Below, one piece after another: positions 1 to 64,000 of a stretch of 64,000 nucleotides of DNA. The stretch covers positions 1,835,479-1,899,478 of the forward strand of contig JAWQFM010000001.1 in the NCBI GenBank assembly GCA_033442325.1. The letters run 5' to 3'. A program made the translations under genes and the position numbers. The notes beneath the pieces are model-generated. The model was not told the DNA's origin, searched no databases, and worked only from the letters and a program-made list of their open reading frames with translations. Position 1 is the stretch's first letter. Every line of letters begins with the position of its first letter. This DNA is from Salpingoeca rosetta (taxonomy: Eukaryota; Protista; Choanoflagellata).

Positions 1-210
1 GGGGGGTGGGGGGCGTACGTCTACTGCTCGTGTGCGTGGGATACGTGTCACAATGAATGTATCACCGCGCTCCGCGCGGGGGGGGAGCAATACAGAGTCT
101 CATAGCATCACAGATAGACACTACAAGACAGAGAGAGAGAGAGATAGAGCGCGATATCTGGAGAGAAAAAAGAAAAAGAAAATGAGTATATAGTCGTGGC
201 CGGTCTGAGA

Positions 211-212
<2 letters not shown>

Positions 213-281
<69 letters not shown>

Positions 282-284
282 GAC

Positions 285-372
<88 letters not shown>
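213..372. repeat. (GA)n microsatellite
   Basis: Long near-perfect GA run. Confidence 0.95.
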
Positions 373-375
<3 letters not shown>

Positions 376-436
376 CACAGAGGGAGACACACACACAGAC
401 ACAGACAGACAGACAGATAGACAGACATTCACACAC

Positions 437-731
437 CTTGAAGTTATGTGCTGCTTGTACACTGCTGAATAGCGCCTCAAACACGTTTGAATCCTTGCAT
501 CGAATCACAACCCCCTTGGCGGCTGAAAATGGACACAGTGTTGGGGCCATTGCGACAATGAATGCAAGTAAGTTGTCCGTTGTGCGTGTGGCGTTCGAAT
601 TGTTCCCTGCTGGCGTCAGTCAAGACTTGNNNNNNNNNNNNNNNNNNNNNNNNNNNNNNNNNNNNNNNNNNNNNNNNNNNNNNNNNNNNNNNNNNNNNNN
701 NNNNNNNNNNNNNNNNNNNNNNNNNNNNNTA

Positions 732-791
<60 letters not shown>

Positions 792-1471
792 ACACGCGTG
801 CATTCACATGCACACACGGAGGGTGAGTTGCAGGATTCGTACCTGCATCTGAATCTGTCGCAAACTGCAGAATCACAATCACGTTCTTGTTCTCTTGCTC
901 CCTGCATAGCAACGCAAACACGTCAGCAGTGGCGGGTCAAGCAAGACAAGGACAGCATAGTGCAGGCGCGCACATGTACATGTGTGTGTGCATCTTTGTA
1001 CACGTGCGTGCATGTGTGTGTGTGCATCTTTGTACACGTGCGTGCATGTGTGTGTGTGTGCATCTTTGTACACGTGCGTGCATGTGTCGGTGTGTGTCAA
1101 TACATGTGCGCACATGTGCGCGTGCATGTGCACACATGGTTCTCACGTTGGTCTGCCAACACCGAAGACGTTGAGGAAGCGGTCTTGACAGAGAATCTCA
1201 CGGCCCTTGGACATGATCTATTGAATGGAGCCAAGGTGGATTGGTTCATGGCAAAGATGGCGATGGCGCATCCCGTGAGCGGCGCGCAATGCAGCACTTG
1301 ACAACAGCTTCTCCGCACACACACACATACATACGCACACACACACACACACGTATACACACACACGTATGCACACACACACATACATACGTACACACAT
1401 ACCGTGAAGCCGTCGAGGGAGAGATAAATGTGCGCTTTTTCTGGTGGAGCAACTGCAGCCGCCGCCAACGC

Positions 1472-1528
<57 letters not shown>

Positions 1529-1965
1529 GAAACACAAAGAAACAAAACACAAAATGAACACATGCGCACATGAGAGCAGTAACGGCAATGTGCCTCATGC
1601 ATTCATGCGTTCATGCACGTAGATACGATTGTGCGCGTGCGTGGCTGATGTGCTTTTTGGTGGACGTGGTGTTGGCAAAACAGGGAATACCTTCTGCGCC
1701 ATTTCGTCAATGACGGAGCCCTCGGTGCGAATCGCCTCATCCTTGATCGTCGCCATAAACTCAACACCCGCATCGACAAGCTGTCACATCACGCCACATG
1801 CACGCGCAAGCAAAGGTGCAAATGGTGGGATAAGCGGCAATAAGAGGACGTGCGCTCGCGTAAACGGTTCACCACAAAACGCAGCAGGTAAACACAGACA
1901 GACACAGAGAGAGCCACAGAGAGACACACACACATACACACACACACAGGCTGACAGACACATAT

Positions 1966-2048
<83 letters not shown>

Positions 2049-2186
2049 CACACACCGCTGTGTTTCCTGATCCTTTCTTTCGCCTGAGGAAGGTGAGGGA
2101 CTTCTTCCTGATGGTGGAAAACACGCCTGACATGCTTCGCTTCGACTCGCCCGTCGGCGCCGCTGTCGATGCCGAAGATGCACCAG

Positions 2187-2217
<31 letters not shown>

Positions 2218-2298
2218 CTGTGCCTGTGGGGGCTGGTTCGCGGCAGGCGTTTGCGTCTGTTGTGGCGGTAACGAAGAGAGGGGTGGCGGTGGCGGTGC

Positions 2299-2337
<39 letters not shown>

Positions 2338-3229
2338 TTGCTGGTGTGTTGGTGGGGGAGCTGTGGGCAGCGGCGGGGGCGCCGGGTCCAGCGGTGACGA
2401 TTGCACGGGAAGGTCGCTCGGTTGCCCTGCACAGACATACGGCCCAGCACAGGCACACGGGTGAGCAAGGGGGGGGGGGTGGTGATGTGACGCACTTGGC
2501 ACATCCACGTGCAAATGAAACCACACAAAACACGAAACGAGACTCGCGAGCATCGGAGCGCACGCGCACACACACACAAACACACAACCACACAGACACA
2601 GATACAGACAAACACAAACAGACAGACAGGCAAACAACACAAACAGACAAACAAACAGACAGACAGACAGACACACACACACACACACTGACGTGAGGGT
2701 CCTGGGGACGTGCTTGAGGAGGTGGTGGAGAGGGTGGGTGGTACTGGCATGCTTGCTTGCTGTTGGAACTGCGGATCATGTGCGGGCAGCGCTGATGGGT
2801 TTGGCGATCGTGGCGGCAGTGTTGCTGCCTGGCCCTTGTTGTGCACAGTCACCTGAGCAGTGCAGGAAGATTAGCACATGAGCGCATGAGCGCATGAGCG
2901 AGTGGGTACGTGTGCGTGAGTGCGTGTGCGTGTGAACATGTGTGTGTGTGTGTGAGCACATGAGCGCATGAGCGAATGGGTACGTGTGCGTGTGAACGTG
3001 TGCGTGAACATGTGTGTGTGTGTGCGAGTGAGTGAAGGAAGGACTACCAGCAGTGACAAAACGTGCATGCCAACTTGCACAGGCAGGTAGCAAACTTCCT
3101 GTCCCCTCTCCACGGTTTCATGACGCACCACATCTGCTTCCAGCGTCTCCTTGTCCACGTACTTTCGCAACGGATACTTCCAGTGTGGTCTGAACAGCAA
3201 AACACACGCACACACAGACAGGTGGACAG

Positions 3230-3312
<83 letters not shown>

Positions 3313-3901
3313 GCACCACAACGTGGACATTGTATCAACGTGAGCAGTTGGGTGAACACAAGTCCGAGCACGCAAAGGCACAGGAGTCGGGATGGCAAGC
3401 TTGGGGGGATTGAACGTACGATGGGCGCGTCATGTGTTGGACGACTTCCGCTAGCGTGGCACTGTTGAAGAACGGCCCCTTGTTGACGTAAAACTCAGGC
3501 CCCTGGCGCTCGATCATAAAGTGGAGCATTCTGCCTTGCGCGGACAAGGAGATGGCAAACTTTCCGGCTCCCGGATCCTTCAGTCGCACAAGAAACAGAC
3601 CCTCTGTGGAGCTGCAAAGAAATGAGGCAACAGCGACGCGCCGCCACCAGCAGCAACAGGGTTGAGGGGCATGAGCGACAACCAACAACGCACTAAGAAC
3701 ACGTTTTTTTGGGGGGGGGGGCAGGAGATCATGTCAGGACAAAGCAATGGCTTGCATTCGAGATCAACAAAACGGCGTTGACACACACGCCGATGTCGTG
3801 CAGACACCCGCCATTCCCCAGCAAAACGGCACCAACCCATTGCTCTCCAGCAGCGCCTCTGCCTCTTGGCGGCTCAGGTAGCCGTGAAGCCAGGGCTCCA
3901 T
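437..3901 (-). CDS. SH2 domain + Pro/Gln-rich linker + PTB/PH-like domain adaptor protein (about 10 exons; 3' end unresolved, may extend past the window start)
   Basis: ATG at 3901. The spliced model keeps frame across the GT-AG junctions. SH2: [22 protein letters not shown]|[52 protein letters not shown], with the FLVR motif. Exons at about 2692-2852 and 2055-2427 are Pro/Gln-rich. Exons at about 1691-1780, 1403-1471, 1147-1217, 843-901 and 437-522 give [75 protein letters not shown], a PTB-like pattern. Confidence 0.75.
630..729. other. Assembly gap (100 N) within an intron, next to a (CA)n run
   Basis: Run of n characters. Confidence 0.99.
980..1087. repeat. Intronic minisatellite of about 32-36 bp (GTGTGTGCATCTTTGTACACGTGCGTGCAT, 3 copies)
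   Basis: Three tandem copies read directly. Confidence 0.8.
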
Positions 3902-4509
3902 GTCTGCCAGTGTTGGAAGAACACACACACACAAGAAGGACAAGGAAGGGCACACGCACCGAAGAAAGAGCATTTGCGAGCATACGGGAGATGGAAAGGG
4001 GGAGGGGGCAAAACAAGCACCGATATCGCAGGTAGTAGTATTGGATGGATGAGCTGACGCAAGCTAGCAAGACGCACACACAACAGCAGGCAAGCCAGTG
4101 TGGTCTGCACAGCGATATCATGTACCCCCTTCCTCCCCAAGCCAAACCAGGACAACCCAGCACAGGACAACCTCGCACAGCAGTATCCATCCACACGCAC
4201 AGCACCAACAAACACCCGCGCACACCAGGACACAGCTGGCCCAGCACACCCAATTCTCAAGGCAGCAAAGAAAGCAATCCCGCCTCACCGCTGCAGTCTT
4301 TCTCGTTTGTTGGGCAGGGTGGACGGCTACGAAAAATGGTGCAAATCATCCACTAATAACCAACACTGCGTCTCGTCTTGTGTGCGCTTTGTGTTTTGGT
4401 TTGGTTGTGGTGAGTTCCACTTCTCCTGCTCACACCAGCCAGCATTCAGCCCCACACCCTCACTCAACACGTTTGCTTGCTTTCGTTTGTCCTCACGTCA
4501 CTCGCTCAG

Positions 4510-6072
4510 ATGCGCGGGATGAGCGCCGTGGTGGCTGTGGTGTGCGTGGCGGTGGTGATGGTCGCAGTCGCGCCGTCGTTGCCCACAGTGCGCGGCTGTG
4601 ACGTTGGCGCTTGCACGTTCTACAACTGCGTGGACGAGCAGACGCAGTGCGGCCCAAGCGGGTACGCCATCGGCTACGGCTTGAAGTACTGCGACAAGTT
4701 CACGGCCGCACAGTCCAGCTTCAGTGACCAGGGCAAAGTCTGGGTGGCGGAGACGAAGCAGTGCCTTCAGCAGGAGCTGGAGGACTACGTCACCGCCATG
4801 CAGCGGGATCCCGGCGCGTCCTTCCCCTTTGACAAGGCGCAGTGCGACAGCATGCGCAGGGCCGCCATGAACTCGCATGTCAAGTGCTACACGGGCGGCA
4901 GCGTGTCCGTGTGCTCGCTGCGTGTGTCGGACTGGGTTCGCATTTTGAAGACCATCCACGAGGCGTTTGGCGACGCCTTCCTCAACACGGTGAAGCAGAG
5001 CCTGTCCACGGCCAAGCAGTGCGCCGGCTCCCTGTTCGCCTCCTTTGGGTCGGGCCTGTTCCGGTTTGCTGTCAATCCAGATGACTCCCGCTCTCGCCGC
5101 GATTGGTCGCCGGAAGACTACGCCGCACACCGGGCGGCACTGCGCCAGCACGTGAACCGCGTGCGCATGCAGCTGTCGCAGCTGCTGCACGTGGCCGAGT
5201 CAAACATCTTCGTGGACGTGTCCCAGGTTGGGGAGATGGACGGGAACGGCATGGACACGTACGTGGATGGCCCAGAGGACGCGATGCACATGGACGATCT
5301 TCCCACCACCAGGCGCACGTTTGATATTGTGGTCCACATCCTCCACGAGGGCGGGCGGGCCCACAACCTCACGTCTGCGGTCGTGGATGCGGTCGACCGC
5401 GGCACCGTTGATCTTCGCGACCTGCTTCCAAGCGAGCACCGCGAGAGCGCTGTGCTGCTTGGCTCTGGTGCCTCCCTTGGCGGCGCACAGGCCCTTGCTG
5501 CCGCCTCCTCCCCAACAGATGCTGCGTTGTCGTCATCGTCATCACCGCGCTCCGATGCGCGTACAGGCCAGCCAGGCGTTTCCACCGGCGCTGTGGCGGC
5601 GATTGCAGTCGGCTGCGTTGCAGGCACCCTGCTGGCGGTTCTTGCGTTGCTTCGCGTCACAGGGTGCGTCATTGTGTATGTGCGTGTGTGCGTGTGTGCG
5701 TGTGTGCGTGTGCGTGTGCGTGTGCGCGTGCGCGTGCGTGTGCGCGTGCGTGTGCGTGTGCGTGTGCGTGTGCGTGCGTGTTGATGACATACGTGCATCG
5801 TTTGTTTGGTCTATCAATCTCTGTCAGTCAGTCAGTCACTCACACACACACACACTCTCTCTCTCACTATCACCCTCTTTGCGTGTCAATGTCTACATGT
5901 CGCACCAACCACTTGGTTTGCCATCTTGGTCCACTCTCACCCATTGATCTGCCCGCTGTACACTGCCTTGGGATCTCACGCTTGTAGGCATCGTGTTGTG
6001 CGGGAGACGGCGAAACCCTCTGCCGATTCAAAACATCAGCTGCTGCTGGACAACGCACACAACGACATCTGA
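4510..6072 (+). CDS. Type I membrane protein with an N-terminal stanniocalcin-like domain (exons 4510-5663, 5988-6072)
   Basis: Signal peptide MRGMSAVVAVVCVAVVMVAVAPSLPTVRG. Ten-Cys domain containing CDKFTAAQSSFSDQGKVWVAETKQC and CDSMRRAAMNSHVKCY, with stanniocalcin-like Cys spacing. RSRR site at 5089-5100. TM segment AVAAIAVGCVAGTLLAVLALL. A phase-2 intron (GG|gtgcgt..tag|G) leads to the tail HRVVRETAKPSADSKHQLLLDNAHNDI*. Confidence 0.8.
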
Positions 6073-6810
6073 AGCACCACGTCCTGTCACATGATGGCGA
6101 CCCAGCATCGCGCCCACACACGTTACAGCATTCTGTTTGTTCACTTGATTTAGTAGCTGAAGCGCGCAAAACAACCACACCATCGAGATTCGCTGCTTGG
6201 CACCACTTCCCCGCAACACACACACACACATGCGTGCACACTCGCTCACACACTGTGTGTTGTCTCTTGCTTTCCCTTCTTGCACTCATCACTCACTCGT
6301 CATCAACTCCTCCTTGTTCTCCACTTTTCTTTTATACTTTGCGTGACACACACACACACACACACACACAATGGCCGTGCCTTGCAAGTTACCGAGTGCC
6401 CAATACACAAACACATACGCACGCACGCTGCCTCTTCGTCTGTACCACAAACAGAAATGCTTGTTCACATACATGAGTGCGCGCTCAAGCCACAACAGCA
6501 CAGCAACACGAGCTGCATTCATCCAAGAGTCTTGGCACATTGCACTGTGCAGCCCACCAGTGCAGCCGCTCAAATCACACAACAATAACAACAATGCACA
6601 GCACAAAACGCGTCGAATGTTGAGGTAAGATATGGTGAAAATTCTACATTCTTCTGCTTTGCCAGCACCACCCACCCGCCCGCGAAGCATTCATTCACCA
6701 CCCCCCGACCAGCAGATAGCATCACACGTTGCACACCTACGCAGGCCGGAACGAGACAGTGTTGGAACCCTCCTTGCTCTCCGCCCAACAACCGCTTACC
6801 CACCAGCATC

Positions 6811-9979
<3,169 letters not shown>

Positions 9980-10684
9980 AGGGCGACGATAAGAGACACC
10001 TGGCACATGCTCAGTTGGCCAGTGAATTGGTTGCCAAAGCACGGCCGTGGTGGGCCTCCTCTGCTCGTTGTGTGTTGTTGATACTTGGGTATGTGTGTTG
10101 GTTTGATGACGCCACGAGGTGGCTCGTACTTGCTGCTTGTTTCTTCTTGCCTTGCTCCGTGTTGGGTGCTGCTGAACTGTGTCGTCTTGCGGCAGCGCAG
10201 TGTTGTGCTCGCTCTCTCGCTTGCTAGTCGTTCATTCCTGTGTTTGTGAGTGAGTGTGGCTGTGTGGCTGTGTGGCTGTCTGTCTGTGGTTTTGCGCCCT
10301 CCCCTCCCCCCTCTACCGTGGCACGCCACGTCTGAGTAATCATAAATTGGTCGCATCTGTGCACCCATGTTTACTTCGAGAAGAGCAGCGAAGTCTGAGG
10401 TTGTGCACATCGTCATCATCGTCATCCAACTCACCGTCACACATTCATGTCACAGTCACAACCAGCACATGAACAGCAGGTTTGCAAGTTGTGGTGATGA
10501 TGCAAAGCGACAAAGACAAGCCAAATACCACAATACACAACACACAAACAGAAGACGACACGGCAGCACACCGTGTTGCGCATGCGTGTGTGTGTGTGTG
10601 TGTCTTCTCGCATCACAAAGGTCTGGGTCGGGTGGATGAACGCTCGATTCACAAGTGCTGGTTGGAGGGGGGTTTGGTGCTCAT

Positions 10685-12033
10685 TTACTCGCTAACAACG
10701 CGGGTGTAGATGCGCTGGCCGTTGTGCTGGACAACCTCGCGGATCTGACCCTTGGCAAGGAGCTCCTTGAGCGCCTTGTTGGCAAGGGACGCCTTGATCT
10801 TCATGCGGTCGGACACAATGGAGGGGGTGATGAGCTTGTACGAGGGGACCTCCTTGAGGAGCTTCTGGTACACGTCCTTCTTGAAGAGGCACGCGTTGTT
10901 GAGCTTGTCGCGGGTCTTGCCCTTGGACCACTTCTGCACTCATGAAATGTTTGAGGGGGGAGGAGGAGGAGAGGAGAACGTGTACACAAAGGAAAACAGA
11001 TGGAAGGCGGAAGCAGCAGCAGCAGCCCAACCATGGAAGGACATGGTGGCAAGTGGGCAAAAGTATGTACAAAAAAAAAAGGCAACAAACAAGGCAAGAA
11101 GCGTGCGCGCGGTGTGGGAATATAGGGTGAGCGTGTGACTGGGTGGGTATTCCGTACAGAAAACACAAGCACGAGCAAAATTGACGCAACGGCACAGGTG
11201 CACGTCGGGCCAAAACCAACCAACAAACAACACAGCGCCGGTGTGGCTCGTTTGTACCTCCCTCCCACACAACAAACAGCAAACATATTGCAACAGAAAC
11301 ACGAATGCGGTGCATCGCTCACACGTGACATCCAACAGGCGAGCATGCGTACCTTGCCAGCCTTATCAAGGGTAACAAAGAATCGTGGTGTTGATGGCGG
11401 GTGGACAATGGCGGCGTAAGTGCCAGGTCGAGATGCACAGCAGGCAGCACAAGAAACAAGGAGAGAACCAGGAGTGAGTGAGCGTGTGTGAGTGGGATGT
11501 GTCTGAGAGAAGAAGACGTACAGCAAATAACGTTTGTGGTGGGCGTGTTCAGGTTTAAGCTTGAGCACGCTCAGCAGCCACCGCGGCGAAAGTGTCGCCT
11601 AAGCCCTTATGGTCATCATCACGACCAGCATCATCATGATAAAGTGCTTGCATCTCTCGCATCCGTCATCATCGTGAGAGGCGCTGCGCTGGCTGGTGCT
11701 GTTGTGTTGTGTTGTCGCCCATATGTCTCGATCGAATCAGCGCTGGCCCTCCAACCAGCCCACAGGTGTTCGTCGCTGCCAATGCAGCTGCTCTTGTTGC
11801 TGGTGGTGGTGCTGGGGAGCTGCTGCCGCTTCGTGCATCAATCCGTGCGCCGTGCCACTTGTTCTGTCGCCGTGACGACGTCATGTCGTGTGGCTTTGTC
11901 GCCACGAGATGCAGGAACAGCAGCACTCCATTGCTGCTGCTGTGCGCAGCGCACGGCCCTTCTCCTATACCACCACCACCAACACGGCCACGAAGCAAGC
12001 CAAGCAAAAGCGGGATGGACAAAGACGCACCAT
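10685..12033 (-). CDS. RPS25: 40S ribosomal protein S25 (main exon 10685-10933 is secure; 5' exons tentative: ATG at 12031-12033 and a 9-nt microexon at 11353-11361)
   Basis: [63 protein letters not shown] matches eS25. The 5' exons are inferred from ATG|gtgcgt and aag|GCTGGCAAG|gtacgc. Confidence 0.9.
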
Positions 12034-12109
12034 GATGGAGGTTGTGTGTGTGTGTGTGTGTGCTCGGAGGGGTGGAAGGAAGGCCTTGCGGGTGAGCTTC
12101 GTAAGCGAC

Positions 12110-12122
12110 AGAGGGAAAAAGG
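12110..12122 (-). promoter_or_regulatory. Candidate TCT/5'TOP polypyrimidine initiator of RPS25
   Basis: CCTTTTTCCCTCT on the - strand, about 80 nt upstream of the putative ATG. Confidence 0.4.
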
Positions 12123-12359
12123 CACGAGTTGGCTGCCCTGTGCTCTGTCGATTGGCGTGGGTGGAAACAGCACGCTGAATTTGCTGAAAGATGGCGTGGA
12201 ATCATTCGCAAATTCTCGTTGAGTCGATTATTTTAGCAAGATATCCGCGTATTTTCAGAACTCGCTGCGGCAACCCGGAACAAGAGGCAACCCGTCGACC
12301 GCAACTGCCACAAACACCGCCTGAACACTGCACAACACGACACAGTAGCCGCTGCCATC

Positions 12360-13111
12360 ATGTCGCAAGTGTTGCCGCTTGAGCTGATTGACAAGTGCAT
12401 TGGCTCCAGGATCCACGTTGTCATGAAGTCTGACAAAGAGCTTGTTGGCTGGCTCAAAGGATTCGACGAGTTTGTGAACATGGTGTTGACAGACGTGACT
12501 GAATTGTAAGTTTTGTGTGTGTGTGTGTGTGAATGTGTGTGTGAATGTGTGTGTGAATGTGTGTGTGAATGTGTGTGTGTGAATGTGTGTGTGTGCGTGC
12601 GTGCGTGCTTGTGCGTGCGTGCTTGTGAATGGGTGTATGCTTACGTACGTGCGTGTATGCTTACGTACGTGCGTGTATGCTTGCGTGCGTGCCCATGTGT
12701 GTTTGTCCTTGTATGCCTGTTTAGCATCGGTCGCCCGCTCACACTTGGTTGTTTTCCTTCGCTTCGCACATGCATGCTCGCATCACACACAGCGAGAATG
12801 GACCCGAGGGCATTGTGACATCGAAGCGAAAGGAGATCCTGTTGAGCGGCACACACATTGCCATGGTACGTGTGTACATGTTTGGGATTTGGAGGTTGCG
12901 GAGACGGCAGGAGGGGAGGGGGGAGGGGAAATTGGTGTTGGTCCCTTTCCCTGCATGTGTGTGCATCTGTGTATGTGCATCTGTGTGTGTGTGTTTGTGT
13001 GTGTGTGCGTCTGTGTGTGTGTTTGTGTGTGTGCATGTGTGTGTGTTTGTGTGTGTGCATGTGTGTGTGCATGTGCGTGCGTGCGTGCGTGCGTGCGTGT
13101 GTGTGTGTGTT

Positions 13112-13171
<60 letters not shown>

Positions 13172-13329
13172 CTTGTTCGGTTGTTCGTTTGATGCATGTT
13201 GTGACAATATGCCTGACGCTTTTTTTCTCCTTCCTTTTGTCCACCTTGTGATTACACACATCACACCACCTCACATCACAACAGCTTGTGCCCGGCGGCG
13301 AAGGACCTGTGGCAACAGAGGAGGCGTAG
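12360..13329 (+). CDS. LSM5: U6 snRNA-associated Sm-like protein LSm5 (exons 12360-12505, 12793-12865, 13285-13329)
   Basis: The spliced product [49 protein letters not shown]|[24 protein letters not shown]|[14 protein letters not shown] matches LSm5. The ORF track misses it. Confidence 0.95.
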
Positions 13330-13438
13330 CTTCAAAGTAACTGTGACACATCACACACTCTTCCATTCACTCTTGATGAGTTATTCTTTTGCTGCTGTAT
13401 TTTGCACCACGCTTTACGTCCAGTGCACGCACCATGCG

Positions 13439-13485
<47 letters not shown>

Positions 13486-13797
13486 TTTCCCCTTCCACCC
13501 ACTTTACCTTTCTGTCTCCCCCTCCCACGCTCTCTCTACCTCTCTCGTTTTCCACAGCAACAGTGCTCATTTCATGTTTTACTGCTGGTGGAAGCACAGT
13601 CACGCACCCATATCACACAGTCAAGTCGCATGCACGCGTACACACATGCATGCTCGGTCAACCCTGTCGTCGACGGCATGCCGCCTCATTTGGCATGCCA
13701 TCCAAAGTCAAGAACAAATAAAAGGCTCAATCGACCCCCACTCTCTCCCTCTCCACTCTCACAACAACCGGCACCAAGCACCCAATCATATGGTTAA

Positions 13798-13871
<74 letters not shown>

Positions 13872-14207
13872 CACACTACACACACACGGTCTACCACACC
13901 CTAAGTCCAGGACAGGACAGGAGTTATTGCCAAATAGGGAAGCTTACGTATGACATGCGCAACTGAGCGTGAGACACAGATGCCGGAAACTACACACGGC
14001 AGGCGAGACTGCTGACGGATTGTCGGCACAGGTCTGTGCTATCCACAGGCTGTATGCACGAATAGAATCCCGTTACGGGACTGCGGAGTCGTCGTGGTCG
14101 CCGCCCGCATCAATATGGTTTATTTAATCTATAATTAGTAGGTAACTGTTTTATGTGATCTTAAAATTTCAGCCACGAGTGAACAACACACACACACTAT
14201 ATACGTA

Positions 14208-14275
<68 letters not shown>

Positions 14276-14526
14276 GCAAGATTACCATCACCACAAGGCA
14301 ATGGTTGTCATGACCACCACCACCACCACCACCACCACCACCACCACAGACCAACAGGGATAGGTGGTGCAAGGAAGAATGCCTCACACAAGAACACCCG
14401 GTCAACAATACAATTACTCACTCACAACACACACGGCCTAGAATCGTGTCCGCCACAACCACCCTCGTTTATCTCCACCATCTCCACCATATTTATGCAC
14501 CATCATCGCCATCGCAAGCATCACCA

Positions 14527-17500
14527 TCACGGGCTAATGGTGACAGCAGGGTCACGCGTGTAACTGAGCGAGCCATCCAGCGACATCACCGCGGTGCAGC
14601 CCGAGACAAGCGCCTCGCATCGCGCTTGAATGACAACCTGCGATCGCCCGGTGCCAATGGCTGCAATGCCTTCCTGCGCCACGACGGCCGTGATTGCCAG
14701 CTCAACGGTCGCATCGTCGTGGTAGCCCTTGCGCGGCCCAATCTGAGTCCGCGATCCCGCCGTGATGGCCACCTTGAACGTGCGCGACATCTGCGCCACG
14801 CCAAAGCTCACAACGCGCTCATCCGCAAGGAAGTAGGCGGGGCTGGTTGCCGTACCGTTGCGCACGGCCACAGTCACCTCCGTTGGGCTGGCGTACACGT
14901 AGGAGGTGTTGCTCATGTTGCGTACAAGCTCAATCGCAATCTCCACGCTGTCCTCCGACACGTAGTACGTGCGCGCGCTGAAGCTGAACACCCCGGCGCT
15001 GGCCAAATACAGCAGCCGGGTGTCGCTTGGCTCGCTCTGCACGCCGTCCGCAATGACGGTGATGTTGGCTGGGCCAAGGTAGGGCGCCGCATCGCACTCA
15101 AGCGCCGTGTCGTTGAGCACCACTACGTTGCCACAGGGCCGCCCAGCCACAAACGCCTCGACATCGGGACCCTCGCCGCTCACGGTGCTCGGGCCGAACC
15201 ACCGGCCAAAGATGGTCACCCGCTCAGCCTCCTCGCTAAAGGTGGCGTTGGGCGAAACGCCGCTGACAACCGGAGTGCCCAACACGCGGACTCGTTCGCT
15301 CGACATGCCACTTGCGCCATCCACCACCACCGTCACTTGGGGTTCGCTGCCAGCGATGCCTGTCACATTCGGCATCGTGCACACCACCACGCTGGCAGTT
15401 GCATTTGCGACGATGCCGTCACTGCTGGCGTTGTTGCTGGTGTTGTTGGTATCGGCGTTGTGCAAGGCAACGACTCGCGGGTGCAGGCACTCATCTTTCC
15501 CAACGTACACTGCCAGTGGCGGTGCAAGCCAGTTGGCCGTCTCCTGCGCCGCGTCGCCGTATGCGGGCAAGCCGGCATCCAGGGATGGCGGGAAGGGGTC
15601 CACGGGAAGCAGTGCCGCATCAGACAGCGGCAAGAAGGTTGGCAGGCCAAAGTTGTGGCCCTCAATGGTCAGGCTCGTGCCGCCTTGCTCGGTGACAGCG
15701 AGGGGGCGAACTCGCGTGATGACCGGCGCCGGCAGGTACTCGAAGCCGGACGCCAGAACACCGCTCACGCTGCCGTTGTCCGCGATGACGCGCACGTCCA
15801 CCAGGACAGGCACAGTGCTGTTCAGAACAGCAGCATCCGCAACCGGGACGGTGGCTTGTAGTGCAGTGTCGTTGAGCACCAGGACGTCGTGCGCGTACGC
15901 GGCCCACATGCCGGCCGCGAAGTTGCGCGCCTCGAAGCGCACGCTGATGGGCAGCTGCGCCGACGGGTGGTACGGCGACAGGCGTCGGAGGTCGAGCTGC
16001 GCAAAGTCCTGGCCGCGAATAATCACGCGCGCACCGCCCTGCAACGCTCCCTGTCTTGGCGCGACTTCCGCCACCTGGGGTGCCCGGTAGTTGCGGAAGG
16101 CCGCTGCCTGCAGCGAGGCAGCCACGACCTTGTTCCCGGGCATGGCGTTGTCGCGGATGAACTGCTGGGTGATGTTGAGCTGCGATGTGGCCTCGGCTGT
16201 GGCCAGGTGCTCTGTGCGGCGAAGTGCGACCAGCGCTTGCTCCCCAACGGCGACAGTGAGCACGCGTGAGAGGTTGAAGGTGCTCAGCACGGCGCCGTCA
16301 AGGGTCACGGCCGTTCCCACTGCGTCTATCTCGCCGCCCGCGTTCTCGGCCGCTCTCGACCACAGAGTGCCGGCGCCGACGGAGAGCGAGGACGCGTTCA
16401 CGGGTTCATCAAACGTCAGTGTGAGCACGGTGGTCACCATGTCCAGCTCAAGGCCGACGAGGTTCGGCGGTGTGACGTCCGAAGCAAAGGCGCTCGCGCG
16501 CAGCGTCCTTGTGGCAGACAGGGCATTGCTTTCCATGTCGGCCGCAAGCATCGGCAGCACGCGCATCCATGTCGTGGACAGCGAGTCGGCAAACATGGCA
16601 CTTGCCTGCAACATGGTTGTCTCAAGCGCGCTCAGCTGCACGGTGACGACGTCGTCATCCCCCGTCGGCAGCTCATCTCCCCCGAAGCTCAGGCGCGGCA
16701 GCACCAGCGTATCTGGTGGTGACTGCAGCCCAAGACGTGCCGACTTCACGGCAACGTCCTCGAGATCCAAGCCAAGCTGCAGCGACGCAGCGCTGCCGCT
16801 GTTGTCGCCAGCGGCAAGCACAATCGCCGACCGGTTGATGCTGCTCACGTTCACAACCTCATCAAAGGTGATGGTCAGGAGAGCCGCGTCCATGTCCAGC
16901 GTGAATTCAAGGACCTGTGGGCCTTGTTCATCGGCAACCACGAGCTGGACGGGGAACTGCTCAAAGTCCCGCACAGCATTGCTTGGGTTCTGCCGCATGT
17001 CCTGCGCTACACCCTGCTCCAGTGACACGTACGAGGGGCGTTGTGTTGCGGCCAGCTCTGGCACGCGCTGCAGCGTCACGATGTCTTCATATGTCAGGTG
17101 GAATGCGATGGCCGTGCCGGCCGTGTGTGCGGCTGCCGCTGCTGCCACTGATAGGGAGTCGCTCCCGAAAGCAGCAGCGGAGGTCAGGAACGCGGACGTG
17201 TCCACCGTGACCACGGTAGCGTTGCTCAGTGCCAGGGAGACGTGGAATGGATGCACGGTTGGCAGCCCGTTGAAGAGTCGCACCCTGGTGCTGTCCACCG
17301 CGGACAGGCGCACGGCCTCTGAGAATGTCAGCACAAGCGTGCGCGTCTCCATGTCGAGGCTGGATCGAAGCAGACTCGGCGTGGTTCCGTCCGGCCTGTA
17401 CTTGGCAACAGCCAAGGGCCCTTGCACGCCGGCATCGTTTTCCGCCATGTCCGCAACGAAGCCCGGGTACATGGCGACGTTACAGTTTTCACTGGAGGTG

Positions 17501-20500
17501 CACAGGTCATCCAGCGCCTTGATGCGGTTGAGATCGTGTGCGCCAAGGCGAATCACCACAATGTAGTCACTCGGCAGAGCAGGGTGGGCGGTGAAAGACG
17601 TGTTCGTCACCAACCGACCGGCCGTTGTAACGCTCAGTACGGCCTCCGCCAGGTACGAAGCGTCAACAACACCAGCGGTGCTGTTTGCTGCTGCTGCTGC
17701 GGCGACGCTGCTGCTCGTCAGATTGACTGCGGCGCCATTGTTACCGGCGACGCCCAGACGAACCATGTCCAGGTCGCGCTTGCGCACGACTTCATCAAAG
17801 GTGAGCAGCAGCACGCCCCCGTCCACGTCCAGCTCCGCCTGCAACAGGACTGGTGCATGTGCGTCGGCCACAAAGGCGGCTGGCTGAATGTTGTCCGTGT
17901 GGGCAACGGGCACAATGCCGAGGTTGCCCGTATCGCGCGCCACGCCTGCGGTCATGGCGATGGTCGTGGTAAGAGCAGAGGTTGCCACGTCATCCAGCGC
18001 CTGCAGCTGCACGGCATCGGCAAAGCTGATGCTGATGTTCACCTCGGGCGTGAGCAGTGGCCTGCCTTGCAGCAGAGTTTCGCTGCTGCTCAGCGCAACG
18101 CTGGCAGTTGTGCTGTTGCCTGTGTGCTGCCCAGCCAGTGACACGAGCTCTGGCTTCACCGTCTCAATCTGCACAGCCTCATCAAACGTCAAGGCCAGCA
18201 GCAGCTGGTCCATGTCCAGCGCGTACGACAGGAGGCGGGCTGGCGTCGTGTCAGGCGTGTACGTGTGCACAGAGAGCGAGGAGAAGATGTCCACGTTGTT
18301 ACGGATGGGGACGGCAGAGTTTGGTTCCGCGGCAAGGTCGGCAAAGGCCAGCTCGGAGTGCACCAGCCACGTGTCGGCCTGTGACGTCGCAACCCACGCG
18401 TTTTCCTTGAGGGCGTTTGCGTCTGCACGAGACAGATGCAGCACAAGGACGTCAGAGTCGTTCCGGGGTGCAATGTCCAGCAGCGCGCTGCCCTGAGTCA
18501 GGTTGTACCAGTTGCTGCCGCGGAAGAAGTCTTGCAAGCGGACCTGGTCCGCACGCAGGCTGGAGGCGTCCACCGTCTCAGAGAAGTACATGGTGAGCGT
18601 GAGCGCGTTCATGTCCAGGTCGAAGCGCTCCATCTTTGGAGACGTGACGTCAGGGAGCACGTCCAAGGCACGGAATGCGGCCGGACGATCAAGGCCCACG
18701 GATGGGTTGCCCCGCATGTCGCGCGCAGCCTCGGCGTCAAGGCTGACAAAGCAGCGCGACGCGCCTCGGCAAATCTGCTTCCGCTTCAGCTCATTCATCA
18801 CCTCGTGGGGGAGGGTGAGGGTGAGCATGGGCGAGTTTGTGTCCTTGTCCCAGGTTGAGCCCGCCAGAGTGGTGAGCGCGGGAGCTGCCGTGTTGCTTGA
18901 CTCCGGCGGTGTCGGTACAAACAGATGCACGCGGGACACGTTGAGCGTGTTGGCGCGGACCGTCTCGTCAAAGTAGAGGCGCACCCGCGCAGCGTCCATG
19001 TCAACATCGAACCACTCGAGCTGGGGCAGCACCGTGTCCTCGGTGAAGTTGTCGGCAAGGCGCGCCGCAGAGCGGGTGATTGGCTCACACAGGTTTGCGG
19101 CGGTGTCGCTGACAAAGGCGTCGTTCATCACGAGGCGCGTGGTGTTGAGGGAGACGGCCGTGCCCTCGAGAACACGGAGCTGGTTGGCGACCTCCCGCCC
19201 GAGCGCCAGTGTGAAGGCCGGCCGGTACACGCCAAAGCCAGCCTGGTCCGTGGCGCTGAGGTCGAGAACGCGGGTGAAGGCGGCAGCGGATCCGTTCAGG
19301 CTCGCGGGGCCAGTCAGCCCCAGGGAGACGCAGGGCGCCTGCCCAAAGTTGACGCGCACGGGTTGGATGCATGCCTCGCCGGGTTGCACAGAGGTGAGGT
19401 TCACCGTCTCGTCAAACCACAGCGTGAGACGCAGCGCGGACATGTCCAGCTCAAACCGCAGCAGCTGTGGGCTGACTGTGTCTGGGACAAACGACGCCAC
19501 CCTCAACGGACCACCGGCATCCTGGCTTGGCACGACGGCGTTGCCGTTCATGTCTTGGACGAACGCACTGGTCCAGGACAAGAAGCTGTTGTCCTGTTGT
19601 GTCAGGAGCAGCGGCTGGGCCTTGATCGTGTTGAGGTCGTCCCATGACAGAGCAATCTCCAGAGTGTCGCTGTCTTCGTAGCTGAGCAGCGATTCGCTCG
19701 TGAGCAACGGAAGCTCGACAACCGCACCAGCGGCGCTGCTGCTGTTACCGTCGTTGTGCAAGCGAAGGGCGCTGCCGGCAAGCGTGGACGCGTTAACCAC
19801 CTCATAAAACCGAACCGTGATCACGCCGCTGGACATGTTGGCTGCGGCCTCTAGCAAGATGGGGCGATGCATGTCCGCTGTGAACTGGGACACCTGCAAG
19901 GCGAGCATAGGCGCTTCAATCGCATGCACAGGGTTGCCCGTCACATCGCTGAACGCACTCGAGGACAACGACACGAAAGTCGTCTCGCGCGAAACGCAGA
20001 AGCTCGGGTCTTGCACGATGGCGTTGAAATCCGACTGCGTGAGGTACAAGACAAAGACAAGCCCATCAGATGACCGTTGGGCCAGCGTGTCCGAGCTCAG
20101 CTGCAGGACTGCCGTGGTCGTGCCCGTGGAGGCAGAGGCAGAGGCAGACGCGTTGGCGCTGCTGAGGAGTGCGACGTGCTGCGGGCTAGCTGCGCGGGCC
20201 ATCACCTCGTCAAATGTGAGGTACAGCACTCGCTGCGTAAGGTCCAGATCAAAGGAGAGGAGGCGAGGCGGTGTGGAATCGAGGGTGATGTTGGATGCCA
20301 CGTGTCCAAAGATGGGCAACAGCTCGTTGCTCTGCGTGTCGGTGATGGGCTGACTGGTGGCGTTGGACAGACCGGCGGCGGAGAACGGCACCATGCTTGG
20401 GGAGACGTAAAACATGAGGGTGGAGTTGGTGGAGCGGGCCAGCGCTTCGCGCAGCTGCACCGCCCGAATGTCTGCGGTTCCAAGCGCGATGCTCATCTCC

Positions 20501-23500
20501 GAGCCATCCGTGGTGGTCTCGACCCTCGTGGCTGCATCTGCTTGGCCCAGCGTGTACTCCTGCCACGTGCGGCCAGACACGGCGGCAACGCCCTTGTGGA
20601 AACTGACGGCCCGCAGCGTGCAGCCGCGCACGCAGGCGTCGAGCAGTGGGGAAGGATATGCTGAAGCACAGTTTGCCCAGCACACCTGCACGGGCTCTGC
20701 CACGCTTGTGCAGCCATCCCTACACGCCGCGCTGTCTCCTCCGCTGAGGGAGCAGGCGAGCGTACAGTTTGTGTTGAGCTGCGGCTGGGCAGTGCTGCCG
20801 AAGTAGAACAGGTCATCCCAGACGGAGAAGAGGGCGTTGGTGGCGTTGCTCAGGGAACCAGCGGCAGGGAACCCAAGTTCAAACAGGTGTGGCGGGAAGG
20901 GAAGATCCTCAACAAGCGGCACCTCCGGGTTTTCGCCGTACAGGTGCGCGTACGTGGACGGGTGGATCCACTGCCACGCAGCCGCTGCCCACGCCGCCTC
21001 GGAGGCCGCCACCGCATCAGGGACAGGCCCGGCGTAGAGCGTGATGAGCGACGGGTCAAGGGAAGGCAGCAACATGGCCTCGGAGAACTTGAGGTACAAG
21101 CGGCCAGCGCCAAGGTCGAGCGTGTAGTGCTCGAGGTAGGGCGGCACGCGGTCGGCGACCACGCGGGCCGCCTGCAGCGCGTTCAGGCCGTTGACGCGGG
21201 GCTGTGGCGAGTTGCCATTCATGTCTTGCACAAGCGCAACCCCGTGCACCAACCACGCTGTGGCTCGGCCTGTGACGATGCGGCGAACTTGCAGTGCCTC
21301 GTGGTCCTGCTCCGAGAGAACAATGGTGATGTTTTGAACTGCAGCGCCGAGCGCGTCACTTGTCACCACCACGTTCGACCCTGCAGTGAGCGTGTACGCC
21401 TCAATGCTGCTGCTGCTGCTGCTGTTGTTGTTGCTGGAGGCGGTGACACTTGCGTCAGCCACGCGCTGCAGCGTGAGCTGGGTTGGGTCGAAGGATGTCT
21501 CATTCACAACCTCCTTGAAATGCACCTGCAGCGTGCCGTTGCCGTTGTGGAATGTCCAGAACCGAACCTGCGGCAAGGTTGCGTCTTCTAAGAAGACTGC
21601 CGCCTGCATTGCTGGCTCCACCGCCGCGCTTGGGTTGGGCGCTGCAGAGCGGTCCAGGATGAAGCCTGCCTCCATGAGAATGTACGACGTGGCTCGTGAT
21701 GTGTACAAGCCCGTGTGTGCCTTGATTGCGTTGGCATCAAACAAGGAGAGGCGCACGACGACCTGCTTGCCGATGGTGGGATCGATCCGGGAGGTCGTCG
21801 TCAGGCGCACAGACTGTACCTGCGAGTGCGGCGCCAGCGATGACGTGCCGTTGCCGTTGACAAGCACAAGTGAGGTTACGTTGGCCGTTGTCGCGTTCAC
21901 GGGCTCATCAAAGTTGAAGGTGAGCGCCAACTGGTCCATGTCCACCATAAACGCGCGAAGCACGGGCGGTGCCGTTTCCGATTGCGCCGTAGTCACGGCG
22001 ACTGTCTGCACGCCGTTGGTGTTACCAAACACATCGCGAATCGCCCCCGTGGAGGATGTTGGCGACGACCCAAGCGTGATGTTGACGTGGTCCAAACCAA
22101 ACTCGAACAGGCCGGCCTCCTCGATGGCGTCTGCGTCCTGGTCCAGGAGCGCAAACGACACCACCTGCTGCGCGCGACCCCGTGGCCACCAGGGCTGGGT
22201 CGGGGACGTGGGGGCCGCACTTGCCCACAACTCTTGCTCGCTCGTCTCTAGCAGCTGGCCGCCGGTCAACGTGTACGTGCAGGACGCTGAGCAGGGTCCA
22301 GGGCTGCTCAGGGTCAGCTGTGTGAAGGTGAGCGTCGTGGCGTCGACGGGTTCGTCAAACCCCAGACGCACAACACGGTGCCCCAGCGGCACGCGCTGGC
22401 CCTCGTGCGGGGGAAGCGCGAGTGCAGACGTGCGCACGACAATGTCAAAGCTCAGCAACTCTGGGGGGCTCGTGTCCAGGATCAGGTCTGTCACTTGCAG
22501 CGCTGCCGCAGAGTCCACAGCACGCACGGCATTACCGGCCATGTCCACTGCCAAAAGGGAGGGGGCAAACAGCTGCGTGTCTGCGGCCTGCGATCCGAAG
22601 CGCGGGTGCCATGCCTTGAGCGCGTTGACGGCAGACGTACTGAGCACAATGCGCTGTGTGTTGCCGTTTCCTGTCGTGACGTTGACGGCGGCGCTCGGCG
22701 CGGCACTCAGCACCAGCGTGAGGTTGCTGCTGCCGTCCGTGAGACGCAGCGCAGACGTGTTGAGGGACAGCGCTGCACAGGGCTCGCTGAAGAACAGCGC
22801 CAGCTCGGCGCTCTGCCAGTCAAAGTCAAAGCGCAGCAGCGTTGGTGCAATGGTGTCGGGCACAAATGGGGCTGAAGCGGCCACAACCTCGGTGGCCACC
22901 GAATTGCCGGCCATGTCGCGGACTGCGCCAGAGAGCAGCAGCAGATGCGCGGTTGCAGCGTCGACGGCAAGTGTCTGTGCCAGCTTGATGGCATCCAAGT
23001 CCTCCTTGACAATCTCCACAAGCAGTTCCAAGCCGTTGTCCTGCACAAGCACGACGGAGGCCTTGAGCTGGTGGGCTGTGGCGTTCCCTGGAGACGGAGA
23101 CAGCGCTGCCTGCTGCAGGGACGCCATGTCTGTGGGGTGGTCAGACTGCCGCACGAGCCACAGCAGGGTGGTGTTGGCCGTGGAGATGCGCACGGGCTCG
23201 TCGAAGCGAAGGGTCAGCAAGGCCGTTGTTTCCGTGAAGCTCATGTTGAGCGCTGCAGGCTGCGGTGCCGGGGCAACGACATCAAACGCGTACCGTGTCA
23301 CCTGCATGGCGAACGCGTTGCTGACTGGCTGTGCGGGGTTGGCCGACGTATCGCGGACAAGCTGTGCGGCATGGGAGAGGAATGTCGTATTGGTCGCCGT
23401 TGCCAAGTCCTGGGCAAGCTTGATGGCGTGCATGTCAGGTGTGGAGAGCTGCACGGAGACGTGGCGAAGCAGGTCACCCGTCAGCACCGCAGCGGAGGCG

Positions 23501-26500
23501 GCGTTCGTCCCGCTCACTGCGGTGGTGAGCCGGAAGGCAATGTCGCTGCCGTGCTGCGGTGTGGCCGCTTGTGCCTCATTCTGCGAACCTTGCAGGACAA
23601 TAGCGTTGAGGTCCAAGGTGTCAGCAAGCACGGGCTCGTCAAACTGCAGCTCCAGCTCGCCGCTGGTCATGTTCAAGTCAAAGGAGACCAGGGATGGCCC
23701 AACAACGTCCTCGGAGAAGAGCGCGTAAATGCCCGATGCCTGCACGGCGTTTCCGCTGCGATCCATGACTGCGCCATCTGCCAGCACGAGCTGGGCGCGG
23801 CCCGCACGCAGCGCGGCAACACACCACGGCGCTTTCAGGCGAGCGGCCGTGTCCGCGTCCACGGCTACCTCAACCAGCGTATCCATGAAGCTGGCAGTGG
23901 CTGGGGACGCGGCCTCAATCACATCCACGACGCGGCTGGCGTTGGTGGCGTCCACAATTGCCATATGCGACAAGCGCAGGCTGGTGACATTCATGGGCTC
24001 ATCAAACCACACTTGCAGCACATTGCTGGTCAAGTTGACGTGCGCGAGCAGGACCCGTGGCGCAACAGCGTCCCCGCGGAAGCCCTGCAGTGGCACAGCG
24101 ACGGTTGTGGCTGCCGGATCAGACGCGTTGAGGGCCAGCACATTTCCGGCAAAGTCTTGGATGGCTTCCTTGGTCAGCACGAGCTTGGAGGCGGACATGC
24201 CATCCAGGAGCTCTTGGTTGTGCTTCAGGCGGAGCATATCATCACGGGCGAGGACAATGCGGAACTGACGGAACAGCGTGTCCAGCATAACAACGTTGCA
24301 GGATGCCTGTGTACCATTGGTGGGAAACAGAACGTGGTCATACATGTACTGCAGCAGATGCTGTGGGTCCTGCAGCGAGGCAATGATGGCAGCATCGGCC
24401 CGGCTGCTCAACCCCAATGTGCCGTTCACCACAAACACGCTGTCCTCAAGATTCGTGTCCGTGCACGCAGTAGTGTTGCTTGCCAGCAGGGCGAGCGTGT
24501 CGGCCTGCAGCACGGTGGCAGAGAGTGGCGAGAGGGGGAGTTGCTCGCCAGTGCCAGCGCCCACCAGCGTGAATGCATGGCGTTGCAGCGACGCAATATT
24601 GACAGCCTCGTCAAATGTCACCTCCAGCGTTCCCGTGGACAGGTCGAGGTCAAAGGACAGGACCGTGGGCGACACGGTGTCTGCAGTGAAAGCGGATGGT
24701 TGGCCAAACGCCGCCGTGCCGGCGGCAGTGTTCTGCAGCACATTACGGTTCATGTCGGCAATGAACGCGCTGGAGATGGCGAGCGTTGTGTTTGTCTGCG
24801 TATCAGCGGCGCCAAGAATGGCGAGAACGTCACGCACGTCATCGGAAAGGACAAACGCCTGCAGCGTGCCGCTTGGCGTGAGTCGAACAGCGGGGTGAAG
24901 GTGGACGACCAGCGTCTCGCCAAAGTCCACCAGTCCAGCAAACGACGCGCGACCGGGCGCCTGCGCGGGCTGGCTGGAGATCATGCGCGTGGCCCAGGCC
25001 TCCAGCACCGGCGCCAGCTCAGATGGGCTCACGCCAAGCTTGTAGGCTGTGCGAGTAATGGCCCAGGCAATGGGAGCGGCGAAGCCGGCCTCAACGGACA
25101 TCAGGGAGGATGCATTGACCGTCTCGTCAAATGTGAATGCCACGGTCGTTGTGGACATGTCTACGCTGTAGCTGACCAGGACAGGGCCAACCACGTCTGG
25201 CACAAACGTGTCTGCCGCAAACGCGTCGCTTGCAGAAACCGCTTGCACCTGGTTACCAAACATGTCCTCGAGGAGCCCTGGTGCCACCACAATCAGACTG
25301 GTGCCTTGCGCCGTGGCAATGCTGGTGATGTTCTTGAGCTCGTTTGCATCGTCGACGGTGAGTTGGACCGTCACCACGTGCCCGTTGCGTTGCTGTGTGC
25401 CGTGGAAGAAGAAGGCGGTAGCGGCGGTGGCATCTGCTGCGGTGCTGTCCAACGTGAACACGCGCTCTGCAGCGCTGCTGCCGACCAGGGCCAGCTGAGA
25501 CAGGTTCATGGAGGTGCTTCGCATCGGCTCGGAGAACGTGAGCGTGAGCATGGTTTGTGTCATGTTGAGGTTAAAGCCAACGAGGGCGGGCGGCACGGCG
25601 TCCACGGTCAGGTTGGAGACCTGCAGTGTGCCGGCCTGCACAAGCGCGTTGCCCGCGGTGTCCGCAATGAACCCTGGCGTGATGCGCAACCAGGTGCTGT
25701 CGCTGTCACGTGCCACGGCATCGCTGAGCTGGATCGCGTTCAGCACAGACTCAGAGAATTGCAGCGTGAGCGACGTTGCGAGGAGCGCGCTGTCCCACGT
25801 GACATTTGGCGAACCCAACGCAACGACCTGTGCCATGGCTCCGCCGTCAGACGTCGTGTTGGCTGAAAGCAGGGCAACGCGGCTCGGGTCAAGCGTCTGC
25901 GCTGCGACCGTCTCCGAGAAATCGAGCGTGATCGTTTGCGCCACAAGGTCCACGTGGAATGACAGCACGCGCGGTGGCGTCTGGTCTGGCACGTACGTGG
26001 AGGCGGTGATCGGCACCGCCTCTCCAACGCCAACGACGGCGTTGCCAGCCATGTCATCCAGCAGTGCAGAGGTGAGCGCCATGGCGGTGAGGTTGAGGGA
26101 TGAGGCCAGCGGGAAGGCCGCCTTGATGCGGTTGACATCGTCTTCGAGCAGGTGCACGGCAACGCGAAGCGCGTCGTGCTGAATGGACCGTGCCCCGGAA
26201 AGCTGAACGCGCTTCGTCGTTGCGTTGCTGCTGCCCGCCAGTGCCGGCAGCACAAACGAAACCTGACTGGCATCCACCGTCGTCACATTCGCCAGCTCGT
26301 CCACGTACAAGTACACGCGCTCGGCGTCCATGTCCAGCGCAAAGCCAACCAGTTGCGGTGGCGTGCTGTCTGCGGCAAAGGACTGCGCCTGAAGCCCCGA
26401 AGCTGCTTCCAGGGGCAGCACGGCATTGCCAAACATGTCCAACACCAGCGATGACGTGTGTGAGACAAAGGTGGATGCGGGATCGATTGCGAGGTTGACG

Positions 26501-29500
26501 TTGCGCTTGAGGTGGTCCATGTCTGCCCGGCTCAGGTTCAGCGTGAGCACAACGCCATTGCCGGAGGCAACGCGGGAGCTCCACACAACAGAGCCAACGA
26601 GCTCGGGTGCCAGGCCCCACACGTCATCCTCAGCGTACGGGCCGTACGCATCGCCGCTGGTCCAAAACGAAGCAAAGGTCACGCTTTCGCGCGAGTTTGG
26701 CCCCGTGCGCCCGTTGTGTGGGACAGACGACTGAGTCGCCGTCAGGAACGCGTCAGTGGACCGCGTGCCGCTGGCAGACTGCTGCGAGGCGGTTTGGCCC
26801 GTGTTGTCGGCAGAAACGACGCCGTGCTGGATGCCCTCGAGCTGCACATCGTAGCGGGGGAACCCGGTACCGCTCCGCAACTGCGTCACAGCCGCGTTTC
26901 CGAAGCTTGGCGCGCCGTTCTGGAACAGGTGTCCCTGAGACACGTTGAAAGACGCGCCGCCAGCGACGACCGTGAGCGAGATGTGCACCGTGTCGTCCCC
27001 GCGCCACTGAACAATGCGGGGGTTCACAGGCACCTGGAATGCGGTGTCGTCCATCACTTCAAACTTCAACACCGTGTCAGAAAACACGCCGCCGCCAAGG
27101 GAGACCGCAAACGTGAGCTCCAGCGGCTCCGACATGTCGTCGACGGCCTGAACGGTCGCAGCGGCTGGCGCGAGCGATCCTGCGCGAACGGCTTCACTAA
27201 AGGTGAATGTGATCTGATCGTTGGCAAGGTCGAGGTCAAAGGCCACCAGGGTCGGGCGGGTCACGTCCGGGGCAAAGTCTGTGACGGCAAACTCGTTTGT
27301 CTCTGAGGAAGGGTTGCGATGCACGTCCACGACAGCGCCAGCGGAGAGCGCGAGCGCGCAGTCGTCCACGCCGGTCTTGCAGAAGGAGCGCAGCTTGATC
27401 GCATTGAGCGTGTCGGTGTCGAACGCGGCCCGGATGTATCGCGATCGCCGCTCACTGCCAACCTGAACCAGGCTATTCAGGCGGACGGCGGCAAGCTCGT
27501 TGCTACTCGAAGCATTGGCAGCTGCCACAAAGGCCGCCGGTGCCACAAGTGACAGGTCTTGCAGGCGGACCAGCTTTGGCATGACGACCTCTTCGTAGAC
27601 GAGTGTGAGGGAGCCTGTGCTGTTCAGGTCTAGCCAGGCCTCCAGCAACTGCGGCGGCCGCACGTCAGGTACGTAGGCGCTGAGCGGCGTCTCCACGCGG
27701 ACCAGGACGTTGTTCGCGGCGTCCGCCAGTGTGTTTGAGACGAGCGACACCCACGTCATGTTCGCAACTGCGTTTGAGCCTTCTCCAAGAATGTAAGGCG
27801 AGAAGTCGAACACGGCTTTGATGGCATTCACATCGTCAATGTGCAGTGCCACAACCACACTGAGCGTGGTGGTGGGGCCGCTCATCGAGGCAGGCACGCT
27901 CACGGTGCTAAGCTCACTGAGGAACACGCGCACTTCCCCGCCACTCGTGTTGAACTGCACAAACGACACGCTGGTGACGTTGAAACCGTCTGCAAGGACA
28001 GGCTCGTTAAATGTCAACGCCAGCGTGTGGTTCGAGAGGTCCAGGATGGAGGAGGCGAGCTGCGGGCGGACCGTGTCTGGGACAAACGTGGCTGCACTCT
28101 GGTTGGCGATGGGGACGTTGCCGTTACCGGAGTGATCGACCAGCGTTCCCGCCAGCAGCTCGATGCGGGCCGACGCCGCGTCTTCGGCCAGGTTCAGGTC
28201 GAGCTGGAGCGCCGTCAAGTCCTGCAGTGACAGCGCGACCACCATCTGCGATCGCAGCTCGGCGTCGGCGTCCGCTGCCTGCGACGCAAAGCTCTGTGCG
28301 CCAAGCGTATGTCGCTGTCCACGCCCGTTGTGCAAGGTGATCTGTGACACGTTGGTCCACGCAGCCCTCACAGGCTCGTCGAAGGTGAGCTGGAGCGCAG
28401 CGCTGGTCAAGTTCAGCGCAAACGCCTGCAGGACAGGGCCGCTCACATCTGGCGCGTACGTGGACGGCACAAGCCCAGCGGCCGGTGCAACGGCCGGCGT
28501 CGGCAAGCCCTCTTGGTCAGTAACCAGCCCTGCGAGCGGGGCAAGGAAGGCGGTGCTCTGCACCAGCGCAACGTCATTCACGCGCAGCAGGTTCAGGTCG
28601 CGCAGACCCAAGACAGTGTCAACGACACGTGCGTCGGCAGAGCTGGTCACTACGACAGCGTTGCTCTGGCCAAGCGTGACTATGGCGCTCGGCGAACTGG
28701 GCGAGTCGTGGAAGCGAAGCGCCGCGGCGTCAAATGCGGTGTAGTCCACGGGCTCGTTGAAGGTCAGAGACAGCGCGCCGCTCGTCATGTTCAGCGCATA
28801 CCTCACCAGCTGCGGCTCCACGCTATCCGAGACAAATGCGTTGGCCTGCACGCGCGGAACGTCGCTGCCGGCAGCAAGGATGGCGTTGCCCTGAAGGTCC
28901 TGCGCAAAGCCGCTGGAAAAGCCAATGTACGCGGTGCTCTGGTTCCGGAACACTGCCTCTGCAAGCTTGATGGCATCCAGGTCCGCGGCGCCAACATTCA
29001 GCATCACCACGGTGCTGTCGACGGCAGCGGGATCAACGGACGTGTTGGTCAAAGGGACGCTACCACCTGCCGTGATGGCAGCACTGCCAGCCACAAAGCC
29101 CTGGCTCGGGTCGAGGGAGGCCTGCATTGGCTCGTCAAACACCAGCTGCAGTTGGCGAGTGTTCATGTTGAAGTTGAACCAGAGCAGCCGCGGTGCGACG
29201 TGGTCCAAGGTGACGCTCGCGTTCACCTGCTGCGCGTCGTTTCCGTTGTCGGGCAAGAGCGCCGTGTCCAGAAACGTGCCAGCACGCAGGTCAACCACGA
29301 CGCTGGCGAGGTCTGGCCCAAGCTTGAGCTTGAGCTCGTTCATGCGGGCTTGCGTGAGGGTGATTGACCCTGCCATGGATGCCTGTTGGGGAGCGCTCGG
29401 GTTGGACGCAACCACGTCCACGACGCTCGCATTGTTGAGTTGCACGGACTGACCCCTCGCGCGCAATGTGATGCCGTCGAGGGCAATGCGCGAGCGCTCG

Positions 29501-32500
29501 AAGCGCACGGGCTCATCGAAGCTCAAGAACAGCACCGCCGACGACAGGTTGAAGGCCCCAGACACAAGCAGCGGCGAAGTCGTGTCGCGGGCAAGCTCAC
29601 GCAATGGAACATCGGCACGCTCTGCCACGTCATTGCCTGCCACATCTCTGACCATACCGCTGCCGAAGCTGACACTGGCGGCGACATCGGCGCCTATGCC
29701 CTTTGCTTTCAGCGCAAGCGTGTCCTGCAGCGACAGCTGCACAACCATCGTCTGCCCAACGCAACATGGGGCTTCCACCGTCGATGGTATCATCACGCTA
29801 CTGCCAGGGCGTAGCTCGTGTGATGCCGGAGCGCCAGTCACGCTGTTGTTTGCTGTGTGCATGCTGATGAGTGTGGCATTCACGGACCCGAGGTCAATAA
29901 TCTCGGAGAAGGTCAGGCTCAGCTCTGCCCGAGTTGCGCTCATGTCCAGTGCAAGCGTGTCCAGCTGCGGCGTGCGCGCGTCCGCGACAAAACCAACCCC
30001 ATCACCGTCACTGCCCAGCTGTCGCGTGGCCACGTTGCCATTTGCAGCGCCGGCCATGGCATTGGCAACGGCAGCCATATCCAAGATTGCATTGTCAAGC
30101 AGCAGTGCAGCCAGCACCACGGGTTCTGTGTCCGACTCGCGCAGCAAGCCCGCGGGCTCCGTTGACGAGAGCGAAGCTGTGGGTGATCCGTACAAGCCCG
30201 TTTTGATGGCGGTGAGGTCAATGGATCCGAGGGACACATGCACGCGCGTGGTTGGAAGCCTGGCCGCAGGCACAAGGCTGCTGCTGAGCAAACCCCCAGC
30301 AACATCCGCATCGCCTGCTCCCAATCCAGACATCATTGCCGTTGTTAGCGGCACAAAGAAGTACGGGGGCGCCTGGCCAGCGAGGGCGGCGGAAGCCACG
30401 CTGCTCTGAGCACCTGCGATTGACAAGGCGCTCACGTTGAGCGTGGCTGCATCCACAGTTTCACTAAACTCCAGCGTCACGGTGCCGTTGTGAAGGTCAA
30501 GCTCAAACGACACCAACTCTGGCGGTGTTGTGTCTTGCGTGAATGCGGACGCAGCCATGGCATTGGACGCAGGCACGCCTTGTGACGGCTGCTGGTTCAT
30601 GCCATGCACAAAGCCAGCTGCGAGGGACACCCAAGTGGTGGCCTGGGACACCATGAGCGCGTCTCGCGCCTTGATGGCATTCAAATCACCTGCCCGAAGC
30701 GTGACATTGACGGTGTAAGAAGCAGCGGGGTGGCCCAGGGGCACGTCGAGGGGCTGAACGAGGGTGTACCATGAAGCAACGTCCGATGCAATGGCGCTCA
30801 TGTCCGCACCCGCTTGCACCGTGAGGGTTGCCGGCCCACGCGGGGTGCTTGTGTTGACAGGCGTGTCGAAGCGGAAGGAGAACGACCCCGCATCCAGGTT
30901 GGCAGTGAAGTGAAGCAGGCGCGGGTTGCGCGTATCCTCGACTACTAGCGCAGGCACGAGTCCCGCAACGGACAGCAGCGCATTTCCAACCACGTCGGAG
31001 GCAAAGGGGCTGGACGCCTGCACAGTGAAGTTTGTGGACAGCTGGACGGCAAAGGCCAGGCGATCCTCCTCCGTCAGTGAAATGCGCACGTGTCGGCGCC
31101 AGCCGGCGGAACCAAACACGCGCACATACTCCACGTCATTTCCGCTGGTCAGCTGAACCGTGTTGCCTGTGGTTGGAAACACAAACACCAGTGCCTCGCT
31201 CCTGATGCTCTCCAGCGGTACGGGCTCATCAAACGTGACTGTGACCGTGCCCACGTGCAGGTTGACCTCATTGACAGCGGCCAGGCTGGGACGATTCAGG
31301 TCTGGCACCACAACATCAAACAGCTGCAAGGCGCTGGGCTGTGCCTGGTTCCCAAAGGTGTCCTGAACCAGCTGCGCAGCAACAGAAAGCGTGAGGGCGG
31401 ATGTGTTCAGTAGCGGCCCGTACCCGAGGAGGAAGTCCAGGTCCGCTTCGGCAAGCTGCAGCTGCAGCTGATCGCCGTCCAGCTGCCCTGCCGGGTAGAG
31501 CACAGACCCAGCTGCAACCACAGCAGCCGTCCTGTTGCCAAAGCGAAGCTGGGAAGCATCAAGCGTACCCACCGTGACGGCCTCGGAGAAGGAGAGCTGG
31601 AGAGTTTCGGCCGTCAGGTTGAGGGCTGCTGACACAAGCCGCGGCCCCGTTGTGTCCGGGACAAACGGCGTGGCGGGGATGAGAGGATCAAACTCCGCCA
31701 TCGCGTTCCCGCTCATATCCGCCACAAAGGATGGAAACACCCTCAACCAGGCGTTGGTCGCCGTCTTCCACAGCGTCTGGCTGGCGAAGAGGCGAATTGC
31801 TTGCAGATCGTCGTACGTCAGCTGAACTGCAAGCTGCAGCCGCACATCATCGTGCACAACAACAGACCGGCATCCCGTGAGGTCGTAGGTTGCGGACCCC
31901 GCAGCCAGGCTCGTGGATACCTGTGCGCGCAATGTGCCCCCACTGCACGCTGCCGTGTCCACATCCACGGGCTCGTTGAATGTCAGAAGCAAGGTCTCGT
32001 TGTTCATGTTGATGGTGTATGACAGCATCTCTGGGCTTGTGGTGTCAGGAGTAAACACACCAATGGTCAGGTTGGTAACCGGCAGCGGATTCGCCGACAT
32101 GTCTGTGATGCCTCCCTCAGCAACAACCACAATACACGAGGCAGGCGGCGCCTGCCCAGAGGCAACCACCACAGCAGCGGCGCAGGGAACATGCACCTTC
32201 AGCCGGTGCATGTCACCGTCACTCAGCGCGAGGGTCACCCGCGTTCCGTTTACACCCTGAAACTCACTGGTTACTGCGCTATCCGCAGAAAGCACAACAC
32301 TGCCCTGCACAACAGGGTCTGTGCGGTTGCTGCCGGCAAACTGCGGATCTGCAATACGCACGGCGGTGCTCACCAGCGACCCCAAGTGCATGGCCTCCGA
32401 GAAGTTGAGGTGTAGGAGGCCGCGCTGCATGTCCAGGGCTGCGGCTTCCAGCGCAGGCTGCACACGGTCCTCAACGAAGACGGCGGGCTCCAGCGCAGAG

Positions 32501-35500
32501 AAACCGGCAATCCCATTGCCCTGCATATCGGTAATGGCCGCTGGGTCCATGTTCACCCTGCATGAATCGCTGCTGTAGCACAGCGCAAGGTCAAGCTGAA
32601 TTGCGTCGGCGTCGCGCTGGTGAATGGCGACCGTCAGCAGACGCCCAACGCCAGATGTCGCGCGCGAATGCGGAAGAGCAACGCTCGCGCCGGCAGCCAG
32701 GTTTTGCACGCGCAAGCTCGCCAAGCGCAGCGAGCTCGGCTCCACAGGCTCGTCAAACAGGATGGTGAGGCGCAGCTGGTCCAAATCCACGCTGGCGTTG
32801 ATGGCTGTGGGAGCCGTTGCGTCCGCAACGAAGGTGTCTGCGCGCACCAGTGCTGCTTGGGAGGTGGGCAGGGCGTTGTTGTTTGTATCGGTCACAAAAG
32901 CCCCATACACAAGGGAGGCCGTGCTTGCATTCACGGCGAGATGACGCAGCCTCTTCACGCCATTAGCACAAGCGCGCGTCAGCAACACGGCGAGCTCCGT
33001 ATCCTGTACATCAAGGCTCACTTGCCCATCCACGGTCACGAGCAACACTGAACCAGCAGCTCCCTCGGCGGCTAGCGACACGTTCTGGATGTTGATGGAA
33101 GCTGGCAGCACGGGTTCGTCGAAGGTGAGGGTGAGGAGGGCAGCATTCATGTCCAGCGAAAACGCCGTCAGTGCGGGCGAAACAACATCCGCCCCAAACG
33201 ACGTCACCCCAATGGCGTCCCCGCTCACAACCGTCGACACGACCTCGTTCCCGCTCATGTCTCGCACCAGCCCGCTGTCAACAGACACGTCGCACGTCGC
33301 CGCGTCAACGCACAGCAGCGTCCGCCGCTTGATCTCAAACACATCAAACGCAGACAGCGACACCTCAATCACAAGCCCGTCTCCGCTCAGCACCGTCCCT
33401 TGCTCCGCAAACCAGTACATGCTGGCGTTTGTCTGCATTGTACTGGCCATGCTGCTGTTGCTGCTGAGGCGCAAGCTGGTGAGATCGAAGGAGGATGCGT
33501 TGACCGTCTCGTCAAAGGTGAGGGTGAGGACCTCAGTCGTCATGTTCAGGCTCGCCGCCACCAGCTGTGGTGCAGTCACATCAGCAGAGACTGCGGCGGC
33601 TTGCAGACCACTGTCGCTTGCGATGGTGACCACCGCATTGCCATGCATGTCCGCGCATGCGGTCTCGTCCATGGCGAGGAACGTGTCCTGCACGGTGGTG
33701 CCAAGGCCGGTAAAGCGCTTGACGGTATTGAGATCGTCCTCCAGCACTGTGATTGTCACCACCTTGAACAGCGGTGGAAGCGCAGCAACACCGCGCACAC
33801 CAGCCAGTCTCAAGGAAGAGACCGGCGCAGCGTCCGACGATTGCAGTGTGATGGCGCTTGCGTTGAACGTTGTGTTGGCGTCCATGGGCTCACTGAAGGT
33901 CAGCGTCAGCACACCCGCGTCCACACTCCAGGCGAAGCTCTCCAGCGCGGGTCGTGTGGTATCCGGCGTAAATGCCGCGACGGCCAGAGGCGTGTTGTTC
34001 GTTGCCACAGCAATGCCCTGCATGTCAGAGACGAGGGCGCCCGAGAACGCCACAGAGACGTTGGCTGCGTTCACAGCTAGGCTCCGCTCAACAAACACAC
34101 GATGGAGATCTTCCGTGAGCAGGGACACCACCAATTCGTACGGCCCGCCCGTCACGTTGGAGGCGCCTTGCAACCTCACACTCTCCCCTGGCGCATGTTT
34201 CTCGTTGTTCTGTTGGAGGACGATGTCCGAGGGCGCAATGGTGGCAATGTCCGTCGGCTCCGAGAACGACAGAGTGAGGGTGGCGGAAACAAGATCCAAC
34301 TCAGCGGCCTCCAAGGTGGGTGGCACAGAGTCTGCTTGGAATGCGTCCGCTTGCATGGCATCAGTAGTGGCAACTTCCACGCAAGGGTTGCCGACCGCGT
34401 CGACAACAGCACCCTCGCCCAGCGCTATGAAAGCTGTTGACACGGCAGTGTGTCGGGCAAGCTTGATCGCTTCCATATCCGTCTCTGACAGCTGCACTTC
34501 AATCAAATCTGACAGCATGAGCGGATCCCGCTTTGAAATCAGTGAGCCCTGCCGGGCCACGCTGGTCGCGACGCGCACCTGTTCAACAACGGAGCCAGTG
34601 TTGCTGTTGTTGCTGTTCTGCAGGATCACATCCGCAAGACGGAGGCTCGTGGCATTGATGGGCTCGTCGAAGGTGAGGGTGAGGAGGGCAGCGTCCATGT
34701 CCAGCGAAAACGCCGTCAGTGCGGGCGAAACAACATCCGCCCCAAACGACGTCACCCCAATGGCGTCCCCGCTCACAACCGTCGACACGACCTCGTTCCC
34801 GCTCATGTCTCGCACCAGCCCGCTGTCAACAGACACGTCGCACGTCGCCGCGTCAACGCACAGCAGCGTCCGCCGCTTGATCTCAAACACATCAAACGCA
34901 GACAGCGACACCTCAATCACAAGCCCGTCTCCGCTCAGCACCGTCCCTTGCTCCGCAAACCAGTACATGCTGGCGTTTGTCTGCATTGTACTGGCCATGC
35001 TGCTGTTGCTGCTGAGGCGCAAGCTGGTGAGATCGAAGGAGGATGCGTTGACCGTCTCGTCAAAGGTGAGGGTAAGGACCTCAGTTGTCATGTTCAGGCT
35101 CCCCGCCACCAGATTCGGTGATACGATATCTTGCGAGAGCTGAAGACATGTAAGGTTGAAGCTGTCCTGTGCCGGGTTCCCGGAGGTGTCTTTGACGACG
35201 GGCGACACAAACACCAAGAAGCAGTTGTCTTCGCGCGAACACAGGTCAGCGCGACGCTTGATTTCGTTCAACACATGCTCCTGAAGCACAAACCGAACAC
35301 CCATTGGATAGGCATCCTGTCCAGGGATGGGCGTGCCGTCAACACCGACAGAGACAACAACGCCACTGCCACCGCCATCGCTGTCTGGCACCAACGCAAG
35401 CGCAGACGGATCGAAGGTGGACAGGTTCAAGGGCTCATCGAAAGCAAGATCCAGCACCCCGCTGGTTAAGTTGAACACGAATTGCGTTGCGCTGGGCTTG

Positions 35501-38500
35501 ATCTGATCCGCGGTGAAGTTTGTCACCTGCACGGCCGCCTCTGGTGGAATGGTGACAATGGCGTTGCCAGCCATATCTCTGACAGCAACGCCGTTGCTGT
35601 TGTCCACCGTGAGAAACGTGTTGCTGGATTGAGAGGCGACGGCCGGTAGGGCCTTGAGCCGGTTGGCCACCGTCTCATTCAGCGCCATGACAACAAGGTC
35701 CTGGTCCCAATACGTCAGGTCCAGACCAAACAGGGTGACAGTGGCGGAAGGTGTCGCAGCCTGTGAACTGACCAGGCTCAAAGAGCGGCTGGTGAGGCTG
35801 CTGGCGTTGACAGTCTCGGAGAAGGAGAGCGTCAGCTCAAGGTTGTTCATGTCCAGGTTGAACGAGCGAAGCTGCGGGGCGGTTGTGTCTGCCACGTGGC
35901 AGTCGCCCTCGCGCAGCGCCGTCTGCTCATACTCGCTTGTCAGCCAGTTGCCGTTTGTGTCTTGAACGGTAAAGGCAGTGGCCTTGAGGAACGTAGAGTC
36001 GCGAGAGGTAGCCAGGGTAGGCATCGCCTTCATGTCATTGAGTGCGGCGTGTGTGAGTGACACCTCAAGAACCGTGTTATACTCAGCGGTGCCGGCACCA
36101 GCTGATGATGTGTTGGCAGCCACGCTGCCCACGAGCGACAACGCCAAGGGATAGGCGGACAGCGCGTCTCCTCCCCCCGTCACCGACGACGCGTTTGCGG
36201 CCGACTGCAGTGTCAGCGAAGAAACCAGAACAGAGGACACGTTGACCACCTCGGAAAAGCTCAGGGTGAGAACCCCCGCGTCCATGTTGAGGCAGAAGCC
36301 CTGCAGAGAGGGGCGGCCGAGGTCTGGTGTAAAAGTGCTCATGCCAATGCCGGTTTGGCTGATCAGGGCGTTGCCCACCATATCCCCGCCAAGCGCGCGT
36401 GTACCAACGCTGACATGGCAGTTGCTGGCTGAAGTGCACAGGCCTGGGCGAACCTTAACTGCAGTGATATCAGCTGTGCTCATCTGGAATGTCGCCTGCA
36501 GCAGGCCCAGTGCATGAGGTCCGGACACGAGGGTCGTGCCAGACGTGAGTGCAACGGTTTCGCCACCGGTTCCTGTCGCTTGCAGCTCAATGGCAGTGGC
36601 ATCAAGCGTGGTGGTTCGAATGGGCTCCGAGAAGCTCAACGTCAGGGTGCCGTCGTGCATGGAGATGCTGGCTTGAACAATGGTGGGTGCGACATTGTCT
36701 GCGACATAGCTGGCAGCTTGAAGGGCCGTCTGGCCAGCCAGGCGAGCCACAACTGGCAGACCGGCTTGGTCCTGCACGGCACCGGCATCCAAGGCCAGCC
36801 AAGCGCGTGCCTGTGTGTTGCCGATCTCGCGCACGCGCAAGGTGTTTGCGTCATTGGCCCCAATGTTGACGGTGAGGGAAGACGCATCGACCAGGGACGA
36901 GGCAGCCAACGCACTGCTACCACTGGAGAGGGCGTACACTGGCGCCACAATGCCAGAAGAGTCTGCCATGAGCCGCAGCCCGCCGATGACCAGCGACGTG
37001 GCATCCACGGGCTCGCTGAAGCTCAGCGTGAGGGTGTTGAGCCTCATATCCAGGTCAAACGACACGAGCCGTGGCGCGCGCGTGTCGCGCTGAAAGCCAG
37101 CGACAGCCAGCGCCGAAGTGCTGCTCACTGGTGAGAGCGCATTTCCTGCCATGTCCCTGACCAGGTCTGCAGATGCGCTGATGAACGTCGTGGTGTTATC
37201 AAGACACAAGCCCTCATAGAGCTTGATTTGATCCACATCCTCCTTGGTCATGTTGACGAGCAGCTGCAGGCCACTAGTGCTCATGGAAACACCGCCAGTG
37301 AGCGTGTGCTGCTGCTGACTGGTGATGCCTGCTGCTGCTTGAAGCGTAATTGCCTGGGCTTTGAACGTGGACGCGTTGACGGGCTCATCAAAGTTGAGCG
37401 TGAGCTGCTCCAAGTCAAGATCCAGGGAGAAGGACGTCAGGGACGGCGCTGCGCTGTCTTGCGCAAACGAGGCAACCTGCAGTGCCGCTGCCATGGGTGC
37501 GAGGTCGTTGGGGAGCGGCTCAGACATGTCTGCAACGGTGCCCGCATCCAGCTGCACGTACGTTGTGCCCTGGTTGACAGCAAGTCCCGTCAGCAGCTTC
37601 ACGTCGTGCAAGTCAGTGGTTGCAATAACCACGTCCACGACGCGTGTATAGTTGGCGTTGGTGGCCGAAACGCGGCTGCCTGCCGAGAGGCGGTGCGCCT
37701 GGAATGAGGTCGCTGGTGGGTTCAACGGAGACGGGCTGGATGCATTGGCGCTGTTCTGCAACACAATTGCCGTCACATCAAGCTCAAACGCTTGCACGGG
37801 CTCATCAAAGGTCAAGGAGAGCGCGCCCATGTTGTTTGCCAGCGATAGGCTGGCAGCAAAGAGGGTAGGCCTGGTAGCGTCCGCCGTGACGCTGGAGGCA
37901 GAGAGGTGCTGCGCGGGCGTGCTCCCAACTTCAAGCACGGGCAAGTGCACCATGTCCCGAATAAAGCCGCTGCTCAGTGCCACAAATGTGTTGTTGACAT
38001 TGGTGGCCACAGACGGGCGCTGCTTGAGGTTGTTCAGGTCTGCTGTCGTCAACGGAAGGGACACGACCGCGGCGAAGACGCTGGGCTGGGTCTGCACGCC
38101 ACTCAGCTGCACAAGCCCCAGGCTGGGGTTCACCTGGGCAGAGTCGAGGGTGCTGTCGCTACCATTGCCCGCAAGCCACTGCTGGACAAGTGCTTGCTCG
38201 GTAGAGAGACCTCCGTTGTACACAACCAGGCGTGCCGGCACAACACTGCTGCCATTCACCGTCTCGGAAAAGGACAGCGTCAGGAGACCGGCGTCCATGT
38301 CCAAGTCAAACGCGTCCAGGGTAGGCTGTGTTGCATCCGCAACATACGCCACAGTCGCCACAACAGCACCGGCCGCCAGTGCGTTGCCGTGCATGTCCTC
38401 AATAGCGCCGCTTGCCAGCGAGACCCAAGCGGAAGCTGCGTTCGTGGCGAGAGCGGGCCGCGCCTTGATCGCGTCGACGACGGCACGGGACAAGGAAACC

Positions 38501-41500
38501 TGCACAGACACGTTGTTGCGCTGCGGCTGAACAACCGTGCATTCGGATGTCAGCGGCACGCTTGAAGTGGGGATGGAGGCGGCGCCAGCAGCCGAGTCTG
38601 CGCTCGACTGCACTGTCAGGTGCGTCACCCGAAGCGAGGACGTGCGGACCGTCTCGTTGAACTCCAGCGTGAGCAAGAAAGCGTCCATGTCGAGGCGCGC
38701 AAGCACAGCTCCGGGCGCCTGGGAATCGGGCGTGAACTCGGAAACGCCGAGAGCAGAGGAAGCGGGGACAGGCACGAGCGAGTTGCTGTTCATGTCCACC
38801 ACCAGCGTTGACTCCACCACGACAAAGGCGTTGCTGCTGCTCTCCGCAAGCCCTTCCAGGCGGGCGACGGTGTCAAAGTCGTCCGCTGCAATCTGAAACA
38901 CCAGTTGGTTGCCGTTGGCCGTGTTTGTTGTTGTCAGCGCAGACAGGCGGTGGGAGACGGAGCTGCTGCTCTGTGCATCCTGGAGGGTGATTGCGGTGGC
39001 GTCCGCGGAGCTTGCCAGCACGGGCTCGGTAAACGAGAGCAGGAGTGTGCGGGAAGTCAGGTCCAGCTTTGCGTCCACCAGCTCGGGCGAGACCAGATCG
39101 GCTTCAAATTGGCTCACAGACAGGCCAAGCGCCTGTGCAATGGCGTTACTCGACACGTCGCGCACTGCGCTTGCGCGCAGCGTCAGGAATGTTGTCTGTG
39201 CACTCACGGCAAGCAGGGTGTTGAGCTTCAGCGCATCGACGTCCGCCTTGAGCATCACCACCTCCACGTCATAGTTGATCGTGGGCACGGCTTGCTGCTC
39301 GAACAGAGATGTGATGTTGCTGGCGCCGCTGAGGGCCAGCACCTCAAGCGGTGTGCCCACGTCTCTGGGGTCGTGGTCCTGCAGGATAATGTCTGTGGGC
39401 TGTAGCGTGCTGGCATCGACGGGCTCAGAGAAGGACAGCACCAGGATGCCGGAGGAGACCGAGAACGAGAACCCAAGCAGGGCGGGTGCCGTTGTATCGG
39501 CGTCCACGGTGGCTGCCGCCTGTGCCTGTGCCCACCCGATGCCTTGAAAGACAACGTGCGAGGTGTCCTGAAGGGACGGCGCTGGCCAGGCGATGCGACA
39601 GTTGCCCGCGGAGGTGCACAGGGCAGTCTTGCTCTTCAGAGCATTCAGCAGGGGCGTGCCCATGGACACCAGCACCACATTTGGAGCTGCAGTCTGTTGG
39701 GTGGCCTGTGCCGCTGATCCGAGGTTCAAAGCCAACGAAGCAGACGGTTGCATGGGGCTTGCCCCTGCAACAAGCGTAAAATCATTGAGGTCGAACGTGC
39801 TCATGTTCACCGTCTCGGAGAAGGTCAACGCAATATTGCCGCTCTCGAGGCTCAGTGCCCATGAAGAGAGCTGTCCGGCAGTTGTGTCTGGCAGCACGGC
39901 GCGTACCTGGGCTGCGTTGGTCGCCGGAACCGCCACCAGGGTGTTGCCGGCAACATCTAGCGCAGCAGCAACGCCGAGGCTCACAAATGTGTTGGCTGGG
40001 GAGAGTGCGAGGCCGTCCAGCTCCGCCTTGAGCAAATTCAGGTCGCTGTCGGAAAGGGCAATCACCAGCTCATAGTCGGACGTTGTGTTGGCCTGCACTG
40101 TGGTGGCTGCTGACAGCTGCAAGCTCTGGGTTGGTGAGGACTGCGCGTTCTGCAGACGCATGGCGGTCGCGTCCACGGCAGCCACATCCATCACATCATC
40201 AAACCCAAGCAAGAGCGTGCCAGCGTTCATGTCCAGCACGGCAAACTCAAGCAGGGGCGACACTGCGTCGGGCAGGACGGACGCAACTGCGCTGCCCTGT
40301 GCTGCCGGAATGACCTGCACGCCGTTTCCAGAACGGTCGGCGGCCAGGGTTGATGCGCAGGAAACATATGGGCCAGAGGCAGAGAAGGGCTGGCTGAGCT
40401 TCAACACACGCATATCGGCACGCGTCAGCAGCAGCGAGACGTAACGCTTCCTGTGGGCAGAGCCCGTGCCCACACCAAGCTGATCTATGTAAATGACGCC
40501 TGTGTCGTTGGACAGGAAGAAGCGCGACACGAGCATCGGGTCTGAGGTGTCCGAGTTGGACATGCCGCTGCCGTCGGCGTTGGCCTGGAGCTGCAGCGCC
40601 GTCGGGTCGATGCTATCCAGCTCAAGGGGCTCTGAAAACTCGAGGTGCAGGCGGGCAAGGCCAAGGTCGAGCTGCGCCTGTGCAAGAGCCGGCAGCACCG
40701 CATCGCCAACAAAGGCACCTGGCGTGATGTTGAGGTCCTCCAGCGACGCAACGGGCGTCGGCCGGGCAATGTCGGAAACAAACCCGGCAGCAAGGCTTAA
40801 TTGCGTCGTGGTGGCATTGAATCCAAGCAGAGGGCTGCTGAGCAGATTGTCATATGTTTCGGACGAGAGCACAACCTCGAACACCAAGCTGAGGCTGTCA
40901 GGGACAACCGTGGCTTGGCCCTGCACGGACAGTGCCTGCGTGTTGGCGTCATTTGTGATGACGAGCTGTGCAATGTCAATGCTGTTGGCATCGATGGGCT
41001 CGGAAACCTCGAAGCGAAGCACGCCACTGCTCATGTTCACGGCCACGTCGACAACGCGCGGGGGCGTGGTGTCCGCAACATACACGTCCGTGCGCCTGGC
41101 TCCGGCCGGAGGAGCCTCCACGACCTCGTTGCCAGCCATGTCCGTGACAAATGTCGGAGGAAAGCTGATGTAGGATGTTGCACGCGACACACCGAGGCGG
41201 TCATTCAGTTTAATCAGGAAGACATCCGAGTCGTTGAGGCGGATGTTCAGCTCCAGGTCATCCTTGTTGTTGAGGATGGTACCCGGGGACTGGAACACGT
41301 GTTGCTCGAGCGCAGAATCCGTTGGGTCGTCGATGCTCTGCAGCACAAGCTGTGAAAGGTTCAGGCTCGACCGCTTCATTGTCTCGTCAAAAGTGAGCGA
41401 GATCACGCTCGTGTTCATGTTGAAGGTGTAGTGCAGAAGGGCTGGGCGCGTGGTGTCGGCAGTGTAGTTGCGGGCACGCAGATTACACTGCAGCAACGCG

Positions 41501-42901
41501 CCGGGCTGGAACGTCACTGTCACCACAGGACCAGCGCGAATGCTGCCTGCCCCCGGGAGTGCAGTGAGCTCGAGCGTCACACTTTCGGAGGAGAAGCTCG
41601 TCACGTTGATGTAGCCGACACCGTTGGTGATGGCAACGGGCGCGTCGCCAAAGTACGTTGTGGCTTCGTCACGAAGCACGACGCTGTCTCCGGTTCGGCC
41701 GCCACGGGCTTGCATTGTGACGTCGCGCTGCTCGTAAATTGCCGTGTTGTTGAACTGGTCCCTCGCACGCACTTCGATCCTCACATACTCGCCCGCAATG
41801 GAGTTGGCAAACTCGGTCACCTCGAACAGCACCGCGGCACCTGTGTGAGAGTTTGTGTGTGTGTGTGGGGGGGGGGGTGGTGAATGATGTGTTTGGGGGT
41901 TGGGTTGGGTTATGTGTGAGTGTGTGTGAGTGTGTGTGTGTTGAGAAGGAAGAGGCGCTGAAAGAGACCATTGCTACAATCTCCATCCACAACCAAAATG
42001 CTTCGTTCGTCTCCGCGTTTGGCCCTTCCCTAGGTACAAGTACACGTGCAATAGCCAGGGCTCATACAGCAACCAAACCACCGCGCTCACACAGAACAAC
42101 GTGGCACCATCATGATAAACAGCCACACTGACCTGGGTAGAACTCGATGTCATGCGTGGAGGTAAAGTCGACAAGGGGCCGGCTGAAGTTGGGCCGGATG
42201 CGCAGCTGAATCGTCTCCGGGAGCGTGTTGCGAATGCTGAAGTCACCACGGCCATCAACAACGTCGACTTGGCCATACCCAGTTGCAGATCCGCTCCCGA
42301 GCACCTCCAGCCGCGTATTCTCTGCGGTGTTGACGTTGCCAAATTCGTCGAGGGCAAGCAAGGCAATGCTCGCCGCATCATCCACGCTGCTTTCACTGTC
42401 GCCTCGCAGCACGAAGCTCCGTGTTTGTCCTGGGAAATGTTACGGGAAAGGAAGGTCAGGTGAGCAACACACATTCGCACGCTCGCGCAAAGGCCGCAGC
42501 AGATAGGCAGCGGAAACGACGAGAGAACCACAGCGCCGAAGATGCCACCAAATACACAACAACAGCAGCAGCAACAACAGCAAATAACAACACGCGCGAC
42601 TCACTTGGATTGAAGGTGACTGTGATGGAATCGTCGACGACGTCGCCGGTTTGTGTGCTGGAGAGCACCTCAAACACAACCTCCCCGGTGGTGTTGGACG
42701 TGTACGTAAACTCGCCAACCCCAGCAATAACGGAAACGTCCCAAGTTGTGGTATTGGCGCGAAGCACAGCAACACCCGTGAAGCTAGGTGCAAAGTTCCC
42801 ATACTGGTCCAACGCAACCACACGTGCTGTCCAAGGATGACCAACAATAGCCGAAGATGTCGTGTTCAAAACGAACTTTGCCAGCGACCCTGTATGTATT
42901 G

Positions 42902-42983
<82 letters not shown>

Positions 42984-45900
42984 TGGTTGACGAATTGAGC
43001 GCATGCATGTGTTCACATGTATGAGCGAGTGTGTGCACTTGCCAAGCGAGCGCCACGCATGTTGAGTCGAGGAGACGCAACGACACAACGGCAGCAACGG
43101 CAACAGTAAACCAGCACACCGCTACTGCTGTGCCTCTCCATTCCGCCCACCATGTAGTCATACCACCATCGACATGAACTAACACGCAATAAACCACCCG
43201 CAGTCACACACACACACACACCTGCAGCGATGGTTGCTTGGACGGTGGTTGTGGCGCTGGATGGGGATGACGGCGCATTGGCGCTCAAGGCGGCCGTGGC
43301 AGTCCCAGTGATGGTTTGCGGCAGCTGTGTCCTAAACTGCAGCGTGGTGACGCCGTTTTGGAACTGCGAGCTGCCAGATGAGGGGGTCAACCCAGTTCCA
43401 GTGAGATCCACTTGGACTGAGCCTTGCTCTGCTGTCGCCACGTTGGAGAACTGGTCCAGCGCAAGCACGCGCATTTGCAGTGGATCGCCATCAACAGAGG
43501 CGTTGCTGGGAAGACGCAGCGCAATCGATACTGTGGCGCCGGACAGGAAGGTGAATGACACAGGCGGCGGCACGGTAATTCCTGCAGAGGACGTGTTGAG
43601 GACCACACTCACAGCAGCAGGCACCTCTGACCCCACAGCCAGAATAGCCTGGCCCTCGTGAATCAGCGCCTCGCTGACGTTAAGCACGGGTGGGGAGCTC
43701 TGCAAAGGCAAGGGGCCATTGAACCCGCTTGCCACGTGGCCATACTGATCCACGAGCGTCACGGTCAGGGTGTGCGCTTCGTCCACCGTGAGTACAGAGC
43801 CACCGCTGCTCATGAGCGAGAACTGCGCAAGGACGGGATAGCCGGGCTGAAAGTCGAGTACGGTGGTGTTGCTGATGTCGAGCGCAGCGTTCGAGGCCGA
43901 CTGGAAGCTCAGGTGCACTGCTTGCACTGCCGTGCTCGTCACCATGACTGTGCCAACACCACGCGTGACGGTAACGGGGCTGGAGAAGTTCACCACACCC
44001 ATGTCGCTGGCTGATGCTGCAATGGCTGTAGTGCCGTTGAACTTTGGCTGCAGGTTGCCTGCGACATCCTCCGCGTAGACAGGGAGCTCCACCTGGTCGT
44101 CCACGCTGGTACGGGCAGGTAGCGCCTCCACTGCAAACCGCAGGCGAGCGGCGACGTTCGGCTGCACCACACGCTGGACTGTCACGGAGGCAAAGCTTGA
44201 CGAAGATGCAGCAATGGTCACGGGACCTGCAATGAGCGGCACAAGGGATACGCGGCACACGCCAGCAACTGACTGGCATGGGAGGGCTTCACCCGCAAAC
44301 GAGACTGTGGCCTGGAAGGAAGCGCCTGTGGCAATGTTGTTGAAGCGATCACGCGCGGTGACTGCAATACGCAGCGTCTCCGCAGCCAGAATTGTCTCCT
44401 GCACCTCAAGTGTCATGCTCTCTCCAGATCCTGTATGTGTGTGTGTGTGTGTGTGCAGGAGTTACATGAACCACATGTAGATGCAAGAGGCTCTTAATCG
44501 CTGACACGGTGTGGAATCTGTGCATGCGTGTGCGTGCATGCGTGTGTGTATGTGTGTACTTGTGCGTGTATGTGCGTGTGCGTGCATGCGTGTGTATGTG
44601 TGTATGTGTGTACTTGTGCGTGTGTGTGTGTGTGTCTTGTGTATGTGTGCTTGTGTGTTTGTGTGCGTGTGCGTGTGTGCTTGTGTGTTTGTGTGGCTTT
44701 GTATATCTACGTGCACACTTTGATCCTTGTGTGCCATGAGCGCAAAGTGTGTACGTGGACTGTGTTTGGGAGCAACGCAGGTATGTGCGTGTATATGTAT
44801 GCGGGAGTGTGCGAGTGGCCATTGGCACATGCGCAAGGATGGGCTAAAACCTGGTTGGAAGATGACGGCGCCGGTTCTGTTGAGTGCAAGCTGAAGGCCA
44901 TTGTTGAGGTTGGCGTTTTGAAATGCCAGCACCGCCGTCTGCGCAACTGTTGACCCCAGCGACAGCGAGGCGCGCCCACTGGACAGTGTGATGGTGCTGA
45001 GCCCAAGCACGTTGGTGCCGTTGGTCGTCAGGCTCGCAGAACCCGTGACGGAGTTGACGACGTTGCCAAACTGGTCCACAGCCTCCACCACCACGGTGGC
45101 TGGCGTACCGACCTCGGTGCTGTAGGCCTCCTGGCCAAAGTCGAGGGCAACTGGCTGGCCAACGGTGAAGACAACCTGGCGGGTGTTGGAGACAGTACTG
45201 CCGTCACTCGCGGCAGTCAGCGTTGCGCTCAGGGTATACGTGTCCGGCACCGTTGCTCTCATGGCACCGTATGCGCGTCCATGTGTGAGGGTCAGTTGCG
45301 TGCTGAGCACCTCTGCCGCGGGCGAAGCTGTGATGGCAACGGACCCGCTCATGCCCACCAGGTTTCCAAACTGGTCTTCGGCCACCATCTGCAGCAGAAG
45401 CTCCTCATCCACAGAGAGCGAGGAGGGGAGATCCCGGAACGCAATCGTGGTCACCGCCGCTGTGTGTGTATGTGTGTGTGTATGTGTGTGCGTGAGTGTG
45501 TGTGCGTGAGTGTGTGTGTATGTGTGTGTGTGTGTGCGTGTGAATGTGTGTGTGTGTGAGCGTGTGAGTTAGCGGAGTGTAAGTAGTAGCAAGGGGAACC
45601 CCGAAGGGACAAGGGTGCGGGATGGAAGCGGGCGTCGTCATTGATGTGAGCGTGGTGCACAGGACAGCGTGTGAGAAAAGCGCGCATGTTGACGACGTGT
45701 GGCTGAACCAAACCAAAACACGTGATTGGCAGGTGCCTGTTCAACAGCTACGCTCGCTGCGGGTCGCAGCCAAACTAACATGGTTGAAAGTTGAGCTGGA
45801 GCGTGTCTGAAATGTCGAGTGTCCCATCTGCCACGGACGCAAAACGCAGCTCCACCTGCTCGGCAATGGTGTTTGCAAGCGAGACCGTGGCTGACGGGGA

Positions 45901-46282
45901 TGCATCGTACCCGCCCGACGGCTGCGCCAGGATGGACGCGGAGCCATTTGCGCTGACGGTGAACGTGGTTGATGTGGTTAACGCAACGTTGCCATATTGG
46001 TCAACGATGTCGACTTCGATGGAGGCAGCCGTGCCAACAACGGGGTCCGCGATGGTGTGGTCGAACTGCAGAGCAACGCCAGATCCTGAAGAAAAACAAA
46101 AACAAAAAACACACGCACGTTTATTCGGAGGGGGGGGGGGTGAGAGCCATTGTGATGGGCTTCGAGCGAACCAGCGAGCGCGACCCTGCAACCAGCGCCA
46201 GCACTCTTGTTGCGCCAAACCGAGCACCATCAAGCTTGTTGCATCACCACTTGCCACTTGCTACATGTGCACACACACGCAC

Positions 46283-46315
<33 letters not shown>

Positions 46316-46724
46316 CACATGCTCATGATGTGCGGGTTACGCACCGGGTTGCAGTGCAATTATGACCTCATCACCCATTGTCAGGCCCGTGTTGAAGGTG
46401 TCGAGAAGCGAGAGCGTGGCTTGGGCAGGTGCTGTTGATCCTTGGAATCGAAAGAGCCCCTTCCCGCCGACAATATCGACGGTGCTGGACCCGGTCAGAA
46501 GATTCACCAACTGCAGATCATCATAAGCGACGTCCACCTCAACGTCCCTCTCTTCGCTGCTGGCAAGGTTGCCGTATCGGTCATACACCCGAACGAGCAC
46601 ATCCTGCACTTCATCCACGGACGTGCTGGTTGTACTTGCATCCAGTTCAACCACGTGGCTCGGACCTGATGACCGGTGCAGGGTCGGCACAACGAAGCGT
46701 GTTTTTGTGTGCACATGTGCGTGC

Positions 46725-46797
<73 letters not shown>

Positions 46798-47839
46798 TGT
46801 GTGAATGCGTGTGTGAATGTGTGAGTGTGAATGTGTGTTTGTGTGCGTGAATGTGCGTGCGTGCGGGGCAAGCAAGTGAGGGTGTGTGCATGTGTGGTTT
46901 TGTGTGCATGTGTGCGTGTGCGTAAGATGTGCACATGTGGACATGTGGACGTGTGCGTATGTACACGTGCGGGCATGCGATGCAAGTGAGTGAGGGTGTA
47001 CATGTGTGCGCGCGTGTGTGTTTATGCGCCAAGCGTTGGTGATGTGCACTTGCGTCGTTGCTCACCTGGAGCGAAGGACACGCTGACGGTTGCAGAAATG
47101 TCGGTTTCGACAGGCGTTGAGGCCGTTGACACAAGCGACACCTGGATGGTCTCTGCTCGTTGATCCACAAGCACAACCAACGCCGAGGGGCTTGACGGGC
47201 TGATGCTAATGGTGGACGATGCAGGCAGCGCACTGCCATTGGTGGCGAGCTGTATTTGAAAGGCATCGAACGACGTGGCAGTCACGCCGGTACTGTCTTT
47301 CGCTGTCACTTGCACCTGCAGGCCTTCTCCCACCACTTTGCTGGTGGAGTCAACCGCCAGATCAAGGCGATAAGGGCCAACACCTACCCAAGGCAAGGAG
47401 GAGAAGAAGGAGAGGAAAGCCAAAACATGGAACGCATATGCAGTTCAGCGCAATGAGTTGCATGTGATGAAAGTGCTGTACATTTGTGCAATAGCCGTGT
47501 GCAAGTACCGCCAGCATGGATGCATTTGTGCACATCTGTGTGCGTGCGTTCGGCAAGTGATGAATAGCTTAAGCTTCACCAACTCACCATCTGCCCCTCT
47601 CCCCCCCCCAAACCCCACACTCCCTCCCTCCCTAGTTCCGCCTCGCGCAACCACCAGTTGACCACCAGTTGACCACCAGTTGACCACCAGTTGACCACCA
47701 GTTGAACCAGCTCCACACCCGCAATCGCACCTTGAACAGGCGTGAAGCAGAGACAAGCAGTGGCGGCCAAAGCGAGCAGCATCACAGAGCTCCAGCGCCG
47801 CAGCGCCTTATGCCGAGATGGTGTTGCTGAGCTAGCCAT
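14527..47839 (-). CDS. Giant secreted multi-Ig-repeat protein of about 10,259 aa (exons 47719-47839, 47066-47383, 46345-46665, 45780-46085, 44851-45459, 43222-44430, 42605-42889, 42133-42429, 14527-41840)
   Basis: Signal peptide [37 protein letters not shown]. All 8 introns are GT-AG and phase 1, and the exon lengths sum to 30,780 nt (divisible by 3). There are 12 modules of about 100 aa with the motif VxAxDxxGN, then about 60 repeats of about 140 aa (DxxxPxLxxFxLDMxxxxLxLxFxExV..DxxGN), then 3 IPT/TIG domains and a Calx-beta domain. No TM segment was seen. Confidence 0.9.
14640..14998 (-). other. Calx-beta-like domain of the giant protein
   Basis: [59 protein letters not shown] matches the Calx-beta pattern. 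Confidence 0.75.
15010..16085 (-). other. Three IPT/TIG domains of the giant protein
   Basis: [53 protein letters not shown] and [27 protein letters not shown], plus [10 protein letters not shown]. Confidence 0.85.
33116..35101. repeat. Near-identical 438-bp direct repeat inside the giant exon (33116-33553 and 34664-35101)
   Basis: Read directly: offset 1548 bp (516 codons), about 4 mismatches, all near the edges. Confidence 0.9.
47650..47710. repeat. 11-bp tandem repeat (ACCACCAGTTG, about 5 copies) at the start of intron 1 of the giant gene
   Basis: Read directly. Confidence 0.85.
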
Positions 47840-48286
47840 GTCCTGCAGTCTGCTGACACACACGCAGCCGTGAGCACGCACGCGGCAGAGCAAAGGGGTC
47901 AAACACGCTCACCAAAACGCCCTGTGCTCGCCTGTGCACGGCACGCACACTTGAGCGGGAGGGGGATGGCGGCAACACTGGCAAGCAAAGAGATGCAGTG
48001 GAGCTGTGGTGGTTATTGTTGCTCTTGTTTTGTTCGAGTGTTGGGTGGCGTGCTTCTTGCTGTGTCTGCACACCCTTGTACGGCGGCGATGCCTTTCTTA
48101 TTTTGTGTTGTTGTTGCTGTTGTTGTTGTTGGTGGTGGTCGTGGTCTTGTTGTTTGTTGTTTGTTTGGGGGAGGGGACGGTTGCTGGCTGCTTGCCTTTG
48201 CTGCCTTTTGCTTGGTAGCGGCAGGGTTGGCAGGGTGGCGCTCGCCCAAACTTTTATGTGAAATCCCATTTATAGGACACGGAGCT

Positions 48287-51498
<3,212 letters not shown>

Positions 51499-51862
51499 CA
51501 AGCGGCCTGCGTGTTGTGTCGTCAGTCACTGGGTGATGTTCTCATTGCAGACGCAGCAAGAAGAGCAGCAGCAGCGGCGGCGGCGGCGGCGGCGCTGGTT
51601 GTGCGTGAGGTAAATGGCGAGTTTAATGAATCAAGGGAAAATACGGCGGGTTGCTTAATACCTCTTGCCTGACAGAGGGGCAAGAAGAGACCAAGTGGGG
51701 TGTGATGGTGGGAATGGACTGGGGCCAGTGCTGCTGCTGTGATTTTCAGACATGACCGTGTGTGCCATGATACAGCAAGCACCGCAGCTCCACGCATAGT
51801 TTTGCCTAAGGAAGCTTCTAAAATAAACGTTCACAACCACACGCACAGTGTTTGCCAACGCC

Positions 51863-51949
<87 letters not shown>

Positions 51950-52045
51950 TCTCGGCTGGGGGGGGGGAGGAGGAATAACAGAGAGTTGCGCTTTCGTGGC
52001 AGTTGCCGCTTGCTGCTGCCGCCGCTGGCCGGTAGTCCTGTTCTT

Positions 52046-52372
52046 CTAGTCCTGCTGTGGGTAGAGCTTGTACACGGCCACTGGAACGAGCACGACCATG
52101 ACGACTAGGATGGCCACGGCGCGCTTCCACATGCCGGGGCTGGTGAACGTTGTCCATGCGTTTTCGCGTCGCAGGAGGCCAATCACGCGGGCGTCGGCAA
52201 CAGAGCTGCTCTCCAGCCGCGCCTGGTGCTCCATCACCGTCTGCAGCTGCGCATCGTACTTGGCCAGCACCTCCGACGAGTCCGCAGGCTCTCTGAGGTG
52301 GTGGAAACATGAGTGGAGGAAGATTGTGTTAATCGAGTCGTGTGTGTCTGTGTACTTGTGTGTGTCGACACA

Positions 52373-52419
<47 letters not shown>

Positions 52420-54001
52420 TTGTATGTGTGTGTGATGTGTATACACATGTGTGTGTGTGCGTGTGCGGTTGTTGTGATGACATGTGCGAGCTTGCAGTGA
52501 CATGTGCGACCTTGCAGTGGTGTTTTGAGGGATAACTTACTCTTCGCTGTCGTGCTGGCTGTTGTCATCGTCCCCATATGATATTCTGGAGAAGGCTACA
52601 TAAAATCACGAAAACAGCCACAAACAATGCACGACACAACGGCCACGTATCGAGGACATGTGAGCGCAATTTGACCTGGGGGGGGGGGTTTGACAAATTG
52701 GAGGATGACGACAAGACCGACGGCAACGATAAAGGAGCTGTGAGCATCTCCAACCACATCGGTCTCGCATCAGCCTCATTGTGTGAAGCGCGCCAACTTC
52801 ATCATCCCACGTGCATTTCTGCTCACCTTCCGACGGCAGGGAGATGTTCGGGTTCTCCGTTGGCAGAAACGGTCGCTTGGTCGTGTATGTCTTCACACCT
52901 TCCTCCATGCCGTCCAAATCATCAAGGTTGGACTCTTGTACCGCTGCATACAAGTGCCCAAACCTCGATGCCGGCACTTTGATCACCTGTCACGGTGGCG
53001 CAAGTGTTCATGTGCGGGAATGATTGTGGATGTCGCGGGTGTTGGTTGACATGAGCGCATGGTCGTTGTGGCTGCCTTCGTACGTCGCACACAGCACACA
53101 CGGCACCGCCTTTCTCCCCAAACAAAGACAGACAGACACAGCTAGCTGGACATACAGACACAGCTACCTGGACATATAGACACCGATACACACCCACACC
53201 AAAAAAAAAAAAAACAACTAACAAACACAAACAAACAAACACACACGAACAAACACAATTGGCGGCGCACCTTGCGCGCGTGCAGTTCTGCCTCGCCCCA
53301 AATGTTGTTCAGCCGCTTCAACTGATCCACCTGAGATCGGGTTCGCGCACAAAAAGCCAAGCATGTGAGCGGGAAGTACAACCAGCAACAATGACACAAA
53401 CGACACAAACAACACATAACCTCCACCCACCCACCCACACACACACGCAAACAAACACCGCACACAAACACCGCACACACACACACACGCAAACAAACAC
53501 AAACAAACAAACAAACACCCACACCCACACACAACTAGCCACGTTTGTTTTCTGTCATCAACTGACCGTTGTCCTGTACTGCAGAGCAATGCCGGTGAGT
53601 GTGTGGTGCCCTTCGACTTCGTGCAAGATGAACGTTGTGTTTGGGTCCTGCCCATATGCACTGGTTGTTGTGGCTGTTCTGGAGGCTGCGGCTGCAGACG
53701 AGGGGGAGCCGTGCTGCTCATCCTCCTGCTTCCACGGGTTGTGGTTCTTGCGAGACGTCAGGTTTCTCTGGAACACAGACATTTCTATCGAGTCGTCTCC
53801 GCCACCGCTGTGCCTGCGGTCGTCGTGACCAGTCCCACCCTGCTTCCACCGCCCACTTCCCCCGTTCTGTCCATGCTGCCGGTTCTTCCGGTTGTCCTGG
53901 GCATCTCCGCTGAACACAAAGTGCGCTTGTGTCTGGCGGTTCTGCACATATGCGTCGCGCGGCGGCGCGCCCCGCTCACCAAGCAACCGCTCCTGTGACA
54001 T
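52046..54001 (-). CDS. LysM-domain protein with a C-terminal TM helix (LysMD3/4-like); internal exons partly unresolved
   Basis: ATG at 54001. LysM domain ILHEVEGHHTLTGIALQYRTT|VDQLKRLNNIWGEAELHARK|VIKVP is split over three exons. The last exon has a helical segment, then the TM segment AVAILVVMVVLVPVAVY, ending KLYPQQD*. Confidence 0.8.
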
Positions 54002-54472
54002 CGCTTCGGCACACCCGCGCGTCAAGAACAACGAGCAAACCAAACAACAAAGTACAAGGGCCAACAACGGCGGACGAGCGGAGGGAAGCAGCCGTGATGA
54101 AGGGATGTCAAGCAAGCGATGAAGATGTGCTGGGGGTGTTGTGATGTGATGACGTGAGAGTTGCTGGCTGGTGTTTGTATGTTGCGTTGACGAGGAAGTT
54201 TGCTGACGAGCCACACACAATGCGACACGAAGAAATTCATCCGCACGAAAAACCACTGGTTTCTTCCACGAATAGTCTTCGCTCGGTCGAAAATTCATGG
54301 GTGATTTTAATAAAATGAAGCACCGGATATGAGCAACAAGCGATGTGCTGCTCTCTGCCATGCACCACGGCAGACTTCCTCACATGGCACAAGGGCACAC
54401 GCTTCGTGGTACACACGCACACGCACATTACGCCCTTGAAGCAGAAGAAGCATCTGATGTGGCGGCGACTGC

Positions 54473-61681
<7,209 letters not shown>

Positions 61682-61773
61682 CCTGCCCCAGTCCTCACAA
61701 ATGATGCTTCTTGCTTGCTTGCTTGGCGACTGTTATTTATTGATTTTGTGGTGTTGCAGACAGCTGTGCGGGG
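61682..61773. promoter_or_regulatory. Very compact putative bidirectional promoter
   Basis: 92 bp between the divergent ATGs, with the AT-rich core GTTATTTATTGATTTT. Confidence 0.5.
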
Positions 61774-62200
61774 ATGATGGCAGCGATTCGCGTTAGCGGT
61801 GGTGCGCGATGGCTTCGGCTGGCGTCCACTGGCGTTGCCACGACGAGAGCCACCACAGTCGGGGTCGTAGCGGGCTGGTCAAGGGGCGCTGTGGGTACAG
61901 GGCAGAGGTGGGCTGTGCCGGCGTCGCTGGCGGCGTGTGCGCGCATCGCAGACCACGGCATGATGGCTCGCTTCTTGCGCACGTCCACAGCTGCCTTGTC
62001 ACGTGGGATGGTTGTTGATAACGACGGAACAAAGCTTGGAGAGATGAGTGTTGAAGAAGCAAGAAAGCTTGCTCACCAGCGGAACCTGGAGTTGCGGCTC
62101 GTTCACAAGGCACCCCGCCACTCAAATAAGCCAGCCTTGGATGTATACCGCCTCGTTGACGCCAACCGTGAACGCAAGAAGCAAGAACAGGTGTATGTGT

Positions 62201-62257
<57 letters not shown>

Positions 62258-63127
62258 CTCGTTTCTGTACATGTGTGTGTGTGTGTGTACGAACACATGC
62301 AAGCGTGCACATTTAGCAGCTGTGGTCGCTGGTCACTGCTATCCCCACATCCTTGTCATCTCTCTGCCCTCACACCTGCTTTGGCATTTGACATTTGGTA
62401 GCGTGAGAGGCAGCAGGCAAGGCAGCGACGCGAACGTGCGCGTCAAGAAAAGGAACTGGCAAAGCTGACCAAAGAGGTCCAACTCTCTGGTAAGAAGCCC
62501 ACCGGGCTGTGCCCGCCATCACGGCATGCTCTTCCCTTCCCCTCATTGCGCACCCACCCACCCACACACGAACACTTACGCATGCACACACATTCGCGCG
62601 TGTTCGTGGCGCCGTGGTTCACGCTTCGTCCGTGCACTGGACCGCGCGCACCCTGCTTGGTTTCATTCGCTCATGTTCCTGCACGGGCGCTCGTGCTGTG
62701 CTTGTAACCCAACAGCATGGTGTGGTGAACACGACCTGCAGGTCAAAGTGAAGCAAGCACACAAGTTCCTGAGTAAGGGGTTGCGAGTGCGTATCGTCAT
62801 CAAGCATCGGCGTGGCCAGAAACTCGACAGAGACGTACGCTGCACTGTCATGTCTCACTGCTGCTGAGCGTGTTTGCCTTGCTGTACGTGTTGGAAAGAT
62901 CATGTGAACCTCATCCCGCGTGCACTGCGAAACCGTGTCTCCTCCACTTACACCTCACACGCTTGTGTGGATTTGCGCTGTGGTCGTGCTGCGTGTACAG
63001 CAACAACAACAAGTGATTCATCAGGTACAGGAGCAGCTGGCAGATGTGGGCATTCCCCACGATGCACGGCAGCAAGGTCGGTCGTGGCGCTGAGCGGCAG
63101 ACTGTGTCCTTCATGCGACACAAGGCG

Positions 63128-63166
<39 letters not shown>

Positions 63167-63511
63167 CACACAGACACACACACACACAGGCACACAGACA
63201 AACACACCACACACACACGCACAGGCACGCGCACACACACGCACACATACACACACACGCACAGGCACGCACAGGTACACACAGACAAACAGACACACAC
63301 ACACACACGCACAGGCACGCACACACACACACACATACACACCCACGCACACACATACACTCACACCTCCCTCCCCCGCTCATCACTGCCTGGCCATTCC
63401 TTTTGCTCAACCACCGCAGGCGCTTTCATGGTATCCATGATTGACCCTCGCCCTCCCTCCGATGACGACGACGGCGAAGTTGATGATAGGGGAAGCGGCA
63501 GCTCGCAATGA
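61774..63511 (+). CDS. MTIF3: Mitochondrial translation initiation factor IF-3 (about 5 exons)
   Basis: Arg/Ala-rich transit-peptide-like N-terminus; IF3-N segment [37 protein letters not shown]; IF3-C segment TKEVQLS|[34 protein letters not shown]. Stop at 63509-63511. Confidence 0.85.
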
Positions 63512-63698
63512 CATTCACGCGTGTTGTTCTGTGTTGTGGTGTGTGTGTGATATCTTCGAGTCGTGTTCAAGTTACATTCCATTAAAGATATGTGTGCCCA
63601 ATGTGTCACGTTTATGTACAGCCCAGCTGTTCACCGTGGACGAGCAAAGCAATGGATGGCTGGTGAAGTACAACACACACACACACACACACACAAAT

Positions 63699-64000
63699 TC
63701 ATGGATGCTCCTCTCTTGGTAGCGGCCCTGTTGCGACCGTGGCCTTGTTTATGCTCCATCGTGAGCACACACCAGCATTGCGCACACGCTGCCTGGCCTG
63801 AGCGGTTGGCATTGCTTCACACCAACATTCCATTCCAAAAACATTGCGTCCGTCTCCTGCAACCACGCACATGCGTGTCAGAGACAAGGTGTAAGCAAGC
63901 CAACACGAGCCAGGGATGCTCAACACACACACACAGACTCCAGCGTGGACTTGAGGCACGGGATTTGACGCATGCACACACCTTGCAGGCGCCGCCCACG
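63699..64000 (-). CDS. Possible 3' exons of a gene continuing beyond the window
   Basis: A donor AAG|gtgtgt near 63981 and a possible last exon cag|ARQRVRNAGVCSRWSINK..EEHP*. No recognisable family. Confidence 0.25.
   Translation of the reverse strand, partial: WAAPARCVHASNPVPQVHAGVCVCVLSIPGSCWLAYTLSLTRMCVVAGDGRNVFGMECWCEAMPTAQARQRVRNAGVCSRWSINKATVATGPLPREEHP

Follow-up and report, generated by a model that had tools for sequence, protein, structure and literature searches.

The gene PTSG_00389 of the choanoflagellate Salpingoeca rosetta encodes a protein that is very probably anchored in the membrane and whose N-terminal head is almost certainly a real, if divergent, homologue of the stanniocalcin (STC) fold. 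The gene occupies positions 4510-6072 on the forward strand of the window, the stretch of 64,000 nucleotides that was analysed, and its product of 412 residues is labelled "hypothetical" at NCBI. A consensus motif for proprotein convertases follows the head, but it lies within a predicted folded domain next to the membrane rather than in a free linker. This suggests a convertase-processed, two-chain protein that stays tethered to the membrane rather than a simply shed ligand, a reading to which we give an even chance of being correct. New here are the predicted location of the motif inside a domain, the conservation of its position in relatives, and furin-like convertase genes found in the same genome.

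The spliced translation of the two exons is identical to NCBI PTSG_00389, which confirms the gene model, and the organism is, as proposed, a unicellular relative of animals. The gene is expressed. Stranded reads from two 2026 RNA runs cover positions 4367-5706 and approximately 5841-6242, and because the first mate always maps to the minus strand, the transcript is read from the plus strand, following the convention of most stranded libraries. Between 5707 and 5840 the depth falls to zero, microsatellite reads having been skipped there. No splice-junction reads above the reporting threshold were found for the intron in the RNA runs, each of which gave only three partly aligned reads, and two contig runs gave no alignment; the intron is called from its GT..AG ends, the gap in the reads and the NCBI model. 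The part that codes for the transmembrane helix is contained in the transcript.

Table 1. Features of PTSG_00389 in the window, with the evidence for each
Feature	Positions	Strand	Evidence
5' untranslated part, approximate start	4367..4509	+	RNA depth starts in bin 4367-4433
Coding exon 1: residues 1-384 and two bases of codon 385	4510..5663	+	Translation, identity to PTSG_00389
Signal peptide region, residues 1-29, hydrophobic core 6-21	4510..4596	+	Kyte-Doolittle window 2.28, residues 1-19
Stanniocalcin-fold head, Cys30-Cys171, ten Cys, all-helical	4597..5022	+	STC2 profile match, pLDDT, VIA Z
Predicted ferredoxin-like membrane-adjacent domain, residues 180-321	5047..5472	+	AF2, fold matches at Z 6-7.1, split-chain prediction
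RSRR, residues 194-197, proprotein-convertase consensus, beta1-alpha1 loop	5089..5100	+	Sequence, models, columns of relatives
Sole N-glycosylation sequon NLT, residues 286-288, alpha2 of juxtamembrane domain	5365..5373	+	Pattern scan
Ser/Ala/Pro-rich spacer, residues 322-359, predicted disordered	5473..5586	+	pLDDT 30-55, composition
Transmembrane helix, approximately residues 360-381	5587..5652	+	Best 19-residue hydropathy window 2.54, from residue 362
Intron, GT..AG, (GT)n-rich after donor	5664..5987	+	Sequence, annotated product, zero RNA depth 5707-5840
Coding exon 2: end of cytoplasmic tail and stop codon	5988..6072	+	Sequence, annotated protein
3' untranslated part, approximate end	6073..6242	+	RNA depth runs to bin 6176-6242

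Hydropathy agrees with the proposed transmembrane helix and tail of about 30 residues, and the topology is that of a type I protein. The tail comprises 31 basic and hydrophilic residues (382-412) and contains the sequence HQLLL. A glycosylphosphatidylinositol (GPI) anchor was considered and rejected in view of these 31 hydrophilic residues after the hydrophobic segment. With a C-terminal helix and tail, and with the helix encoded in the RNA, the protein is not of the soluble secreted kind.

The ectodomain contains ten cysteines (residues 30, 35, 40, 47, 61, 85, 112, 126, 135 and 171) with exactly the spacing originally reported (4-4-6-13-23-26-13-8-35), and all ten are invariant or nearly so in alignments of 80-117 relatives. 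The proposed homology to stanniocalcins holds, but it emerges from the family rather than from the single sequence. A direct match to the Pfam Stanniocalcin family (PF03298) stayed at 14.8 bits (E 0.019), below the gathering cut-off of 23, and a direct phmmer search of PTSG_00389 against PDB sequences returned no STC, only chance matches such as lactate dehydrogenase and collagen VI. In all, 1469 relatives were found at E ≤ 1e-3, and PF03298 was recognized in 41 of the 80 nearest (E ≤ 0.01, best 8.3e-17). When a family profile of 117 relatives was compared to the PDB, the sole matches were STC2 chains, at E 3.9e-9 to 1.1e-8. In the profile alignment, head cysteines C5-C10 coincide with cysteines of STC2. 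The gap-free register originally proposed for STC1 is seen against solved human STC2 from C5 to C6 (23 residues) and from C7 to C8 (13 residues).

The structural comparison led to the same assignment. The AlphaFold model has a pLDDT of 84, rising above 90 across most of the head. Foldseek placed STC2 in the top four positions, but with weak E-values (0.03-0.6) and nothing at E ≤ 0.001 for the model, so by itself it was insufficient and the match became clear only with VIA-align. The head model aligned to STC2 with Z 9.7-10.7 against 5.7 for the next chain, and in an exhaustive VIA scan of 48,161 chains only STC2 chains reached Z ≥ 8 (10.7; next 7.1). The superposition gives an rmsd of 3.4-3.5 over 127-128 residues. 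The STC2 fold has been reported to lack structural homologues (PMC9579167). The head could in principle be an unrelated, cysteine-rich and helical domain with only an accidental likeness to STC, in line with the direct Pfam score, the phmmer result and the weak Foldseek values. Against this stand a family profile that finds STC2 and nothing else, the relatives that pass the Pfam model, the unique structural match and the agreement in cysteine register. A chance likeness is thus extremely improbable and for practical purposes refuted.

Judged from its sequence, the head is of the non-chordate STC type. The stretch between C4 and C5 has 13 residues and includes GYAIGYG, for which the family consensus is GYxxGYG; a hydrophobic insert some six residues long at this place is the hallmark of non-chordate STCs (Roch & Sherwood 2011, PMC5654410). 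As originally noted, an obvious dimerization cysteine is missing: the ectodomain holds no eleventh cysteine beyond Cys171, and the only other cysteines of the protein are residue 12 in the signal peptide and residue 369 in the transmembrane helix. Neither is there an additional cysteine between C6 and C7 that would be equivalent to Cys120 of STC2, which forms the covalent bond to PAPP-A and arose in early vertebrates (PMC11925022). Three M43 matches are present in the S. rosetta genome. The frames examined, about 3 kb per locus, show the catalytic-domain match alone, and a full pappalysin (LamG, M43 catalytic domain with LNR, SCR, LNR3) was not found at these loci. Full pappalysins are reported from Metazoa alone, and inhibition of pappalysins by invertebrate STCs has been judged unlikely (PMC11925022). 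Since both vertebrate cysteines are missing and no full pappalysin was found, the suggested role as a protease inhibitor of the pappalysin type is unsupported.

The region between the head and the membrane had been described as a stalk. Instead of a linker, two predictors give a beta-alpha-beta-beta-alpha-beta domain, and we propose that the head is followed by a ferredoxin-like juxtamembrane domain not described before. The predicted elements are beta1 (180-187), alpha1 (201-226), beta2 (233-240), beta3 (270-277), alpha2 (284-296) and beta4 (315-321), with a disordered loop (242-265) between beta2 and beta3. Confidence is moderate (pLDDT 58-83), the alignment being shallow in this region, and the VIA scan matches the domain to ferredoxin-like folds at Z 6-7.1. 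The chain was also cut in silico at RSRR and the two halves were given to complex prediction. The resulting score was 0.64, compared to 0.02 for the best control, and among solved complexes 51 of 78 attain the calibration mark of this test, as against 2 of 108 mismatched pairs. Individual runs share at least 59% of contacts, with a partner pLDDT of at least 61, and pair beta1 (180-186) with beta3 (270-277). Because halves of one chain were used, the test places beta1 in the domain and does not speak to persistence of the halves together after a cut. Residues 180-330 gave no Pfam match at E ≤ 10, so membership of the SEA or Notch NOD/NODP families is not indicated, and the autoproteolysis motif GSVVV is absent from the sequence.

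The convertase motif was correctly located after the head. RSRR is the only instance of R-X-[KR]-R in the protein and lies in a loop of low confidence (pLDDT 49-64). In a shuffle test such a motif arose by chance in about 1% of cases within the 34-residue stretch after Cys10 and in about 11% anywhere in the ectodomain. The paralogue PTSG_09770, at 25% identity, has the same architecture and carries RHRR in the matching position; a third copy, PTSG_11388, has TRR only. Metagenomic relatives have RRKR, RSKR, RKKR and RWKR (L018, L027, L028 and L030) in the same alignment columns as RSRR; next comes D..[DE]D..AH, where PTSG_00389 has DWSPEDYAAH after RSRR. The alignments thus point to a convertase-type motif that is conserved by position in the paralogue and in distant relatives. 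Three other relatives (L017, L019, L045) have a dibasic KR alone at these columns, and P0024, P0029 and P0129 show the same architecture but no basic motif at all, which means that not every member of the subfamily would be processed. The search for a furin proposed at the outset gave furin-like convertase genes in the S. rosetta genome: L004 has a furin-like cysteine-rich region in addition to Peptidase_S8 (E 6e-53) and a P domain (E 9e-20), and L005 has S8 and P domains.

In view of the above, PTSG_00389 would be a type I membrane glycoprotein that exposes a non-chordate-type STC head to the extracellular or lumenal side, followed by the ferredoxin-like domain, the Ser/Ala-rich spacer, a single transmembrane helix and the tail of 31 residues. 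A furin-like convertase in the secretory pathway would probably cleave after RSRR197; we rate such cleavage as more likely than not. As RSRR sits between beta1 and alpha1 of the membrane-adjacent domain, the head together with strand beta1 would form the N-terminal fragment and would stay bound, without a covalent link, to the sheet of the membrane-bound C-terminal fragment. If cleavage does occur, initial retention of the head is somewhat more likely than not. Release would then require a second event, which could be force, unfolding or another cut. The fold, the family assignment, the topology features, expression, the conservation of the motif and the convertase genes are results of the analysis; cleavage, continued association of the fragments and any ligand or signalling role are inferred.

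Two other outcomes should be considered. The original prediction was a sheddable pro-ligand, in which cleavage by furin at RSRR is enough to set free a soluble head of about 18 kDa, and this head then diffuses as a signal or inhibits a protease. The conserved RxRR motif, the convertase genes and the solubility of vertebrate STCs are consistent with this, as is the position of RSRR in a probably exposed loop. However, the strand N-terminal to the motif is predicted to be integral to the juxtamembrane sheet, so that the cut leaves the head holding a strand of the domain and simple release is not the likeliest outcome. The absence of a full pappalysin among the loci found and of the Cys120 and dimerization cysteines also argues against this model, and we regard direct shedding as unlikely. 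Alternatively, RSRR may not be used at all, leaving the head covalently anchored in a surface or endomembrane protein, where it might act as a receptor, serve in adhesion or binding, or be a lumenal factor of the endocytic or phagocytic pathway. Relatives P0024, P0029 and P0129, which share head, stalk and anchor but not the motif, fit such a protein. In the tails of both paralogues a Leu-Leu pair lies close to acidic residues (HQLLLD, EEHLL), which hints weakly at endocytic sorting, and STC-like domains elsewhere occur in fusions with lytic or effector modules. Yet the basic motif has been retained at one loop although its flanks have diverged beyond recognition, and its chance occurrence in that stretch is about 1%, which makes an uncleaved protein a rather unlikely outcome as well. 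The tethered two-chain protein is the reading that we prefer.

A search of the S. rosetta genome with the family profile (A2) found PTSG_00389 and two paralogous loci. A six-frame search with PF03298 was blank, but the controls and PTSG_00389 itself were also silent, so this blank carries no meaning. Word-indexed protein searches returned almost solely S. rosetta's own proteins. The Atlas clusters nearest to the metagenomic relatives are mostly molluscan, and there is one gene identical to a metagenomic relative, on a contig labelled BRYA16-1. The Ga0056/Ga0209 contig series is presumably derived from gutless-oligochaete symbiosis samples. The metagenomic relatives that bear the motif are probably lophotrochozoan. 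A preliminary maximum likelihood tree of 123 domain sequences left 59 of 118 inner forks open and placed the S. rosetta sequences on long branches; it supports no conclusion on vertical descent or transfer, or on a single clade of anchored forms.

No living group is closer to animals than the choanoflagellates, which have been explicitly listed among the groups without STC (PMC5654410). S. rosetta carries two to three STC-fold genes, divergent enough to escape standard Pfam annotation, and this fills a gap in the known distribution of the family. It also reveals an undescribed layout common to S. rosetta and probably animal relatives, in which the head is followed by a conserved convertase motif, a predicted folded juxtamembrane domain and an anchor. 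The findings argue against extending a hormone or pappalysin-inhibitor function back to pre-metazoan STC members. Tethering and convertase processing might even be ancestral in the holozoan STC branch, the head having first been a non-covalently held cap, in the manner of Notch S1, on a TM- or GPI-anchored ferredoxin-like domain, and the soluble vertebrate hormones having arisen later by loss of domain and anchor. This scenario is speculative and on present evidence improbable. If true, the genetically tractable S. rosetta would offer a direct route to a primary STC partner or receptor; outside the vertebrate PAPP-A axis, the whole field lacks both a receptor and a primary biochemical role for STC. 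The processing model is testable in an organism with editable genes.

Compared with vertebrate STC1 and STC2 (PF03298; STC2 structures 8A7D, 8A7E, 7Y5Q, 8HGH), PTSG_00389 shares a ten-cysteine, all-helical domain of the secretory pathway with identical C5-C6 and C7-C8 spacings and Z of about 10.7 over about 128 residues. Identity of the head is only about 15%, and it differs in the GYAIGYG-type insertion of five to six residues between C4 and C5 and in the missing dimerization and Cys120-type cysteines. In the profile alignment, Trp78, His123 and Asp141, which are invariant or nearly so in the family, face Phe, Gln and Glu/Asn in STC2. The dimerization helices that follow Cys10 in STC2 have no counterpart; here a beta/alpha domain, transmembrane helix and tail are found. 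The non-chordate or STCc-type proteins of invertebrates, fungi, amoebae and a few bacteria (PMC5654410) have the same ten-cysteine core and hydrophobic Cys4-Cys5 insert, and identity reaches 35-44% with members from Amoebozoa, fungi, molluscs, amphioxus and bacteria. Those described so far were taken to be secreted in soluble form, with lengths of about 150-250 residues (PMC5654410), whereas in PTSG_00389 the core is followed by the convertase motif, the folded juxtamembrane domain and the anchor.

The predicted beta-alpha-beta-beta-alpha-beta fold beside the membrane resembles MAD12 of PCDH15 (6C13, 6EET, 6BXZ) and the C-terminal domain of TROP2 (7E5N), with Z 5.6-6.5 and rmsd 3.5-4.6 over 93-109 residues, values in the range of a common fold that enzymes, RRMs and Cas6 equal, so that this is a likeness of fold class and not kinship. 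In Notch, furin cuts at the S1 site in the heterodimerization domain, and SEA-module proteins such as MUC1 are a further system of this kind. PTSG_00389 has neither a Pfam SEA or Notch match nor GSVVV, and its predicted strand order differs from that of SEA, the proposed cut lying at beta1-alpha1 instead of beta2-beta3. The resemblance to Notch S1 and SEA would be in the way of working only: a loop cut inside the predicted alpha/beta domain that a type I protein has next to the membrane, with strands flanking the cut site so that the two chains can remain joined non-covalently.

The two-exon gene at window 4510-6072 (+) gives, after splicing, a 412-aa product identical at every letter to NCBI PTSG_00389, which is labelled "hypothetical protein" and has no precomputed Pfam domains. 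What had been read from the sequence was confirmed: the ten Cys and their spacing are exactly as described, RSRR, a putative furin-type proprotein-convertase site, lies at nt 5089-5100, and a hydrophobic anchor is followed by a tail of about 30 residues. The interpretation attached to these features is partly supported. In two stranded RNA-seq runs (2026) RNA depth was found over 4367-5706 and about 5841-6242, with the first mate always on the - strand, which in most stranded libraries means + strand RNA. The TM-coding part lies in exon 1, contiguous with the ectodomain, and is covered by reads, so the proposed TM segment is present in the RNA. Depth was zero at 5707-5840 of the intron, where microsatellite reads were skipped; some depth over its final 100 nt was seen in one run of the two, and no junction read exceeded the reporting threshold in either. 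A long (GT)n/(GTGC)n microsatellite directly follows the intron donor, with CA/CT-rich runs further along; on retention of the intron the frame would continue through the repeat into a Val/Arg/Cys-rich tail with a stop at 5784. A functional link between the STC-like gene and the neighbouring SH2 and dehydrogenase genes is not apparent.

Table. Features of PTSG_00389, its surroundings and its relatives (window = Salpingoeca rosetta contig C1:1835479-1899478)
Feature	Position	Strand	Basis
Exon 1	window 4510-5663	+	sequence/translation
Intron, GT..AG ends, (GT)n-rich	window 5664-5987	+	sequence
Exon 2	window 5988-6072	+	sequence
Repeat stretches	window 5664-5790, 5830-5870; also 6215-6235, 6345-6370		sequence
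SH2-domain gene	window 3338-3688	-	Pfam SH2, E 7e-8
UDP-glucose/GDP-mannose dehydrogenase gene, intron-split	window 7079-7868	+	PF03721, two exon pieces
beta1	residues 180-187		predicted, AlphaFold2
Loop with RSRR	RSRR = residues 194-197		predicted, AlphaFold2
alpha1	residues 201-226		predicted, AlphaFold2
beta2, then disordered loop	residues 233-240		predicted, AlphaFold2
beta3	residues 270-277		predicted, AlphaFold2
alpha2	residues 284-296		predicted, AlphaFold2
beta4	residues 315-321		predicted, AlphaFold2
Paralogue PTSG_09770, contig C31	L009:865-1992	-
Extra Cys-rich module, metagenomic relatives	L018:701-1100, L027:1069-1480, L045:858-1300
Two genes upstream of P0129 gene	L014:833-1621, L014:2245-2598

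Direct sequence evidence for stanniocalcin (STC) homology of the ten-Cys head is weak. The Pfam Stanniocalcin profile scores PTSG_00389 with E 0.019 and 14.8 bits, under the cut-off of 23, and direct phmmer against the PDB gave nothing relevant. The indirect evidence is strong. A full scan with HMMER over 1.84 billion representative proteins, with residues 22-205 as query, found 1469 relatives at E <= 1e-3 (458 at E <= 1e-10), and the Pfam assignment that failed for the single protein holds for 41 of its 80 best relatives (top E 8e-17). In the PDB, a profile of 117 domain sequences matched human STC2 chains and nothing else (E 4e-9), with Cys5 to Cys10 in register. The AlphaFold2 model of the head, built on the profile alignment, is all-helical (pLDDT 84, pTM 0.79). 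Foldseek with this model put STC2 chains in places 1-4, with weak E-values; VIA-align gave Z 9.7-10.7 and rmsd 3.4-4.0 over 126-131 residues for these chains and Z 5.7 for the next. When 48,161 representative chains were compared exhaustively, STC2 alone reached Z >= 8, a result that bears out a stanniocalcin-like head and is informative because the authors of the STC2 structure saw its fold in no other protein (PMC9579167).

The C4-C5 segment of the head, GYAIGYG, is the hydrophobic insertion considered the hallmark of non-chordate STC homologues by Roch and Sherwood, who placed choanoflagellates among the groups without STC (PMC5654410). The closest named relatives come from Amoebozoa (Cavostelium, Pyxidicula), fungi (Scutellospora, Melanomma, Rasamsonia, Lojkania), animals (a bivalve, amphioxus, a fungus gnat) and bacteria (Bdellovibrionia, Cloacimonadota), and the branching order in a tree of the domain did not resolve. 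The top-scoring relative, P0002 of the fungus gnat Pseudolycoriella hygida (357 aa, E 7e-39), has two tandem STC-like domains and is encoded on a 156-Mb contig; arthropods were entered as lacking STC in the 2011 survey (PMC5654410). Four Branchiostoma proteins (P0019, P0020, P0022, P0153) have one and a half to two such domains each and are named lysozyme g or phospholipase A2-like by their sources, and one has a Peptidase_M15_4 match (E 5e-9); these contexts are cell-wall- or membrane-lytic, unlike a hormone. In P0032, P0063, P0106, P0126 and P0161, from metagenomic and Logan sources and presumed bacterial, the same ten-Cys STC-like domain is joined to PF13699, the eCIS core domain (E 1e-29 to 1e-34). 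This core domain marks extracellular contractile injection system cargo, and the STC fold may therefore be an effector or targeting module there.

A role of the head as pappalysin inhibitor finds no support here. As already noted from the sequence, the ectodomain lacks an 11th Cys for dimerisation; between C6 and C7, where STC2 has Cys120, there is no additional Cys either, and the dimerisation helices of STC2 have no counterpart after Cys10. The three Peptidase_M43 matches in the S. rosetta genome show the catalytic domain alone in the open frames examined; full pappalysins are reported from animals only, and even invertebrate STCs were judged unlikely inhibitors (PMC11925022). Trp78, His123 and Asp141, which are invariant or almost invariant across the non-chordate family, face different residues in STC2 in the profile alignment, a further reason against transferring vertebrate functions.

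The stretch behind the head had been taken as a stalk preceded by RSRR. A second AlphaFold2 model (residues 22-356; pLDDT 58-83 after the head) instead predicts a domain with ferredoxin-like element order, with RSRR in its beta1-alpha1 loop. In an exhaustive fold scan, model residues 157-305 matched ferredoxin-like folds with Z 5.6-7.1. The matches include MAD12, the membrane-adjacent domain of protocadherin-15, and the C-terminal part of the TROP2 ectodomain; they indicate fold class and not kinship, since enzymes, RRMs and Cas6 reach the same Z. In an independent test the chain was cut in silico at RSRR, and a second predictor assembled the halves with a score of 0.64 against 0.02 for the best control; in calibration, 51 of 78 solved complexes attained the mark, as did 2 of 108 mismatched pairs. 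Agreement in contacts between runs is at least 59%, partner pLDDT is at least 61, and residues 180-186 form an antiparallel pairing with 270-277 (expected error about 1 A). Within these models beta1 belongs to the juxtamembrane domain, a result that speaks to membership and not to stability after a cut.

Anchoring recurs among relatives. P0024 (342 aa) and P0029 (348 aa), both on short transcript-like contigs, have a signal peptide, head, comparable stalk, TM helix and short basic tail; P0129 (286 aa), with STC-like head and stalk, and the L045 protein (439 aa) have small residues and then a hydrophobic C-terminus, an ending that resembles a GPI signal. S. rosetta is thus not alone in tethering an STC-fold head to the membrane on this juxtamembrane domain. 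In an ESM Atlas shape search, a cluster of mostly cnidarian proteins 446 aa long aligned with model residues 1-306 (TM by query 0.56), a lead only. Just upstream of the P0129 gene lie two same-strand genes without Pfam matches.

That PTSG_00389 stays uncleaved is a live alternative, and the basic motif is absent at the aligned columns of P0024, P0029 and P0129. On the side of cleavage, shuffling puts R-x-[KR]-R within 34 residues after Cys10 at about 1/100 by chance. PTSG_09770 (376 aa; 25% identity across head and stalk) repeats the layout of signal peptide, head, stalk, TM and tail with RHRR in the same loop. Its ectodomain has only nine Cys; compared with the C30 copy, a short deletion (SCHG) has removed the first and left one unpaired. 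This third, partial copy, PTSG_11388 (contig C30; L010, L011), is split over two frames, contains an assembly gap and has only TRR. A metagenome contig scan found intron-bearing eukaryotic genes laid out as signal peptide, extra N-terminal Cys-rich part, STC-like core, hydrophobic strand, basic site and helix, in which LYFVVVQVPEKIRRKR before DTLTDDELAH, with variants RSKR, RKKR and RWKR, shares columns with SRSRR before DWSPEDYAAH of S. rosetta. Both S. rosetta paralogues have the strict motif, as do four distinct sequences from metagenomes (L018, L027, L028, L030); L017, L019 and L045 have a dibasic KR there. In the metagenomic relatives P1 Arg and P2 Lys are constant and the number of residues after them varies, the usual look of processing sites. 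Their closest Atlas clusters are mostly molluscan (scores 0.92 and 0.90), and a gene identical to one of them is on a contig labelled BRYA16-1. Their extra module, about 90 residues (CDPDTGPAG...YQCGTC...CYYQCM...), has no Pfam match. Furin-like convertases are encoded in the genome: one, on the contig of PTSG_00389 about 147 kb upstream, has S8, P domain and a furin-like Cys-rich region, and a second has S8 and P domain.

The STC family outside animals was already known; new are the occurrence of an STC-fold protein in a choanoflagellate and a head-site-domain-anchor layout that is conserved. The best-supported reading is a type I membrane protein with an STC-fold head on a ferredoxin-like juxtamembrane domain that would be cut by a furin-like convertase in the beta1-alpha1 loop. 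Plain shedding of the head after the cut, as in the original prediction, is a live rival that shares the same site; because beta1 would remain with the head, a two-chain, non-covalently joined ectodomain is expected, and head release would need an additional trigger. Such an ectodomain would resemble Notch after S1 or SEA-module mucins.
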